Shown piece after piece: positions 1 through 64,000 of a DNA stretch of 64,000 nucleotides. The stretch is from Chitinophagaceae bacterium UBA2375 (GTDB lineage Bacteria > Bacteroidota > Bacteroidia > Chitinophagales > Chitinophagaceae). The notes beneath the pieces were generated by a model that saw only the letters and a program-made list of their open reading frames with translations, was not told where the DNA came from and did not search any database. The DNA lies in NCBI GenBank assembly GCA_002343985.1, contig DDTB01000023.1, positions 11,758 through 75,757 of the forward strand, read 5' to 3'. Made by a program: the position numbers and the translations under genes. Each line of letters begins with the position of its first letter. The first letter of the stretch is position 1.

Positions 1-37
1 GCGCATTCGTTGTTAAGCCTGTTGAAAAACTCGGGAG

Positions 38-697
38 ATGACGCTCATTAATGATTTAAGAGTTACAGATATTTTAGTTTACGCACTGGGCTTTATTGCA
101 CAGGCTTGCTTTGGTGCGCGCACGGTTGTTCAATGGGTGCAATCCGAACGTGCCGGGCGCGTAGTATCGCCTACCTGGTTTTGGGTTTTCAGTTTGTGTG
201 GCTCGGCACTATTTCTTATTTATGGACTACTGCGCCACGATGTGATAATTCTTTTTGGGCAAACCATTTCGTTCTATATCTATATCCGCAACCTGCAACT
301 GAAGAAAGCGTGGAGCAACATTAGCCGTATAGTCAGGTTAATTATTTTACCATTTCCATTCTTGTTGATGTTAGGCGCATGGCTGATGAACCCACAAAAC
401 TTTAGTTATATTTTTGAAGGAACCAATTTTTCCAATACGGCCCTTATCGCAGGAGGGGTGGGGCAGTTACTTTTAAATTTGCGCTACCTGTATCAATGGT
501 ATTTTTCAGAAAAGGCACAACAATCGCTTTTGCCCCTGGGCTTTTGGATTATTAGTGCAGCGGCATCGCTCATGGTAGTGTACTACGGAATAATGCATAA
601 CGAGCCTGTACTGCTGGTAGCGCAAAGTATGGGTTTTGTGGTGTACCTGCGCAACATTTACTTCGCCTTACGAACGCGCACAGTTGTAGCGCAGTAA
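38..697 (+). CDS. Lipid-A-disaccharide synthase N-terminal domain (LAB_N) membrane protein, duplicated domain
   Basis: Two repeats of the motif G..AQ..F..R..VQW..SE...(V/S)..P..FW..S..G/A; hydrophobic throughout. Confidence 0.8.
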   Translation: MTLINDLRVTDILVYALGFIAQACFGARTVVQWVQSERAGRVVSPTWFWVFSLCGSALFLIYGLLRHDVIILFGQTISFYIYIRNLQLKKAWSNISRIVRLIILPFPFLLMLGAWLMNPQNFSYIFEGTNFSNTALIAGGVGQLLLNLRYLYQWYFSEKAQQSLLPLGFWIISAAASLMVVYYGIMHNEPVLLVAQSMGFVVYLRNIYFALRTRTVVAQ

Positions 698-709
698 GTA
701 TCTTGCACC

Positions 710-1912
710 ATGACCGATTGGAAACGGATTAGTGATAGCACGGTGCAAGCGTTCATTTTTGAAAATGAACATGCTGATGAACGCGAACTGATGCTGCACC
801 ATAAAACGCTTTTTGATCTGCCTTCAAAATTAATAGCTGAACAAATAGCCGGCAGGCGCAAGGCAAAAAAGAAACTGCCGCTGTGGTATAACACAAAAGG
901 CGTTGTGTATCCGCCCACACTTAACCTCGAGCAATCCTCATCGCAGGCAACCGCACAATTCAAGGCAACATTTCTTAAAACGATAACGAATCAAAAAACT
1001 ATAACAGACCTTACAGGAGGGTTTGGTGTAGATTCGTTTTTCTTCTCAAAGAAATTTGATTCAGTAACCTCTGTTGAGCCAAACCCGGATTTGCTTGCGC
1101 TTGTACAACACAATTATATACAATTAGGTGTAACCAATGTGAATCACATTCAGACTACAGCCGAAGCATTTCTTTCGGCAGCAACAGAAACAGGAGTTTT
1201 TTATACAGACCCCTCCCGAAGGGATGATCGCACAAGAAAGATTTTTAAACTTAGTGCTTGCTCACCAGATATTACCCAACTGCATGCCCTGCTTTTTGCG
1301 AATGCTGAATGGCTGCTACTCAAGGCTTCACCCTTACTGGATATTCAACAAGGCTTGCGCGAATTGCCCCATGTTAAAATCGTAATGGCATTGGCAGTTG
1401 AAAATGAAATGAAAGAGTTACTCTTTCTGGCGCAGCGTGGGTTTAATGAACCTCCAAAGATTATGGCTATTGATCTTATGGCAACGGGCGAAATAAAATC
1501 AGAGGTTACGTTTACACAAGCCCAGGAGGCAACTTCGCAATCTGAATTTAGTGAACCACAACAGTATTTATACGAACCGAATGCCGCCTTACTCAAAGCC
1601 GGAGCCTTTAAGGTAATTGCACATAAATTTAATCTGTATAAACTGGCACAACATACACACCTGTACACATCTCAGAACAGAGTACATGATTTTCCCGGGC
1701 GTACCTTTCAAATAGAAAAAGTAAATCCAACAGATGAAGATTTGCATGAATGGCTACCCGATAATCGCGCGCATGTGGCCATTCGCAACTATCCACTTAC
1801 AGCTGCTCAGCTTATGAAAAAGCTAAACCTTTCGGAAGGCGGCAGTCGGTTTGTTTGGGGACTCAGCACGGCAAAGAGAAAGTATGTAGTGCTGTGTGAG
1901 CGTCTTTCCTAA
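710..1912 (+). CDS. Class I SAM-dependent methyltransferase with THUMP-like C-terminal domain
   Basis: EQSSS motif, DLTGGFGVD SAM-binding loop, DPSRR, YLYEPNAALLKAG typical of the Bacteroidota family. Confidence 0.8.
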   Translation: MTDWKRISDSTVQAFIFENEHADERELMLHHKTLFDLPSKLIAEQIAGRRKAKKKLPLWYNTKGVVYPPTLNLEQSSSQATAQFKATFLKTITNQKTITDLTGGFGVDSFFFSKKFDSVTSVEPNPDLLALVQHNYIQLGVTNVNHIQTTAEAFLSAATETGVFYTDPSRRDDRTRKIFKLSACSPDITQLHALLFANAEWLLLKASPLLDIQQGLRELPHVKIVMALAVENEMKELLFLAQRGFNEPPKIMAIDLMATGEIKSEVTFTQAQEATSQSEFSEPQQYLYEPNAALLKAGAFKVIAHKFNLYKLAQHTHLYTSQNRVHDFPGRTFQIEKVNPTDEDLHEWLPDNRAHVAIRNYPLTAAQLMKKLNLSEGGSRFVWGLSTAKRKYVVLCERLS

Positions 1913-2080
1913 GCATATTCTGATACCAGTAAGATTGCATTTATGCATATCAATCGTTTTCGCTACTAACTGTTAGTCGGCACCGAAATTTTAATTGGTA
2001 TGAATGTAAGATTTCCAAATACAATACCTGTAAATTGGAGGTTCGCTTTACATTAATTTTCTAAAACTACTACTTTGGAA

Positions 2081-5000
2081 ATGCAGACTGACCAGCAGGG
2101 ATTATACCGCCCCGAATTTGAGAAAGACTCGTGTGGCGTTGGTTTTATTGCCAACATGAAAGGAAACAAATCGCATCAGATAGTGAGCGATGCGCTTACC
2201 ATGCTTGAGCGGATGGAACACCGTGGAGCATGTGGCTGCGAACCGAATACAGGCGATGGAGCTGGCATTTTAATACAAGTACCGCACGAATTTTTTATAA
2301 GCGAATGCAGAAAGCTTGGGTTTAAACTTCCGGAGTTTGGAAGTTATGGAGTAGGGCTTGTCTTCTTTCCACACGATGCTAAAGTGCGCGAAGAATGCCG
2401 CAAAGTATTAGATCGCCAGATCAAAAAAATGAAGATGACGTTGCTGGGCTATCGTGTGTTGCCAGTAAACAATAAAGACCTTGGGCAAACAGCATTAAAT
2501 GCCGAACCCGTAATGGAGCAAGTATTCATTAAACGGCCCGATAAAATTACAAACCCGGATGATTTTGAACGTAAACTTTTTATTCTAAGAAAATACACAA
2601 CCCATATCATTACCGAATCGGTAAAGGGAGTGGCTAACCAATTTTATTTCTCTTCACTTTCCTACAAAACCATTGCCTACAAAGGTATGGTTACTTCGGG
2701 GCAGTTACGCCCGTATTTTGCCGATCTGGAGCACGAAGATGTGGTATCGGCATTAGCCGTAATTCACTCGCGCTTTTCAACTAACACATTTCCTTCGTGG
2801 AGGTTGGCACAACCCTTCCGCTACATTGCGCACAATGGCGAGATCAATACCGTGCGTGGAAATATAAACTGGCTTAATTCCAAGGAGGCTTTTTTTGCAT
2901 CGGAGTATTTTACACGCGAAGAGTTGGATATGATTTTGCCGATTTGTAATCCAAAGCAATCAGACTCATCTAATCTGGATAATGCCATTGAGTTGCTGGT
3001 TCATGCCGGCCGTTCGCTGCCTCATGTAATGATGATGATGATACCTGAAGCTTGGGATGGTAATGAAAGCATGAGCCAGGAGAAACGAGATTTCTATGAG
3101 TATCATGCAAACCTGATGGAACCCTGGGATGGCCCGGCATCCATTACGTTTACCGATGGAAAAATTATCGGAGCAACACTCGATCGCAATGGCCTGCGCC
3201 CTTCCCGTTTTGTAGTTACCGATGATGATATGGTGATTATGGCATCGGAAGTGGGTGTGCTGGATATAGACCAGGCTCGCGTGGTTACGAAAGGCCGCTT
3301 GCAACCAGGCAAAATGTTTGTGGTAGATATGGAGCAGGGCCGCATCGTAAGCGATGATGAATTGAAAAGAGAAATCTGCAACCGCCAGCCTTACGGCAAA
3401 TGGCTGCGCGAGAATAAAGTACGGTTACAAGACCTTCCGGAGCCGGGCGGAAGTTTTCATAAATACGATCCGGTTACGTTCCTGAAAAGACAAATTTCAT
3501 TTGGATATACCTCAGAAGACTTGCGGGTGATTCTTACACAAATGTGTGAAACCGGTAAAGAAGCGCTTGGCTCGATGGGCAACGATACTCCACTGGCTGT
3601 GCTTTCCAAACAAGCACAACATTTAAGCAGTTATTTTAAACAACTCTTTGCACAGGTAACTAATCCGCCAATCGATCCCATTCGCGAGCGGTTGGTAATG
3701 TCGCTGGTTTCGCATGTGGGCGGATCGTTAAATCTGCTGGAAGAATCGCCCGAGCATTGCATTACTCTGGAGTTACCCACACCCGTGCTTACCAACAATG
3801 AGATGGAGCGAATCCGGTACATTGATCATCGGCATCTGCAAACCAAAACCATTTATACCTATTTCAAAGCCGATGGCAAACCGGGTTCACTTGAAAACGG
3901 ATTGAATCGCGTGTGTCAATATGTTACCGATGCGATTGAAGACGGGTTTACAATCATTCTTCTGTCGGACAGAAGTTTTGATAGCGGCCACGCACAAATT
4001 CCTTCGCTGCTGGCTGTAGCGGCCGTGCATCATGATTTGATTCGGAAAGGGCTGAGAGGGAAAGTAGGATTACTCGTAGAAGCTGGCGATGTGTGGGAAA
4101 CACATCACTATGCCACCCTGCTGGGTTATGGAGCATCAGGTGTTAATCCATACCTCGTGTATCAAACCATACACGATATGAAAAAACGCAAGGTGTTGAA
4201 AGAAGACCTTACCGAAGAACAAGCAATTGCAAATTACAAAAAGGCAGTGGCCGGAGAGTTGCTCAAGATTATGAGTAAGATGGGAATCTCAACCCTGCAA
4301 TCGTATCATGGAGCGCAAATATTTGAAGCGTTGGGTATACATCCTGAAGTGATTGATCAATATTTTACCGGAACCGTATCGCGTATTGGTGGTTTAAAAT
4401 TAGATGATATTGCGCGTGAGGCATTAGCTAAACATCGACTGGCCTTTCCTAAAACAAATAACTGGCTGCCTCACCTGGCAGTGGGGGGCGTGTATCAATG
4501 GAAACAACGGGGCGAAGCGCATTTGTTTAATCCACAAACCATTCATTTGTTGCAGCAGTCAACCAAGATGAATGATTATAACCTGTTTAAAAAATATTCT
4601 AACCTGATTAATGATCAGAGTGAGCGGGCCATTACGCTGCGAAGCCTGCTCAAATTCAAAAAGAGCAAATCAATTTCAATTAACGAAGTAGAATCGAAAG
4701 AAAGCATCTTCAAACGATTTGCTACAGGGGCTATGTCGTTTGGTTCTATTTCGTACGAAGCACATAGCACACTTGCCGTAGCCATGAATCGCATTGGAGG
4801 CAAGAGCAACAGTGGCGAAGGGGGTGAAGACGAAAGCAGGTTTGCACCAAAGGAAAATGGCGATTGGGAAAACTCGGCCATTAAACAAGTTGCTTCCGGT
4901 CGGTTTGGAGTAACCAGTTATTACCTCACTAATGCTAAAGAACTTCAGATAAAAATGGCACAAGGTGCCAAGCCAGGCGAAGGGGGTCAGTTGCCCGGCC

Positions 5001-6643
5001 ATAAAGTAGATGATTGGATTGGGCGCGTGCGTCATTCTACACCAGGAGTTGGTTTAATATCGCCACCACCACATCACGATATTTATTCTATTGAAGATTT
5101 AGCACAACTTATTTACGATTTAAAAAATGCAAACCGTGAAGCACGCATCAGTGTAAAGCTGGTGAGTGAAGCTGGTGTGGGCACCATTGCTTCAGGTGTG
5201 GCCAAAGCCCATGCCGATGTAATTCTAATTGCCGGGCACGATGGCGGTACGGGGGCATCGCCCATCAGTTCTATTCGCCATGCAGGGTTGCCGTGGGAGC
5301 TTGGTCTGGCCGAAGCACACCAAACATTGGTGCGCAACAAACTACGTGGTCGTGTGGTCTTACAAGCCGATGGACAAATTCGTACCGGGCGCGATCTGGC
5401 AATTGCCGCGTTGCTTGGCGCAGAAGAATGGGGTGTGGCTACAGCAGCGCTTGTTACTACCGGCTGTATTATGATGCGCAAGTGTCATCTTAATACTTGC
5501 CCTGTGGGAGTAGCTACACAAAACAAAGAACTGCGCGCGCTCTTTACCGGTAAGCCGGAATATGTAGTAAACCTCTTTACATTTTTAGCTGAAGAACTTC
5601 GTGAAATTATGGCGGAGTTGGGATTTCGCACAGTAAACGAAATGGTAGGCCAGGCCGATAGACTTGAAATGCGCAAGGATGAGGAGCATTGGAAATATCA
5701 CAACCTTAATCTCTCTCCTCTCTTGTTTAAAGAACCAATGAGCCTGGATACAGCGCTGTTTAAACAAGAAGAGCAGGATCATGGAATTGAAGCCGTGTTA
5801 GATAGAAAATTGATTAAGCTGGCTAAACCAGCCTTAACAAAAGCAGAACGCGTGCAAGGTGAATTTGTGATTACCAACCAGGACAGGGCCGTGGGGGCTA
5901 TGCTCAGCAACGAGATTTCAAAAATTTATCTCGGCCCTGGCTTGCCAGCCGATACGGTACAAATAAAATTCAACGGAACAGCCGGGCAAAGCTTTGGTGC
6001 ATTTGTAACGGGTGGAGTAACATTCGAACTGGAAGGCGATGCGAACGATTACTTTGGCAAAGGCTTATCGGGTGGCAAAATGATTTTGTATCCATCTACC
6101 ACAGCAACCTTCAATCCATCAAAAAATATTATTGTGGGGAATGTGGCCTTCTTTGGCGCTACCGCTGGCGAAGCCTTTATTAAAGGAATGGCAGGCGAAC
6201 GTTTTGCGGTGCGCAACTCGGGTGTAAAAGTTGTGGTAGAAGGCGTAGGCGATCATGGCTGCGAATACATGACAGGTGGAACGGTAGTAATACTGGGCGA
6301 TACAGGAAGAAATTTTGCTGCCGGCATGAGTGGTGGGGTAGCCTATGTGTGGGATGTAAACAAAACATTTGTAAAAAATTGCAATATGGAGATGGTGCTG
6401 CTCGACACGCTGGATGAAGAAGATGAACACTTGCTGCACAGTATGATTGAGCAACACAAGCATCACACCAACAGCGAAGTGGCTGCACATATATTAAGTT
6501 ACTGGACCAACACCTATAAGAATTTTATTAAAGTAATGCCTATTGATTACAAGAAAGTGTTGGAAAAACGCAAAGCCGAAAAGAAATCAACTACTGCGCA
6601 AACCACTTTTGGTAATACAGATTTTAAATTTTCATCAAACTAA
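2081..6643 (+). CDS. gltB: Glutamate synthase large subunit
   Basis: ~1520 aa; DSCGVGF amidotransferase start, HSRFSTNT, IKMAQGAKPGEGGQLPG, CIMMRKCHLNTCPVG Fe-S motif. ORF track begins at TTG 2075; ATG at 2081. Confidence 0.98.
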   Translation: MQTDQQGLYRPEFEKDSCGVGFIANMKGNKSHQIVSDALTMLERMEHRGACGCEPNTGDGAGILIQVPHEFFISECRKLGFKLPEFGSYGVGLVFFPHDAKVREECRKVLDRQIKKMKMTLLGYRVLPVNNKDLGQTALNAEPVMEQVFIKRPDKITNPDDFERKLFILRKYTTHIITESVKGVANQFYFSSLSYKTIAYKGMVTSGQLRPYFADLEHEDVVSALAVIHSRFSTNTFPSWRLAQPFRYIAHNGEINTVRGNINWLNSKEAFFASEYFTREELDMILPICNPKQSDSSNLDNAIELLVHAGRSLPHVMMMMIPEAWDGNESMSQEKRDFYEYHANLMEPWDGPASITFTDGKIIGATLDRNGLRPSRFVVTDDDMVIMASEVGVLDIDQARVVTKGRLQPGKMFVVDMEQGRIVSDDELKREICNRQPYGKWLRENKVRLQDLPEPGGSFHKYDPVTFLKRQISFGYTSEDLRVILTQMCETGKEALGSMGNDTPLAVLSKQAQHLSSYFKQLFAQVTNPPIDPIRERLVMSLVSHVGGSLNLLEESPEHCITLELPTPVLTNNEMERIRYIDHRHLQTKTIYTYFKADGKPGSLENGLNRVCQYVTDAIEDGFTIILLSDRSFDSGHAQIPSLLAVAAVHHDLIRKGLRGKVGLLVEAGDVWETHHYATLLGYGASGVNPYLVYQTIHDMKKRKVLKEDLTEEQAIANYKKAVAGELLKIMSKMGISTLQSYHGAQIFEALGIHPEVIDQYFTGTVSRIGGLKLDDIAREALAKHRLAFPKTNNWLPHLAVGGVYQWKQRGEAHLFNPQTIHLLQQSTKMNDYNLFKKYSNLINDQSERAITLRSLLKFKKSKSISINEVESKESIFKRFATGAMSFGSISYEAHSTLAVAMNRIGGKSNSGEGGEDESRFAPKENGDWENSAIKQVASGRFGVTSYYLTNAKELQIKMAQGAKPGEGGQLPGHKVDDWIGRVRHSTPGVGLISPPPHHDIYSIEDLAQLIYDLKNANREARISVKLVSEAGVGTIASGVAKAHADVILIAGHDGGTGASPISSIRHAGLPWELGLAEAHQTLVRNKLRGRVVLQADGQIRTGRDLAIAALLGAEEWGVATAALVTTGCIMMRKCHLNTCPVGVATQNKELRALFTGKPEYVVNLFTFLAEELREIMAELGFRTVNEMVGQADRLEMRKDEEHWKYHNLNLSPLLFKEPMSLDTALFKQEEQDHGIEAVLDRKLIKLAKPALTKAERVQGEFVITNQDRAVGAMLSNEISKIYLGPGLPADTVQIKFNGTAGQSFGAFVTGGVTFELEGDANDYFGKGLSGGKMILYPSTTATFNPSKNIIVGNVAFFGATAGEAFIKGMAGERFAVRNSGVKVVVEGVGDHGCEYMTGGTVVILGDTGRNFAAGMSGGVAYVWDVNKTFVKNCNMEMVLLDTLDEEDEHLLHSMIEQHKHHTNSEVAAHILSYWTNTYKNFIKVMPIDYKKVLEKRKAEKKSTTAQTTFGNTDFKFSSN

Positions 6644-6645
6644 AA

Positions 6646-6717
6646 AAAGTTTAAAGTGGAAAGTCTTAAAGTTTAAAGTAACTGATTTTGAACTTTTCAC
6701 TTAAAACTTCAAACTTT
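6646..6717. repeat. Imperfect inverted repeat built from ~7-bp units (AAAGTnn x5 / nACTTnn x4)
   Basis: Read directly in the gltB-gltD spacer. Confidence 0.75.
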
Positions 6718-6724
6718 TAAAGCC

Positions 6725-8191
6725 ATGGGTAAACCAACTGGATTTTTAGAACAACAGCGCGAACTTCCGCACAAGCGCGATCCCAAAAAGCGCATAAACG
6801 ACTACAACGAGGTAGACCCCGTGATTGACGAGGGGATTACTGTGAAACAGGCTTCGCGGTGTATGGACTGTGGTATTCCGTTTTGTCATAATGGTTGCCC
6901 GCTTGGAAATATTATTCCCGAATTTAATGATGCCGTGTATCAGGAAAACTGGAAGCTGGCGTATGAGATTCTGATTTCAACCAACAACTTTCCTGAATTT
7001 ACCGGAAGAATTTGTCCGGCACCCTGCGAAGCTTCTTGTGTATTAGGCATTAACAAACCCCCGGTAGCTATTGAGTATATTGAAAAGTCAATTATAGAAA
7101 GAGCCTTTCAGGATGGGTATGCCAAACCGCGTATACCGGTTACCAGCACGAATAAAAAAATTGCAATTGTAGGGTCTGGCCCATCGGGGCTTGCGGCTGC
7201 GGCACAATTAAATTATGCCGGCCACCAGGTAACTGTGTTTGAACGGGCCGATGAAATTGGCGGGTTGCTACGGTACGGAATACCTGACTTCAAATTAGAT
7301 AAACAAATAGTTGACCGCAGAGTGCAGTTAATGACGGAAGAAGGCGTGAAGTTTCAGACCAATGCTAACGTAGGCGTAAATATTTCGGTAACTCAAATAA
7401 AAGAAGAGTTTGATGCGATTTTACTTTGCGGAGGATCAACCATTCCGCGCGACTTACCAATCCCTGGAAGGGAATTGAAAGGTGTACACTATGCCATGGA
7501 TTTTTTGACACAACAAAATTGCAGAGTGGCCGGTAAAAAAGTAAACACACAAGAAATCTGGGCTACCGGAAAAAATGTGGTGGTAATTGGCGGAGGCGAT
7601 ACCGGTTCAGATTGTGTGGGGACATCAAACCGGCATGGGGCAAAGTCAGTAACGCAAATTGAAATTTTATCTAAACCACCAAAAGATAGAACCGCTTCTA
7701 TGCCCTGGCCAAGCTGGCCAATGATTTTGAGAACCTCCACTTCTCACGAAGAAGGATGTGAGCGCAACTGGTCGATAGTTACTAAAGAGTTTATTGGCGA
7801 TGATCAAGGCAACCTGAAAGCCTTAAAGATTGCCGAAGTGGAAATGAAAAACGAACCGGGTAAACCACCAGTCTTTGTAGAAATAGCTGGCAGCGAAAAA
7901 GAAATTCCGTGCGAGTTGGCTTTATTGGCGATGGGCTTTTTACATCCTCAGCACAATGGTTTAGTAGAGCAACTGAGTGTTGACCGCGATGAGCGGGGCA
8001 ATGTAAAAGCAACCAACTATAAAACTTCTGTGGAAGATGTGTTTGCTGCAGGCGATATGCGCAGGGGGCAATCACTGGTTGTGTGGGCGATAAGCGAAGG
8101 CCGCGAAGCTGCGCGTGCAGTAGATCAGTATTTAGTAGGACAAACTACATTGGAGGCAAAAGAACAGGGGATATTGAGTTTGGTGGAGTAG
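6725..8191 (+). CDS. gltD: Glutamate synthase small subunit
   Basis: RCMDCGIPFC, GRICPAPCE, GSGPSG and GGGDTG motifs; directly follows gltB. Confidence 0.98.
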   Translation: MGKPTGFLEQQRELPHKRDPKKRINDYNEVDPVIDEGITVKQASRCMDCGIPFCHNGCPLGNIIPEFNDAVYQENWKLAYEILISTNNFPEFTGRICPAPCEASCVLGINKPPVAIEYIEKSIIERAFQDGYAKPRIPVTSTNKKIAIVGSGPSGLAAAAQLNYAGHQVTVFERADEIGGLLRYGIPDFKLDKQIVDRRVQLMTEEGVKFQTNANVGVNISVTQIKEEFDAILLCGGSTIPRDLPIPGRELKGVHYAMDFLTQQNCRVAGKKVNTQEIWATGKNVVVIGGGDTGSDCVGTSNRHGAKSVTQIEILSKPPKDRTASMPWPSWPMILRTSTSHEEGCERNWSIVTKEFIGDDQGNLKALKIAEVEMKNEPGKPPVFVEIAGSEKEIPCELALLAMGFLHPQHNGLVEQLSVDRDERGNVKATNYKTSVEDVFAAGDMRRGQSLVVWAISEGREAARAVDQYLVGQTTLEAKEQGILSLVE

Positions 8192-8232
8192 GTTGTATTG
8201 GGTACTTTTATTTTAGTTTCATATTGCCGCCA

Positions 8233-8718
8233 ATGGAAATGAGAAGCTCTGTACTAATTGTTATTGCTGTACTACTGATCAGTCCGGTTTTGGCTCAAGA
8301 CCTTAATTTAGATAACCGAACTTTCCACAAAAAGAATAGTATTAACGTTGAACTGGGGGGGTATGCATTTCTTGGTTCTTTAAATTATGAAAGAGTGATC
8401 TTGAATAATCGCAAGTACAAAACTACCGGGCAACTTGGATTTGGATATTTAGGTTTCCCAATTGTATTGCACCAATTGATTTCATTCAATAAGCACCATG
8501 TAGAATTGGGATTTGGAGTTGTTTTACCTTCACCCTTAGTTGAAGATCAGTATTATCCTTTTTTAACAGGACGTATTGGATATAGATTTCAAAAGCCATC
8601 CGGTAATTTTATTTTCAGAGCAGGTATAATGCCTGTGATCCTTGGGCCCGACAAGGGAGGTGAAGCCGATATGTTTTTATGGGCCTGGCCAGGACTCTCT
8701 TTTGGTTGGACTTTTTAA
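8233..8718 (+). CDS. Hypothetical exported protein, small outer-membrane beta-barrel-like
   Basis: Signal-peptide-like MEMRSSVLIVIAVLLISPVLAQ; alternating beta-strand pattern; C-terminal aromatic GLSFGWTF. The ORF track start at 8083 overlaps gltD and was rejected. Confidence 0.65.
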   Translation: MEMRSSVLIVIAVLLISPVLAQDLNLDNRTFHKKNSINVELGGYAFLGSLNYERVILNNRKYKTTGQLGFGYLGFPIVLHQLISFNKHHVELGFGVVLPSPLVEDQYYPFLTGRIGYRFQKPSGNFIFRAGIMPVILGPDKGGEADMFLWAWPGLSFGWTF

Positions 8719-8733
8719 CAATCTTTCTCATCC

Positions 8734-8758
8734 AAGCGCAAGCATCACGCTTGTGCTT
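8734..8758. repeat. REP-like palindrome AAGCGCAAGC-ATCAC-GCTTGTGCTT
   Basis: 10-bp stem with one G-T pair and 5-nt loop, just downstream of a RAYT remnant. Confidence 0.7.
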
Positions 8759-8776
8759 ATCCCTATCTGACACCTG

Positions 8777-8938
8777 CACCACATAACGTAATTCAATAAG
8801 TCCCTTCTTGTAAAAAAATCTCTTGGGCAACTGTAAAGATAATCTTCTTCATGTTCTACAAAACCTGCTTCAACCGGGTTGTAGTGTATGTATTCCATTT
8901 TTTTGGTAGAACACAGTTGTATTTAAAATTTCAATCGC
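8777..8938 (-). pseudogene. 3' remnant of a REP-associated tyrosine transposase (RAYT, IS200-like Y1)
   Basis: Manual translation with two frameshifts in A7 and T7 runs gives AIEILNTTVFYQK/MEYIHYNPVEAGFVEHEEDYLYSCPRDF/YKKGLIELRYV, including the YIHxNPV catalytic-Tyr motif; the N-terminal HUH part is absent. Confidence 0.75.
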
Positions 8939-8982
8939 GCCTGTATTAGATTTTTTGAGTATCGCCAAGCCGTATAGGCGGA

Positions 8983-9999
8983 TTAGTCATTTTTCAAATT
9001 CACAATTCCTTTTCTTGATTTAACATTGAGTTTTGAGTAGATACTACTAACGTGAGATTTTACGGTACTCAATCCAATATTAAATTGATCAGCAATTTCT
9101 TGATTGCTTGCTCCTTGCTGAAGCATTTCATAAATCTTTCTTTCCTGAACACTTAATTTGTCAACATGATTAGCCTTAATTTTAGTTTTCTTCGAACTGT
9201 ATCTTCCAACCACAAAGCCGATAAGGGTTAAAAATCCTAGTGAAACTACGGTGATTGTTATTGTTGAATTGTCGAAACTGTTAAATGAAAGTTTCTTTTT
9301 GAATGAATTGAAATATGGATTATTCTGATTGCTCCACTTTTTGATGTATGATTTATAATAACTTTCATTAGAAGAATAGTTTTCTGAAAAACGATTTTTG
9401 TAAATCGCATAAAGAGAAACCATAAAGTAATTTGACGTGTCAGCAATTAACAGCAAATCTTTCTCCAGTTGCTTTTCAATAAGTAATCGTTTTGATGCCG
9501 AACTTTCTGATGCAATACTATCGGCTTTAAAAAAATGATGAGTAATACGTTGAAATGCAATATTCTCTTTGTCGCCCTCAAAAACTATATTTTTAAATGG
9601 CGGATAATACGAATTGCTTGTTAGATGAATTGTTGAAAGTCGGTTAGCGATTAAAAATAAATGATTTTCGTCTTTACCGCCAATAATGAGCGTGGCTGGT
9701 GAGTCATTCTTCTTAACAATGTGCAAGCGAAACAAATTTTGATCAACTGGCAAATAGTCAATATCAAATTTGAAATAGCCAAGGCTATCTATGTTGGCCT
9801 TGGCTATTATTATCTCATTAGACATTACATACATATCATCGAATGTTGTAATGTGCGAAAGATAGATGGTCGAACTCCATGAATTATCTAACGATAATTT
9901 TCCAGCGATGTATGATTTAGTTTTTATTTGGCCATAAAGCGGAATAACTGAAACGAAAAATACTATTGTTGCTAAAACGTTTCTTGAACAAATTGTCAT
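8983..9999 (-). CDS. Membrane-anchored LuxR-family regulator (signal/periplasmic domain, TM helix, C-terminal HTH)
   Basis: C-terminal LSVQERKIYEMLQQGASNQEIADQFNIGLSTVKSHVSSIYSKLNV; TM ITVVSLGFLTLIGFVVG; N-terminal signal-like segment. Confidence 0.85.
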   Translation of the reverse strand: MTICSRNVLATIVFFVSVIPLYGQIKTKSYIAGKLSLDNSWSSTIYLSHITTFDDMYVMSNEIIIAKANIDSLGYFKFDIDYLPVDQNLFRLHIVKKNDSPATLIIGGKDENHLFLIANRLSTIHLTSNSYYPPFKNIVFEGDKENIAFQRITHHFFKADSIASESSASKRLLIEKQLEKDLLLIADTSNYFMVSLYAIYKNRFSENYSSNESYYKSYIKKWSNQNNPYFNSFKKKLSFNSFDNSTITITVVSLGFLTLIGFVVGRYSSKKTKIKANHVDKLSVQERKIYEMLQQGASNQEIADQFNIGLSTVKSHVSSIYSKLNVKSRKGIVNLKND

Positions 10000-10007
10000 A
10001 CTCAAAA

Positions 10008-10457
10008 TTATTCATAAATCATTACTTCTGACCAAATGCTTCCTGTCGTTTCCACGGGAACAATTTTTATTTTCCATGCCCCTGGTAAAGGTTCTTTAAA
10101 ATACTTGTTGATACGGCCGCTGGTTTCTTTCTCCGAACCCGCTTGTAGCCCTACTGTATAATTCCCCAATTTTACTCCATTAGGGTCATATATTTCAATG
10201 GTCAGTTTCCCATTGCTCACAGAACTCCAAACTTTTAAGTCAAATTTTGTTGCTTTTGGCGGAATATCAATTACAATTTCTTCTGTTTTAGAATTCTTGT
10301 CTAACTTAAAATTTCTTTCCAGCGTAGTTACCGAACTTGCAAAACTCTTTCCGGATTCATTTGTTTGGGGCGTTGCTTTTTCTTTGGTTGTTTGCCCAAA
10401 AGCCGCCATAGAAGCGACCAAAAGTGAAGTAATCAAATAAACTGCTCTTGTTTTCAT
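10008..10457 (-). CDS. Hypothetical secreted protein (beta-sandwich-like)
   Basis: Signal peptide MKTRAVYLITSLLVASMAAFGQ; IEIYDPNG...PGAWKIKI; abuts the LuxR gene. Confidence 0.65.
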   Translation of the reverse strand: MKTRAVYLITSLLVASMAAFGQTTKEKATPQTNESGKSFASSVTTLERNFKLDKNSKTEEIVIDIPPKATKFDLKVWSSVSNGKLTIEIYDPNGVKLGNYTVGLQAGSEKETSGRINKYFKEPLPGAWKIKIVPVETTGSIWSEVMIYE

Positions 10458-10613
10458 AATAAAGGACTTTAAAGTTTTAACATGCCGCAAAGTTGAAGCA
10501 CTGGTGCATCGAGTAAAAAAGATAACGGTATGAAAAAGGTCTGATTATAGTAGGAAAAAAGTCTTAATTCTGGTTTTTCGATTCATTATTCTTGACTTCT
10601 CTTATGCCACCTT

Positions 10614-10641
10614 ACCCAAGTACAACGCTTGCGCCTGTATT
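10614..10641 (-). repeat. Degenerate REP-like copy (AATACAGGCGCAAGCGTTGTACTTGGG on the minus strand)
   Basis: Shares GCGCAAGC with the 8734 palindrome and GCGCCTGTATT with 8937-8947. Confidence 0.5.
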
Positions 10642-10742
10642 GAGTTATTCTTACGTCTTTTGAATGGAGTATACTTCTGAAAAGAATTTACCTGGAAAAA
10701 TATGACCAGGTTAGTGGAGTATTATTGTAAATTAGCAAAACG

Positions 10743-11399
10743 ATGGCAAGCTACGAGCAACTTTTTGAAAACAACCGCAACTGGGTAGCCAGTAAGTTAG
10801 CTACCAACAAAGAGTTTTTTGAAAAAATAGCCCGCGAACAGCACCCTGATTATTTGTACATCGGGTGTAGCGATAGCCGTGTAACAGCCGAAGACCTGAT
10901 GGGAGTAGAGCCAGGCGAAGTGTTTGTGCATCGCAATGTGGCAAACCTGGTAAATGCAACCGATCTGAATGTGATGGCGGTAATTAATTATGCGGTAAGG
11001 CACCTGAATGTTAAACATATTATTGTCTGTGGACACTACAACTGCGGTGGTGTTAAAGCTGCCATGCAACCTGTTGATATGGGAATTCTTAACCCCTGGC
11101 TGCGCAATATAAGAGACGTGTACCGACTACATAAAACCGAGCTCAATAATATTAAAGATGTAGAACAACGGTACAGAAGATTGGTTGAGTTGAACGTGGA
11201 AGAACAATGCATTAATGTAATAAAACTGGCCAGTGTACAACAAACCTATGTCGAGAAAGGCTTCCCGGTTGTGCATGGCTGGGTTTTTGATTTGAAAACA
11301 GGGTACCTCAAAGATCTTAACCTTGACTTTGTAAAAATTCTGAAAGATATACGGGAGATTTATAACCTTACGGGGACCAATTGGGATGAAAAGAAATAA
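10743..11399 (+). CDS. can: Beta-class carbonic anhydrase
   Basis: GCSDSR, EVFVHRNVAN and HYNCGG zinc-ligand motifs. Confidence 0.95.
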   Translation: MASYEQLFENNRNWVASKLATNKEFFEKIAREQHPDYLYIGCSDSRVTAEDLMGVEPGEVFVHRNVANLVNATDLNVMAVINYAVRHLNVKHIIVCGHYNCGGVKAAMQPVDMGILNPWLRNIRDVYRLHKTELNNIKDVEQRYRRLVELNVEEQCINVIKLASVQQTYVEKGFPVVHGWVFDLKTGYLKDLNLDFVKILKDIREIYNLTGTNWDEKK

Positions 11400-11497
11400 A
11401 TCCGAAGGGGAAATCTTGTACTGTCAGGGTCAATTTTATTTTAAGTCTGCTGTAAAAAACTTTCGTCTGCTTGTTTATCAATTTATTGATTACAGAT

Positions 11498-11965
11498 TCA
11501 TTTAAACTTAGCCAACTCTCTTTTAAGTAGTATAATTTCTTGTCTTAATGCTTCATTTTCATCTTGCAAAGGCTGAGTTATGTTTTTTAATTTCTCCTTT
11601 CGCTCTCTGCTTTTTGCCTCCAAAGCCTTTATTATCTCTGAATACTGGTTGATTTTTTCTCTGGCGATTTTCAGGTTGTACTGAAGTTCATCGATTAATC
11701 GAGCGGACTCTTGAAGTTTTATGTTTTGGTTATAGCGAAGAACAGATTCAAATCCATACTTTGTTCTAATATATTCTTCTCCGGATTCGTTTTTGTAGAT
11801 GTCTTGCCCAACGTAACTGAGTCCAACGTAAAGGGCTATTAAATCATAAACCGTTATGTCTCGTGTTGGTGTACCATCACTTTTCTTAATAATTAAATCA
11901 TCCGGAATTCGGTACTCAATTCTTTCATTTATCCTATTCTCCATTTCAGATTTTATGTCAGTCAT
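11498..11965 (-). CDS. Hypothetical protein with C-terminal coiled coil
   Basis: 155-aa ORF; start overlaps the TopIB stop by 8 bp; heptad-rich last ~75 aa; no family recognised. Confidence 0.7.
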   Translation of the reverse strand: MTDIKSEMENRINERIEYRIPDDLIIKKSDGTPTRDITVYDLIALYVGLSYVGQDIYKNESGEEYIRTKYGFESVLRYNQNIKLQESARLIDELQYNLKIAREKINQYSEIIKALEAKSRERKEKLKNITQPLQDENEALRQEIILLKRELAKFK

Positions 11966-12986
11966 TTGAGTTCTTCAGATAATTAAACGTTACGGTTTCT
12001 TCGCGTGTTAATCCGCGATGCTTGTTGCCTTTACCGGCTTTGTTCCATTTTGAACGAAACTTACCGCTTGCCCAATCGGATAGAATAGTGGGGTGAATAT
12101 AACTCGACCGGCAAACCGTTGGCGTATTGCCTAAATCTGCGGCCACAGTTTTTACCACATCATTTGCCACGCGCTTGCGGGCGCGTTCCGTATCGGGGTC
12201 TAACTGGCGCGAAAGCCGGTGTGCTGTCTTCCACGTAGCGGCCCAGGTACGAAAATCTTTGGCTGTTATGCTGGCATGGTTTGGTATAACAGCATCCAGG
12301 TATTCGTTAATGTGATTGGCCTTTACATCATAGTCGCTTCCGTTTTTATCGTGATAGCGGAACAAATCCTGTTTTTTGTTTTTGCCGCCCACCTCGCCCG
12401 AAGCCTGAATAATCTTTACCAGATCATCTTCCCAAATTCTACGCTTCCAAAGCTTTCCTGACTTACCGATAAACTCAAATACCGCATCGCCCTTTCCTTC
12501 GGCACTGGCCGAGCGATCAAAAATTACATGACCTTCCTTTAAGGTGGTTAGTCCGTACGAATTATTTTGTTTGGCATACTCATCATTACCCACCCGAAAG
12601 TGATACAGGTCAATCAGTTTGATAATCAACGCCACCACTTTTTCTTTTGGCATGCCATGCAACTTTAAATCGCGATTTACTTCTTTTCGGATGGTGGGTA
12701 GCAATTCTGCAAATTCAACCATGCTATCAAATTTTTCGGCTGCACGTGCCAGTGTCCAGTTTTCATGGTAACGATACTGAAGCCTGCCCTTTACATCTTT
12801 GCCTGTAGCTTGCAGGTTAGCAGTGGCATCTATCGAAATCCAAACATCTACCCAGGCGGGGGGCAATACCAACTTATTGCAGCGATCAATAATCTTTGTG
12901 TTGACAATTTTTTTACCCTTATGGTCGTAATACTCCCACGAAAGCTTTTTGGTTTTAGTTTTCTTTCTCGAAATCCCTTTTTTCAT
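11958..12986 (-). CDS. DNA topoisomerase IB (bacterial/poxvirus type)
   Basis: LPPAWVDVWI, QATGKDVKGRLQYRYH, FRVGN, GKSG, KDFRTW, LGNTPTVCRSSYIHP. Confidence 0.93.
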   Translation of the reverse strand: MKKGISRKKTKTKKLSWEYYDHKGKKIVNTKIIDRCNKLVLPPAWVDVWISIDATANLQATGKDVKGRLQYRYHENWTLARAAEKFDSMVEFAELLPTIRKEVNRDLKLHGMPKEKVVALIIKLIDLYHFRVGNDEYAKQNNSYGLTTLKEGHVIFDRSASAEGKGDAVFEFIGKSGKLWKRRIWEDDLVKIIQASGEVGGKNKKQDLFRYHDKNGSDYDVKANHINEYLDAVIPNHASITAKDFRTWAATWKTAHRLSRQLDPDTERARKRVANDVVKTVAADLGNTPTVCRSSYIHPTILSDWASGKFRSKWNKAGKGNKHRGLTREETVTFNYLKNSND

Positions 12987-13072
12987 GATTTGGCTTCGAT
13001 TGACGAACGGAAACTACAAAAAGCAGAAACAGGAAGCAACGAGTGCGTATGTCAATTAACCATATAAAGTAA

Positions 13073-13297
13073 TTAACGCCCTGTCTTTTTTTTGTCGTTT
13101 ACGTATTCCAGAATGTCGGCTGGCTGGCAGTCTAAAGCTTTGCATATTGCCTCTAATGTGCTAAAGCGAATAGCCTTTGCCTTTCCGGTTTTTAAAATGG
13201 AAAGATTAGATAAGGTTAAATCAACCCGTTCCGAAAGTTCGTTAAGCGAAATTTTACGCTTAGCCATCATCACATCTAAGTTCACTACGATGGGCAT
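13073..13297 (-). CDS. XRE/Cro-type HTH regulator (YozG-like)
   Basis: MPIVVNLDVMMAKRKISLNELSERV...NLSILKTGKAKAIRFSTL...CQPADIL. Confidence 0.92.
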   Translation of the reverse strand: MPIVVNLDVMMAKRKISLNELSERVDLTLSNLSILKTGKAKAIRFSTLEAICKALDCQPADILEYVNDKKKTGR

Positions 13298-13300
13298 ACC

Positions 13301-13837
13301 CTAAACCGTTAAATCGTTTTCGTTCTGTAGGTCCACTCCTTTCTTAAAGATGGCTGCAATTACATAGACTACGGCTGCCATTATGATATAGGCCTGGCTA
13401 TCGGCCCAGAATTGATTCAGGCTACTAATATTGTAGCCTTTGTGCAATAAAGTATTAGCAGTTTGTCGCGCACCAAAACTTAATATTCCTACAGAAAATG
13501 TATAGTAACTGATTTTGGTTATGTGCCCCGAAACAAAAGGACTAAAGGGTTTAGACAAATCCATTTTGGATAACAGCATAATGAGGATATAAAATAAGCA
13601 TGCCTTTAAAATGGAAATAACCAGAATAAAGCTATACATGCTAAAGAATGCCCACGTGCTGCGGTTATACATTTCGGTTAAGTCCAGTTTCTGATACAGA
13701 TTTGGTATTAACTCAGGATTGTAAAGGCTGAAAAAAAAGTTTACAATAAGGCCACCGGCCTCAATACTCAAGCCTACAAAGATGATCCACGCAATAATAT
13801 GCAGGAATATAAAAATGTACTGATCTCCTTTTGCCAT
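13301..13837 (-). CDS. DUF2975-family membrane protein
   Basis: Four hydrophobic segments; C-terminal IFKKGVDLQNENDLTV; directly upstream of the XRE gene, the usual pairing. Confidence 0.88.
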   Translation of the reverse strand: MAKGDQYIFIFLHIIAWIIFVGLSIEAGGLIVNFFFSLYNPELIPNLYQKLDLTEMYNRSTWAFFSMYSFILVISILKACLFYILIMLLSKMDLSKPFSPFVSGHITKISYYTFSVGILSFGARQTANTLLHKGYNISSLNQFWADSQAYIIMAAVVYVIAAIFKKGVDLQNENDLTV

Positions 13838-13861
13838 AATGGGTTACGGTTAAATAATAGG

Positions 13862-13902
13862 CAAATGTAATAAATATTTATTGATAAACAATAAATATTT
13901 TT
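13862..13902 (-). promoter_or_regulatory. Bacteroidota -7 promoter box (TACATTTG) overlapped by palindrome AATAAATATTTATT plus a near-copy; putative XRE operator
   Basis: Box at 13862-13869, perfect palindrome at 13869-13882, second half-degenerate copy at 13890-13902, upstream of DUF2975-XRE. Confidence 0.6.
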
Positions 13903-14008
13903 CTTTTATAGGAAAATTCCTGAATTAAAAGTATAACGACACCTGAACCCGGTCTTGGTAGGTTTTGGAAATAATTAATTGTCGGAATTTAGGGTAGGCA
14001 TTTTCAAA

Positions 14009-14710
14009 TTACACTTGCACACCAAAAAGATACCCAACAACGGCAGACAAGACCATGGCTATGCTGCCCCAGATCACAATACGGAGCACTGATTTGGCAA
14101 TGCTGGAACCTCCTGTTTTGGCCGACACCGCTCCAAGGATGATGAGCGACAAAATGGTAAAGCCATAGAGGTAATACTCCATATTATGCACCGGCGCGAA
14201 CAAGGTTACTGCCAATGGTAACAAGCCACCGGCGGTGAATGCGGCTCCCGAAGCAAAAGCAGCCTGGATTGGTTTTGCCTGGCTGATTTCGTTGATACCT
14301 AATTCATCCCGGATATGTGCCCCCAGGGCATCGGCCTCGGTAAGCTCTCTGGCTACCTGCATGGCGGTTTCTTTTTTCAATCCTCTCTTCTCATATATCT
14401 CCGCCAGGATTTTCATTTCCACCTCCGGCATAGCCGTAAGCTCCTGCTTCTCCCGCTCAATGTCGGCATGCTCAATATCTGTTTGGGAACTAACAGACAC
14501 ATACTCGCCCGCCGCCATCGACAAAGCGCCGGCCACCAACCCGGCTACGGTTGCCAATAAAATGGGATCCCTGCTGGTACTGGCCGTGGCCACACCAATG
14601 GCCAAACTGGATATGGAAATGATGCCGTCATTGGCGCCCAAAACCGCCGCCCTCAGCCAGTTGCTTCGGTGTATATAATGACTCTCTAAATAATTGTCGA
14701 TGGTAATCAT
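14009..14710 (-). CDS. VIT1/CCC1 family Fe/Mn transporter
   Basis: WLRAAVLGANDG, GALSMAAGEYVSVSSQ, AHIRDELGI. Confidence 0.93.
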   Translation of the reverse strand: MITIDNYLESHYIHRSNWLRAAVLGANDGIISISSLAIGVATASTSRDPILLATVAGLVAGALSMAAGEYVSVSSQTDIEHADIEREKQELTAMPEVEMKILAEIYEKRGLKKETAMQVARELTEADALGAHIRDELGINEISQAKPIQAAFASGAAFTAGGLLPLAVTLFAPVHNMEYYLYGFTILSLIILGAVSAKTGGSSIAKSVLRIVIWGSIAMVLSAVVGYLFGVQV

Positions 14711-14862
14711 TCAGTTCATGTTTAGATGCCCGGTTGCCTGTGCTTGCAGAAAGGGTCATACACCAGGCTGTTTTGGAGTTTGATCATTAAGATGTGCCAT
14801 CCTAAGGTACACTAAACTTTTCAGTAATAATTCAGTCATAGCCCCTAACCCCCGAACCGTTA

Positions 14863-15417
14863 TCAAACCAACAACCGGTCAACCGCTTCCATGGCCTTAA
14901 CCAGCCTTTCCTCAGCAGGCCCATGAACCAATGCCCAGGGTACGGGCTGATGCAGCATAGCATCGAGGTAGTAATGAAATATCCTTTTTCGCTCATTGGG
15001 ATCGGGCAATTCCCTTAAAGGGTCCGCTTCCCAGGGCAGGTCGGTATCGCAGAGCAAATACAAATCAGCCTGCGGCATGGCCAGGTGGTTCAGTATCCTG
15101 TTGTCACAGGCCTGAAACACATATTCACTCCAGACTTTTATGACATACAAATTTGTATCAATAAATAACGGTAAAGGATACACGATATCCCGCATCGCCT
15201 GCAACGCTTCACGCTCCAGCCTGATCTGCCCCTCCGCAATCTGCCACAGATCAGCTTCCTTATAGCCCGGCCCCGACTTTTCCAGGTATTCCCGTGCGTA
15301 TTCCGGCACCCACCGGGTTTGATAGGCAAGCGCCAGTTCGCGGCACAAAGTGCTCTTCCCCGTCGATTCCGGGCCCAGCACAACCACACTCCTGATATGT
15401 GGGTTTATTTTTTCCAT
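14863..15417 (-). CDS. NadR-type ribosylnicotinamide kinase-like P-loop ATPase (kinase domain only)
   Basis: GPESTGKSTL, WVPEYAREY, IDTNL, PWEADPLRE; near pnuC. Confidence 0.85.
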   Translation of the reverse strand: MEKINPHIRSVVVLGPESTGKSTLCRELALAYQTRWVPEYAREYLEKSGPGYKEADLWQIAEGQIRLEREALQAMRDIVYPLPLFIDTNLYVIKVWSEYVFQACDNRILNHLAMPQADLYLLCDTDLPWEADPLRELPDPNERKRIFHYYLDAMLHQPVPWALVHGPAEERLVKAMEAVDRLLV

Positions 15418-15962
15418 GCGGGCGATAGCTTGCTGATCTTCTTATGTACAGGGCAACTCTCTTCATGGGCGCCGGGCAAATAGCCGGTACTCATTAAAAA
15501 CTCATTCACGATTTCACCGCCGGTAAACCTGAAATGCTGCTTAAATAATTTTACCCAGCCTGGCTTATCCAATGGATGATGATGATCGAGCCATCGTTTA
15601 AATGAACCATATTCCTTTTGCAATTTCAGGATGACTTGTGCATTATGTATGGCCGCTAAAATTTTCAGTTTGTTCCGGATGATGCCCGCATCCTGCATCA
15701 GCCGTTCCACATCGCGCTCAGCATATGCCGCCACTTTTTTGATGATAAACCCATGGTAGGCTTTTCGGAAATGCTCCTGCTTTTTCAGGATCGTCGTCCA
15801 GCTCAGCCCGGCCTGGTTGATTTCCAGGATAAGCCTTTCAAACAATTCCTGGTCATCCTCAATGGGGAACCCATAATGATGGTCATGATAGTTGCGGTGC
15901 AGGCTTTGCTCGGGCTCCTTCATCAGGGGAATGGCCCTGCAATATGTGCTTGGTTTATCCAT
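15405..15962 (-). CDS. tag: DNA-3-methyladenine glycosylase I
   Basis: YHDHHYG, LFERLILEINQAGLSWTTIL, GIIRNKLKI. Confidence 0.9.
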   Translation of the reverse strand: MDKPSTYCRAIPLMKEPEQSLHRNYHDHHYGFPIEDDQELFERLILEINQAGLSWTTILKKQEHFRKAYHGFIIKKVAAYAERDVERLMQDAGIIRNKLKILAAIHNAQVILKLQKEYGSFKRWLDHHHPLDKPGWVKLFKQHFRFTGGEIVNEFLMSTGYLPGAHEESCPVHKKISKLSPAWKK

Positions 15963-15973
15963 GATTGATGCGA

Positions 15974-16606
15974 TTAATTTGTTTCACGCTTGCGGCTTAA
16001 GGCCATCCAGGAAACAAGTCCGGATATGGCCATAATCAGCAAAATAAAATAATACACGCTGGTCACCATATATCCTTTTATAAAATACAATGGGATGCTG
16101 GCGACGTTGGTGATGATCCACCAATACCAGCTCTCCACTTTCTTCCTCGCCATCAGCCACATGCCGGTGTACGCGGATGCGCTGGCTAACGCGTCGGCCC
16201 AGGGGATGGCATCGGGCGCAAAATTTTTCCGGAGCCATACCAGTGCGGTAAATATGACTATGTAACAGCTTACAAAAAAAACAAGCTGCTGCCCCCACTC
16301 GCGTTCCGTCGATTTTGTAACATGCAGGACCACCCGGTTCATCTGGTCTTTCCTGCTCCATAACCACCATCCATAGACGCTCATAATGGTATAATACAGG
16401 TTCACACTGGCTTCTCCCGGCAAATTGGCCCTGGCGCTGATATACACGTAAATAACCGTATTGATCAAACCGGTGGGATACACCCAAATGTTTTCCTTCC
16501 TGCTGAACCAAACACTGATAATGCCCGCGGCCACCGCAAGCCATTCGTACCAGCTTGCCGCCTGCAGCCCATCCATAAATGCGTTGACATATGCTTGCCA
16601 GTCCAT
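15974..16606 (-). CDS. pnuC: Nicotinamide riboside transporter PnuC
   Basis: NIWVYPTG, YGWWLW, MARKKVESWYWWI. Confidence 0.9.
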   Translation of the reverse strand: MDWQAYVNAFMDGLQAASWYEWLAVAAGIISVWFSRKENIWVYPTGLINTVIYVYISARANLPGEASVNLYYTIMSVYGWWLWSRKDQMNRVVLHVTKSTEREWGQQLVFFVSCYIVIFTALVWLRKNFAPDAIPWADALASASAYTGMWLMARKKVESWYWWIITNVASIPLYFIKGYMVTSVYYFILLIMAISGLVSWMALSRKRETN

Positions 16607-16645
16607 AAGCCCGAAAATAGGATAAATATGATCTTGACTTGAGCG

Positions 16646-16677
16646 AAATAAAAAGCGCCCCTTTATAAGGGACGCTT
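16646..16677 (-). terminator. Intrinsic terminator after the NifU-family gene
   Basis: AAGCGCCCCT/AGGGACGCTT stem followed by a T-run on the minus strand. Confidence 0.7.
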
Positions 16678-16699
16678 CATAGTAACTATTCTGAAAAAA

Positions 16700-17299
16700 T
16701 TATTCCGCTTCAGCTACCACTTCCTTCACTTCGGGGATCATGCGCTTCATCATCCCTTCAATACCCGCTTTCAGGGTGATCATCGACGAGGGGCATCCTG
16801 AGCAGGAACCCTGCAGCATGAGGTTTACCTTACCGTCTTCATAGCTTTTAAACTGAATGGCGCCGCCGTCCATTTCAACTGCGGGCTTCACATAATTTTC
16901 AAGTAATTCTTTGATCCGCTTTACCACATCATCGTCATCCGCGCTCACCTGGTTGCTGCTCTCCTGCTTCATTACCGCTACTTCATCTTCATTTATTACG
17001 GGCTTGCCTTCTTCCAGATATTCTTTTAAAAACTGTTTGATGGTTGGTATCACATCCAGCCAGTCTTCTGTGTCGCTCGTTTTGGTAAGTGTCACAAAAT
17101 TGCTGGCAATAAACACCGACTTAATAAACGGAAAGCTGAACAGTTCCTGTGCCAGCGGCGATGGCTTGGCGCTCGCTTCATCCGGGAAATCAATGCTCTT
17201 GCCGGGATATAACAACTTGTTCGCCACAAATTTCATCGTCTCCGGGTTGGGCGTCATCTCTGTGTAAATGCTGATCACCGGGTTTCCTGTCTTTATCAT
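16700..17299 (-). CDS. NifU/Nfu Fe-S cluster scaffold protein
   Basis: TPNPETMKF N-terminal domain; VKPAVEMDGG and GSCSGCPSS. Confidence 0.93.
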   Translation of the reverse strand: MIKTGNPVISIYTEMTPNPETMKFVANKLLYPGKSIDFPDEASAKPSPLAQELFSFPFIKSVFIASNFVTLTKTSDTEDWLDVIPTIKQFLKEYLEEGKPVINEDEVAVMKQESSNQVSADDDDVVKRIKELLENYVKPAVEMDGGAIQFKSYEDGKVNLMLQGSCSGCPSSMITLKAGIEGMMKRMIPEVKEVVAEAE

Positions 17300-17435
17300 A
17301 CGCTCTGAATTTATAATATAACAAAATTAACCCTTATCTGGTTAAAGAAATCTGTACATACTTGCTTAATACCCGTAAATAGCCCTTTTTTTCTGATCTC
17401 GAAACCCCGGCAACCCAAAATCCGGGCCTGTTCAA

Positions 17436-18266
17436 ATGGTAAAAAATCATACTTTTAACAAAACAACCCTAATGATCCGTTCTTTTCTGATACTGCTTAC
17501 CTGTTTACTCTTGTTTCCTGACGCATGGGCGCAGCGCGTTAAACGCAAAGGCGTGGAGCCAATGGATGTGGGCCGGAAAAAATCCGCTAAACAATCCAAT
17601 TACCAACTCGATCAACTGAAGGGCAGATGGCAGGAAATCCGCCGTTCCCCGCAGGATAACAGCAGCGCACTGGCATTCACCGACAGCCTGCTGATCCGCA
17701 TAGATGGGAAAAAAGGCGAAGTGCGCGACGCCACCAGCATGCGCATCGGGTTAATTGGAGAAGCCCAACTCGAACCGGATAACATGCTCAGCATAGCGGC
17801 TGATATTTTTGAAATCAAATACCTCGACAAAGAAAAACTGATCCTGGATGACGGGGAGTTTTTGCGGGTCTTGCAGAAAAAAGAAATCTTCTACCACGAA
17901 ACGGTTGGTAAAACACCGGTGCAGACTGAAGCCATCGGTGAACCCGTAGCCATCAATATTGAGCAACTGATGGGGAAATGGCTGATCTACAGGCGCCAGG
18001 CCGAGGCGGGTATCCGGGATGAAGCCAGGATGCTGATCAAATCCTTTGAAATCAGGGAAATCATTTCAGGCAACAAGGCCAGCGGTGAAATCGCGTTCTT
18101 CTCAAACGACATAACGGAAACGGCTACCTGCACTTTTATTTTCAGCAACGGCAATATGACCCTCGAAACCGATAAACACAATTGGGTGTTCATGACTTAC
18201 AAGGCCGATGGCCGCGAGTTTATTTTCGGTGAGAAAGGCCGGTTTATGTATTACGCGAAACACTGA
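17436..18266 (+). CDS. Hypothetical exported protein with two lipocalin-like repeats
   Basis: Signal peptide; LKGRW and LMGKW strand-A-like motifs. Confidence 0.6.
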   Translation: MVKNHTFNKTTLMIRSFLILLTCLLLFPDAWAQRVKRKGVEPMDVGRKKSAKQSNYQLDQLKGRWQEIRRSPQDNSSALAFTDSLLIRIDGKKGEVRDATSMRIGLIGEAQLEPDNMLSIAADIFEIKYLDKEKLILDDGEFLRVLQKKEIFYHETVGKTPVQTEAIGEPVAINIEQLMGKWLIYRRQAEAGIRDEARMLIKSFEIREIISGNKASGEIAFFSNDITETATCTFIFSNGNMTLETDKHNWVFMTYKADGREFIFGEKGRFMYYAKH

Positions 18267-18289
18267 CCATCCGTCATCCCGCTTGCGCG

Positions 18290-20626
18290 TCACTCCACAA
18301 TCCTGAGTTTGGCGTAATTGAGCATGATCTTCTTTTCCCCGTTCAAATCAAACTGGATAGTGGCGATGGGATTATGCGAAGCGCCTTCCAGCTTCTTTAT
18401 TTCCCCGAACCCAAACTTCTGGTGCTCCACACGTTGACCGGCCTGCAAGTCGCGCGTATCACTGGCCACAAAATCGGGGGATGGCACATGCTCCTTAAGC
18501 GCTACACGAGCAGGCTGGCTGCTCACATAGGTAGGCTTTGATGCAGCTTCTCTTTCAGGTTGGCGGTTGCCGGGGGATGGAAATCCGCGGTGCATCCTTT
18601 CAAATGCAGTTCCCATGCCCCTTCCGCTCGACGCGTTGTTCCTCGACGTACTGCCCGCGTAACTTTTATCCAGGAAATTTTCCGGTATCTCTTCCAAAAA
18701 CCTGCTGGGGTCATTTTGCTGCAATTGCCCGAAACGGTACCGGGCATTGGCATAACTCAAATACAATTTTGCTTTAGCGCGGGTTACAGCCACATAAAAC
18801 AACCTGCGCTCTTCTTCCAGTTCCTCTCGCGAATTGATGCTCATCGCGTTCGGGAACAGCGTTTCCTCCAGTCCGCCTACAAACACCACCGGGAACTCCA
18901 GCCCCTTGGCGGCGTGAATGGTCATCAGCTTCACCGAGTCGGCATCTTCCTGGTCATCATCCGCATCCGTAAGCAACGTGATCTGTTGCAGGTAAGCGCC
19001 AAGGTCTTTCTCGCCCACTTCGCCATCTTCTTCATTCATCGGCGTTTCGGTGAATTCCTTGATGGAGTTCAGCAATTCCTGCACGTTCTCATACCGCGCA
19101 AGGCCTTCCGTGGTTTTATCGTTGAAGAGCTCTTTTACTATTCCTGTATTCTTTCCCACAATCATCGCCAGGTCATACGCGTTCTTGCGTTCCAGTTCGC
19201 TGCGGAACATATTCATCATCGTCACAAAAGCGTCTATGCATTCCAGTGTGTTGCTCTTGAAACCATAGATGGCCGCGTTCGACAGCACATCCCAGGCACT
19301 GATGCCCTGGTTGTTGGCCAGCATGATCACTTTCTCCATCGTTGTTTTTCCAATACCCCGCACCGGGTAATTGATGATGCGCTTCAGCGATTCCTCTTCC
19401 TTTGGATTGACCACGAGGCGGAGATATGCCAGGAAATCCTTGACTTCCTTGCGCTGGTAGAAACTGATGCCCCCGTAAATACGGTACGCGATGCCCATCC
19501 TCCGGAGCGATTCCTCAAAACTCCGGCTCTGCGCGTTGGTGCGGTACAATATCGCGAAATCGCGGTTGCGGAAATGCTCGCGCAGCTTGAGTTCCTGGAT
19601 GCTGTCTGCCACCATCTTTCCTTCATCATTATCGGTCATGGTGCGCACCAGCCTGATCTTGTCGCCCTCCATATTGTCGGTAAACAACCGCTTCTCAATC
19701 TGCCCCTTATTATTGCCAATGATCTCATTGGCCACATGGATGATGTTTTTGGTGCTGCGGTAATTCTGTTCCAGTTTCACCACTTCCACTTCATCATAAT
19801 CCTTTTGAAACTGGAGGATGTTTTCAATGGTCGCGCCCCTGAAGCTGTAGATGCTTTGCGCGTCGTCGCCCACCACACATACGTTTTCGTGCATGGCGCC
19901 CAGGAGTTTGATGATTTCATACTGCGCCGGGTTGGTATCCTGGTACTCATCAATCAGGATGTACCTGAACTTCCGTTGATACTTAATCAACGCGTCCGGG
20001 AATTGCTTGAGCAGTTTATACATGTTCAGCAACAGGTCATCGAAATCCATCGCGCCGTTTTTAAAACAACGCTTGACGTATGCCTGGTAAATCGCGCCCA
20101 GCATGGGCCTGTTTGATCGGCTGTCTTCCTGCTGCAGCATCCAGTCGTTGGCATATTCATCAGGGCCCACAAGACTGTTCTTGGCAGATGATATGCGGTT
20201 GTACACCACATTGGGCTTATACTGCTTATCATCGAGGTTCATCTCCTGGATAACGGCCTTCACCACACTTTTGGCATCATCGGTATCATAAATGGTGAAA
20301 TTGGATGGATAACCCAATTTGGTGGCTTCGGAACGTAGGATGCGCGCGAATACACTGTGAAATGTGCCGATATACAGGTTCCTGGCTTCGGCATTACCCA
20401 ATACACGCTCAATGCGTTCCTTCATTTCAGCAGCCGCTTTGTTGGTGAAGGTCAGGGCGAGGATGTTAAAGGGATCTACCTGGTGTGCGCCCATCAGGTG
20501 CGCGATGCGCGTGGTGAGGACCTTGGTTTTTCCGCTTCCCGCACCCGCAATAATCATAATTGGACCGTCTTTATGCAATACCGCTTTCTTTTGCGGCTCA
20601 TTCAACTCATCGAGGTACTTATACAT
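18290..20626 (-). CDS. pcrA: UvrD/PcrA superfamily 1 helicase
   Basis: AGAGSGKT, DEYQDTN, VGDDAQSIY, LEQNYRST, TIHAAKGLEF, EEERRLFYV. Start set at MYKYL, 4 nt after a -7 box. Confidence 0.95.
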   Translation of the reverse strand: MYKYLDELNEPQKKAVLHKDGPIMIIAGAGSGKTKVLTTRIAHLMGAHQVDPFNILALTFTNKAAAEMKERIERVLGNAEARNLYIGTFHSVFARILRSEATKLGYPSNFTIYDTDDAKSVVKAVIQEMNLDDKQYKPNVVYNRISSAKNSLVGPDEYANDWMLQQEDSRSNRPMLGAIYQAYVKRCFKNGAMDFDDLLLNMYKLLKQFPDALIKYQRKFRYILIDEYQDTNPAQYEIIKLLGAMHENVCVVGDDAQSIYSFRGATIENILQFQKDYDEVEVVKLEQNYRSTKNIIHVANEIIGNNKGQIEKRLFTDNMEGDKIRLVRTMTDNDEGKMVADSIQELKLREHFRNRDFAILYRTNAQSRSFEESLRRMGIAYRIYGGISFYQRKEVKDFLAYLRLVVNPKEEESLKRIINYPVRGIGKTTMEKVIMLANNQGISAWDVLSNAAIYGFKSNTLECIDAFVTMMNMFRSELERKNAYDLAMIVGKNTGIVKELFNDKTTEGLARYENVQELLNSIKEFTETPMNEEDGEVGEKDLGAYLQQITLLTDADDDQEDADSVKLMTIHAAKGLEFPVVFVGGLEETLFPNAMSINSREELEEERRLFYVAVTRAKAKLYLSYANARYRFGQLQQNDPSRFLEEIPENFLDKSYAGSTSRNNASSGRGMGTAFERMHRGFPSPGNRQPEREAASKPTYVSSQPARVALKEHVPSPDFVASDTRDLQAGQRVEHQKFGFGEIKKLEGASHNPIATIQFDLNGEKKIMLNYAKLRIVE

Positions 20627-20630
20627 GCTG

Positions 20631-20638
20631 CAAAGGTA
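20631..20638 (-). promoter_or_regulatory. Bacteroidota -7 box TACCTTTG for pcrA
   Basis: Matches TAnnTTTG. Confidence 0.6.
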
Positions 20639-20744
20639 CGAAGGGGATCGCGAGGGCCGGGTGGCCCCACTCAAAATTTTGTTCACGCCCCCCGTTGATC
20701 ACTGTAAATCAGGCTAAAAGCGGATTTTTTTGTAATTTGGCGGC

Positions 20745-21116
20745 ATGATCACGCGTTTTTCCGCCTCCAAAGGGATACTCTGTACCCTGCTAACGGCACT
20801 GACATTTTTTACAGCCTGTGAAAAATCAAACCCCAGTAACCCGGCACAGGGCGGACAATTACCTACCAGGTATGTAACCATCCGCGATACTGCGATCATC
20901 CCTTCCGTACTTACTATTGCCGTTGGCAATTCCATTACCTTTCTTAACCAGTCAGCTTCCGTAAAATCCGTGGTATCCGACGACAGTACCACCATACTCA
21001 CCGGGCCCATCGCCCCGGGCGCCTCATTCTTTTATAAAAAAGATACCACCGGCACATTCGGTTACCGCTGCCTCGAAGACCCCTTGCTGCGCGGCACCAT
21101 CATCATCAACCCCTGA
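20745..21116 (+). CDS. Lipoprotein with cupredoxin-like fold and degenerate Cu site
   Basis: FFTAC lipobox; plastocyanin-like pattern TIAVGNSITF.N...PG......GTFGYRC. Confidence 0.65.
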   Translation: MITRFSASKGILCTLLTALTFFTACEKSNPSNPAQGGQLPTRYVTIRDTAIIPSVLTIAVGNSITFLNQSASVKSVVSDDSTTILTGPIAPGASFFYKKDTTGTFGYRCLEDPLLRGTIIINP

Positions 21117-21284
21117 TTTTACTGCACTGCATCCTGTTTGTACCATTGCCCATCGGCAATGTGGGAATTTTTTTGGCCAGGCACAATAAAATATTTTCGA
21201 ATTCCCAGGCGGGTATAAACAATAAAACCGGCCTCTAAACGCTTATATATCAACCTGATTGATCAGGCCATCCAAAAGAAACCT

Positions 21285-21362
21285 ATGAAACCCCAGTCCT
21301 ACCTTGCCCAACGCGGCATTCCCTTTTACATACCGGACAAAGGTTCAGACGATATAGATTGA
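21285..21362 (+). CDS. Candidate small protein MKPQSYLAQRGIPFYIPDKGSDDID
   Basis: 25 codons, A-rich upstream region, followed by hairpins and a terminator; below the ORF-track cutoff. Confidence 0.4.
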   Translation: MKPQSYLAQRGIPFYIPDKGSDDID

Positions 21363-21407
21363 CAGCAATGTCAGCACGATTTTTTGTTAGGCACTACAGG
21401 ACAACAA

Positions 21408-21441
21408 GGAGCCCCGGTATTGGACGGGGCTTCTTCATTTT
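21408..21441. terminator. Intrinsic terminator, probably bidirectional
   Basis: GGAGCCCCG/CGGGGCTTC stem plus T-run. Confidence 0.75.
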
Positions 21442-21442
21442 T

Positions 21443-22135
21443 TTAAGGAGAGATGTACGCGTACGCGATGAACTGCATGGCGATGGCGGAGAGAAATCCA
21501 ATGTAAATGTCTTTAGGCAGGTGCGCGCCCATCACTAACCTTGACGTACACACGAAACCGGAAATCAGCAAAGCCAGTGCCAGCGGCCAGGTCATCATCA
21601 TGTTGTTTGTCCAGGCCAGGATCAGCAGCAGGCCCACCATCCCGCCGAGGCCTATCGCGTGCATGCTCACTTTCATATAGATATTCAGGATCAGGGCGAG
21701 GGAAGCTGCTAAAAAAGCGCCCAGCACAAAAGAAGTCAATGCCATGGGGTAATGAGGCTGCTGGCGGAACACTGTGAAAGCCCAGAAATAAAATATGCCT
21801 GCGGCGATATAGGGAATGATCCTGTCTTTTTGCCCGCGCAGGTATATGGATTCAATAAAGCCAAGGGCTTTCAGCAACAATACGGTGATTAAGGGAAAGA
21901 AAACCAGGTTCAGTATAATGATGAGCAGCGTTTGCCTGCGTTCCCCATCGCCGAAACCGGAAAATGCGGATGGGTGTATGTACAATAAAAAGATGGCCAC
22001 ATACACCGGAATAAACAAGGGGTGGAATATGTACGAGAAGCATTTCGCCGCCAACCTGACCCATATTGGATACAATGCCGGCTGGTCATGTTCCTCACGG
22101 GAAGGCTTATCCGATATGTACACAGTGTCCGTCAT
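21443..22135 (-). CDS. PAP2-like membrane protein downstream of rpoN
   Basis: SYIFHPLFIP, KVSMHAIG, TSRL...AH; multi-TM. Confidence 0.7.
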   Translation of the reverse strand: MTDTVYISDKPSREEHDQPALYPIWVRLAAKCFSYIFHPLFIPVYVAIFLLYIHPSAFSGFGDGERRQTLLIIILNLVFFPLITVLLLKALGFIESIYLRGQKDRIIPYIAAGIFYFWAFTVFRQQPHYPMALTSFVLGAFLAASLALILNIYMKVSMHAIGLGGMVGLLLILAWTNNMMMTWPLALALLISGFVCTSRLVMGAHLPKDIYIGFLSAIAMQFIAYAYISP

Positions 22136-22155
22136 CCATGCGAAGGTAAAGGGTT

Positions 22156-23640
22156 CTAAAGGATCTTGCGCAACCTGGCCACGGGTATGTTTAATTGTTC
22201 GCGGTATTTGGCCACGGTACGGCGCGCGATATTATATCCTTTTTCCTGGAGAAGTTCGGTCAGCCTTTCATCGCTGTATGGCTGCTTCTTGCTTTCCTCT
22301 TCAATTAAATCAGATAAAATTTTCTTGACTTCACGGGTACTCACTTCTTCCCCGCTTTCGGTTTGCAGGCTCTCGCTGAAGAAAAACTTCAATCGGTATG
22401 TGCCGAATTCCGTTTGTACAAATTTGCTGTTGGCCACACGGCTCACAGTGGAGATATCCAGTCCGGTGCGTTCGGCTATATCTTTCAGGATCATCGGCTT
22501 CAGTTCCGTTTCATCTCCAGTGAGGAAAAACTCATACTGGTAATGCATGATGGATTCCATGGTATTCATCAGGGTTTCCTGCCTTTGCCGGATGGCATCA
22601 ATGAACCATTTCGCGGAATCAATTTTCTGCTTAATAAATAAAACGGCTTCTTTCTGTCGCTTATCTTTCTTCGATCCTTTTTCGTAATCCTTCAGCATAT
22701 CCCTGTAGCCTTCGCTGATGCGGAGATCGGGCGCGTTCTTGCTGTTGAGGGATAATTCAAGCCGGCCGTTATTGTTCACAATAAAAAAGTCGGGTATTAC
22801 ATATTGCTCGGCCTGGTTATTGCCTTCCACATATCCGCCGGGCTTGGGGTTGAGGCGTATGATCTGGTTGATGACTTCACGCAATTGTTCGTCATTCAGG
22901 TCGAGGCCGCGCTGTATTTTTTCGTAATGTTTTTTGGTGAACTCATCAAAGTACTTCTCCAGTACCCTGATGGCCAGTATAACGGAAGGGCTTTCATCGG
23001 CTTTGCGCCTGAGTTGCAGGAGCAAACATTCCTGCAGGTTGCGGGCGGCTACCCCCGCCGGGTCAAACTGCTGGATCATGGATACGAGTTCTTCCACCCT
23101 CGCTTCAGGCACTTCAAGGTTTTGCCGGAAAGCCAGGTCGTCTACAATCGCCGTAGTATCCCTGCGCAGGTAACCATCGTCATCGAGGCTGCCAATAATT
23201 TGCTCCGCGATCCGGTGGTCTTCCTCCGAGAGGTTTTGCATGCCTAATTGCTGCATCATCAGTTCAATAAAACTGGTTTCCACTTTATGCGGTATCACGC
23301 GCTTATCGTCGAGTTCCGGGTAATTATCGTCCCTGAGCCGATAATCGCCCACTTCATCGTCGCCATCCTGCACATATTCACTGATATCAATCTGCTCGTA
23401 ATCCTCCTCGCTGCCATCCGGTTCGCTTTCATCGGATTCAGGAGTACTAAATTCATCCACCGGTTCAAATTCGTCGGAATAGTCTTCATCCCCTTGTTCA
23501 AGCGCCGGGTTTTCCTCAATTTCTTCCTTGATCCTTTCTTCCAGTTGGGCAGTAGGCACCTGCAGCAGTTTCATGAGCTGAATCTGCTGGGGCGATAATT
23601 TTTGCAGCAATTTTTGCTGTAAGCCCTGATGCATTGCCAT
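22156..23640 (-). CDS. rpoN: RNA polymerase sigma-54
   Basis: QKLSPQQIQLMKLLQ, LDISTVSRV, RpoN box ARRTVAKYR. Confidence 0.97.
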   Translation of the reverse strand: MAMHQGLQQKLLQKLSPQQIQLMKLLQVPTAQLEERIKEEIEENPALEQGDEDYSDEFEPVDEFSTPESDESEPDGSEEDYEQIDISEYVQDGDDEVGDYRLRDDNYPELDDKRVIPHKVETSFIELMMQQLGMQNLSEEDHRIAEQIIGSLDDDGYLRRDTTAIVDDLAFRQNLEVPEARVEELVSMIQQFDPAGVAARNLQECLLLQLRRKADESPSVILAIRVLEKYFDEFTKKHYEKIQRGLDLNDEQLREVINQIIRLNPKPGGYVEGNNQAEQYVIPDFFIVNNNGRLELSLNSKNAPDLRISEGYRDMLKDYEKGSKKDKRQKEAVLFIKQKIDSAKWFIDAIRQRQETLMNTMESIMHYQYEFFLTGDETELKPMILKDIAERTGLDISTVSRVANSKFVQTEFGTYRLKFFFSESLQTESGEEVSTREVKKILSDLIEEESKKQPYSDERLTELLQEKGYNIARRTVAKYREQLNIPVARLRKIL

Positions 23641-23834
23641 AGGATGAATGCCCTGTTTTTACTGGTTTTTATTGCCTCCTGACCATGTAAAATTACATGT
23701 TTGCCTTTCTTTTTTTCATCAAAATCGGGAAAACAGGAAAATTTGCACGGTTTTTGTGGCAAAGGACGCTTTTTCTCCTTTTTTCAGGCACAATTCCGTG
23801 TTAAAATATGGGAAGATGACCGCTGAAAACGACC

Positions 23835-25055
23835 TTATTTCACTTTGGGCGTGGGTGCCGGTGTCTTGAAATAATTCAGACGGAGGCTATCGCTCCAGCC
23901 ATTCAGGTTTTTTTCAAATGATTTACTGCTGAAAAACGCCATGCCCTGCAATCCAGGGGTTTTGCGGATCTGCTCAATCTGCCTTGGCAACTGTGATTTA
24001 TCCTTCCAGGCCGCGTTGCTGCCCGCACGGTACATGGCAAGCCCGATATAACAGTTCTTACCATAGGTATTGCGGCTCCACCAATCAACCAGCACTTCAT
24101 AATCCGCCAGCGGGTGACCAATCTCCCAATACAACTGCGGCGTTACATAATCGATCCAACCTTTTTTCAACCACAATAATATATCCGCGTACAATACATC
24201 GTAGTTGGTGGGGCCGGCCTTGGTACGACTTCCATTGGGGTCTTTATCAACATTGCGCCATACGCCAAACGGACTGATCCCAAACTGGCATTCCGGGTTT
24301 TCGGCCTTGATTGCCCGGTATAATTTATGGATGATCGAATCGGTATTGCTCCTGCGCCAGTCGTCGCGCTTCATCCCCTTTCCGTATTTACGGAACGACT
24401 GATGATCAGGAAATTCTTTGCCCGGTATGGGATAAGGGTAAAAATAATCATCGAAATGGATCGCATCCACACTATACCGGCTCACTACATCGCGCACCAC
24501 CTGCGTCACAAAATCCTGCGCTTCCGGGTTCCCGGGATCGAAATATTTTTTGTCGCCGTAAGTCACAAACCATTGCGGGTGCAACCTCGTGATATGGTTC
24601 AGGGCGATGGAAGAACGGTGGATATTAAACACGGCACGGTAAGGGTTCATCCACGCGTGAAATTCCATTCCGCGTTTATGCGTTTCCGTTATCATGAATT
24701 CGAGCGGGTCGTAATAAGGTACGGGGGGTTGCCCCTGGCGCCCCGTCAGCCATTGGCTCCAGGGCTCAAACGGCGATGGGTACATGGCATCCGAGGCGGG
24801 ACGGATCTGCATGAACACGGCATTCATGCCATTGCGTTTGTGCATGTCCAGCAGGCGGATAAAGGAGGCTTTTTGCTCTTCGCTGTTTACCGTGGGCTTC
24901 TCGGGCCAGTCGATATTATCAACCGTCGCGATCCATACGGCGCGCATTTCTTCCTTTACCGGCGAAATGTCTGTGGCCAGGGGTTGGGCGCTGACAGCGG
25001 TTCCGGTGAGTAGTAGACTTATGATTGTACAGAGGTGTAACCAGTTTTGTTTCAT
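23835..25055 (-). CDS. Glycoside hydrolase family 10-like (GHL10, YddW/DigH-like)
   Basis: EMRAVWIATVDNIDWP, GMEFHAWMNPYR, IHFDDYFYP, FGISPFG, IDYVTPQLYW. Confidence 0.9.
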   Translation of the reverse strand: MKQNWLHLCTIISLLLTGTAVSAQPLATDISPVKEEMRAVWIATVDNIDWPEKPTVNSEEQKASFIRLLDMHKRNGMNAVFMQIRPASDAMYPSPFEPWSQWLTGRQGQPPVPYYDPLEFMITETHKRGMEFHAWMNPYRAVFNIHRSSIALNHITRLHPQWFVTYGDKKYFDPGNPEAQDFVTQVVRDVVSRYSVDAIHFDDYFYPYPIPGKEFPDHQSFRKYGKGMKRDDWRRSNTDSIIHKLYRAIKAENPECQFGISPFGVWRNVDKDPNGSRTKAGPTNYDVLYADILLWLKKGWIDYVTPQLYWEIGHPLADYEVLVDWWSRNTYGKNCYIGLAMYRAGSNAAWKDKSQLPRQIEQIRKTPGLQGMAFFSSKSFEKNLNGWSDSLRLNYFKTPAPTPKVK

Positions 25056-25504
25056 GGAACAGATCGGATTTTATCCAGCATTGCATTCAACTTCGCCACT
25101 TCATCCGCATCCAGCCGGCTGAATACGGCATCCAGCTCATCCTGGCGCAGATCAAATTTCTCCAGCAATTTCCTTCCTTTTTCTGTAATCGACACATCTA
25201 CCAGCCTTTTATCTGTCTCGCAGGTCTCTTTTTTAACAAGTCCTTTTATAACCATCCTGTCAACAATCCGGCTCGTATCGCTCATCCGGTCGAGCATACG
25301 CTGCCTGATTTGCAGGGTGGATATGGGCTTGCCGGCCCCACGCAGGATGCGCAGGATGTTAAACTGCTGCCCGGTGATGCCCTCGGCCTCAAAGAAAACC
25401 TTCAGGCGCTCATTCAACCAGTTATACGTGTAAATAAAGTTGACCACAGCCTTGTGGTGTTCATTGCGGAACCTGGTTTGTGATATGTCTTGTTCAATAC
25501 CCAT
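25052..25504 (-). CDS. MarR family regulator
   Basis: QQFNILRILRG, SDTSRIVDRM, DKRLVDVSIT; ATGA overlap with the GHL10 gene. Confidence 0.9.
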   Translation of the reverse strand: MGIEQDISQTRFRNEHHKAVVNFIYTYNWLNERLKVFFEAEGITGQQFNILRILRGAGKPISTLQIRQRMLDRMSDTSRIVDRMVIKGLVKKETCETDKRLVDVSITEKGRKLLEKFDLRQDELDAVFSRLDADEVAKLNAMLDKIRSVP

Positions 25505-25524
25505 GCTGAAATGATGGTACAAAG

Positions 25525-26553
25525 TTACGTCAGCGCGGCCTCTTCCTCTTCATCCCCGAACTCATTAAAGTAAATTTTAACGAGAATAATAAAATAACTG
25601 AAAAGCAACGGCCCGAATACAAGCCCCATAAAACCGAACAAACCTAACCCCACAATCACACCGAGAACAGTCACCACCGGGTGCACATCCCCCATCCGCT
25701 TCATCAGGCTCATCCTGGCCAGGTAATCAACGTTGCCCGTCACCAACAGGCTATACAGGCCAAGGCCTACGGATGGCCATAGCGCTCCTGTGGCGTACAA
25801 TGATATCACCAGGGGTACCCAGATGATCATGGTGCCCACCACCGGGAAAAATGCAAATATGCCGGTGATGACGCCCCACATACCCCAATCACTGACGCCG
25901 AAAATCCAATAACCAATAGCCGCAAACACACCCTGTATCATGCTGATCAGCGGTATGCCCAACGCGTTGGCCCGGATCATCATCTTGGTTTCACTGGCCA
26001 GTTGATTGATGTTCTTAGGTTTCAAAGGGATCATCCTGCCCAAGGATTTTTCTATATCGCGACCGTTGTACAACAGGTAATAAAACAGGAAGAATAGCAT
26101 GATGATATTCGTAAGGATCGATGCAGTGCTGTTTAATAAAGAAGGCACAATCGATGTAATCTTCTTCGAAAATTCAGTAATGTTTTCAGGTGTGGCAATT
26201 TTAACGCCGCTGGCGTCTTCAATCCGGTGCGATAAATCCTTCAGCACCTGCACAATCGGCTCGGGATTATGTACAATCTGGTTGATCTTGGGCGAAATCA
26301 TCATCACCACAAAACCAATAGGTATGGCAATCAGCAATAAAAATGCAAAGATGAACAACAAAGCTGTCGGACCCTTCTTCCATTTACGCACCATGGTCAG
26401 TTGAAAATAACTGGCCCTGCTGAGGATGTACAACGTTACGGCGCCAAGTAGACCGGGCAGGAACGCGTACATCTCCCTGAACAATAAAATACCAATGAGG
26501 ATAATCAGCGCCAGTAAAATGATCTGGCGCAGGCGGTCGTTAAACGTTGGCAT
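25525..26553 (-). CDS. AI-2E family transporter
   Basis: Multi-TM; FFPVVGT, VHPVVTVLGVIVG...FG..GLVFGP. Confidence 0.88.
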   Translation of the reverse strand: MPTFNDRLRQIILLALIILIGILLFREMYAFLPGLLGAVTLYILSRASYFQLTMVRKWKKGPTALLFIFAFLLLIAIPIGFVVMMISPKINQIVHNPEPIVQVLKDLSHRIEDASGVKIATPENITEFSKKITSIVPSLLNSTASILTNIIMLFFLFYYLLYNGRDIEKSLGRMIPLKPKNINQLASETKMMIRANALGIPLISMIQGVFAAIGYWIFGVSDWGMWGVITGIFAFFPVVGTMIIWVPLVISLYATGALWPSVGLGLYSLLVTGNVDYLARMSLMKRMGDVHPVVTVLGVIVGLGLFGFMGLVFGPLLFSYFIILVKIYFNEFGDEEEEAALT

Positions 26554-26572
26554 ATACTTTCATTTGGATTTC

Positions 26573-27601
26573 TCAGCGCCAGACGGAAAGCCCCTCGCTG
26601 CAATTGGAGCAAATATCTATATTCTGGCGGCTTTTCATCAGTTTGGCCCGAAAAGCTTTGTATTCGGGGCTTGACCATACTTTACGGAAAGGCTGCTGGC
26701 GCAGGTTCCCCAGGGGATGGCTGGCGTCTTTATCGAAACAACAGGGCACCACCAACCCGTCCCAGGTGATCACATTCGCATGCCAGAGCTTCCAGCAATG
26801 GTTGGCGAGTTTGTTTTTGGGCGCGTACCTGCCATCGGGCAGCCGCTTGTACCGGCTGTACCGGTCAATGCCAGGGATCAGTTGGTTGGGGTCATGCTCA
26901 TAATCGTACACCTGGGCCGACTTAAACCATACATCGTCTACACCCAGTTCTTTCGCCAGGCGTTTCACATCATCCACCTGGTGCTCATTTGGTTTCACCA
27001 CCAAAAACTGGAAAACAATAAATGGTGTTTTGCTTTTCAATTCATTCTTCCACTTGACGATGTTTTTTGTGCCCTCTATCACTTTATCCAGCTTCCCGCC
27101 CACGCGGTATTGCTGGTACACATCCTGCGTGGTGCCATCAATGGATATGATGAGCCTGTCTAAACCGCTTTCAACTGTTTTTCGTGCAGCCGTTTCCGTT
27201 AGGTAGTGCGCGTTGGTGGATGTAGCCGTATAAATTTTTTTTGAAGCCGCGTAACGCACCATGTCGAGGAACTCCGGGTTCAGGTATGGCTCACCCTGGA
27301 AATAAAAAATGAGGTAGAGAAGATGCGAATGGATATCGTCGATGGTTTGCCGGAAAAAATCCGTTTGCAGCATGCCCGTCGGCCTGGTAAAAGCCCTGAG
27401 CCCGCTGGGGCATTCGGGGCAACGCAGGTTGCAGGATGTGGTTGGCTCAAATGAAATGGAAACGGGCAAGCCCCATTGTACCGGGCGGCCGCTGATCCTG
27501 CTGAAGTAATAACTCGACAGCACTTTCAGTCCATTCCAGGCTCGGGCGAACGTGAGCTTGCGGGTTAAATTGAGGGTATCCTGCACATTGATCCGGGGCA
27601 T
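26573..27601 (-). CDS. Radical SAM/SPASM domain protein
   Basis: CNLRCPEC, QGEPYLNP; C-terminal CWKLW..CCFD..CSNC. Confidence 0.9.
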   Translation of the reverse strand: MPRINVQDTLNLTRKLTFARAWNGLKVLSSYYFSRISGRPVQWGLPVSISFEPTTSCNLRCPECPSGLRAFTRPTGMLQTDFFRQTIDDIHSHLLYLIFYFQGEPYLNPEFLDMVRYAASKKIYTATSTNAHYLTETAARKTVESGLDRLIISIDGTTQDVYQQYRVGGKLDKVIEGTKNIVKWKNELKSKTPFIVFQFLVVKPNEHQVDDVKRLAKELGVDDVWFKSAQVYDYEHDPNQLIPGIDRYSRYKRLPDGRYAPKNKLANHCWKLWHANVITWDGLVVPCCFDKDASHPLGNLRQQPFRKVWSSPEYKAFRAKLMKSRQNIDICSNCSEGLSVWR

Positions 27602-27643
27602 ACCGCAAAAATATGGTATCTGCGCCACGGGCAATCAACCCGT

Positions 27644-28570
27644 TTACCTGACAAAGGCTAAAGCCAGGGATGTTTCACTGATGACTGGCTTTGGCTCTTT
27701 CGCCATGCCGGTATCATCTATGCAATACTCGTCTTCCCAGCAAACCTGGTTCCTGACGAAATTGTCGTAATTATGAAAGATCACATTAAGTGCGATAAAG
27801 TTCATGACATAAGCCTGAGTCTCAGCAGGCAAACGGTCGCGTATGTCCCAAAACGTTGGGTTCACCTTGCCAGACTTTTGCATGGCCTGCCATACATTGC
27901 CCACCCCGCAGTTATAACTGGCGGCAATCAACAGCCAATCATCTTCAAGGTTCCGCATACGGTCCCTGATATAACGCGCGGCCACCTGCGTGGATTTCAA
28001 AAAATGGGTGCGGTCGTCAACAACAGGTTTTGCCGGAACAGGTTGAAGGGTTTCCCTGACAGACTTCTTATAATTTCCTTTCCTGCCTTTTTTGGTTACA
28101 GCTTTTTGATTTCTTTGCTTTTCCGTGATGGACATGCCATACTCCTTAGCCACTTCATCCATGATTTGCCAGTAGCCCACCGCGCCCGCCGATGATATGG
28201 CTTTGGCATTGAACCCGCTTTCAAGGGCCAGCAATACCCTGAACTCTTCGGGCACCTGGTACTTCTTAAAAACTTTCAACACTTTAGGGAAGTACTGCTT
28301 GCCTTTTTTGTAGGTGCGGATCAGGTATTCACGGCGTTGTTCCGCGAAGCGGCGCACATAATCCATCGCTTCCGCTTCATGTCCCGCCAAACGGGCTGGA
28401 AACAATACATTGGCCGGCCGGGCCAATACCATGGGCATGTCGCGGATATCCACCTGTAAGGATGACGCTTTCCGGGATGTGTCTCCCGGCTTGGTGGCCG
28501 GATGCGCCCCTGCTGCCAGGGACCATCCCGCCAGCCAAATCACGGTGATGAATGCTTTCATAGGTTTCAC
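27644..28570 (-). CDS. Lytic transglycosylase (SLT/MltD-like)
   Basis: LALESG, AGAVGYWQIM, VDDRTH, ASYNCG, ETQAYV; signal peptide. Confidence 0.9.
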   Translation of the reverse strand: MKPMKAFITVIWLAGWSLAAGAHPATKPGDTSRKASSLQVDIRDMPMVLARPANVLFPARLAGHEAEAMDYVRRFAEQRREYLIRTYKKGKQYFPKVLKVFKKYQVPEEFRVLLALESGFNAKAISSAGAVGYWQIMDEVAKEYGMSITEKQRNQKAVTKKGRKGNYKKSVRETLQPVPAKPVVDDRTHFLKSTQVAARYIRDRMRNLEDDWLLIAASYNCGVGNVWQAMQKSGKVNPTFWDIRDRLPAETQAYVMNFIALNVIFHNYDNFVRNQVCWEDEYCIDDTGMAKEPKPVISETSLALAFVR

Positions 28571-28708
28571 GTCAAATGATGGGTCATTTGCCTGTCAGAT
28601 AAGCAACGGCATACGGTTAAAAACTAAGGCTTATAACGGTTTTAACACTGCGCATATTGCCCATCCCAAAAAAATTATGATCTTTAGCCGGCCCCGCAGG
28701 TACCCCGT

Positions 28709-29473
28709 ATGTCGAAAAAAACCAAGCGCCGAATTTTTCGTGTATCCCTTATCGTTATCCCCTTGCTGCTCATGGCTTTACTGGCCTATTGGATCAGCAA
28801 CTGGTATTACAAGCCGAGCTTTGTGCATTACCCGGCTTTTGGCATCGACATCCCCGTGAATTACAGCATACATGGCATTGATGTCAGCAAGCACCAGAAA
28901 ACCATTGGCTGGCAGGAAGTGAAAAAGATGGAATATGGTAAAGTCAAAATCGGCTTTGCCATCATGAAAGCTACGGAAGGCCTGGGCAGGGTGGATGAGC
29001 AATTCAGGAGGAACTGGCTGCATGCGAAACGCGCCGGCATCAGCAGGGGCGCTTACCATTTTTTCATCGCGAGTAAAAGCGGGAAAGCACAGGCTGAAAA
29101 TTTTATGGAAACAGTGCGGCTCGAAAAAGGCGACCTGCCGCCCGTGCTCGATGTGGAACAAACCTATGGGACAGACAAAACCACTTTGCAACAACGTGTG
29201 CATGACTGGCTGCAGGCCGTGGAAAGAAGGTACGGCATGAAGCCCATCCTTTACAGCAATGTGGACTTTTATGAGACTTACCTGGCTGACCGATTCGGGG
29301 ATTACCCGCTTTGGGTGGCGCATTACTTCGCGAAAGAAAAACCCAGGACCAACCATCCCTGGATCTTCTGGCAACACAGCGAAACCGGCAGGGTCAACGG
29401 CATCGGCACAGCGGTTGATTTCAATGTGTTTAAAGGCGACAGCGCGGCCTTTCGTTCTTTGCTGAAACCTTAA
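28709..29473 (+). CDS. GH25 lysozyme/muramidase
   Basis: HGIDVSKHQ, KATEG, GAYHFF, PPVLDVE, WQHSETG; N-terminal TM. Confidence 0.92.
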   Translation: MSKKTKRRIFRVSLIVIPLLLMALLAYWISNWYYKPSFVHYPAFGIDIPVNYSIHGIDVSKHQKTIGWQEVKKMEYGKVKIGFAIMKATEGLGRVDEQFRRNWLHAKRAGISRGAYHFFIASKSGKAQAENFMETVRLEKGDLPPVLDVEQTYGTDKTTLQQRVHDWLQAVERRYGMKPILYSNVDFYETYLADRFGDYPLWVAHYFAKEKPRTNHPWIFWQHSETGRVNGIGTAVDFNVFKGDSAAFRSLLKP

Positions 29474-29515
29474 ACAGCCGGCATGCAATTACACAATTAC
29501 ATGTACTTTCACAGC

Positions 29516-29740
29516 ATGGGAGCAGAACAAAACCCTCGCGCCTACCTGGTACTGGTAGCCAATAGCATCGCCATCGTGTTGATCTGGATGATCATCAACG
29601 TATTTTTTGGCATATACCTCGGATGGGGATTTTTTGAGAATAGCCCGGGTTGGAAAAACTGGCTGTATTACGCCCTGGCGCTGGGCACTTTATTCCTGAT
29701 TGGAAAATTCCTATATAAAAAGTGGAAAGACTATCTCTGA
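29516..29740 (+). CDS. Small two-TM hypothetical protein
   Basis: Two hydrophobic helices. Confidence 0.6.
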   Translation: MGAEQNPRAYLVLVANSIAIVLIWMIINVFFGIYLGWGFFENSPGWKNWLYYALALGTLFLIGKFLYKKWKDYL

Positions 29741-29741
29741 A

Positions 29742-30137
29742 TCAATGCGCGTGATGCGGCGATTTACAACGGCTCTTATGGCACATGCGGTAATTGATAT
29801 AATGCGCGCTGATGATCAGCAACACCGCCAAGCCTAAAAGGATATATTCATACGGGAATGTATGGTACACCTGTTTCATTAAAAGGAAAACAAAACCTAC
29901 AGCAAATAAGGAAACCGGCAACAAGTTCCGGTGATGCCGGATATAGCCATGGTACAGTGAATACACACCCACCACAAAGGCCAACCCAATCATGGCCCAC
30001 TCAAACCAGGTATTATCAATGATATTGACGCCTAAAACAGGCAAACTGGTCATAATCAATGGCAACAGGGCGCAGTGAATCGCGCATATCAGCGTCGTCA
30101 TGATGCCCATTTTGTCCCAGTTCAGCTTGACCTGCAT
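29742..30137 (-). CDS. MerC-domain membrane protein
   Basis: DKMG...ICAIHCALLP, GYIRHH, AHYINY; C-terminal CKSPHHAH. Confidence 0.85.
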   Translation of the reverse strand: MQVKLNWDKMGIMTTLICAIHCALLPLIMTSLPVLGVNIIDNTWFEWAMIGLAFVVGVYSLYHGYIRHHRNLLPVSLFAVGFVFLLMKQVYHTFPYEYILLGLAVLLIISAHYINYRMCHKSRCKSPHHAH

Positions 30138-30256
30138 AGATTGAACTGCAAATATACTATTTTTGCAATACTGTTGCAAGTATTTGGGGCTATGTTCAAC
30201 AGAAAAAAATAACAGAACGGGCCACCGTACCTTTGCATGACTTTAATATTCTGACC

Positions 30257-30988
30257 GTGAAAAATAAACTCTGGATTTACCTCGGATTCTTCGCAGTATT
30301 GCTGGGGGTTTTCTATTTCGCCATTTTCCGTGATTATGATTTCGACAGGGCCAAACTGGCGGTTATTAACCCCAACATCCCTGAATTCCGCTTCACGGAT
30401 CAAAACAATAAGCCCTTCAGCCAAAAAAACACGGAAGGCAAAGTGTATGTGGCCGAATATTTTTTCACTACCTGCAAAGGCATTTGCCCGAAGATGAATG
30501 CCAATATGCGCAGGGTGTACGACAAGTACAGGGATGAGCCAGATTTCCTGATCCTTTCGCATACATGCATGCCCGAAGTTGACAGCGTGCCCCTGCTAAA
30601 GGATTACGAACGGAAAATGTTGCAGGGCGAGTTGATCCGCAATAAAGATGGTTCTTATAAAATTTCCACGCTGGGCATCGACAGTACCCTCGACGCCGGA
30701 AAAACCAACTGGTTCTTCGTGACCGGCAAAAAAGATGAATTATACAAACTGGCCCGCCAGGGGTATATGATTGATAACAACAAACCCGACAGCACGCAAC
30801 GCATTGAAGACGAATTCATCCACACCCAGTTCTTCGCGCTGGTAGACAAATACGGAAGGGTCAGGGGGATTTACGATGGTTTGATAGAAGAAGAAGTGGA
30901 GAAACTGATCTGGGATATCGGTAAGTTGCTGAAAGAGAAAGTGAGCACCAAAAGATTCATGGGCGGATTCAACAATAACCCCGGTTAA
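30257..30988 (+). CDS. SCO1/SenC copper chaperone family protein
   Basis: FFTTCKGICP CxxxC and IHTQFFALVD His ligand; GTG start. Confidence 0.9.
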   Translation: MKNKLWIYLGFFAVLLGVFYFAIFRDYDFDRAKLAVINPNIPEFRFTDQNNKPFSQKNTEGKVYVAEYFFTTCKGICPKMNANMRRVYDKYRDEPDFLILSHTCMPEVDSVPLLKDYERKMLQGELIRNKDGSYKISTLGIDSTLDAGKTNWFFVTGKKDELYKLARQGYMIDNNKPDSTQRIEDEFIHTQFFALVDKYGRVRGIYDGLIEEEVEKLIWDIGKLLKEKVSTKRFMGGFNNNPG

Positions 30989-31002
30989 TATAACGGTGAA
31001 GC

Positions 31003-31416
31003 ATGAACGAAGTATTACAGATATTGAAAAAGAACAGCCTGAGCGTGACCGAAGGCCGTAAAAAAATCCTGGAGCTTTTTATTGCTTCCGAGGGCGCGCT
31101 GGCACATGCGGATATAGAAAAACAAACATCCAACAATTTCGACCGCGTAACGGTGTACCGTACCCTGCAGACTTTCGTAGAAAAAGGCATCATACACCAG
31201 ATACCCACCACCGACAATTCCGTGCTATACGCTTTATGCAGGCACAACTGCGAACAGGGCCATCACCACGATAACCATGTACACTTTATCTGCAGCAACT
31301 GCGATAAAACAATTTGCCTGGATGATGTAACAGTACCACAAGTGAAGCTCCCCGAAGGCTTTACTCCTTTACAGTCCGCCATGGTGGTTACGGGTATTTG
31401 CTTAGACTGTGCCTGA
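31003..31416 (+). CDS. fur: Fur-family metalloregulator
   Basis: TEGRKKIL, TVYRTL, HHHDNHVHFICSNC, C-terminal CLDC; metal specificity (Fur/Zur) not determinable. Confidence 0.85.
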   Translation: MNEVLQILKKNSLSVTEGRKKILELFIASEGALAHADIEKQTSNNFDRVTVYRTLQTFVEKGIIHQIPTTDNSVLYALCRHNCEQGHHHDNHVHFICSNCDKTICLDDVTVPQVKLPEGFTPLQSAMVVTGICLDCA

Positions 31417-31421
31417 CAAAC

Positions 31422-33146
31422 TCAACGCTCCAGTTTCTCCATCTCATCCTGCACAAAGTCCATCAGCACTTTGATGCGTTCCGGCGAGAAATCAAACGTC
31501 AACCCCATGGCCTCATACAACTCAGGCAGGGTGCGGGTTCCGCCAAGGCTGAGTGCCCGGCAATAATTTTCCAAAGCCTGCGCGGGGTCTTTCCTGAACT
31601 GCATCCACATGCCAATGGCGCCCAACTGCGCGATACCGTATTCGATATAATAAAATGGCACTTCAAACAGGTGTAACTGGCGTTGCCATCCATGGCTGCG
31701 GTAGTTTTCGAGCCCGCTGAAATCAACCACTTTCTCGTAAAAACGAGTAAGGATGCTTACCCATGCGGCAGTACGCTCTTCATGCGTATGTACTGGGTGT
31801 TCGTATATCCAGTGCTGAAAAGAATCAATGATCGCGATCCAGGGGAAGATGGTAATCACGCGCTCCAACTGGTGCTCCCGCGCCCTGCGGAGTTCTTCGG
31901 CATCAGTGAAGAAACTGTCCCAATGCTCCATGCTGAACAATTCCATTGCCATACTCGCCACTTCAGCCACTTCCATTGGGTATTCCTTGAAGCCGTTGAG
32001 TTCGAGCGGGTGCGCGAGGAAGGAATGAATCGCATGCCCGCCTTCGTGCACCATGGTGGTTACATCGCTCATCTGCCCTGCGGCATTCATGAAAATAAAT
32101 GGGGCGCCGCTTTCGGCCAACGGACAATTATACCCGCCCGGGGCCTTGCCTTTGCGGCTCTCCAGGTCAAAATGTTTCATTTCGCCCATGCGCAAGAGGC
32201 AGTCTGCAAAAAATGGCGACAGCTTTTTGAAACAGTCCACCGTTTTCCGCAACAACTCCTCCCCTGAGCTAAAAGGCACCAAAGGCTTGATGCCGGCGGG
32301 TTCAGCGTCTATATCCCATGGGCGTAATTCAGCCAGCCCAAGTTTTTCTTTTTTCTTTTGGTAGATGCGCGTTACGAGCGGCAGCACATGCGCTTCCACC
32401 GCTTCGTGAAAGCGAAGGCAATCTTCTTTTGTGTAATCAAAGCGGCCGAGTTCACGGAACCTGTAATCGCGGTAGTTGGCGAAGCCCGCGTTCTTTGCTT
32501 CTTTGTCGCGCAGGGCAATAAGGGTATCATACAACTCATTCAAAGGGGCCCTATCCTGCAGCCTGCGCTCCTGTATTTTGCGGTACACTTGCTCGCGCAA
32601 ATCCCTGTCGTGGCTTTCCAGGAATTTCCCGGCCTGCTGCAGCGTATACTCGGAACCGTTAACCTCCACCGTCATCGCGCCGGTGATTTGTCCGTACTGC
32701 TGTTGCAGCACCGCGATTTCTGATTGGATCGGCAGGTTCTCTTCGCGGAAGAGTTCGATGCTCTTGCGGATATTGCGGAGAAATGTGCGGTATTTCTGCT
32801 GATCCAGTTTACCTAATGCCGGTGATTCCAGCAATTTCCTGTTTAACTGGTCGGCATACCTTTGCACATGCGGCTGTATGTTCAGGTAATAATCATTGAA
32901 CGAGGCTTCGAGCTCCTTGTTTTCAGTATCGCAGGTCATCCTGATCTGGCGCCAGCAAGCGTTTTCGCTGATCGCGGCTTCCAGTTCGCTTTGGTCGTGC
33001 AGCCATTGCTCAAGCGCGTCGCTGGCCGAGATATCCCTTTCCAGGAGTTGCTCAAAATACGGTTCGGCGGAGGCCCAATCGCTGAGCACAAAATCAACAG
33101 GCAGGAAACGGCGCTCCGTTTTGCGGATATCGGCGGAGTAATTCAT
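31422..33146 (-). CDS. M3 family oligoendopeptidase
   Basis: HEGGH zinc motif, EVAEVASM, PFYYIEYG. Confidence 0.92.
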   Translation of the reverse strand: MNYSADIRKTERRFLPVDFVLSDWASAEPYFEQLLERDISASDALEQWLHDQSELEAAISENACWRQIRMTCDTENKELEASFNDYYLNIQPHVQRYADQLNRKLLESPALGKLDQQKYRTFLRNIRKSIELFREENLPIQSEIAVLQQQYGQITGAMTVEVNGSEYTLQQAGKFLESHDRDLREQVYRKIQERRLQDRAPLNELYDTLIALRDKEAKNAGFANYRDYRFRELGRFDYTKEDCLRFHEAVEAHVLPLVTRIYQKKKEKLGLAELRPWDIDAEPAGIKPLVPFSSGEELLRKTVDCFKKLSPFFADCLLRMGEMKHFDLESRKGKAPGGYNCPLAESGAPFIFMNAAGQMSDVTTMVHEGGHAIHSFLAHPLELNGFKEYPMEVAEVASMAMELFSMEHWDSFFTDAEELRRAREHQLERVITIFPWIAIIDSFQHWIYEHPVHTHEERTAAWVSILTRFYEKVVDFSGLENYRSHGWQRQLHLFEVPFYYIEYGIAQLGAIGMWMQFRKDPAQALENYCRALSLGGTRTLPELYEAMGLTFDFSPERIKVLMDFVQDEMEKLER

Positions 33147-33180
33147 GATCAGTGCTTAAACGTGATGAGATCAAAACCCA

Positions 33181-33702
33181 TTAGGCCATCTTACGCGGCG
33201 CGTTCACCTTTTTGGCGGGTGCCGATTTGGTGCTGGCGGCAGCGGTTGACCTGGCTGGCGCTGGCTTCTTCTCGGTTTTTTCAGGGGCTTTCTCCACAGG
33301 GGCTTCAGACGAATCCTCAGAACCACGCGTGATCTCGATATTGTTCTTTGTGAGTATCTCAAACCAGCGCACCATCTTCTTCAAATCGCTCGCGTACACC
33401 CTGGTGAAATCCATGTCGGGATATACTTTGCTGAAATATTGCTTAATGGCCGCGGCGTCAGATGATGAAGGCAACGCCTCCGAACTGGCAGCCATAGCCT
33501 GGAAAACCTCAGCGAGATTCACATTATCGCGGTTGGTGTACACTTCAATGCTGTCTAAGTGCGAAAAACTATGCTGGCGGTTGCTGACAAATTTGGTCGA
33601 CTTATCCTCCACCGAGCGCACCACGGCGCCGTCATTCTTGGAAGAAACCAATTCAAATAATCCACTCAATCCGGTCACGGCAATCAGCTTGTTATATTCC
33701 AT
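33181..33702 (-). CDS. DUF5606-family protein
   Basis: MEY.KLIAVTGLSGLF, RVYASDLKKMVRW; low-complexity tail. Confidence 0.75.
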   Translation of the reverse strand: MEYNKLIAVTGLSGLFELVSSKNDGAVVRSVEDKSTKFVSNRQHSFSHLDSIEVYTNRDNVNLAEVFQAMAASSEALPSSSDAAAIKQYFSKVYPDMDFTRVYASDLKKMVRWFEILTKNNIEITRGSEDSSEAPVEKAPEKTEKKPAPARSTAAASTKSAPAKKVNAPRKMA

Positions 33703-33852
33703 ACGTCAAAATTTTAGGGCTGCAATATATTGTAAAATACCCAATCCTCCTGCCTGCAGACCGCCCATCCCAATTATTAACATTTTCCCTGTTCAGCGCG
33801 ACGGATTCTGCCCAATCCAGCGTCTAATAAGCGCAAAACATAAAATGAGTAT

Positions 33853-36735
33853 ATGAAGAATCGGATTATCTGGACGATCGTATGTAGTTTTTTTGCCCTA
33901 ACGGGCTTTTCCCAAACAGGCAGCATCAGGGCCATGCTGGTAGACAAAGAAAACCAATCGCGCATCAGCGGCGCCACCATTACCCTGAGGCTCGCCAGCG
34001 ACAGTTCACTGGTGGGTTCCACTGTATCAGACGCGCAAGGCCGCGTCAGCCTGAACAACCTTAACCCCGGCGAATACCGGATCAATATCAGCACCATCGG
34101 CTACCGTCAGTACGATGCCTTTGTCAGCATAGACGGCACGGAAAAAAGGCTTGGGCCCATACGTTTGGAAAAACAAGGCAAGGAACTTGCTGAAGTCACC
34201 GTGGTATCGCGCACCCCTCCCGTGGTACAAAAAGCGGACACGGCCCAGTTCAGCGCCAGCCAGTATAAAGTGAACCCCGATGCCAGTACGGAAGACCTGA
34301 TCAAAAAAATGCCCGGCATTACGGTTGACAGGGACGGAACCGTTACGGCACAAGGCGAACAGGTACGCAAACTCACCATTGACGGTAAAGATTTTTTTGG
34401 GGATGATGTAACGGCGGCGCTCAAAAACCTCCCATCGGAAGTGGTGGATAAGATCCAAGTGTTTGACAGGCTGAGCGACCAGGCCCAACTAACCGGCGTG
34501 GATGACGGCAACTCCCAGAAATCCATCAACATTGTAACCAAATCAGGCATCAGGAACAGCCAGTTTGGCCGGGCCTATGCCGGATACGGTACGGATGACC
34601 GGTATGCATTAGGCGGCAATATGAGCTTTTTTGAAAACAACCGACGCATTTCCATTGTAGCCAATTTTAATAATATCAACCAGCAAAATTTTGGATCACA
34701 GGACCTCCTGGGCGTAAATAATAACCGCGGTGGCGGAGGTGGCGGTCGTGGTGGTATGGGCGGTGGCCGCTGGGGCGGAGGTGGCGAAAACTTCCAGGTC
34801 GGCCAGTCGAACGGCATCAGCCGCACCAACGCTTTCGGCATCAACTTCAGCAATACCTGGAGCCCAAAAGTTACCTTAACCGGCAGTTACTTCTTCAACA
34901 ACAGCCGCAATACGAACGACGCGTTCAGCAATACAGAAACATTCGCGGCGAATAACAATAACCTGATCAGCACCCAAAACAGCATCAGCCGTACCGATAA
35001 TTTCAACCACCGCATCAACCTGAGGCTGGAGTATAAAATCGACTCAAACAATACCTTGTTCGTCATCCCAAGCCTCAACTTCCAAAACAACAATACCGAA
35101 AGCCTGTCGGCCATTGGAAGCCTGTTTAAAAGTGGCGACTCGGTGAACACGTCATTAACCAACGCCATTTCGGACCGTAAGGGGTATAACCTGAGGAACA
35201 ATATCCTCTTCCGCCATGCCTTCCGCAAAAAAGGGCGCAGCCTCTCGCTCGGCCTTAACACATCATTGACCAATAATACAAGCGAAAGCATTACCGATGC
35301 CCGTTTCCGTTTCTTTAATAACGGCGGCGTACAGGATTCGGTACAAAACCAGTTTTACGATAACCTCACCGATGGCTACAGCGTCGGGGGAAGTATCGCA
35401 TACACGGAACCGTTAGGTAAAAACTCGATGATCCAGATCGATTACAACCCAAGCATCCAAAAGAACAAAGCCGATCAGCAAACATTCCTGTTTGACGGAC
35501 AGAAATACGGCACGCTTGACACCGTATTGTCTAACAGGTTCAACAATACGGTAACCACGCATAACAGCGGCATCACTTACCGGTATAACCCAAGCCGCGA
35601 CGAGATGTTCGCCATAGGCCTGAATTATCAGAACTCAACCCTGGAAAGTGATCGTGTATTCCCTACCGTTAGCAACGTCAACCAGTCGTTCTCCAATTTC
35701 CTGCCCAATGCCATGTGGCGGAAGAAGATTTCGCAAACAAGCAGTTTCCGTTTGTTTTACCGCGCGTCTGTGAGTTTCCCCAATGTTTCGCAATTGCAGG
35801 ACGTGGTGAACCTGAGCAACCCGCTCCGCGTAAGCTCCGGTAACCCGCTGCTGGCGCAATCGTACACGCATTTCCTGGGTGGCCGCTGGATGTACACCAA
35901 TTCAAAAACAAGCCGTAGTTTCTTTGCCAACATATTCATGCAAACAACTGCAGATTATATTTCAAATGCCACTTACATCGCATCCGCTGACTCTACCATT
36001 CAACAGGGTATTGTGCTGAAAAAAGGTTCGCAACTGAGCAAGCCCGTTAACCTCAATGGCTACCGCAATGTGCGCACATTCCTTACGTACAGCATGCCGA
36101 TCAAACCCATCAAAACAACCATGAACCTGAACGCGGGTTTCACGTACAGCCGTTTGCCGGGTATGGTTAATTATGTAAAAACCATCACGGATAATTTTGT
36201 GTACAGCGGCGGCATTGTGCTGGCGAGCAATATCAGTGAGTATGTGGATTTCAACCTGAATTATTCCATCAATGTGAACCGGGCGAGGACAACGTCGAAC
36301 AGCACGGCTGACAATAATTTCAACCAGCAATCGGCCGGCATCATTGTAAATCTGCTGAACAAAAAAGGATGGTTTATTCAGAACGATGTGTCGAACCAAA
36401 CATTCAGCGGATTGAGCGGCGGACTGAATACCAGCTTCTGGTTGTGGAATGCGTCTGTCGGAAAAAAATTCCTGAAAAACCGCGCGGGCGAACTGAAGCT
36501 TTCCGTATTTGACTTATTAAAACAAAACCAAAGCATCAGCCGGACCATCACGGAAACCTATATCCAGGATAACCGGAGTGTGGTGTTGCAGCAGTATTTC
36601 ATGCTGACATTCACATACAACCTGAAAAATTTTGGCAAAGCGGCGAATAAACAATCAAACAGGGGTAATGATGCGGATGGCCCAACAAGGGGCGGAATGC
36701 CGGGGGCACCGGGCATGGGGCGTCCGGGTTTTTAA
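33853..36735 (+). CDS. Outer-membrane beta-barrel protein (TonB-dependent-like) with N-terminal carboxypeptidase-regulatory-like domain
   Basis: Signal peptide, EDLIKKMPGITVD plug motif, IDGKDFFG, terminal YFMLTFTYNL; Gly/Arg-rich insert at ~34726-34785. Confidence 0.88.
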   Translation: MKNRIIWTIVCSFFALTGFSQTGSIRAMLVDKENQSRISGATITLRLASDSSLVGSTVSDAQGRVSLNNLNPGEYRINISTIGYRQYDAFVSIDGTEKRLGPIRLEKQGKELAEVTVVSRTPPVVQKADTAQFSASQYKVNPDASTEDLIKKMPGITVDRDGTVTAQGEQVRKLTIDGKDFFGDDVTAALKNLPSEVVDKIQVFDRLSDQAQLTGVDDGNSQKSINIVTKSGIRNSQFGRAYAGYGTDDRYALGGNMSFFENNRRISIVANFNNINQQNFGSQDLLGVNNNRGGGGGGRGGMGGGRWGGGGENFQVGQSNGISRTNAFGINFSNTWSPKVTLTGSYFFNNSRNTNDAFSNTETFAANNNNLISTQNSISRTDNFNHRINLRLEYKIDSNNTLFVIPSLNFQNNNTESLSAIGSLFKSGDSVNTSLTNAISDRKGYNLRNNILFRHAFRKKGRSLSLGLNTSLTNNTSESITDARFRFFNNGGVQDSVQNQFYDNLTDGYSVGGSIAYTEPLGKNSMIQIDYNPSIQKNKADQQTFLFDGQKYGTLDTVLSNRFNNTVTTHNSGITYRYNPSRDEMFAIGLNYQNSTLESDRVFPTVSNVNQSFSNFLPNAMWRKKISQTSSFRLFYRASVSFPNVSQLQDVVNLSNPLRVSSGNPLLAQSYTHFLGGRWMYTNSKTSRSFFANIFMQTTADYISNATYIASADSTIQQGIVLKKGSQLSKPVNLNGYRNVRTFLTYSMPIKPIKTTMNLNAGFTYSRLPGMVNYVKTITDNFVYSGGIVLASNISEYVDFNLNYSINVNRARTTSNSTADNNFNQQSAGIIVNLLNKKGWFIQNDVSNQTFSGLSGGLNTSFWLWNASVGKKFLKNRAGELKLSVFDLLKQNQSISRTITETYIQDNRSVVLQQYFMLTFTYNLKNFGKAANKQSNRGNDADGPTRGGMPGAPGMGRPGF

Positions 36736-36765
36736 GTACTTTTGAGATGAACCATCAGCACTGTC

Positions 36766-37338
36766 TTGAACCAGTCGGAACTCATCTCCAAACTTAAAAA
36801 CGGCGAAGCCCAGGCATTCAACGAAATCGTGTCTTCTTACCAGGACATGATTTACAATACCGCCCTGAGCCTTTTGCAACAGGCACAGGAAGCGGAAGAC
36901 ATCACGCAGGACGTGTTTATTCAGCTTTACCACTCGATACAGGATTTCAGGGAAGAAGCGGCCTTAAGCACATGGTTGTATAAAGTGACGGTATCGAAAT
37001 CGATGGATGCGCTGCGTAAAAAACAGCGGGAGAAAAGGGGCGGATGGTGGAAACGGCTGACAGGCGCTGAAGCTACGGAAGAGGCCGTCAGTTTTCAGCA
37101 TCCCGGTGTGCTGGCCGAAAACAAAGAGAAATCTGAGGTACTCTGGAAAGCCATTAGTCAATTACCCGAATCGCAACGCGTGGCATTCACGTTGCAGAAA
37201 ATGGAAGGATTGAGTATGCAGGATATCGCGGAGGTGATGGAGAAATCAGTGGATTCTGTGGAATCATTGCTGGCAAGGGCCAGGAAAAACCTGAGGGATT
37301 ACCTGGCTGATTATTATGTAAAAAACAAACTGTCATGA
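36766..37338 (+). CDS. ECF RNA polymerase sigma factor
   Basis: AEDITQDVFI, STWLYKV, QLPESQR..FTL...EGLS..DIAEVM, SVESLLARARKNL; TTG start. Confidence 0.92.
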   Translation: MNQSELISKLKNGEAQAFNEIVSSYQDMIYNTALSLLQQAQEAEDITQDVFIQLYHSIQDFREEAALSTWLYKVTVSKSMDALRKKQREKRGGWWKRLTGAEATEEAVSFQHPGVLAENKEKSEVLWKAISQLPESQRVAFTLQKMEGLSMQDIAEVMEKSVDSVESLLARARKNLRDYLADYYVKNKLS

Positions 37339-37664
37339 ACAAGCAGATGCAGGATTGGATCAATGAAACCATGTCTGGTTTAGATGGCGCGCAAAGGGCA
37401 TCGGCCCCACCGTTTTTGATGACCCGTATCCGTGCCGGGCTCGCGAAAGCGCCGGTGAAAAGCGCCTGGGAATCACTATATGCCTTTGTGAGCAGGCCTA
37501 CCATTGCATTGGCCGGCATCCTCCTGGTGGTTACGGTTAACTTCCTGATCATCCTGCAAAAACAAAACCGCCAACAACAAGATGTTGTCAACACGCAAAC
37601 CGAACAGGTGGATGTAGCCACACAATATAATTTGATCAACGACATTGAATACCTCGCACCATGA
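37335..37664 (+). CDS. Single-TM putative anti-sigma factor
   Basis: ATGA overlap with the sigma gene; APPFLMTRI motif then one TM helix. Confidence 0.65.
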   Translation: MNKQMQDWINETMSGLDGAQRASAPPFLMTRIRAGLAKAPVKSAWESLYAFVSRPTIALAGILLVVTVNFLIILQKQNRQQQDVVNTQTEQVDVATQYNLINDIEYLAP

Positions 37665-38134
37665 ACAGTTCATCACGACATAAAGCGCTCCTGCTAACCA
37701 TCGCGGCCCTGTTGCTGACCAACCTGGTAACACTTTACTTTTACTCAAAACAGGAACCATGCGACGGCAAACAAATGCGCCAGGAAAGAAAAGGCCGCAT
37801 GCGGGAGTTCCTGCAACATGAAGTGGGTTTCACCGAAACGCAACTCAGCAGGTTCGACAGTATTTCAGATGCACAGATGAAAGAGATTGAACCCGAAATG
37901 CTGGCTTTCAGAAAATCAAGACGTCAAATAATGTCTGAACTGGGCAACAAGGCATTCAGCGATTCCGCAATTATTGATGCTGCCGGAAAACTGTCGGGTA
38001 ATCAAGAGGAAATGGAAATCCGCATGCTCCGGAATATGCGCGACTGGAGGGCCATTTGCACAGAAGAACAATTGCCGCGTTTTGATACCGGTTTTTATAA
38101 GGTCATGGGACGAAAAAAAGAACAAAATAAATAA
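37661..38134 (+). CDS. Spy/CpxP-like periplasmic helical protein (heavy-metal-sensor type)
   Basis: N-terminal TM, then helical LxxEVGFTETQ...CTEEQLPRFD; ATGA overlap. Confidence 0.7.
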   Translation: MNSSSRHKALLLTIAALLLTNLVTLYFYSKQEPCDGKQMRQERKGRMREFLQHEVGFTETQLSRFDSISDAQMKEIEPEMLAFRKSRRQIMSELGNKAFSDSAIIDAAGKLSGNQEEMEIRMLRNMRDWRAICTEEQLPRFDTGFYKVMGRKKEQNK

Positions 38135-38136
38135 TG

Positions 38137-38167
38137 AAAAGCCCGGCATTCAAAACCGGGCTTTTTT
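38137..38167. terminator. Bidirectional intrinsic terminator
   Basis: AAAAGCCCGG/CCGGGCTTTT between convergent operons. Confidence 0.85.
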
Positions 38168-38192
38168 ATGCAATAGAAAATCAGCGCAAAGG

Positions 38193-39662
38193 TTAGATCA
38201 TACCTTTCCAACGCAGGAAGCCTGCAGACCCAATCATCAATGCACTCACCCAGGCCATCATTCCCGCGCCCTGGCCTTCAGTTTCCGTTTCATTTTTCAA
38301 TTCATCCGCTACATGGGCATACGCTATTTCGGGTTCATGCCGTGCAGCATCCGAACTCAATAAATCCTTTTGCCAGTTGTGCATATTGGTGCCCGTAAGC
38401 GATAAAAGTTGCCTGAGTTCTTTTTTGCGGCGCGCCTTTAACTCACGAAGGTATGTGCGGCCCTCATCACAACTGAGGTCGCCGTTGGCAGGATGCGTCA
38501 CAATATACCTTGCCTGGTAATGATTACGGTTGGGTGTAACCTGGAATGCAAGGTCTTGTGGAAAATCATTCCGGTTATAACGGACATGCATACGCGTAAA
38601 AAATGTCTGGTTGTTCCCATCGGGTAAATCCATATCAGGATCGCTGTAATCTGACCAGTCGGCCTGCTTCAGCCACCAGGCGCCGGCGGTGAGCAGCTCC
38701 TGTTGTGTGGGCGGGTTTCCCACGCAGGGATCGCATTTCATGGGATTGATTGGCGTAATATCCCAGGCATATTCCAGGAAAGCCAGGTTGCGGCCTTCAT
38801 TGTTCCATTGATGCTGAAAAAGATTCGAGTAAAAAGCGCCGAAGTTCTTTTTCACAAACAAGGGAATATTCCTGTCGCTCGGGATATCGATGTTCCGGTA
38901 ATTTGTGCACTCGATGCGTCCTCGGCGCGTAAGCCCGTAAATGACCAGGTCCTGGTCGCCATCGGCATTGGCCATACCCAGGCGGATGGGCAGGATGAAT
39001 TTTTCGGAAGCAAAACTGATTTGGATGGGCCGCAGGAAACCGTTGTTCAGCGCAGTGGCTTGTTTGGGGTTGACCTTCGCGACAAAAAATTTCAGGTTTG
39101 ATTTGATATAAGGCTCGAGCACTTCTTCGGCCGACTCGGGAATTTTATAACCATTATCACTGAGCCATCGTTGCAGGCCGGAGCTCTCTTTTGCTCCAAG
39201 GATCAGTATATCGTACTCGCCCACGAGGTATTGCGCTTCGATTGTCACGCCATACCCTCTTGCAGTGGGTGCGGCTTTTGGAGATTTCATGACTACAGAT
39301 TCCTGTACAGACATCAAATCATCTTTTTCATATACCCTGGGCATGCATGGATTGACATCGTAATACTCAACCAAACGCGGGGAAGAATAATCGTTAAGGC
39401 GCTGGAAAATGCCCGGTTCAACGACGCGGATATCTTTTTTCTGCAACAACACGGGGACGGGTATCACCATGGCGAAATCGCGGATGTTTCCTTTAAAATC
39501 GTTGTACATGGTGACCACCGTTTTTCGTCCGTCACGGGCAAGGATCACCTGCGAGGTTTTGTTGGAAAGGGTACCGCTGGCCTTGCTGACGTAAAAACCG
39601 CAGAAGGCAAAAAGGGATGTTGAGCAGGACACTAAAATGCCTGCCATGAGGATTTTCTTCAT
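38193..39662 (-). CDS. DUF2330-family exported protein
   Basis: AFCGFYV after the signal, VTMYNDFKG..DFAMVIPVP, SPRLVEYYD.NPC, VGEYDILIL, PIRLGMANA; hydrophobic C-terminal tail. Confidence 0.85.
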   Translation of the reverse strand: MKKILMAGILVSCSTSLFAFCGFYVSKASGTLSNKTSQVILARDGRKTVVTMYNDFKGNIRDFAMVIPVPVLLQKKDIRVVEPGIFQRLNDYSSPRLVEYYDVNPCMPRVYEKDDLMSVQESVVMKSPKAAPTARGYGVTIEAQYLVGEYDILILGAKESSGLQRWLSDNGYKIPESAEEVLEPYIKSNLKFFVAKVNPKQATALNNGFLRPIQISFASEKFILPIRLGMANADGDQDLVIYGLTRRGRIECTNYRNIDIPSDRNIPLFVKKNFGAFYSNLFQHQWNNEGRNLAFLEYAWDITPINPMKCDPCVGNPPTQQELLTAGAWWLKQADWSDYSDPDMDLPDGNNQTFFTRMHVRYNRNDFPQDLAFQVTPNRNHYQARYIVTHPANGDLSCDEGRTYLRELKARRKKELRQLLSLTGTNMHNWQKDLLSSDAARHEPEIAYAHVADELKNETETEGQGAGMMAWVSALMIGSAGFLRWKGMI

Positions 39663-39672
39663 ACTGATTGAT

Positions 39673-40560
39673 TTAATGATGAATATGTGCGTGTACATGT
39701 TGTACGGGTAATCTGTTCCACTGAAAACGGCTTGACCTGCAAATCATGTCGAATAAAGGCACAAACGGTTGCAGCAATACCAATGCCAGTACCGGTGCGC
39801 CATTGATGTATTCAAAACTATGCAGCCAGAAACCCAGGAGCCCAACCATAATGCCCCATATGATGCGGGCAATGGGGTGATCGGGCGTGGTTTTTGGATC
39901 GGATATCATGAAGAATGAAAAAACGAGTAGGGTGCCCGTACTGACAGACTGGTAAAAGAAATCGGAAGGCCATTGCAGGTACAATACCTGGCGGATAAAT
40001 GAAGCCGCGATATAAGTAAAGAGAAAAGCGAGGCTGATATCGAGTTTCTGTACCCTGGTAACGACAATAATGCCGAGGATGAGCGCGCCAGAAAATTGCA
40101 CAAATCCATTTCCCCACTGACCCGGGTTAACCCAGGCTTCGCCGGTTAACCAAACAGCGGCTACAATGCCCAGTGCCGAGGGATTGAAGATATGTTTGCC
40201 CCTTATCCGGATAAAATACTTTGCGGTGATGCCCAGCATCGCGGCTGCAATGGCGATGGTTGTATGGTTGGTTTGCAGGAACAGGCATAAACCCATGGCC
40301 GTGATCAGCGCAGAAGGTAATCCCGGCAAGGTAAGCTTCCACCAGCGCGCTTCCCAGGGCTTTGCGATATGCTTCCTGAGCCATGCTTCGCAGATCAATT
40401 GCGTGATGATTGCCGTAGCGATATAAACTGCGTATAACCATGACCGTTGTGCCCATTCGAGGTAAACAGTGCCGTAGATAAGGAAGATCGACTGAAATAA
40501 AACCTGGAAGATCCGGGCATCGGGTGTAAAGGGCTGCATAAAAAACAGTTGGTTTCTCAT
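39673..40560 (-). CDS. RnfD/NqrB-like membrane protein (stand-alone)
   Basis: DARIFQ, SALIT, GKHIFNPSALG, FFMISDPKTTP; start could be 40539-40599. Confidence 0.8.
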   Translation of the reverse strand: MRNQLFFMQPFTPDARIFQVLFQSIFLIYGTVYLEWAQRSWLYAVYIATAIITQLICEAWLRKHIAKPWEARWWKLTLPGLPSALITAMGLCLFLQTNHTTIAIAAAMLGITAKYFIRIRGKHIFNPSALGIVAAVWLTGEAWVNPGQWGNGFVQFSGALILGIIVVTRVQKLDISLAFLFTYIAASFIRQVLYLQWPSDFFYQSVSTGTLLVFSFFMISDPKTTPDHPIARIIWGIMVGLLGFWLHSFEYINGAPVLALVLLQPFVPLFDMICRSSRFQWNRLPVQHVHAHIHH

Positions 40561-40688
40561 GAGATGCAGGCCTGATGGAATTACACATGGATGATTCACA
40601 ATAAATTGTTAATAAGAATGGATGAGCGGTTTGAAAAAACAGCTTACCATTTGTACATTGAATCATCTTTTCACCAAACAATCAACAC

Positions 40689-41081
40689 ATGAAACATGCC
40701 ATCAGCTGGTTCGAAATCCCTGCCACTGACCTGGAAAGGGCCCAGCGATTTTACGAAACCATTTTAGGCGGGCCATTATTCAATATGGACATGCCGAATA
40801 TCAAAATGAGGGTGCTGCCATCAGACCAGGATCCCGATGCCGTTGGCGGCGCGGTGGTGGACAGCGGTGGATTTCACCAGCCTTCAGCCACGCATGGCCC
40901 ATTGATTTACCTGAACGCCAATCCTGACGTACAAATAATCCTGGACCGCGTGGAAGCAGCGGGCGGATCAATATTGGTTCCTAAAACAGAAATAAGCCCG
41001 GAAATTGGCTTTATGGGTGTCATCATTGATTCGGAAGGAAACAGGATTGGCCTGCACGCTGTTCCTGCTTCCGGAGCATAA
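40689..41081 (+). CDS. VOC/glyoxalase family protein
   Basis: ISWFEIPATDLERAQRFY, DSEGNRIGLH. Confidence 0.9.
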   Translation: MKHAISWFEIPATDLERAQRFYETILGGPLFNMDMPNIKMRVLPSDQDPDAVGGAVVDSGGFHQPSATHGPLIYLNANPDVQIILDRVEAAGGSILVPKTEISPEIGFMGVIIDSEGNRIGLHAVPASGA

Positions 41082-41137
41082 AAATTTCATGATCCGGGTT
41101 CAGCCTATTTGAGTACATTCATACAAATAATTCCCTT

Positions 41138-41593
41138 ATGCAATCAGCCGCAAAAACTGTGGATGCCTATATCGCGGAATTGCCCGCCGACAGGGCCGAA
41201 GCCATCCAAAAACTCCGGAAAATTATCCGCAAACATTTACCCAAAGGCTTTGAGGAGCAGATGGGCTATGGCATGATGGGTTGGGCGGTTCCGCATAAAC
41301 TCTATCCAGCCGGTTACCATTGCGACCCAAAGCAACCCCTTCCATTTCTCGGACTCGCTTCGCAAAAAAATTCCATCAACCTATACCATATGGGCATTTA
41401 CGCCGACCCAACATTGTACGAATGGTTTGTCAAAGAGTATGCAAAAAGGGTTAGCGGCAAACTGGATATGGGCAAGAGTTGTATCCGGTTTAAAAAAGCG
41501 GAACAAATACCGTTTGAGCTTATCGGGGAATTATGCACCAAAATGACCCCGGCCGATTGGATCGCCTTGTACGAAAAGAATTATAAAAAGTAA
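41138..41593 (+). CDS. DUF1801 (YdhG-like) protein
   Basis: TVDAYI, GYGM..W.VP...YPAGYHC, LDMGKSCIRFKK. Confidence 0.85.
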   Translation: MQSAAKTVDAYIAELPADRAEAIQKLRKIIRKHLPKGFEEQMGYGMMGWAVPHKLYPAGYHCDPKQPLPFLGLASQKNSINLYHMGIYADPTLYEWFVKEYAKRVSGKLDMGKSCIRFKKAEQIPFELIGELCTKMTPADWIALYEKNYKK

Positions 41594-41610
41594 ATTGACT
41601 GTTCTATCCG

Positions 41611-42102
41611 ATGTCAGTAATTAAAAAAATACCGGTCACGATTTTTTACATATTGATGTGCATGATTTTTACAACGGGTTGCAACCAGGCCCTGCGCACT
41701 GAACGTAAGGACCTGGGCGGGTTGCAGGGTGCCTGGATGATGGAGGGCAATGAAAAAAATTTCGGTGAAAGCTGGACCAAACTATCCGATGTTTCTTTTC
41801 GTGGTTTGGGCTATTCATTCCGGCAAAAAGATACCAGCTTTTTAGAAGAAGTCATCCTCACCCGAAAGGATGGAAAGTGGACGTACACGCCACGCACGCT
41901 CGGGCAGGGCAATGGTAACCCGGTGACGTTTACTTTAACCGGCAGCACGCAACGGGAATATATATTTGAAAACCCGGCGCATGATTTCCCCAAAAGGATC
42001 ATATACCGGTTTATCGGGCAGGATTCCATACATGCCAGCATCGATGATGGTAAGGGTTCGGCAGACGCGAGGATGGACTTTTATTATCGCAGGGTAAAAT
42101 AA
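41611..42102 (+). CDS. DUF6265-like exported protein
   Basis: LQGAW, ESW, FENPAHDFPKRIIY. Confidence 0.7.
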   Translation: MSVIKKIPVTIFYILMCMIFTTGCNQALRTERKDLGGLQGAWMMEGNEKNFGESWTKLSDVSFRGLGYSFRQKDTSFLEEVILTRKDGKWTYTPRTLGQGNGNPVTFTLTGSTQREYIFENPAHDFPKRIIYRFIGQDSIHASIDDGKGSADARMDFYYRRVK

Positions 42103-42103
42103 A

Positions 42104-42125
42104 AATCCCACCGTTAAGTGGGATT
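42104..42125. terminator. Hairpin between convergent genes
   Basis: AATCCCAC/GTGGGATT stem. Confidence 0.55.
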
Positions 42126-42159
42126 ATGTATTACTGTGTTTTTACAAAAATCATGAGCG

Positions 42160-42729
42160 TTATTTCCGCCTCGTCATTTTGATTTCCATGTTCTTAAACT
42201 CCTGTCCATCCTTCATGGTAAATTGTTCCATGATTTGTGTATCGTCATTGACAATGCGTAAGGTTTCCCTGATTTGAACCGGCTTGCCGGTCATGGGATC
42301 AGTCATGCTGCCTTTAAGGTTGATGGTTTGGGTTTTCTCATCCCAGGTACCTGTTGAAATCATCATTCCGGTTCCGAAATTATCGATCCAGGTATTTACA
42401 AAAAACTTTCCGGCGTTATCCCAACCCAGGGTACCGATGCCTTCGAATGGCATTCCCATGAAATCGCCTTTATGGGTTGATTCCTGGTAGCGACCTCCAA
42501 GGATCATACGGTTGGTACAGCTTGCTTTCATGGTTTGTTCAGGTGCGCCCGGTGCCATCCACATTTTAATTTCTTCATCCCAGTTTCCATCCCAGGAAGC
42601 CATCATTTTTTGCATGCCGGCGGGAGTGGCATACTCCATCCATTTTTTATTTTCTTCTTCCGTTTGGGCCTGGATGCCGGTAATGGATACAAACAGTGCA
42701 ATGGCCAGGCATGTCGTAATCTTTTTCAT
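42160..42729 (-). CDS. DUF1579-family exported protein
   Basis: MILGGRY, GMPFEGIG..GWDN, WIDNFGTG. Confidence 0.8.
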   Translation of the reverse strand: MKKITTCLAIALFVSITGIQAQTEEENKKWMEYATPAGMQKMMASWDGNWDEEIKMWMAPGAPEQTMKASCTNRMILGGRYQESTHKGDFMGMPFEGIGTLGWDNAGKFFVNTWIDNFGTGMMISTGTWDEKTQTINLKGSMTDPMTGKPVQIRETLRIVNDDTQIMEQFTMKDGQEFKNMEIKMTRRK

Positions 42730-42874
42730 ATGTGTTGATTTTGGTTTGACAAAAGGGGACGAAAAGTACAGATAATTTTGAACCCCGCTAATACGCATAA
42801 TTGGGTATGCATAATAAGGGCACAAGATGCACCCACATCATGCTAACTAACAGATACACAAATGTTTTATCGGA

Positions 42875-45715
42875 TTAATGCGCTTCCAGCCAGTTTTTGC
42901 CGGAGCCCAGTTCGGCTTCCACCGGCACATCATTGGGCAGCGGCAGCGCTTCCTTCATGGCGGTGAGTACCAATGGCCGCAAATCGTCGAGCTCCTCTTT
43001 CAACACATCAAAAACCAATTCATCATGCACCTGCAGGAGCATGCGTGATTTGAACCCTTTCTGCTTCATCTCCCGGTGGATGCGGATCATGGCCAGCTTG
43101 ATCATATCGGCCGCCGTACCCTGGATGGGTGTATTGATGGCGTTTCGCTCAGCGAAACCGCGTACCGTAAAATTGGCCGACTGTATATCGCGGAGCCAGC
43201 GCTTGCGGCCCATCAGCGTTTGTACGTAACCGTTATCCTTCGCGAAGCGGATGCTGCCATCCATGTATTCCTGTATGCCTGAAAATTGTTTTTTATAATT
43301 GTCGATGATCTCCTTTGCTTCCGTTCGGGATATGCCCAGGTTTTCGGCAAGGCCGAACGCGCCCTGGCCGTAGATGATGCCAAAGTTTACGCTCTTGGCT
43401 TTGTACCTCATTTCTTTTGTCACTTCCGTTTCCGCAACATTAAATACCCTGGCGGCGGTGGCGGTATGGATATCTTTTCCATGGCGGAAGGCATCGCACA
43501 TATTGGGGTCTCCGCTGATGGCGGCTACAATCCGCAACTCTATTTGCGAATAATCCGCCGATACGAGCACATGCTTGTGGTCGCGCGGGATGAACGCTTT
43601 GCGGATCTCGCGGCCGCGGTCGGTACGAACCGGTATGTTTTGCAGGTTTGGGTTATTGCTGCTAAGCCTGCCTGTTACCGCAACGGCTTGCGCATAACTC
43701 GTGTGCACACGGCCCGTTTTTGGATTGACCAGTTGCGGAAGCGCATCCACATAGGTATTGCGCAATTTGGTCAGTTCACGAAAAGCCAGGATATCGCTTA
43801 CGATGGCATTTTCCGCAGCCAGTTTTTGTAGGACGTCTTCACCTGTGGCATATTGCCCAGTCTTTGTCTTCTTCGCCTTGGGGTCCAGTTTCAGTTTGTC
43901 GAACAACACTTCCCCCAATTGCCTGGGTGAAGCCAGGTTAAACCTGACGCCGGCCGCGGCATACACTTTTTCTTCGGCCTGCTTCGCTTCCTTATCCAGG
44001 TCAAAGCTGTACTCTTTCAAAAAGTCCTCATCAATCCTGATCCCTTCAAACTCCATATCCGTCAGCACTTTCACCAACGGTGTCTCCACTTCGTAAAAAA
44101 CTTTCTCTACATCTTTTTGCTTTAATTCCGGCAGAAATACCTGTTTGAGTTGCCAGGTGATATCGGCATCTTCACCGGCATATTCCTTTATTTTTTCCAG
44201 TTCCACATCCCGCATATTGCCCTGCCCCTTACCTTTTTTTCCAATCAATTCTTCGATATGCACGGGCTCGTAACCCAGGTAATGCGCGCTCAGTATATCC
44301 ATATTGCGTTTTCCATCCGGCTCAATCACATAATGCGCCAGCATGGTATCAAATATGCCGCCGGCCGGCTCTATGCCATACCATTTCAATACCAGCAAAT
44401 CATACTTTATGTTTTGTCCTATCCATGTGATGCCGGCATCCTCAAACAATGGCTTGAATTTTTTGAGGAGCTTGAGGCAGTCCTCATGTTTGGGCGGACA
44501 AGGTACATAGTAGGCTTCGCCGGCTTTCACGGAAAAACTCAAACCCACCAGTTCTGCCTGGTTCGGGTCGATACCGGTGGTTTCGGTATCCATACAGATT
44601 TCCCGGGACCCATGCAAGCGTGTAAGCATATCCGTTAGTTCCGCTTCGCTTTGCACCAGGATGTAGTTATGCGCTGTGTTGTGGATGTTTTTGTCAACCA
44701 TTACCGGCTGCGGGTCCGGGTCATCATTGCCCGGAGGCGGGTCCATGGGTGCAGGCTGATCCATGCTTGTGGCCGGCGCACCGAACAAATCCATCTGCGC
44801 GCCTTCCGCGGCGGGCTTCCTGTCGTTCCCTGCGATGGGGATGTCCTCACCCAGGATGCGTTTACCAATGGTGCGGAACTCCAGGTCGGTGAACACTTCT
44901 TTCAACAACTCTTTATCCGGGTCTTTCACCCGGAAATCTTCCTCATGAAATTCGGTGGGCACCTGGGTAATGATGGTGGCCAGTTTTTTGCTCATGATGG
45001 CCATATCCCTTCCGGCCCTGATTTTTTCTCCCATGGAACCTTTGATCTGTTCGGCATGGTCGAGGATATTTTCGAGGGTTTTATATTCCGATAAAAGTTT
45101 TGCGGCTGTCTTCTCCCCCACACCCTTGATGCCGGGAATATTATCCACCGCGTCGCCCATCAATCCCAGCATGTCTACCACCTGGCTCACCGATTCAATG
45201 CCCCATTTTTCACAAACCTCTTTGGGGCCGAGGATCTCGGCGGTACCACCCTGGTAAGGAGGGCGGTAAATTTTGATATGTTCCGAAACGAGTTGCCCGT
45301 AATCCTTATCCGGTGTAACCATGTACACATCATAACCGGCGAGTTCCGCTTGTTTGGATAATGTGCCGATAATATCATCCGCCTCATACCCGTCTAACTC
45401 CACAACAGGGATATTAAAACCCCTTATGATTTTTTTGATATCGGGTACCGCGGATAAGATGTCTTCCGGCGTTTCCTGTCGGTTGGCTTTATAATCCGCG
45501 AAATCCGTATGCCTTTCTGTGAGTGCATGCGTATCAAAGCACACGGCCATATGGGTGGGCTTCTGATTATTGATCAGGTCAAGCAGGGTATTGGTGAAAC
45601 CAAATTGCGCGTTTGTATTGCGGCCTTTGCTGGTGATCCTTGGATTGCGGATCAAGGCGTAATAAGCGCGGAATACCAACGCGAAAGCGTCGAGCAGGAA
45701 GAGTTTTTTTTCCAT
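42875..45715 (-). CDS. polA: DNA polymerase I
   Basis: 5'-3' exonuclease (EADD, GDAVDNIPG), 3'-5' exonuclease (DTET), motifs ADYSQIELR, KSVNFGIIYG, QVHDELVF. Confidence 0.98.
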   Translation of the reverse strand: MEKKLFLLDAFALVFRAYYALIRNPRITSKGRNTNAQFGFTNTLLDLINNQKPTHMAVCFDTHALTERHTDFADYKANRQETPEDILSAVPDIKKIIRGFNIPVVELDGYEADDIIGTLSKQAELAGYDVYMVTPDKDYGQLVSEHIKIYRPPYQGGTAEILGPKEVCEKWGIESVSQVVDMLGLMGDAVDNIPGIKGVGEKTAAKLLSEYKTLENILDHAEQIKGSMGEKIRAGRDMAIMSKKLATIITQVPTEFHEEDFRVKDPDKELLKEVFTDLEFRTIGKRILGEDIPIAGNDRKPAAEGAQMDLFGAPATSMDQPAPMDPPPGNDDPDPQPVMVDKNIHNTAHNYILVQSEAELTDMLTRLHGSREICMDTETTGIDPNQAELVGLSFSVKAGEAYYVPCPPKHEDCLKLLKKFKPLFEDAGITWIGQNIKYDLLVLKWYGIEPAGGIFDTMLAHYVIEPDGKRNMDILSAHYLGYEPVHIEELIGKKGKGQGNMRDVELEKIKEYAGEDADITWQLKQVFLPELKQKDVEKVFYEVETPLVKVLTDMEFEGIRIDEDFLKEYSFDLDKEAKQAEEKVYAAAGVRFNLASPRQLGEVLFDKLKLDPKAKKTKTGQYATGEDVLQKLAAENAIVSDILAFRELTKLRNTYVDALPQLVNPKTGRVHTSYAQAVAVTGRLSSNNPNLQNIPVRTDRGREIRKAFIPRDHKHVLVSADYSQIELRIVAAISGDPNMCDAFRHGKDIHTATAARVFNVAETEVTKEMRYKAKSVNFGIIYGQGAFGLAENLGISRTEAKEIIDNYKKQFSGIQEYMDGSIRFAKDNGYVQTLMGRKRWLRDIQSANFTVRGFAERNAINTPIQGTAADMIKLAMIRIHREMKQKGFKSRMLLQVHDELVFDVLKEELDDLRPLVLTAMKEALPLPNDVPVEAELGSGKNWLEAH

Positions 45716-45719
45716 GCCT

Positions 45720-45727
45720 CAAATGTA
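45720..45727 (-). promoter_or_regulatory. -7 box TACATTTG for polA
   Basis: TAnnTTTG, 4 nt before the ATG. Confidence 0.6.
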
Positions 45728-45761
45728 AACAGTTCCCTGTAACGTAAAGCGAGAACCTTTA

Positions 45762-46493
45762 TCAAAAACGATTTTCGAGGTATGCAGGCAACATGGCGCG
45801 CCAGGTAGGCCAGTCGTGTTTCCACTCAGGGCCCCATACGTCGAGCTCATGGTTGATGCCTTTGTTGTGCAACACGGTGGAAAACCGGCGTGAAGCTTCA
45901 GGGTCTTCGTAATCGCCGCTGCCGGTGAGGATGTGGATATGATTGGAGCGTCGGATATGGTCGAGGTACCAGGGATCAGACAGGTTGGGCAGGTAATGCA
46001 TGGGGGAATTGAAGTACACCTGGTCGTCGTAAAAACCTTTTGTATATTCCATCAGGTCGTACACGCCGCTCATGGATATCACGCCATTGATCAGGTCGGG
46101 GCGTTTCAGGAATAGGTTCATACTGTGCAGCGCGCCGAATGAAGCGCCGCAAGTGATGATGGGGGTTTCAGCAGATGTATTGGTGCGGATGAATGGCACC
46201 ACTTCATTAAAAACGTATTCATTGAACTGGTTGTGGCGGATGGCTTTATGTTCTCCCGCCATTTCGTTATTCAGCCAGCTTTCGTTGTTGATGCTGTTGA
46301 TGGAAAATACCCTCACTTTACCGCCATTGATAAAAGGCGCAAGGGTGTCCATCAGCTGAAAGCGCTCATACTCCAGGTAATCCGCCGCGGCCGTAGGCAC
46401 AAGCAATAAAGCAAAACCGTAATGACCATATGATACGATGGGCATTTCCTTATTCAGCGCCGGGCTGAACCAACTGGCCAGTTCTCTTTTCAT
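45762..46493 (-). CDS. Putative esterase (alpha/beta hydrolase)
   Basis: GASFG nucleophile elbow, SMSGVYD, HDWPTW. Confidence 0.85.
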   Translation of the reverse strand: MKRELASWFSPALNKEMPIVSYGHYGFALLLVPTAAADYLEYERFQLMDTLAPFINGGKVRVFSINSINNESWLNNEMAGEHKAIRHNQFNEYVFNEVVPFIRTNTSAETPIITCGASFGALHSMNLFLKRPDLINGVISMSGVYDLMEYTKGFYDDQVYFNSPMHYLPNLSDPWYLDHIRRSNHIHILTGSGDYEDPEASRRFSTVLHNKGINHELDVWGPEWKHDWPTWRAMLPAYLENRF

Positions 46494-46624
46494 AAAATTT
46501 TAGCATTATATGGATTGTAAATATAGAAACTATTGCTAATGTTGTATGGTATTTGTTTTTATCCGGCAGGATTCTTGCAGGAAGGAATAGAAACTGTACT
46601 TTTACGCATTATAAACCATCACGC

Positions 46625-47311
46625 ATGTTACGAGTGTTTAAGCCGGCCCTGGTTGTACTGGGTTTCGCGGCCATTTTTTCCGCCTGTGAAAAAGAATATA
46701 GTACTGAAAACGGAAACGACCCCGGCACGGGCCCAATTGGCGGTTGCAAATCCTGCACATACCAGCCTTGGTGCGATGGATCATCCTACACTTATATAGA
46801 TACCAGCGCTGGTTCAGCAACTACCAGAAACGGTGATATTGACATTTCCGGGGACACCACGATTGATGGAAAAATTTATTCCGTTACGCTCACTAACGGC
46901 AACCGCTCTTATCATAACTGCACGAACGGTGTAACCACTGTTATTATTTACGAATCAACCACACCGGGTGCGCCTCCTGAAAAATTGGTCAGCACTTTCC
47001 TGAAAGAGAATGATGCTGTTGGCGCAACATGGACGGATGTAAACCCAACCGGTACAGGCCAGAATATCGTATTTGAATATGAGATCATGTCGAAAGGCGG
47101 AAGCCGCACGGTGCTCGGGGTTACTTACAATGATGTGATCCATGTCAAGCAGACGTCCAGCATTGAAGTCCCCATTTTCGGGTTACTGGAAACCAGTGTT
47201 ACGGATTATTTCTATGCCCGTGATATTGGCCTGATTGAGACAGAAATATTTGAATCGCTCACCGGCACGCAAATCCTGCACAGCGTGCTGCAATCGTATA
47301 ACATACCTTAA
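46625..47311 (+). CDS. Hypothetical lipoprotein
   Basis: IFSAC lipobox; Cys-rich CKSC..PWC; C-terminal YARDIGLI. Confidence 0.7.
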   Translation: MLRVFKPALVVLGFAAIFSACEKEYSTENGNDPGTGPIGGCKSCTYQPWCDGSSYTYIDTSAGSATTRNGDIDISGDTTIDGKIYSVTLTNGNRSYHNCTNGVTTVIIYESTTPGAPPEKLVSTFLKENDAVGATWTDVNPTGTGQNIVFEYEIMSKGGSRTVLGVTYNDVIHVKQTSSIEVPIFGLLETSVTDYFYARDIGLIETEIFESLTGTQILHSVLQSYNIP

Positions 47312-47331
47312 CGCATAGACGAAACCAGGGA

Positions 47332-48072
47332 TCAGAGCACACCCTCTTTTATTTCGGTCCATAATTCGCGGTAACAGGTTGCCGCATAGCTGCTGTTCGC
47401 GAATTCCATGATGGGGGCTTTATGCGTACCCATTTTCTCCACATCGCTGAGGTAGGGCACATAGTTCTGAAAGAAGCGTTTGTCTTTGTACAATTCATCC
47501 ATGATTTCGTTGTGCATGTTTTTACGGAGGTCAACCATGGTGAAGAAGCACATCATTTTACCCGGGTCAATGCCTTTATCTTTAAAAAAATCCTTGACCA
47601 TCTGGTAGGTGCGGATGGATAATGTTGTAGGAATTACAGGCATCAGCACAATATCGGCTGCCTGGAAAATATTCTCACTCAGCACACTGAAGCCGGGCGG
47701 GCAATCAATAAACACAAAATCATATTCATCATCCAGCGGCTTCAAGGCCTGGCGCAGCATGTTTTTGGAACCTTTCATTTCTTCGACCATGATGTCGAAG
47801 CTTTTATACGAATGATCGGCGGGGATGAGGTCGAGCATTTCAAAATCGGTAGACATGATGGCTGATTCCAATGCATGCGATTTGCTGATCAGCTTTTTGA
47901 TCCCCGGATGTGTTTTGGGTTTCACCTTGTAATAAAAAGTGGATGAACCCTGCGGGTCAATATCCCACAACAAAGTCCGGAAACCATCTGCGGCAGCGAG
48001 GTATGCGAGGTTGACACAACTGGCAGTTTTACCCACTCCGCCTTTCAGGTTATACAGCGCTATGACTTGCAT
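47332..48072 (-). CDS. ParA/MinD-family ATPase (orphan)
   Basis: Deviant Walker A NLKGGVGKT, DIDPQG, FIDCPP. Confidence 0.9.
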   Translation of the reverse strand: MQVIALYNLKGGVGKTASCVNLAYLAAADGFRTLLWDIDPQGSSTFYYKVKPKTHPGIKKLISKSHALESAIMSTDFEMLDLIPADHSYKSFDIMVEEMKGSKNMLRQALKPLDDEYDFVFIDCPPGFSVLSENIFQAADIVLMPVIPTTLSIRTYQMVKDFFKDKGIDPGKMMCFFTMVDLRKNMHNEIMDELYKDKRFFQNYVPYLSDVEKMGTHKAPIMEFANSSYAATCYRELWTEIKEGVL

Positions 48073-48105
48073 GTTGATTTGATTTCGGTTACTGTAAGAT
48101 ACAAT

Positions 48106-50148
48106 TTATTTCTGCTTGAGGGCTTCGAGCTCTTTCTTCATGCGGAACATCTCATCACGCAGCCTGGCGGCTTCCATGAAATCGAGGTCACGCGCGGCAC
48201 GCTCCATATCCTTTTTTGTTTTCGCGATCGCTTTTTCCAATTGCGGCGCAGACTGGTAAGATATTTGCTCTTCGGCGGCTACAGGCACCAGTTCTTCATT
48301 GGGCGCCACCGCATGGGGATTTGATGGGTCATAGCCCCGTACGTCAAGCACAGAGCCCTGCGCCATGACCTGTTCTATAGATTTAATAATGGTTTTGGGT
48401 ATGATGCCATGTTCAATGTTGTACGCGATTTGTTTTTCGCGGCGGCGCCCGGTTTCATCAATGGTTTTTTGCATGCTCTCGGTTATGGTATCCGCGTAAA
48501 AAATCACCAGTCCATCCGCGTTGCGGGCAGCCCGTCCTGCCGTTTGGGTCAGGCTTTTTTCATTCCTCAGGAACCCTTCCTTATCCGCGTCCATAATGGC
48601 AACCAGCGACACTTCGGGAAGGTCAAGTCCTTCGCGCAACAGGTTTACCCCTACCAAAACATCTATCACCCCAAGCCGCAGGTCGCGTAAAATTTCAACC
48701 CTTTCGAGGGTATCAACACCACTATGTATGTACCGGGATTTGATATTGATGCGGCCGAGGTATTTATCCATTTCTTCTGCCATGCGCTTGGTGAGGGTGG
48801 TTACAAGCACACGGTCGCCGCGGCTCACGCGTTTATCAATCTCATCCAGCAGATCATCAATCTGGTTCAACGAAGGCCTCACTTCAATGGGCGGGTCGAG
48901 CAAACCGGTAGGCCGAACAACCTGTTCCACCACCACGCCCCCGCATTTCTCCAGTTCATAATCACCCGGTGTGGCAGACACAAAAATGGTTTGACCGGTC
49001 AATGCTTCAAACTCATGAAAGTTCTGCGGACGGTTATCCAACGCGGATGGCAGCCTGAAACCATGCTCAACAAGTACTAATTTCCGGCTTCGGTCACCGC
49101 CATACATGCCGCTGACCTGCGGGACCGTTTGGTGGCTTTCGTCAATGATGGTTAAAAAATCTTTCGGGAAATAATCCAGCAAGCAGAAAGGCCTGGCCCC
49201 GGGGGGACGTCGGTCAAAGAAGCGCGAGTAGTTTTCAATGCCGTTGCAATAGCCCAGTTCCCGGATCATTTCGAGGTCGTAATTCACGCGTTCCCCCAGG
49301 CGCTGCGCTTCAATATATTTTCCGACAGATTTAAAATACTCCACCTGCGCGGCGCATTCATCCTGTATTTCATGCACCACTTTTGTGAGCATGTCTTTTG
49401 GTGCGAGGTACAAGTTTGCGGGGAAAATAGCGGCATGTTCCATAGCGCTGATGCGCTTGCCTGTTTTGAGTTCCAGGGTTTCAATAGCTTCAATTTCATC
49501 CCCGAAAAAACTGATCCGGTAGCCAAAATCCACGTAGGGCAAATGAATATCAACTGTATCCCCTTTCACACGGAAGCTGCCCCGTTCAAAATCGCCCTGG
49601 CTGCGGTGGTATAGTGAGTTCACCAGGGCATGCAGAAAGCCCTGGCGGGAGATGACCTGGCCCTTTTGGATGCGGATGATCCCGTTTTCATATTCAGTAG
49701 GGTTTCCCATACCATAAATGCAGCTCACGCTGGCCACAATCACAATATCGCGGCGTCCGCTGAGCAACTGGGCTGTTGCCTGCAGGCGGAGTTTATCGAG
49801 CTCTTCATTGATGCTTAAATCTTTTTCGATATAGGTATTGGTGTGGGGGATGTAAGCTTCAGGTTGGTAATAATCGTAATATGAAACGAAATACCCAACC
49901 GCATTTTCGGGAAAAAACTGCTTGAACTCGCCATACAGTTGTGCCACAAGGGTTTTATTGTGGGTCATGACCAACGTGGGCCTTTGTACTTTTTCTATGA
50001 CATTGGCCATCGTAAAGGTTTTACCACTACCCGTGACGCCCAACAGGGTTTGATAGCGTTCCCCGTCAAGGAGCCCTTCCGTGAGTTGGCGAATGGCTTC
50101 GGGCTGGTCACCTGCGGGTGTATAGGGAGCATGTAACTTGAATGGCAT
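48106..50148 (-). CDS. uvrB: Excinuclease ABC subunit B
   Basis: LLGVTGSGKT, YYDYYQPEAY, DESH, LREGLDLPEV, terminal UVR domain. Confidence 0.98.
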   Translation of the reverse strand: MPFKLHAPYTPAGDQPEAIRQLTEGLLDGERYQTLLGVTGSGKTFTMANVIEKVQRPTLVMTHNKTLVAQLYGEFKQFFPENAVGYFVSYYDYYQPEAYIPHTNTYIEKDLSINEELDKLRLQATAQLLSGRRDIVIVASVSCIYGMGNPTEYENGIIRIQKGQVISRQGFLHALVNSLYHRSQGDFERGSFRVKGDTVDIHLPYVDFGYRISFFGDEIEAIETLELKTGKRISAMEHAAIFPANLYLAPKDMLTKVVHEIQDECAAQVEYFKSVGKYIEAQRLGERVNYDLEMIRELGYCNGIENYSRFFDRRPPGARPFCLLDYFPKDFLTIIDESHQTVPQVSGMYGGDRSRKLVLVEHGFRLPSALDNRPQNFHEFEALTGQTIFVSATPGDYELEKCGGVVVEQVVRPTGLLDPPIEVRPSLNQIDDLLDEIDKRVSRGDRVLVTTLTKRMAEEMDKYLGRINIKSRYIHSGVDTLERVEILRDLRLGVIDVLVGVNLLREGLDLPEVSLVAIMDADKEGFLRNEKSLTQTAGRAARNADGLVIFYADTITESMQKTIDETGRRREKQIAYNIEHGIIPKTIIKSIEQVMAQGSVLDVRGYDPSNPHAVAPNEELVPVAAEEQISYQSAPQLEKAIAKTKKDMERAARDLDFMEAARLRDEMFRMKKELEALKQK

Positions 50149-50154
50149 AGGCTA

Positions 50155-50162
50155 CAAATTTA
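50155..50162 (-). promoter_or_regulatory. -7 box TAAATTTG for uvrB
   Basis: TAnnTTTG, 6 nt before the ATG. Confidence 0.55.
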
Positions 50163-50246
50163 CCAAATCAAACCTCGTAAATCCGTCCTTTCGGAAGCCT
50201 ATAAGCATTTTATGACGATTTAACCTTATGCTAACCTGAAATGTCG

Positions 50247-50254
50247 TACCTTTG
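50247..50254 (+). promoter_or_regulatory. -7 box TACCTTTG for typA
   Basis: TAnnTTTG upstream of the ATG at 50297. Confidence 0.6.
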
Positions 50255-50296
50255 CGCCTCCAAATTCAACCGCAGAGAGGTTTCTAAATCAAATTC

Positions 50297-52108
50297 ATGA
50301 ACATTCGTAACATCGCTATCATTGCCCACGTTGACCATGGTAAAACAACCCTCGTCGACAAAATCCTCCACACCACAAAGGTTTTTCGCGAGAACCAGGA
50401 AACCGGTGAGCTCATTATGGACAACAACGACCTGGAGCGGGAAAGGGGCATCACAATTTTCAGTAAAAACGCTGCCGTAACGTATAACGATTATAAAATC
50501 AACGTAATTGATACTCCGGGCCACGCCGATTTTGGCGGAGAAGTGGAAAGGGTATTGAAAATGGCCGATGGTGTGATTTTATTGGTTGACGCATTTGAAG
50601 GTCCGATGCCCCAAACGCGTTTCGTGTTGCAAAAGGCATTGCAATTACACCTCAAACCTATTGTGGTGATCAATAAAGTGGATAAGCCAAACTGCCGTCC
50701 GGACGAAGTGCACGACGCGGTGTTTGAATTATTTTTTAACCTCGATGCCACCGAAGAACAGCTCAATTTCCCTACTTACTACGGGTCAGGAAAGAATGGC
50801 TGGTTCAACGATTCATTAACACCGATTGACAATATCCAACCATTGCTTGATGGCATCATTCAACATGTGCCTGCGCCAAAAGTAGCGGAAGGCCCGCTGC
50901 AAATGCAGATCACATCATTGGATTATTCTTCCTTCCTCGGGCGTATCGCCGTAGGCAAAGTGAGCCGTGGCAGCATTAAGGAAAACCAGCAGGTTGCCCT
51001 GATGCAGGCGAATGGCGAAATCCGCAAAATGAGGGTGAAGGAATTATATGTGTTTGAAGGGATGGGTAAGAAAAAAGTGAGCGAAGTACTGGCAGGTGAT
51101 ATCTGCGCGGTGGTTGGCCTCGAAGATTTTAATATCGGTGATACCATCGCTGATGCGGAGATGCCGGAAGCGTTACCGGTTATTAGTGTTGATGAACCCA
51201 CAATGAGCATGTTGTTCAGCATCAACAACTCACCGTTTTTTGGTAAGGAAGGTAAGTTTGTAACCAGCCGCCACCTGCGCGACCGCCTGATCAAGGAAAC
51301 AGAAAAAAACCTGGCCCTGAGGGTGGAAGACAGCGACAGCGCCGATAGCTTCCTGGTGTATGGCCGCGGCATCCTTCACCTTGGTATCCTGATTGAAACC
51401 ATGCGCCGCGAAGGATTTGAGCTGACAGTAGGCCAACCGCAGGTAATTGTAAAACAAATCAATGGTGTGAAGTCTGAGCCATTTGAAATTTTGGTAGTGG
51501 ATGTACCATCCGAATTCAGTGGTAAAGTGATTGATATGGTAACCCAGCGCAAGGGCGAAATGCTGGTGATGGAGACCAAGGGCGAAATGCAGCATCTTGA
51601 ATTTGATATCCCTTCGCGCGGACTGATTGGTTTGAGGAGCAGCATGCTCACCAACACTGCCGGTGAAGCCGTGATGGCGCACAGGTTCAGCGAATACAAA
51701 CCCTGGAAAGGCCCAATCCCCGGCCGCAACAACGGTGTATTGCTGTCGAAGACAACTGAGAAAACAACCGCATATTCTATAGATAAATTACAGGACCGCG
51801 GTCGATTCTTTGTGGATCCGGGAGAAGATGTGTACGCGGGTCAAATTATTGCGGAGCACATTAAGCCGGGCGACCTGGTGGTGAATGCCACAGAAGCGAA
51901 AAAACTCACCAACCACCGTGCCAGCGGCAGTGACGATGCCACGCGCATCGCGCCGAAAATTTTAATGACGCTGGAAGAGTGCATGGAGTATATCCAGCAC
52001 GATGAGTGCATTGAGGTTACGCCGAAGAATATCCGCCTGCGTAAGAACATCCTGAACGAAGAAGACCGCAAGAGGGCCAGTAAGGCCATGGCGCAGGAAG
52101 TGGCATAA
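50297..52108 (+). CDS. typA: Translational GTPase TypA/BipA
   Basis: AHVDHGKTT, ERERGITI, DTPGHADF, GRGILHL, EVTPKNIRLRK. Confidence 0.98.
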   Translation: MNIRNIAIIAHVDHGKTTLVDKILHTTKVFRENQETGELIMDNNDLERERGITIFSKNAAVTYNDYKINVIDTPGHADFGGEVERVLKMADGVILLVDAFEGPMPQTRFVLQKALQLHLKPIVVINKVDKPNCRPDEVHDAVFELFFNLDATEEQLNFPTYYGSGKNGWFNDSLTPIDNIQPLLDGIIQHVPAPKVAEGPLQMQITSLDYSSFLGRIAVGKVSRGSIKENQQVALMQANGEIRKMRVKELYVFEGMGKKKVSEVLAGDICAVVGLEDFNIGDTIADAEMPEALPVISVDEPTMSMLFSINNSPFFGKEGKFVTSRHLRDRLIKETEKNLALRVEDSDSADSFLVYGRGILHLGILIETMRREGFELTVGQPQVIVKQINGVKSEPFEILVVDVPSEFSGKVIDMVTQRKGEMLVMETKGEMQHLEFDIPSRGLIGLRSSMLTNTAGEAVMAHRFSEYKPWKGPIPGRNNGVLLSKTTEKTTAYSIDKLQDRGRFFVDPGEDVYAGQIIAEHIKPGDLVVNATEAKKLTNHRASGSDDATRIAPKILMTLEECMEYIQHDECIEVTPKNIRLRKNILNEEDRKRASKAMAQEVA

Positions 52109-52134
52109 ACCTATGCATCTAAAATACTACATAG

Positions 52135-52161
52135 ATCCCCGGAATGTTCCGGGGATTTTTT
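52135..52161 (+). terminator. Intrinsic terminator after typA
   Basis: ATCCCCGGAA/TTCCGGGGAT plus T-run. Confidence 0.88.
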
Positions 52162-52205
52162 GTATATGAAATCCTCAAATGGCCGTTGCTGCGTACATTT
52201 ATGAT

Positions 52206-53237
52206 ATGAAAAAATGGATATTGCCTGTCCTGCTGTTATGCTTCTCTACATCAGCCATGACGCAGGAATTGACCGGCCGCGACATCAGGAAAGTGGCGGA
52301 ATTTCATGGCGTGCAGGTTACTGGAGTTGCCGTTAGCCAAAAAGGAAGGGTCTTTGCCTGTTTCCCGCGCTGGCGCGACGGTGTACCTTATTCATTGCTG
52401 GAAGTCATGCCGGACGGCAAACACAAAGCATATCCTGACCATGAACGCAATACCTGGACGATCGGCGACGAGATCAACGGCCGTTTTGTGTGTATCCAAT
52501 CCATTTTGGTGCATAATGAAAAACTGTATGTGCTGGAAACCTCTAACCCAATGTTCAAGGGAATGATCGCGCAGCCCAAAATTTTTGTGTTCGACCTCAA
52601 TGCCGATACGTTATGGAAAACCTATACATTCCCCACAAAAGTACTTTCAACCAAATCATATGTAAATGATTTGCAGGTGGATGATAAAAAGAAAAAAATT
52701 TACCTGACTGATTCTGGCTATCCCGGGCTCATCATCATAGATATGGTTAAGGAAACCTATACAAGGGTGCTCGACAACCATCCCATCACAAAAGCGGAGA
52801 CCGGCGGGCTGACGATCAACGGTAACGCATGGACGAACACCGTACATTCGGATGGCATTGCATTCGACCGGAAAAATGATATCCTGTACCTCCATGCATT
52901 AACAGGTTACAGCCTATACGGCATACCCACAGCCGACCTGCTCGATTCAGCCCGTTTATCAAAGTTCAAACCAGTATCAGTAAAAACGCCCGCACCGGAT
53001 GGCATGGTTATGGATGACGCGGGCAACCTGTACATGGCTGACCTGGAAAACCATAAAATTGTGTACCTGGGGCCTGACAGAAAAGACGTTAAAACATTTT
53101 GGGAAGGCGACCCCATCAGTTGGGCCGATAGCTTTGCCATTCACGATGGATACCTCTATTTTACCAACTCCCGGATACATGAGGCCGGTGAAGATGTATC
53201 CGGTATGGGTTTCAGTATCTATAAGATCAAATTATAA
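52206..53237 (+). CDS. Major royal jelly/yellow-family secreted beta-propeller protein
   Basis: VTGVAVS..GRVFACFPRW, YVNDLQVD, IYLTDSG, HSDGIA, PDGM, WADSF. Confidence 0.85.
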   Translation: MKKWILPVLLLCFSTSAMTQELTGRDIRKVAEFHGVQVTGVAVSQKGRVFACFPRWRDGVPYSLLEVMPDGKHKAYPDHERNTWTIGDEINGRFVCIQSILVHNEKLYVLETSNPMFKGMIAQPKIFVFDLNADTLWKTYTFPTKVLSTKSYVNDLQVDDKKKKIYLTDSGYPGLIIIDMVKETYTRVLDNHPITKAETGGLTINGNAWTNTVHSDGIAFDRKNDILYLHALTGYSLYGIPTADLLDSARLSKFKPVSVKTPAPDGMVMDDAGNLYMADLENHKIVYLGPDRKDVKTFWEGDPISWADSFAIHDGYLYFTNSRIHEAGEDVSGMGFSIYKIKL

Positions 53238-53292
53238 TATGCCACATTAAACAAATCGCCGCGATCTGCATGGGCTTTTGTACCTTTGCTAC

Positions 53293-53511
53293 ATGAAAAA
53301 ATGGTTGATCGCCGCCTTTGTTGTCAGCCTGTTTTTGCTGATCTCCCCCGCTGCGGATGCGCAGTGTTCTTTATGCACCAAAACCGCGTCGCAATTAGGT
53401 GAAAAGCCCGCGTTGGGTATGAACCAGGGCATCCTCTACCTGATGTTCACCCCATTGATCATCATCGGTTTTCTCGCGTATCGTTGGTGGAAGTTTAATA
53501 AGGAACCTTAA
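53293..53511 (+). CDS. Small hypothetical membrane protein
   Basis: Signal-like N-terminus, AQCSLC, GMNQGILYLM..P; -7 box TACCTTTG at 53281-53288. Confidence 0.7.
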   Translation: MKKWLIAAFVVSLFLLISPAADAQCSLCTKTASQLGEKPALGMNQGILYLMFTPLIIIGFLAYRWWKFNKEP

Positions 53512-53527
53512 TCGGGACTACGGGGTT

Positions 53528-54418
53528 TTATTTACCCTTAACATAACGGTAAACGTTAAACGAAGTACCGGATTTTTCGATTTCCTCTTTCATCGCTTTT
53601 TTGCTGATGCCCTGCATCCTTTTGTGCAGGATCAGTTGCCAGGCTTTTTCCGCCAGCAGCCATCCTCTCTTGTCATGTTGCGCGTCGCTTTTCAATAAGG
53701 CCAGGGCCTCATCAAGTACCGCGTCAACACCGGTTCCATCTGAAGCGACCGTTTTGAATACTTTGATTTCCTGTTCATGATTATGGAACGCTGGCGCCAG
53801 CATGAGGCGGAGGTTTTTTACAAACGCGTCAGCTCCGGGCCTGTCGGCTTTATTCACCACAAAGATGTCGGCAATTTCCATGAGCCCTGATTTCATGGTT
53901 TGTATTTCATCACCGGCCTCGGGTACAATGGTCACAATGGTTACATCGGCAAGCCCGGCCACTTCAATTTCACTCTGCCCCACGCCTACTGTTTCCACGA
54001 GGATATGGTCAAAGGATGCCAGTTTCAGCACATCGGCGATTTCAATAATCTTGGGGTTGAGTCCGCCCAAGGAACCACGCGAAGCCAGGGAACGAATGAA
54101 CACATCGGGGTGGTTATACCAACGGCTCATGCGGATGCGGTCGCCCAGCAGGGCGCCGAGATGAAAAGGGGAAGATGGGTCTACACATAATACAGCCACT
54201 CTTTTTTGCCTGGCCAGGAGCCGTTCAATCAAAGCGTCTGTCAATGTGCTTTTCCCCGCGCCGGGCGGGCCGGTGATGCCGATGATGGGCGTGGCTGTAT
54301 GCTGGAGCGATTCAAGGAAAGGAAGGTAACCTTCGATTTCATTCTCCACCAGCGAAATGCACCGGGCAAGCGCACGGACATCCCCCTGTCGGACCTTTTC
54401 TGTTAATGCCTCCCACAT
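53528..54418 (-). CDS. meaB: MeaB/ArgK GTPase (methylmalonyl-CoA mutase chaperone)
   Basis: GITGPPGAGKST, VDPSSP, LLGDRIRM, ETVGVGQSE, GDEIQ, VVNKAD. Confidence 0.92.
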   Translation of the reverse strand: MWEALTEKVRQGDVRALARCISLVENEIEGYLPFLESLQHTATPIIGITGPPGAGKSTLTDALIERLLARQKRVAVLCVDPSSPFHLGALLGDRIRMSRWYNHPDVFIRSLASRGSLGGLNPKIIEIADVLKLASFDHILVETVGVGQSEIEVAGLADVTIVTIVPEAGDEIQTMKSGLMEIADIFVVNKADRPGADAFVKNLRLMLAPAFHNHEQEIKVFKTVASDGTGVDAVLDEALALLKSDAQHDKRGWLLAEKAWQLILHKRMQGISKKAMKEEIEKSGTSFNVYRYVKGK

Positions 54419-54511
54419 GCCGCTAAAATAGAGCAGTTCAGGCAGAAAGCGGGGAGCTGCATTTTATTTTTTTTTGGGTGATCAAGTTGGTATTTTGCGA
54501 AAACTAAACCC

Positions 54512-55507
54512 ATGCATGTGTTAAAACCGGGCATTTCCGTTGTCATTCCCAATTATAATGGTATCGGGTTACTGCCTGAGATACTGCCCACCGTATTCAA
54601 CGCGTTGCAGGAACAGGGCTTAGCGCATGAGGTTATTGTCAGTGATGATTGTTCCACAGATGCTTCCGTGAGCTGGCTTGAAGCCCATTACCCGATGGTG
54701 CATATCATTAAAAACCCGGTAAACAGGGGCTTCTCGCCCACCATCAACGCGGGTATTTTCGCTTCGCAATACGCGTTCATCCTTTTATTAAACAGCGATG
54801 TAAAACTCAGCAGGGATTATTTCAGCAGGCTGATACCTTATATGGATGACCCGGATTGCTTTGGTGTCATGGGCAGGATCGTGGGTTGGGATGACGATAT
54901 TATGCAGGATGCCGCCAAGTACCCAACATTTCACGGCGCGAAAATCAAAACATCCGGAAATTATTATATGGCGGAACCCTCTGGTCATGACCGCTTGTAC
55001 TCGATGTACCTGTCTGGCGCCAACGCATTTGTATCCGCCGAAAAAATCAGGATGATGGGCGGGTTTAATGAGCTGTTCGCGCCTTATTATGTGGAGGATT
55101 TTGAACTCAGCCTGAGGGCCTGGCGACTGGGATGGGCCTGTTATTATGAGCATGGCGCGGTTTGCAGGCACCGGCTTTCGGTCACCATAAAATCAAAGAG
55201 CAGCAAAGCGGCCATCAACACCGTGTATTACCGCAATAAGATGTTTATGCATTCAATTCATCTTGATGGATGGTTGCGTGTTGCCTGGCATTTACAACTC
55301 ATTCCCGAAACCATGATCCGCTTGCTCAGCGGCAGGTTCTATTACCTGAAATCGCTCTCCTATTTTTTTTCTCATCAAAATGAAGTGCGGAAGGCCCGGC
55401 AAGGTTTCTTAGCTTTGGCCATCCAAACGGGCAGGAAGTATTCCGTGAAAGATGTGGTAAAGCGCATACACTTATCCGTTAGCGGGAAACAGATCAAACG
55501 ATTTTAA
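54512..55507 (+). CDS. GT2 glycosyltransferase
   Basis: VVIPNYNG, DDCSTD, LLNSD, YVEDFELS. Confidence 0.9.
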   Translation: MHVLKPGISVVIPNYNGIGLLPEILPTVFNALQEQGLAHEVIVSDDCSTDASVSWLEAHYPMVHIIKNPVNRGFSPTINAGIFASQYAFILLLNSDVKLSRDYFSRLIPYMDDPDCFGVMGRIVGWDDDIMQDAAKYPTFHGAKIKTSGNYYMAEPSGHDRLYSMYLSGANAFVSAEKIRMMGGFNELFAPYYVEDFELSLRAWRLGWACYYEHGAVCRHRLSVTIKSKSSKAAINTVYYRNKMFMHSIHLDGWLRVAWHLQLIPETMIRLLSGRFYYLKSLSYFFSHQNEVRKARQGFLALAIQTGRKYSVKDVVKRIHLSVSGKQIKRF

Positions 55508-55510
55508 CGC

Positions 55511-56626
55511 ATGTCAAAAGCTTACGATTACCTGGTGGTGGGCGCCGGTTTGTTTGGCGCAACCTTTGCATACTTCGCGCGGAAACATGGGAAGAAATGC
55601 CTTGTCATCGACAAACGCGCCCATGCCGGTGGCAATATCTACTGCCGTGAAGAAAACGGCATTAATATCCACGCTTACGGCGCCCATATATTTCACACAA
55701 ACGACAAAGGCATCTGGGATTTTGTAAACCGATTTGTTGAATTCAACCGGTACACCAATTCGCCCGTGGCATTGCATAAAGGCAAACTGTATAACCTGCC
55801 TTTCAACATGAATACCTTCTACCAGTTATGGGGCGTAACCACACCGGAAGCAGCCAGGGAAAAACTGGAAGAACAAATACGGGAAGCGGGTATCGGGGAG
55901 CCCAAAAACCTCGAAGAACAGGCGCTGAAACTCGTGGGCCGCGATATCTATGAAACACTGATCAAAGGGTATACCGAAAAACAATGGGGTCGGAAAGCGA
56001 CTGAATTGCCCGCGTTCATCATCAGGCGCCTGCCGGTACGGTTTACATTCGACAATAATTATTTCAACGATAAATACCAGGGCATCCCGATCGGGGGTTA
56101 CAACAAACTCACCGAAGGTTTACTTGAAGGCATTGAACTGAGGCTGAACTGCGATTTCCTGGCCGACAGGTCTGCATTTGAAGACATGGCCGATAAAATC
56201 GTCTATACGGGAGCGTTAGACGCTTTTTATGATTACCGCTTCGGCGAACTGGAGTACAGGAGCCTCCGGTTTGAACATGAATGGTTGCATACCGGTAATT
56301 ACCAGGGCAATGCCGTAGTGAACTATACCGAAGCCGAAGTGCCGTTTACCCGCATCATCGAGCACAAACATTTTGAGTTCGGCACACAACCGCAAACCAT
56401 CATCACCCGCGAATACCCGGCCACATGGTCGAAAGGCATGGAACCCTATTACCCGGTGAATGACGAAGCTAATTCCCAACGCTACAAACAATACCGTGCG
56501 CTGGCCGACGGGGAAAGCCGGTATATTTTCGGCGGCAGGCTGGCGGAGTATATTTATTACGATATGCACCAGGTGATTGGCTCGGCCATGGCCCGTGCGA
56601 AAAAAGAATGGAACGGAGAGCTATGA
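55511..56626 (+). CDS. glf: UDP-galactopyranose mutase
   Basis: VGAGLFG, HAYGAHIFHT, YTEKQWG, TRIIEHKHF, GGRLAEY.YYDMHQVI. Confidence 0.97.
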   Translation: MSKAYDYLVVGAGLFGATFAYFARKHGKKCLVIDKRAHAGGNIYCREENGINIHAYGAHIFHTNDKGIWDFVNRFVEFNRYTNSPVALHKGKLYNLPFNMNTFYQLWGVTTPEAAREKLEEQIREAGIGEPKNLEEQALKLVGRDIYETLIKGYTEKQWGRKATELPAFIIRRLPVRFTFDNNYFNDKYQGIPIGGYNKLTEGLLEGIELRLNCDFLADRSAFEDMADKIVYTGALDAFYDYRFGELEYRSLRFEHEWLHTGNYQGNAVVNYTEAEVPFTRIIEHKHFEFGTQPQTIITREYPATWSKGMEPYYPVNDEANSQRYKQYRALADGESRYIFGGRLAEYIYYDMHQVIGSAMARAKKEWNGEL

Positions 56627-57528
56627 GGATATTCGCGGCTATAGTGACACATAACAGGCTTGCCTTGTTGCGGGAATGCATCGAAAGCCTGCGCAGGCAA
56701 ACAGTCCCATTAGCGGGCATTGTCGTGATCAATAATGGCAGCACCGATGGCAGCAGGGAATGGCTGGAGCAACAACCGGACCTCTCCTGCGTCCACCAGG
56801 AAAACCTTGGCGGCTCTTATGGCTTTTCAGAAAGTATTTTACAATCATGGAAGCGGCAGGCGGACTGGATCTGGGTTATGGATGACGACAGCATTCCGCA
56901 TCCCACCGCGCTGGAAGCATTGGTTCATGTGATCAAATCAGGAATGGTTTATGAGCCAATCGGTTTTTTATGCAGCCGTGTGGAGTGGCTGGACGGTAAC
57001 CCTCACCGCATGAACATCCCCCATATTTCCATTTTCAATAAACATGGGCAGCCATTCAGCCAGTACGACAAGATCGGCGCATTTCATGTGAGCGCCTGTT
57101 CTTTTGTGTCGATACTGGTGTCTGCCAAAGCGGTACAGGAACTGGGTTTGCCCATCCGTGATTTTTATATCTGGGGCGATGATATGGAGTTTACGCAAAG
57201 GATCACCCGCAGCGGGTTACTGGGTTTGTATGTACCCGCCAGTATTGTGCTGCACAAAACAAAAACGAATTACAGTTCGGATATTTTTCATGATGACAAC
57301 CAAAGCATCTGGAAATACAGGTATGGCATCCGCAACCATCTTTTCATCATCCGCCAACAAAAAGGCTTTGGAAAATACTTTGGTAAATTGCTGAAACATT
57401 TTTTTGTATTGCCGGTCAAGCTGATGAAAAAAAGAAAAGACCATCGCTGGTTATTCATCAAAACCGTATGGGGAGCGGCCTGGCGGTCAATCGGCTTTAC
57501 ACCCAATATAGAAAAACCCCATGCATAA
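56623..57528 (+). CDS. GT2 glycosyltransferase, probable galactofuranosyltransferase
   Basis: IVTHNR, ENLGGSYGF, WVMDDD, FYIWGDDMEF; ATGA overlap with glf. Confidence 0.85.
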   Translation: MRIFAAIVTHNRLALLRECIESLRRQTVPLAGIVVINNGSTDGSREWLEQQPDLSCVHQENLGGSYGFSESILQSWKRQADWIWVMDDDSIPHPTALEALVHVIKSGMVYEPIGFLCSRVEWLDGNPHRMNIPHISIFNKHGQPFSQYDKIGAFHVSACSFVSILVSAKAVQELGLPIRDFYIWGDDMEFTQRITRSGLLGLYVPASIVLHKTKTNYSSDIFHDDNQSIWKYRYGIRNHLFIIRQQKGFGKYFGKLLKHFFVLPVKLMKKRKDHRWLFIKTVWGAAWRSIGFTPNIEKPHA

Positions 57529-58597
57529 ACTTCGCATAAACCTGGTCCTGCCTTTTCCCGTAACTAAACCTGTGGGCGGAGCCAAAGTCATGTACGAATA
57601 TGCGAACAGGCTGGCTGCGAAAGGCCATGACGTTTGTATGTACCATAGCATCAAACGCCCGTATAAAAAATCATCCACACCTGTTTGGCTGAAGCAGTTG
57701 ATTTTTGCGATCAGGGGCGTCGCGCGCCCGGCCTGGTTCCCTTTGGATGAAAGGATTGAGAGCCGCATTGTGCCATCCATAACGGATAAGCATATCCGCG
57801 ATGCGGATATCATCATGGGTACCTGGTGGCAGATGACTTATGCGATCAGCGCATTGCATGAGCGAAAGGGTAAAAAATTCAACCTGATCCAGGATTATGA
57901 AACCTGGGCGGGCCAGCAGGATAAGGTTGACGCCAGTTTTTCATTACCGGTACAACCCCTCGCCATTGCCCGTCACCTCCAGGACCTGGTATCGCGGAAA
58001 GCTCCGGGTATCAGCGCGATTCATATCCCCAACGCGATTGATGAAAAATCATTTTTTCTTGAAACGCCAATTGAATCAAGATCCCGGGGAAGCATCATCA
58101 TGCTCTATTCTGAGGAACCGCGCAAAGGAACTACATACGGGCTTGAAGCCCTGCGCATGGTCCATGAACAATTTCCGGGCTTAGCAGTGACCCTGTTTGG
58201 CGTCTATCCCCCACCGTCAGGTTTGCCGGCGTACGCGAACTACTTCCAAAGGCCAGGGAACCTGCGCAGTTTATACAACGCATCATCTATTTTTATTAGT
58301 CCCAGCCTGGGCGAAGGATGGGCCCTGCCACCGGCGGAAGCCATGGCTTGTGGCTGCGCGGTGGTTTGTACAAACATCGGAGGGCACCTCGATTATGCCA
58401 TCGATCATACATCGGCACTGCTTTGCGAAACGGAAAACCCGCGGCAATTAGCAGATAAAATATTGCAGTTGATCCGCGATGATACCTACCGGCAACGCAT
58501 AGCCAATGGCGGACAGTCATTGATCCGGACTGAATTCAGTTGGGACCGTTCTGTTGAAAAACTTGAAGCCTGCTTCAGCAAGTCCCCCGAAAAATAA
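57521..58597 (+). CDS. GT4 glycosyltransferase
   Basis: GGAKVMYEYAN, IQDYE, EGWALPPAEAMACG. Confidence 0.88.
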   Translation: MHKLRINLVLPFPVTKPVGGAKVMYEYANRLAAKGHDVCMYHSIKRPYKKSSTPVWLKQLIFAIRGVARPAWFPLDERIESRIVPSITDKHIRDADIIMGTWWQMTYAISALHERKGKKFNLIQDYETWAGQQDKVDASFSLPVQPLAIARHLQDLVSRKAPGISAIHIPNAIDEKSFFLETPIESRSRGSIIMLYSEEPRKGTTYGLEALRMVHEQFPGLAVTLFGVYPPPSGLPAYANYFQRPGNLRSLYNASSIFISPSLGEGWALPPAEAMACGCAVVCTNIGGHLDYAIDHTSALLCETENPRQLADKILQLIRDDTYRQRIANGGQSLIRTEFSWDRSVEKLEACFSKSPEK

Positions 58598-58643
58598 TTT
58601 TTTTATACCTGCTTGTTTGTGAAATTTGAATGCGGAAAAGCAC

Positions 58644-59279
58644 ATGACAAATTTCATTCCAATATTTCCATTAGGGCTGGTGGTTTACCCAGGCGAAAAC
58701 CTGAACCTGCACATATTTGAACCCAGGTACAAACAACTGATCCGCGAATGCGTGGAACAACAAAAGCCTTTTGGCATCCCGGCCGTGCTCGATAACCAGG
58801 TGAAAGAAATGGGCACGCTCGTAAATGTGGTGGAGATCGTTAAAGTATATGACAACGACGAAATGGATATCAAAACCCGCGGCGCGGACGTGTTCCGTAT
58901 TTTAGAAGTGATTAGGGAGATACCGGAAAAAATGTACAGCGGGGCCATCGTGAATTATCCGCCCAATAATATCCACGGCAGTTCACAACTCATGAAAACC
59001 GTTCTCGACGGCCTCCGTGCCCTGCACCAAAACCTGGGTGTCGATAAAAAATTCCCAAAGCCCGACCACGAACTGCTGAGTTATGATATCGCGCACCATA
59101 TTGGGTTAAGCCTGCAGGATGAATACCGCCTGCTTGAATTCACCCAGGAACTGCACCGGCAGGAGTTTTTGAAAAGGCATATCCAAAAAGTGTTGCCCGT
59201 GATGAAGGAAATGGAAGAACTGAAAGAAAAAATAAAACTCAACGGGCATTTTAAATCACTTCCCGGGTTTACCAACTAA
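58644..59279 (+). CDS. Lon protease substrate-binding (N-terminal) domain protein
   Basis: IPIFPL..VVYPG..LNLHIFEPRY. Confidence 0.88.
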   Translation: MTNFIPIFPLGLVVYPGENLNLHIFEPRYKQLIRECVEQQKPFGIPAVLDNQVKEMGTLVNVVEIVKVYDNDEMDIKTRGADVFRILEVIREIPEKMYSGAIVNYPPNNIHGSSQLMKTVLDGLRALHQNLGVDKKFPKPDHELLSYDIAHHIGLSLQDEYRLLEFTQELHRQEFLKRHIQKVLPVMKEMEELKEKIKLNGHFKSLPGFTN

Positions 59280-59286
59280 CCAGCTT

Positions 59287-60012
59287 ATGATAAACACCCT
59301 CTGCCTCGACTTTGGAAACACCCGCCTCAAAGCAGCCATTTTTCATGGAGACCAAATGATACAGGAAAGGGTACTGACTGATGGCAGCCCCGAAACCATT
59401 ACCGGTCTGTTACAGGAATTTGAACCGCAGCGGTCCATCCTCGCCTCCGTCATCAACCATGATCCGGAGATTGAAAGCTTGCTGGACAACCAGACCAAAT
59501 TCCACAAACTATCCGCGTTAACAAAGCTGAATTTCAGCACACCCGTTGGAAAACCAGAGACCATCGGCGCTGACCGGTTGGCTTTGGCCGCTGCGGCCGT
59601 TCATTTTTTTCCGGGCAGGAATAACCTGATCATCGGCCTCGGCAGTTGCATCACCTACAACTTCATCAACCAGTACCATCAATTTTTAGGCGGGAATATC
59701 TCCCCGGGCATGGATATGCGTTTCAGGGCCATGCATGAGTTCACTGCCAAACTGCCATTGGTTCAGGCCGAATGGAATATCCCGCTCCTGGGTTACGACA
59801 CCAAAACCAATATGCAAAGCGGCGTCATACTTGGCATGGCCGGCGAAATTGACGGTATGATCGAACGCTATGCCGCCAGGTTCGGGAACTTTAACGTGGT
59901 TTTAACCGGGGGCAATTCAGCCTATTTTGCCAGTCTGCTTAAAAACAGGATATTTGCCGACTTTAATTTTTTATTCAAAGGATTGTATGCAATTAGCGAA
60001 ATCAACCAATAA
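59287..60012 (+). CDS. coaX: Type III pantothenate kinase
   Basis: DFGNTRLK, IGADR, LGSCIT, GGNISPG, LTGG. Confidence 0.93.
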   Translation: MINTLCLDFGNTRLKAAIFHGDQMIQERVLTDGSPETITGLLQEFEPQRSILASVINHDPEIESLLDNQTKFHKLSALTKLNFSTPVGKPETIGADRLALAAAAVHFFPGRNNLIIGLGSCITYNFINQYHQFLGGNISPGMDMRFRAMHEFTAKLPLVQAEWNIPLLGYDTKTNMQSGVILGMAGEIDGMIERYAARFGNFNVVLTGGNSAYFASLLKNRIFADFNFLFKGLYAISEINQ

Positions 60013-61348
60013 CTGGCTGGCTGTTTTTTCCGGACTCTTCCTCACCATACTCTCCTCCCTCCCTACCCTGGCACAGGAAAATTCTCCTTATTCCCGGTAT
60101 GGGTTAGGAGATGTTGTGCCTAACCAGAATGTGGTTAACCGGGGCATGGGCGGATTGTCGATTGCCGTGCCGAATTTCCTGAGCATCAACCTGAACAACC
60201 CCGCGGCGCTGGGAAATATTTCGAATACGCGCAATTTTTCGAACGCTATGTTTGACCTGGGCGGCGAAATTGATATCCGTACACTGCGCAGCACCGTAAC
60301 GCCCGATAAATTCAAATCCGTCAACACCCTGATCTCTTACCTGCAGGTAGCCTTCCCGGTTTCTTCGAAGAAAATGGAAAAGAAAGGCACCTATTGGGGT
60401 GTAAGCCTTGGTCTTCGCCCGGTATCGCGCATCAATTATAAGATTGAAAAAAGGGAGCGCCTGGCCGGCATCGATAGCTTGCAAACATTATACGAAGGTT
60501 CCGGCGGGCTCAACCAGGTGAATGTCAGCACAGGTATTCGTATCAAAAACCTGAACATCGGTATCAGCGGTGGCTATACTTTCGGCACAAAAGATTACAG
60601 CACCAAACTGAATTTCATCAACGATTCAGTCACCTACCTCAAATCGAATACTGAAGCTACATCTCAATTTGGTGGCGCTTTCCTGAACGCGGGATTACAG
60701 TATGTGATCAACACCAAAAAAGGCGGCGCGGTGAACCTCGGCGGCTTTGTCAATTTGCAGCATACGCTCAACGCGACAAGAGATAAAATCAACGAAACAT
60801 TTTCATTCAATTCCGTTGGGTCCACCACCACCATCGACACCGTTGCCTACCGCGATGAAGAAGATGGAAAAGTGAGGATGCCGATGACATATGGCATTGG
60901 CTTCACTTACCAGGACAAAAACAGGAACTGGATGTTTGGCGCCGAGTTTGAATCGACACGATGGACTGATTACCGTTTTTATGAAGAGAAAGACGAGGTG
61001 CAGGATAGCTGGGTGATCAGGGCCGGTGCCGAATATTACCCGGCAAGACCCAATGCCCCTACTTTGAAATACTGGAATTTTGTAAAATACAGGGCAGGGT
61101 TTTCTTATGGCCCAGATTATATCCGGCTGAATAAAAACAGGAACAATTACTCGGCATCTTTGGGTGCCAGCTTCCCGCTGACCAATGCCCAGCGCATCCG
61201 GTTCGGAGAATATGTATTGCTGAATACGGCAGTTGAAATTGGCGGGCGCGGCAACAAACAATCCGAGAGTCTTCGCGAGAGCATCCTCCGTTTCAGCTTC
61301 GGCATTTCCATGAACGCGCGCTGGTTCCAGAAAAGAAGCTACGATTAA
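59987..61348 (+). CDS. Outer-membrane beta-barrel protein (FadL-like, coaX-lptC associated)
   Basis: Signal peptide, NSPYSRYGLG, NPAALG, YEGSGGLN, terminal WFQKRSYD. Confidence 0.75.
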   Translation: MQLAKSTNNWLAVFSGLFLTILSSLPTLAQENSPYSRYGLGDVVPNQNVVNRGMGGLSIAVPNFLSINLNNPAALGNISNTRNFSNAMFDLGGEIDIRTLRSTVTPDKFKSVNTLISYLQVAFPVSSKKMEKKGTYWGVSLGLRPVSRINYKIEKRERLAGIDSLQTLYEGSGGLNQVNVSTGIRIKNLNIGISGGYTFGTKDYSTKLNFINDSVTYLKSNTEATSQFGGAFLNAGLQYVINTKKGGAVNLGGFVNLQHTLNATRDKINETFSFNSVGSTTTIDTVAYRDEEDGKVRMPMTYGIGFTYQDKNRNWMFGAEFESTRWTDYRFYEEKDEVQDSWVIRAGAEYYPARPNAPTLKYWNFVKYRAGFSYGPDYIRLNKNRNNYSASLGASFPLTNAQRIRFGEYVLLNTAVEIGGRGNKQSESLRESILRFSFGISMNARWFQKRSYD

Positions 61349-61354
61349 TCACAA

Positions 61355-61921
61355 ATGCGTATCTCTCCCCGATACCTGACCATGGCCCTCGCGGTTGTTA
61401 TTGCGGCTTCATCCTGCGAAAACAACCCGGAAGAGGTGAACCGGGTGCTGGGAAAAAAAACCAGCATTGAAGAAGCCCGGCAGGTACAGGTCACTTATAC
61501 CATCGGCGGAAAAACAAAAGCCATCCTCACCGCGCCCATCATGTGGAATGTGCAGGATACGGCCAATTATGTAGAGTTCCCCAAAACGGTACATGTTGAT
61601 TTTTACAATGAAAGCGCGCAATTAGAAAGCAAGCTCGACGCTATCTACGCGAAATACAAACGCAATGCCAGTGTGGTGTATATCAAAGACAGCGTGCGGG
61701 TTATCAATATGCTCAAAGGCGATACCCTGTATTGCGATGAATTGTATTGGGACCGCAGCCGCGTTGGCGCTGAATTCTATACCAACAAACCGGTGCGCAT
61801 CCGGACCAAAACACAGGTCATCAACGGCGTGGGCATGGAAGCCCGACAGGATTTCAGGGAATGGCATATCATTCAATCAACCGGCACCCTCGAACTCCCC
61901 GCATCCAAATTCCCCGGGTAA
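61355..61921 (+). CDS. lptC: LPS export ABC transporter periplasmic protein LptC
   Basis: AASSC lipobox, EFPK.VHVDFY, GDTLYCDELYWD, GVGMEA. Confidence 0.82.
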   Translation: MRISPRYLTMALAVVIAASSCENNPEEVNRVLGKKTSIEEARQVQVTYTIGGKTKAILTAPIMWNVQDTANYVEFPKTVHVDFYNESAQLESKLDAIYAKYKRNASVVYIKDSVRVINMLKGDTLYCDELYWDRSRVGAEFYTNKPVRIRTKTQVINGVGMEARQDFREWHIIQSTGTLELPASKFPG

Positions 61922-62005
61922 GCCTTCCGCATTCCCCTTCTCACACAGTTGCCATATCCTGAGCAAGGATAACGTATCTTCGGCATCCACTTAAACATCA
62001 TTGAC

Positions 62006-62995
62006 ATGGAATACAGAAGACTGGGAAGGTCAGGCCTCCAGGTTAGTGTTTTGTCGTTTGGGAGCTGGGTTAGTTTCAGCAAACAAATCAACGATAAAAT
62101 CGCGGAAGACCTGATGGGTTACGCCTACGACCAGGGTATTAATTTTTTTGATAACGCTGAAGTATATGCGCTGGGAGAAAGTGAGAAGATGATGGGCCGC
62201 GTGTTGAAAAAGAAAAAATGGGACAGAAGCTCCTTTGTGGTATCATCAAAAGCTTTTTGGGGATGGCGCGGGAAAGACAACAAACCCAACCAAACGGGCT
62301 GCAGCCGAAAACATTTGACGGAAGCCTGCAACGAAGCCTTACAGCGACTGCAGGTAGATTACCTCGATCTGTATTTCTGCCACAGGCCCGACAAAAACAC
62401 GCCGATTGAAGAAACAGTATGGACCATGAATAACCTGATACAACAAGGTAAAATTTTGTATTGGGGTACGAGTGAATGGAGCGGCGTGGAGATCATGGAA
62501 GCCCACCGGGTGGCGGAGAAAAACCGGCTGATCGGTCCAACGATGGAGCAACCGCAATACAATATGTTTGAGCGGGAGAAGATGGAGAAAGAATACCTCG
62601 ACATATTCCGGACCGTTGGCATGGGAACTACTATCTGGAGCCCTTTAGCTACGGGCCTTTTGAGTGGTAAATACAATGACGGCATCCCAAAAGGCAGCAG
62701 GTTTAGCCTGCAGGGGTTTGATTGGCTGAAAGACAGGTGGCTGACAGATGAGAAACTGAAAAAAGTGAAAAAGCTGTCTGCCCTTGCAGAAAAGCTTGGT
62801 ATCAGCACGGCTTGCCTGGCGATTGCCTGGTGCATCCGCAACCCGAATGTGAGCACGGCCATATTAGGCGCCACCAAAAAACAACAACTGGCCGAAAACC
62901 TGAAAGCGCTGGATGCCGTAAGTTTACTAACGGAAGATGTAATGGGAAAGATTGACGAGATTATGAAAAACAAACCGGTATTACCAGATTACTGA
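62006..62995 (+). CDS. Aldo/keto reductase (Kv-beta-like)
   Basis: YRRLGRSGL.VS, FFDNAEVY, DYLDLYFCH, YWGTSEW, WSPLA.GLL.GKY. Confidence 0.93.
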   Translation: MEYRRLGRSGLQVSVLSFGSWVSFSKQINDKIAEDLMGYAYDQGINFFDNAEVYALGESEKMMGRVLKKKKWDRSSFVVSSKAFWGWRGKDNKPNQTGCSRKHLTEACNEALQRLQVDYLDLYFCHRPDKNTPIEETVWTMNNLIQQGKILYWGTSEWSGVEIMEAHRVAEKNRLIGPTMEQPQYNMFEREKMEKEYLDIFRTVGMGTTIWSPLATGLLSGKYNDGIPKGSRFSLQGFDWLKDRWLTDEKLKKVKKLSALAEKLGISTACLAIAWCIRNPNVSTAILGATKKQQLAENLKALDAVSLLTEDVMGKIDEIMKNKPVLPDY

Positions 62996-62997
62996 TT

Positions 62998-63360
62998 ATG
63001 GCATCCATAAAGATTTATGGTATCCCAAACTGCGATACCATTAAGAAAACCATCAAGTGGTTTGAGAAGCAGGGCTTCGAATACGCTTTTCATGATTATA
63101 AAAAAGAAGGCATCAAAAAAGGCAAATTGCAGGAATGGTGCCGGAAAGCCGGTTGGGAAACGGTTATGAATAAACGAAGTACCACCTGGCGGGAAACTGA
63201 TCCCTTGGTACAAGCCGGAATAACAAATGCAAACGCGGCGATTGGTTTGATGATGGAAGCGCATAGCCTGATCAAGCGGCCCGTGATTGAAACGGGAAAA
63301 GGGATCATCGTAGGTTTCGATGAAAAAAATATTCTTTCACAATTAAAACAGATCACATGA
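62998..63360 (+). CDS. ArsC/Spx/YffB-family protein
   Basis: YGIPNCDTIKK, FHDYKK, LIKRPV. Confidence 0.9.
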   Translation: MASIKIYGIPNCDTIKKTIKWFEKQGFEYAFHDYKKEGIKKGKLQEWCRKAGWETVMNKRSTTWRETDPLVQAGITNANAAIGLMMEAHSLIKRPVIETGKGIIVGFDEKNILSQLKQIT

Positions 63361-63767
63361 AACGTCATGCAACAGCCGTTTGGAGCGGCACCGGAAAAGA
63401 AGGAAATGGCCACCTGACCACGCAAAGCACCGTGTTGAACGAAACACAGTACTCTTACCTGAGCCGATTCGAAAATGGCATTGGCACCAACCCGGAGGAA
63501 CTGGTAGCCGCGGCACACGCGGGATGTTTCACCATGAAACTGAGTTTTGTATTGAATGCGGCAGGCTTTACCGCCAGCAATATTGAAACGCGTTGCGATA
63601 TCACACTCGAAAGCGGCAGCATTACCGAATCGCATTTATCGGTGAAAGCCACGGTACCCGGTATCAGCAAAGAACAGTTTGATGCGGCCGTAGCGGATGC
63701 GAAAGAAAACTGCCCGATTTCAAAATTGTACCGTACGAATATCACGCACGAAGCAACCTTATCATAA
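63357..63767 (+). CDS. osmC: OsmC-family peroxiredoxin
   Basis: RFE..GTNPEELVAAAHAGCFTM, KENCPISK. Confidence 0.92.
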   Translation: MKRHATAVWSGTGKEGNGHLTTQSTVLNETQYSYLSRFENGIGTNPEELVAAAHAGCFTMKLSFVLNAAGFTASNIETRCDITLESGSITESHLSVKATVPGISKEQFDAAVADAKENCPISKLYRTNITHEATLS

Positions 63768-63793
63768 ACCGGCTTCGGCCTTAACCTTTGTTT

Positions 63794-64000
63794 ATGTCGT
63801 TTCAAGATAAAACGGTCTTTATCACCGGCGCCTCGCGTGGTATTGGTAAAGCCATTGCACTCCGTCTCGCCAGGGAAGGCGCCCGAATTGTGGTAGCGGC
63901 TAAGTCAACCGAAGAAAACCCAAAACTGGGCGGCACCATTTTTTCCGCCGCGGAAGACATCATCGCGGCCGGCGGACAAGCATTGCCCGTGGCCTGTGAT
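63794..64000 (+). CDS. SDR-family oxidoreductase (partial; runs off the window end)
   Basis: Manual translation MSFQDKTVFITGASRGIGKAIALRLAREGARIVVAAK..., containing TGxxxGIG. Confidence 0.88.
   Translation, partial: MSFQDKTVFITGASRGIGKAIALRLAREGARIVVAAKSTEENPKLGGTIFSAAEDIIAAGGQALPVACD

Follow-up and report, generated by a model that had tools for sequence, protein, structure and literature searches.

Organization of the locus

The locus is a two-gene unit, with both open reading frames on the minus strand, in which a gene of the RnfD/NqrB family is followed by a gene encoding a DUF2330 protein (Table 1). A sequence-only reading had described this arrangement as two genes with a 10-bp gap and a terminator beyond them; the gap is exactly 10 bp, and the hairpin found after the pair is common to it and to a convergent gene that ends at 38134. 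The frame of the RnfD-like gene is open as far as a GTG at 40599 (39673-40599), a start that, judged from homologs, is probably too long. Because homologs begin about six to eight residues before DARxFQ, and because a 93%-identical relative of 295 aa exists, the ATG at 40560 (295 aa) or the alternative ATG at 40539 is likelier.

Table 1. Features of the RnfD-like/DUF2330 locus (positions in the window, that is, the whole 64,000-nucleotide stretch of DNA analyzed)
Feature	Position	Strand	Basis
RnfD/NqrB-like membrane protein, putative flavin-less UnbU type, 295 aa	39673..40560	-	PF03116, AF2, Foldseek
GKHIFNP motif, residues 121-127	40180..40200	-	Invariant in homolog alignment; common to UnbV-linked subfamily
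Short periplasmic loop TGEAWVNPGQW, residues 138-148	40117..40149	-	MAFFT alignment; site of canonical 50-80-aa flavinylated-threonine loop
FFMISDPKTTP motif, residues 216-226	39883..39915	-	Homolog alignment and mapping to NqrB
10-bp intergenic spacer ATCAATCAGT, TAA stop to ATG start	39663..39672	-	Read from sequence
DUF2330 protein, 489 aa, ATG of MKKIL	38193..39662	-	PF10092
Signal peptide, residues 1-19, predicted signal-peptidase I site LFA/F (cut at the slash)	39606..39662	-	Homolog comparison
FCGFY, residues 20-24, mature N-terminus, Cys at mature position 2	39591..39605	-	Alignment across phyla
Hypervariable loop, residues 107-138 (mature positions 88-119), directly after invariant Cys106	39249..39344	-	Column entropy
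CDPC motif, C310 and C313, invariant	38724..38735	-	Alignments
C-terminal hydrophobic tail with RWKG end, residues ~466-489	38196..38267	-	Hydropathy
Intrinsic terminator hairpin, 11-bp stem then T-rich tail	38137..38165	-	Strong hairpin

Neighboring genes in the window encode an outer-membrane barrel, an ECF sigma factor, an anti-sigma factor, a Metal_resist protein, a glyoxalase, and DUF proteins. The sigma, anti-sigma, Metal_resist, and barrel genes recur in 32-35/80 Chitinophagaceae-type loci (a short anti-sigma gene probably in 26/80) and not in other lineages; they were therefore rejected as parts of the module and are read as lineage synteny. No third gene conserved with the pair was found across 160 related loci. 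In a genome of the same genus (G183), the left flank is retained, and recA stands where the pair is found here.

A stand-alone membrane protein of the RnfD/NqrB family

Profile searches agree with the two families named in the sequence-only reading. The partner matches PF10092 (DUF2330) almost from end to end (E 2.2e-75; 253.8 bits vs. a gathering cut-off of 24.7; profile positions 5-278 of 279). The membrane protein matches PF03116 with E 1.3e-14, its residues 173-292 covering profile positions 178-295 only, whereas canonical RnfD and NqrB proteins of the same class, taken as a comparison set, match positions 1-296 with E 1e-95 to 1e-120. The distribution of PF03116 matches is bimodal, and the membrane protein scores far under the cut-offs of the NCBIfam rnfD and nqrB models. 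Its AF2 model (pLDDT 80.9, about 10 transmembrane helices) finds its best Foldseek matches in the RnfD chains 8rbq_D, 9eri_D, and 7zc6_D (TMq 0.62-0.66), and the top 15 PDB matches are RnfD or NqrB chains throughout, all with probability 1.0 and TMq of 0.53-0.66. By this predicted structure, the membrane protein has the RnfD/NqrB fold. Both family motifs said to be kept, GKHIFNP and FFMISDPKTTP, are indeed there; by alignment, H123, N126, F217, and D221 are equivalent to NqrB N200, N203, F342, and D346, and D271 aligns with NqrB D397. The homolog alignment contains no conserved cysteine in the membrane half, and the chain ends some 20 residues past the last helix.

The absence of further rnf or nqr genes from the window, noted earlier, was confirmed, and independence from a split rnf/nqr set extends to the whole genome, which is 100% complete and has no match to PF02508 (RnfA/E, NqrD/E) or PF04205 (RnfG/NqrC-type), one PF03116 match only, and no FMN_bind domain anywhere. 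The RnfD-like protein is truly stand-alone. A link of the pair to ApbE was rejected, as the only ApbE gene of the genome lies on another contig, clustered with thioredoxin-like and DUF3570 genes.

Several close homologs carry the JGI label "enediyne biosynthesis protein E5," that is, UnbU, and an alignment of the membrane protein family with UnbV-linked proteins yields the common invariants K, HxxNP, QWG, and FFMxxDP. Placed through these names and the UnbV-linked proteins, the membrane half appears to belong to a large, already named, uncharacterized flavin-less UnbU (E5) clade, sister members of which pair with UnbV-type propellers. The membrane protein is no singular case; its pairing with DUF2330 is described in none of the papers searched. 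The shared label also raises an enediyne-E5-like role in natural-product formation, with a polyketide-type metabolite as the compound that the membrane protein processes or exports. This is the role assumed for UnbU in enediyne clusters, and E5 is part of a conserved E3/E4/E5/E/E10 cassette (PMC5181780). With no PKS, E3, E4, or E10-type genes near the pair in the window, none of them recurring beside it across 160 related loci, and a partner that is DUF2330 and not UnbV, we regard this role as very improbable.

Loss of the flavin loop and retention of a buried site

Aligned by MAFFT with canonical proteins of the same class (three RnfD, three NqrB), the stand-alone family shows a clean deletion of the entire FMN-threonine loop, a gap standing where the canonical proteins carry VDGxTGAT...GSxGE. 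The earlier observation that no (S/T)GAT motif, and hence no FMN-bearing threonine, is retained therefore holds; moreover, the broader motif [ST]G[AS][ST] is absent from both proteins of the pair, so that DUF2330 has no flavinylation motif either. The positions that form the riboflavin site of NqrB (listed in PMC10643135, Extended Data Fig. 6, and PMC9293633) are mostly kept, namely T/S87, G121, N126, F217, and D221 as mapped from Vibrio cholerae NqrB numbering, with NqrB N200 replaced by the invariant histidine H123. The membrane half in this way keeps the buried polar site which holds riboflavin in NqrB.

An alternative is a channel or transporter with a periplasmic accessory, the RnfD/NqrB fold being channel-like and related to urea and ammonium channels. 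The trimmed protein would conduct Na+, H+, or a small solute and move no electrons, while DUF2330 would gate it, sense for it, or act enzymatically on the species transported. Two acidic residues of NqrB that mutagenesis has tied to Na+ handling, D346 and D397, have D221 and D271 as their counterparts in the alignment. The D346 pocket of NqrB was earlier proposed as a sodium entry site (PMC9293633). The next fold matches after RnfD/NqrB, weak ones, are urea transporters and Rh/Amt proteins; an electron-input domain is absent; and the sister proteins pair with non-redox propellers. NqrB's own conduction, however, is driven by redox changes, no transport-related neighbors or regulators are conserved, and the five invariant cysteines and invariant N-terminus of the partner (see below) seem more than a gate needs. 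We consider a channel function unlikely, though one to be reckoned with.

An exported partner with invariant cysteines

The DUF2330 protein comprises a Sec signal peptide, a periplasmic domain, and a C-terminal transmembrane tail. Its export, already read from the sequence alone, is borne out by the signal peptide and by a conserved signal-peptidase I site before FCGFY: position -1 is Ala or Ser and position -3 aliphatic in all homologs, and AQA, AGA, or AHA precedes FCGFY in fusions from different phyla. The alternative of an LVS-C lipobox did not survive comparison. Cys13 occurs only in the window protein and its nearest relative, other homologs have no cysteine before FCGFY, and Cys21 is preceded by Phe; since the LVSC motif is not conserved and an AxA-like signal-peptidase I site is conserved instead, a lipoprotein was rejected.

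The mature N-terminus FCGFY is invariant in the window protein and in Bacteroidota, Binataceae-type, and cyanobacterial-type sequences, and five DUF2330 cysteines are invariant altogether (C21, C106, C310-x-x-C313, and C398). Among the spaced cysteines that had been pointed out, those of FCGF, NPC, CDPC, and LSC are thus the ones invariant across phyla, and that of IEC (C252) is not. The C-terminal hydrophobic tail, likewise reported before, is present here and, by cross-phylum alignment, is confined to the Bacteroidota clade; A480, G481, W485, K486, and G487 are invariant in the homolog alignment, and high-GC and cyanobacterial-type forms lack the tail. With no NCBIfam sorting-domain match and no tail outside Bacteroidota, a sorting signal was rejected, and the tail is treated as a putative plain membrane anchor.

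No relatives of DUF2330 were found in the PDB by sequence or profile search. When the fusion model described below was compared with the PDB and BFVD by Foldseek, only the membrane half was matched, the DUF2330 half being modeled poorly (pLDDT about 60-75), and the searches run found no thioredoxin-like or other recognizable redox fold in DUF2330. DUF2330 is not mentioned in the literature searched, which likewise gave nothing useful on UnbU/UnbV.

Within this conserved domain a single loop stands apart, with column entropies of 2.1-2.5 bits compared to ≤0.5 across most of the domain, and the fusion model has pLDDT <50 at the matching stretch. An invariant Cys at mature position 2 and a hypervariable, disordered loop at mature positions 88-119 resemble the layout of baculovirus p35, whose working parts are C2 and a reactive loop that is cleaved at D87 (PMC7863939). 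By analogy, DUF2330 would serve as bait in the periplasm: a protease would cut its loop, mature Cys2 would capture the acyl intermediate, and the membrane protein would hold the trap in place or signal that it had sprung; the extra tandem DUF2330 copies present in some genomes fit such a device. Against it, the poorly modeled DUF2330 half has no Foldseek match in the PDB or BFVD, Pfam P35 (PF02331) has no match in the genome even with E as high as 10, the loop may simply be unconstrained, and no role is left for the RnfD-fold partner, strictly coupled as it is and with its buried polar site conserved. We judge a p35-type trap improbable. A fuller version, with DUF2330 as a bacterial p35-type suicide trap that locks the acyl intermediate as a thioester and sits on a channel-like RnfD-fold protein passing the event on to the membrane, for example by gating an ion path, is quite improbable, and if true it would represent a new kind of envelope defense or sensing device and provide a bacterial relative for an insect-virus inhibitor.

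Adjacency and fusion of the two genes

The expectation that the two genes co-occur in other genomes is met with striking regularity. They are adjacent in 75/75 informative genome loci, as separate genes in 54 and fused in 21, and 80 metagenome loci spanning 34-72% GC comprise 34 fused and 32 split pairs, the remainder being cut by contig ends or by the analysis filter. In a phylum sample of 301 genomes, all four genomes with DUF2330 carry an RnfD-like gene immediately before it and in the same orientation, and strong RnfD-like matches occur in these genomes only. A fusion used as query found both Pfam domains in 119/120 of the best 90%-identity clusters, and two collection scans each contained, among the matches listed, more than 500 stretches that encode a relative. 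The pair occurs in Bacteroidota, and the fusion clusters carry source names from Binataceae and a cyanobacterial MAG. One apparent fusion, P0125 (782 aa), was rejected because it reads through two DUF2330 genes in tandem; genuine fusions are present among the cluster representatives. The fusions retain a hydrophobic segment and an AxA site between their halves, which therefore places the C-terminus of the RnfD-like protein in the cytoplasm and DUF2330 outside.

It could be argued from the partial PF03116 match that the locus is a leftover of a degenerate Rnf/Nqr operon or a chance adjacency of unrelated genes. Both genes are, however, intact and strongly conserved, every informative locus has them side by side or fused over a broad span of GC contents, and no other rnf/nqr remains are found in the genome, making this account scarcely credible.

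Given that the halves are always adjacent, and form one polypeptide in many lineages, a physical complex is well supported by gene arrangement; the fusions in particular are unusually firm evidence for an RnfD-like/DUF2330 complex. As neighbors or fusions in hundreds of bacteria, the two genes form a widespread envelope module, and they encode one self-contained unit of inner membrane and periplasm. A co-fold that used the natural fusion P0243 and an alignment of 64 sequences of fusions was poor (pLDDT 64.6, pTM 0.42), and consequently no interface is readable.

A possible thiol-redox relay

While the physical coupling of the pair is well supported, its chemistry is not, and our preferred reading is correspondingly tentative: the pair may be a compact relay, linked to flavin or quinone, that serves a thiol protein in the periplasm. 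The sequence-only proposal of a repurposed ion-conducting core, with DUF2330 as extracytoplasmic redox or ligand-binding partner, finds partial support: its genomic and sequence premises hold, and the repurposing and the partner's role are tentative as well. The membrane half is a 10-helix protein of the RnfD/NqrB fold that has lost the periplasmic loop with covalent FMN. DUF2330 is exported by its Sec signal peptide, is predicted to be cut just before FCGFY, and, in this lineage, is probably tethered to the membrane by its C-terminal helix. The membrane half may then bind a non-covalent flavin or exchange electrons with the quinone pool. Electrons could in this way cross the membrane toward the DUF2330 cysteines or away from them, and the membrane-proximal N-terminus of DUF2330 would perhaps sit where the FMN loop has been lost. 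Such a relay would operate independently of Rnf, Nqr, and ApbE, with a logic analogous to that of DsbB/VKOR with their thioredoxin-like partners and of two-subunit Nqr/Rnf-like systems.

Several observations sit uneasily with a relay. There is no cytoplasmic electron-input domain of the kind (PF00175) present in the published Nqr/Rnf-like systems, the membrane half has no conserved cysteine, and DUF2330 has no recognizable redox fold. The residues kept are core motifs of two half-helices, which structure or ion binding, not flavin, may explain; the FG-GAP/UnbV propeller partners of the sister subfamily have no known redox role; and the natural-fusion co-fold is poor.

To our knowledge, RnfD and NqrB have been described solely as flavin-bearing subunits of six-subunit ion pumps. 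The pair presents their fold stripped of covalent flavin and partnered with a single exported protein. Should electrons pass through it, the pair would connect the quinone pool with periplasmic thiols by a minimal route. It could also help explain the sister UnbU/UnbV pair, which is unexplained in every enediyne antibiotic pathway. The invariant FCGFY N-terminus and the single hypervariable loop offer clear handles for mutation.

Comparison with known systems

The closest structural counterparts are RnfD/RsxD and NqrB, with which the membrane protein shares the fold, the half-helix motifs xxFNP(A/S) and (T/S)DPxT, most riboflavin-site positions, and the C-terminal PLxD aspartate. It differs from them in the deletion of their 50-80-aa periplasmic loop with its ApbE-flavinylated threonine, in a shorter N-terminal region, in the replacement of N200 by an invariant His, and in that no other Rnf/Nqr subunit is encoded alongside it or elsewhere in the genome.

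UnbU (E5)/UnbV (E4) and orphan pairs of this type, found in many bacteria, appear to belong to the same flavin-less RnfD-like clade and follow the same strict pairing of a membrane protein with an exported one. Their partner, however, is an FG-GAP/UnbV_ASPIC propeller encoded upstream, whereas DUF2330 is encoded downstream; the periplasmic loops of the two subfamilies differ; and the polyketide genes of the enediyne PKS cassette are absent here. With baculovirus p35 (MEROPS I50), the likeness lies in a Cys as second residue of the mature chain, together with a flexible loop around residues 87-120, but p35 is cytosolic, has no membrane partner, and has no sequence similarity to DUF2330.

DsbB and VKOR offer an analogy of mechanism only, without homology, each being a small quinone-linked membrane protein whose client is a CxxC protein of the periplasm. 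Fusion with the partner is common in bacterial VKOR and also occurs between the RnfD-like protein and DUF2330. DsbB and VKOR nevertheless use cysteine pairs of their own, whereas the RnfD-like protein has no conserved cysteines, and their partners are thioredoxin-like, which DUF2330 is not by any search run.

Two-subunit Nqr/Rnf-like complexes (Meheust et al., 2021; Huang et al., bioRxiv 10.1101/2024.03.13.584918) likewise consist of a stand-alone NqrB/RnfD-like subunit without the flavinylated threonine and one membrane-anchored extracytosolic partner, theirs being modeled at the FMN position, such that the redox partner docks where the threonine is lacking (bioRxiv 10.1101/2024.03.13.584918). 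Their membrane subunit is fused to a cytosolic PF00175 NAD-binding domain, of which Pfam finds none here, and their partner is an ApbE-flavinylated NqrC/RnfG-like FMN-binding protein, here replaced by DUF2330 (PF10092). This published two-subunit system is a partial precedent for the pair.

Strict pairing and fusion

Within a 301-genome sample of the phylum, DUF2330 is confined to four genomes, namely that of the window and the three that represent one other family; 16 other genomes of the window's family and three of its genus lack it. Strong matches to the RnfD-like family profile (E below 1e-60) fall in exactly the same four, each immediately preceding DUF2330 in the same orientation. Among the best 80 DUF2330 loci on contigs of one genome per species, 75 have sufficient upstream DNA, and every one of these combines DUF2330 with an RnfD-like domain, as a separate gene in 54 and as an in-frame fusion in 21. 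The partnership proposed in the sequence-only reading recurs across genomes.

The membrane protein leads to the same picture. Its relatives at E <=0.001 number 2912 in a library of 1.84 billion representatives; among the best 150, DUF2330 shares the chain in ten, namely every long match that was checked. With a single fusion as query, 119 of the best 120 clusters (90% identity) prove to be fusions, 775-810 aa long and in several cases encoded on megabase contigs. By source name, fusion clusters belong to Candidatus Binataceae and a cyanobacterial MAG. Of 80 metagenome loci collected with non-Bacteroidota fusion queries (34-72% GC), 34 are fused and 32 separate, the remainder being cut by contig ends or the ORF filter. 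No conserved third gene emerges from these loci, the next commonest neighbour cluster (a generic histidine kinase) occurring in just seven. Low recurrence of other neighbours, together with strict pairing, indicates that the module is self-contained.

As a separate observation, extra tandem DUF2330 copies accompany a single RnfD-like gene at several loci (see table) and in proteins P0125, a read-through of two tandem genes, and P0403; some of these copies were predicted as read-through products, 782 and 1342 aa long.

Independence from Rnf, Nqr, and ApbE

The genome of the window (2.9 Mb, 35 contigs) is 100% complete. Its sole PF03116 match is the RnfD-like gene of the pair, and it has zero matches to PF02508 (RnfA/E, NqrD/E) and to PF04205 (RnfG/NqrC FMN_bind); the membrane protein therefore does not complete an rnf or nqr set split across the genome. 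Its single ApbE gene is on a different contig, with two thioredoxin-like genes and a DUF3570 gene as neighbours, and looks like part of a separate flavinylation-linked cluster despite the lack of an FMN_bind protein in this genome. The sequence-only observation is confirmed: none of the three refuting outcomes named for it occurred. We firmly conclude that the pair is an obligate two-part module of membrane and periplasm, independent of Rnf, Nqr, and ApbE.

For the class at large, about 18 of 60 other sampled genomes have canonical NqrB or RnfD; the genome of the window has neither Na+-NQR nor Rnf.

Gene layout and genomic context

The reading frame of the upstream, RnfD-like gene is open from GTG 40599. 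Homologues start 6-8 residues before DARxFQ and a 93%-identical relative has 295 aa, so the start is most likely ATG 40560 or ATG 40539. Exactly 10 bp separate its TAA from the DUF2330 ATG, and the unit has its own terminator, both as first described; the hairpin faces the end of a convergent gene. Over its last 12 codons, the RnfD-like gene encodes a cytoplasmic, His-rich C-terminus (QHVHAHIHH), which among the aligned sequences has a counterpart only in the 85%-identical relative P0002 (THSHAHIHH) and could be a lineage-specific metal-binding tail.

Coordinates of the pair, its neighbors, and related loci (window positions unless a locus is named)
Feature	Position	Strand or remark
Two ORFs of the pair, occupying the whole span	38193-40599	minus
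DUF2330 gene, downstream of RnfD-like	starts ATG 39662 (MKKIL...)	minus
His-rich C-terminus of RnfD-like	39673-39710	
Terminator hairpin, 11-bp stem and T-rich tail	38165-38137	closes unit
Outer-membrane barrel (OMP_b-brl_3 with CarboxypepD_reg), ECF sigma, anti-sigma, Metal_resist/LTXXQ periplasmic protein	33853-38134	plus, converging on pair
Glyoxalase/bleomycin-resistance-type gene	40689-41081	divergent from pair, ~130 bp between
ApbE flavin transferase locus (L003)	G000:C17:119202-123047	between two thioredoxin-like genes and DUF3570 gene
Same-genus locus (L178)	G183:C19:121500-132000	
Tandem DUF2330 loci	G087:C196:21506-24954; L100:776-4292; L127:7914-11505	
Orphan UnbV/UnbU-type pairs, other Bacteroidota	L007:6019-8671; L008:3990-6623; L009:4138-6827; L011:5946-8758	

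Of 80 Chitinophagaceae-type loci, 32-35 have the barrel, ECF sigma, and Metal_resist/LTXXQ genes next to the pair, 22 a glyoxalase, 17 DUF1801, and probably 26 a short anti-sigma, which does not cluster with the window's copy. None of these flanking genes recurs in other lineages, and they are read as lineage synteny; for the glyoxalase, synteny is probably all there is. The same-genus genome keeps the left-flank block of barrel, sigma, anti-sigma, and Spy-like genes, followed by recA and a homocysteine methyltransferase gene where the pair would sit, which marks the pair as an accessory trait within the genus.

Fold, lost FMN, and a buried polar site

Pfam searches bear out both family assignments: the downstream protein is PF10092 (DUF2330; E 2.2e-75) and the upstream one PF03116 (NQR2_RnfD_RnfE; E 1.3e-14), over its last 120 residues only. 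PF03116 scores are bimodal, with canonical subunits covering the whole profile (E 1e-95 to 1e-120) and stand-alone proteins only positions ~165-295 (E 1e-8 to 1e-14); the NCBIfam rnfD and nqrB models score the protein far under their cut-offs. Its AlphaFold2 model (pLDDT 80.9, pTM 0.78, ~10 helices) has RnfD/NqrB chains as all 15 best PDB matches (probability 1.0, TMq 0.53-0.66), and the predicted fold is that of RnfD/NqrB. Urea transporters and Rh proteins follow as weak matches. A channel with a periplasmic accessory ranks second among the readings of the pair and appears unlikely.

Alignment of the family with three RnfD and three NqrB from same-class genomes bears out the missing FMN loop. 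All six canonical proteins have 50-80 residues between the FNPA helix and the GSxGE motif, with VDGx(T/S)GAT in five and TAAT in the sixth; in the stand-alone family this stretch is cleanly missing, and [ST]G[AS][ST] is absent from both pair proteins. Judged from these sequences, the covalent FMN near the periplasm has been lost.

The flavin site nearer the cytoplasm fares differently. In NqrB, riboflavin is hydrogen-bonded by T162, G198, N200, N203, A205, F342, and D346 (Hau et al., PMC10643135, Extended Data Fig. 6), and its binding requires N200, N203, and D346 (Tuz et al., PMC9293633). With V. cholerae numbering transferred to the alignment via a Bacteroidota NqrB, T162 corresponds to T/S87, G198 (backbone) to the mostly kept G121, N200 to H123 (invariant in both this family and the UnbV-linked subfamily), N203 and D346 to the invariant N126 and D221, F342 (backbone) to F217, and D397 to D271. 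The site is thus largely kept, which is suggestive rather than proof because the same residues are core motifs of the fold.

The periplasmic partner

In all fusions, the halves are joined by a hydrophobic stretch plus a signal-peptidase site of the AxA type, with FCGFY immediately after, placing the RnfD-like C-terminus in the cytoplasm and DUF2330 outside. Separate DUF2330 proteins have the same site (LFA|FCGF) after an ordinary signal peptide; the suspected LVSC lipobox is not conserved. Across window, Bacteroidota, high-GC, and cyanobacterial-type sequences, F20-C21-G22-F23-Y24, C106, C310-D-P-C313, and C398 are invariant, as are PVP, PRLxEYxD, NYR, and TRxHxRY. The spaced cysteines noted earlier accordingly hold up, except C252, which varies. 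A C-terminal helix with an RWKG end is conserved in the Bacteroidota clade only.

One loop (residues 107-138) is hypervariable, with column entropy of 2.1-2.5 bits versus <=0.5 in most of the domain, and is modeled at pLDDT below 50. A cysteine at mature position 2 and this loop at mature 88-119 form a parallel worth noting with p35, in which C2 acts together with a reactive loop that is cleaved at D87 (PMC7863939). A p35-like trap, ranked third, is improbable. The Pfam P35 profile has no match in the genome, and the DUF2330 half of the fusion model, weakly modeled, has none in PDB or BFVD. Sequence and profile searches found no related solved structure.

Comparison with known systems

Weaker RnfD-like matches occur in 15 other phylum-sample genomes; in the four inspected, the gene follows a ~600-aa FG-GAP/UnbV_ASPIC protein, which is the UnbV/UnbU order of the E3/E4/E5/E/E10 cassette for enediynes (PMC5181780). 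JGI gives the name "enediyne biosynthesis protein E5" to several proteins closely homologous to that of the window; polyketide genes are absent near the pair. In the orphan UnbV/UnbU-type pairs of other Bacteroidota, the RnfD-like protein behind the propeller is flavin-less, and the inspected flanks show no polyketide synthase.

Ranked first, as a tentative proposal, is that the pair may act as a flavin- or quinone-linked thiol relay. In the two-subunit Nqr/Rnf-like complexes described by Huang et al. (bioRxiv 10.1101/2024.03.13.584918), an NqrC/RnfG-like flavoprotein docks onto an NqrB/RnfD-like subunit that lacks the threonine; these complexes also have a cytosolic NAD-binding domain, which is absent from the pair.
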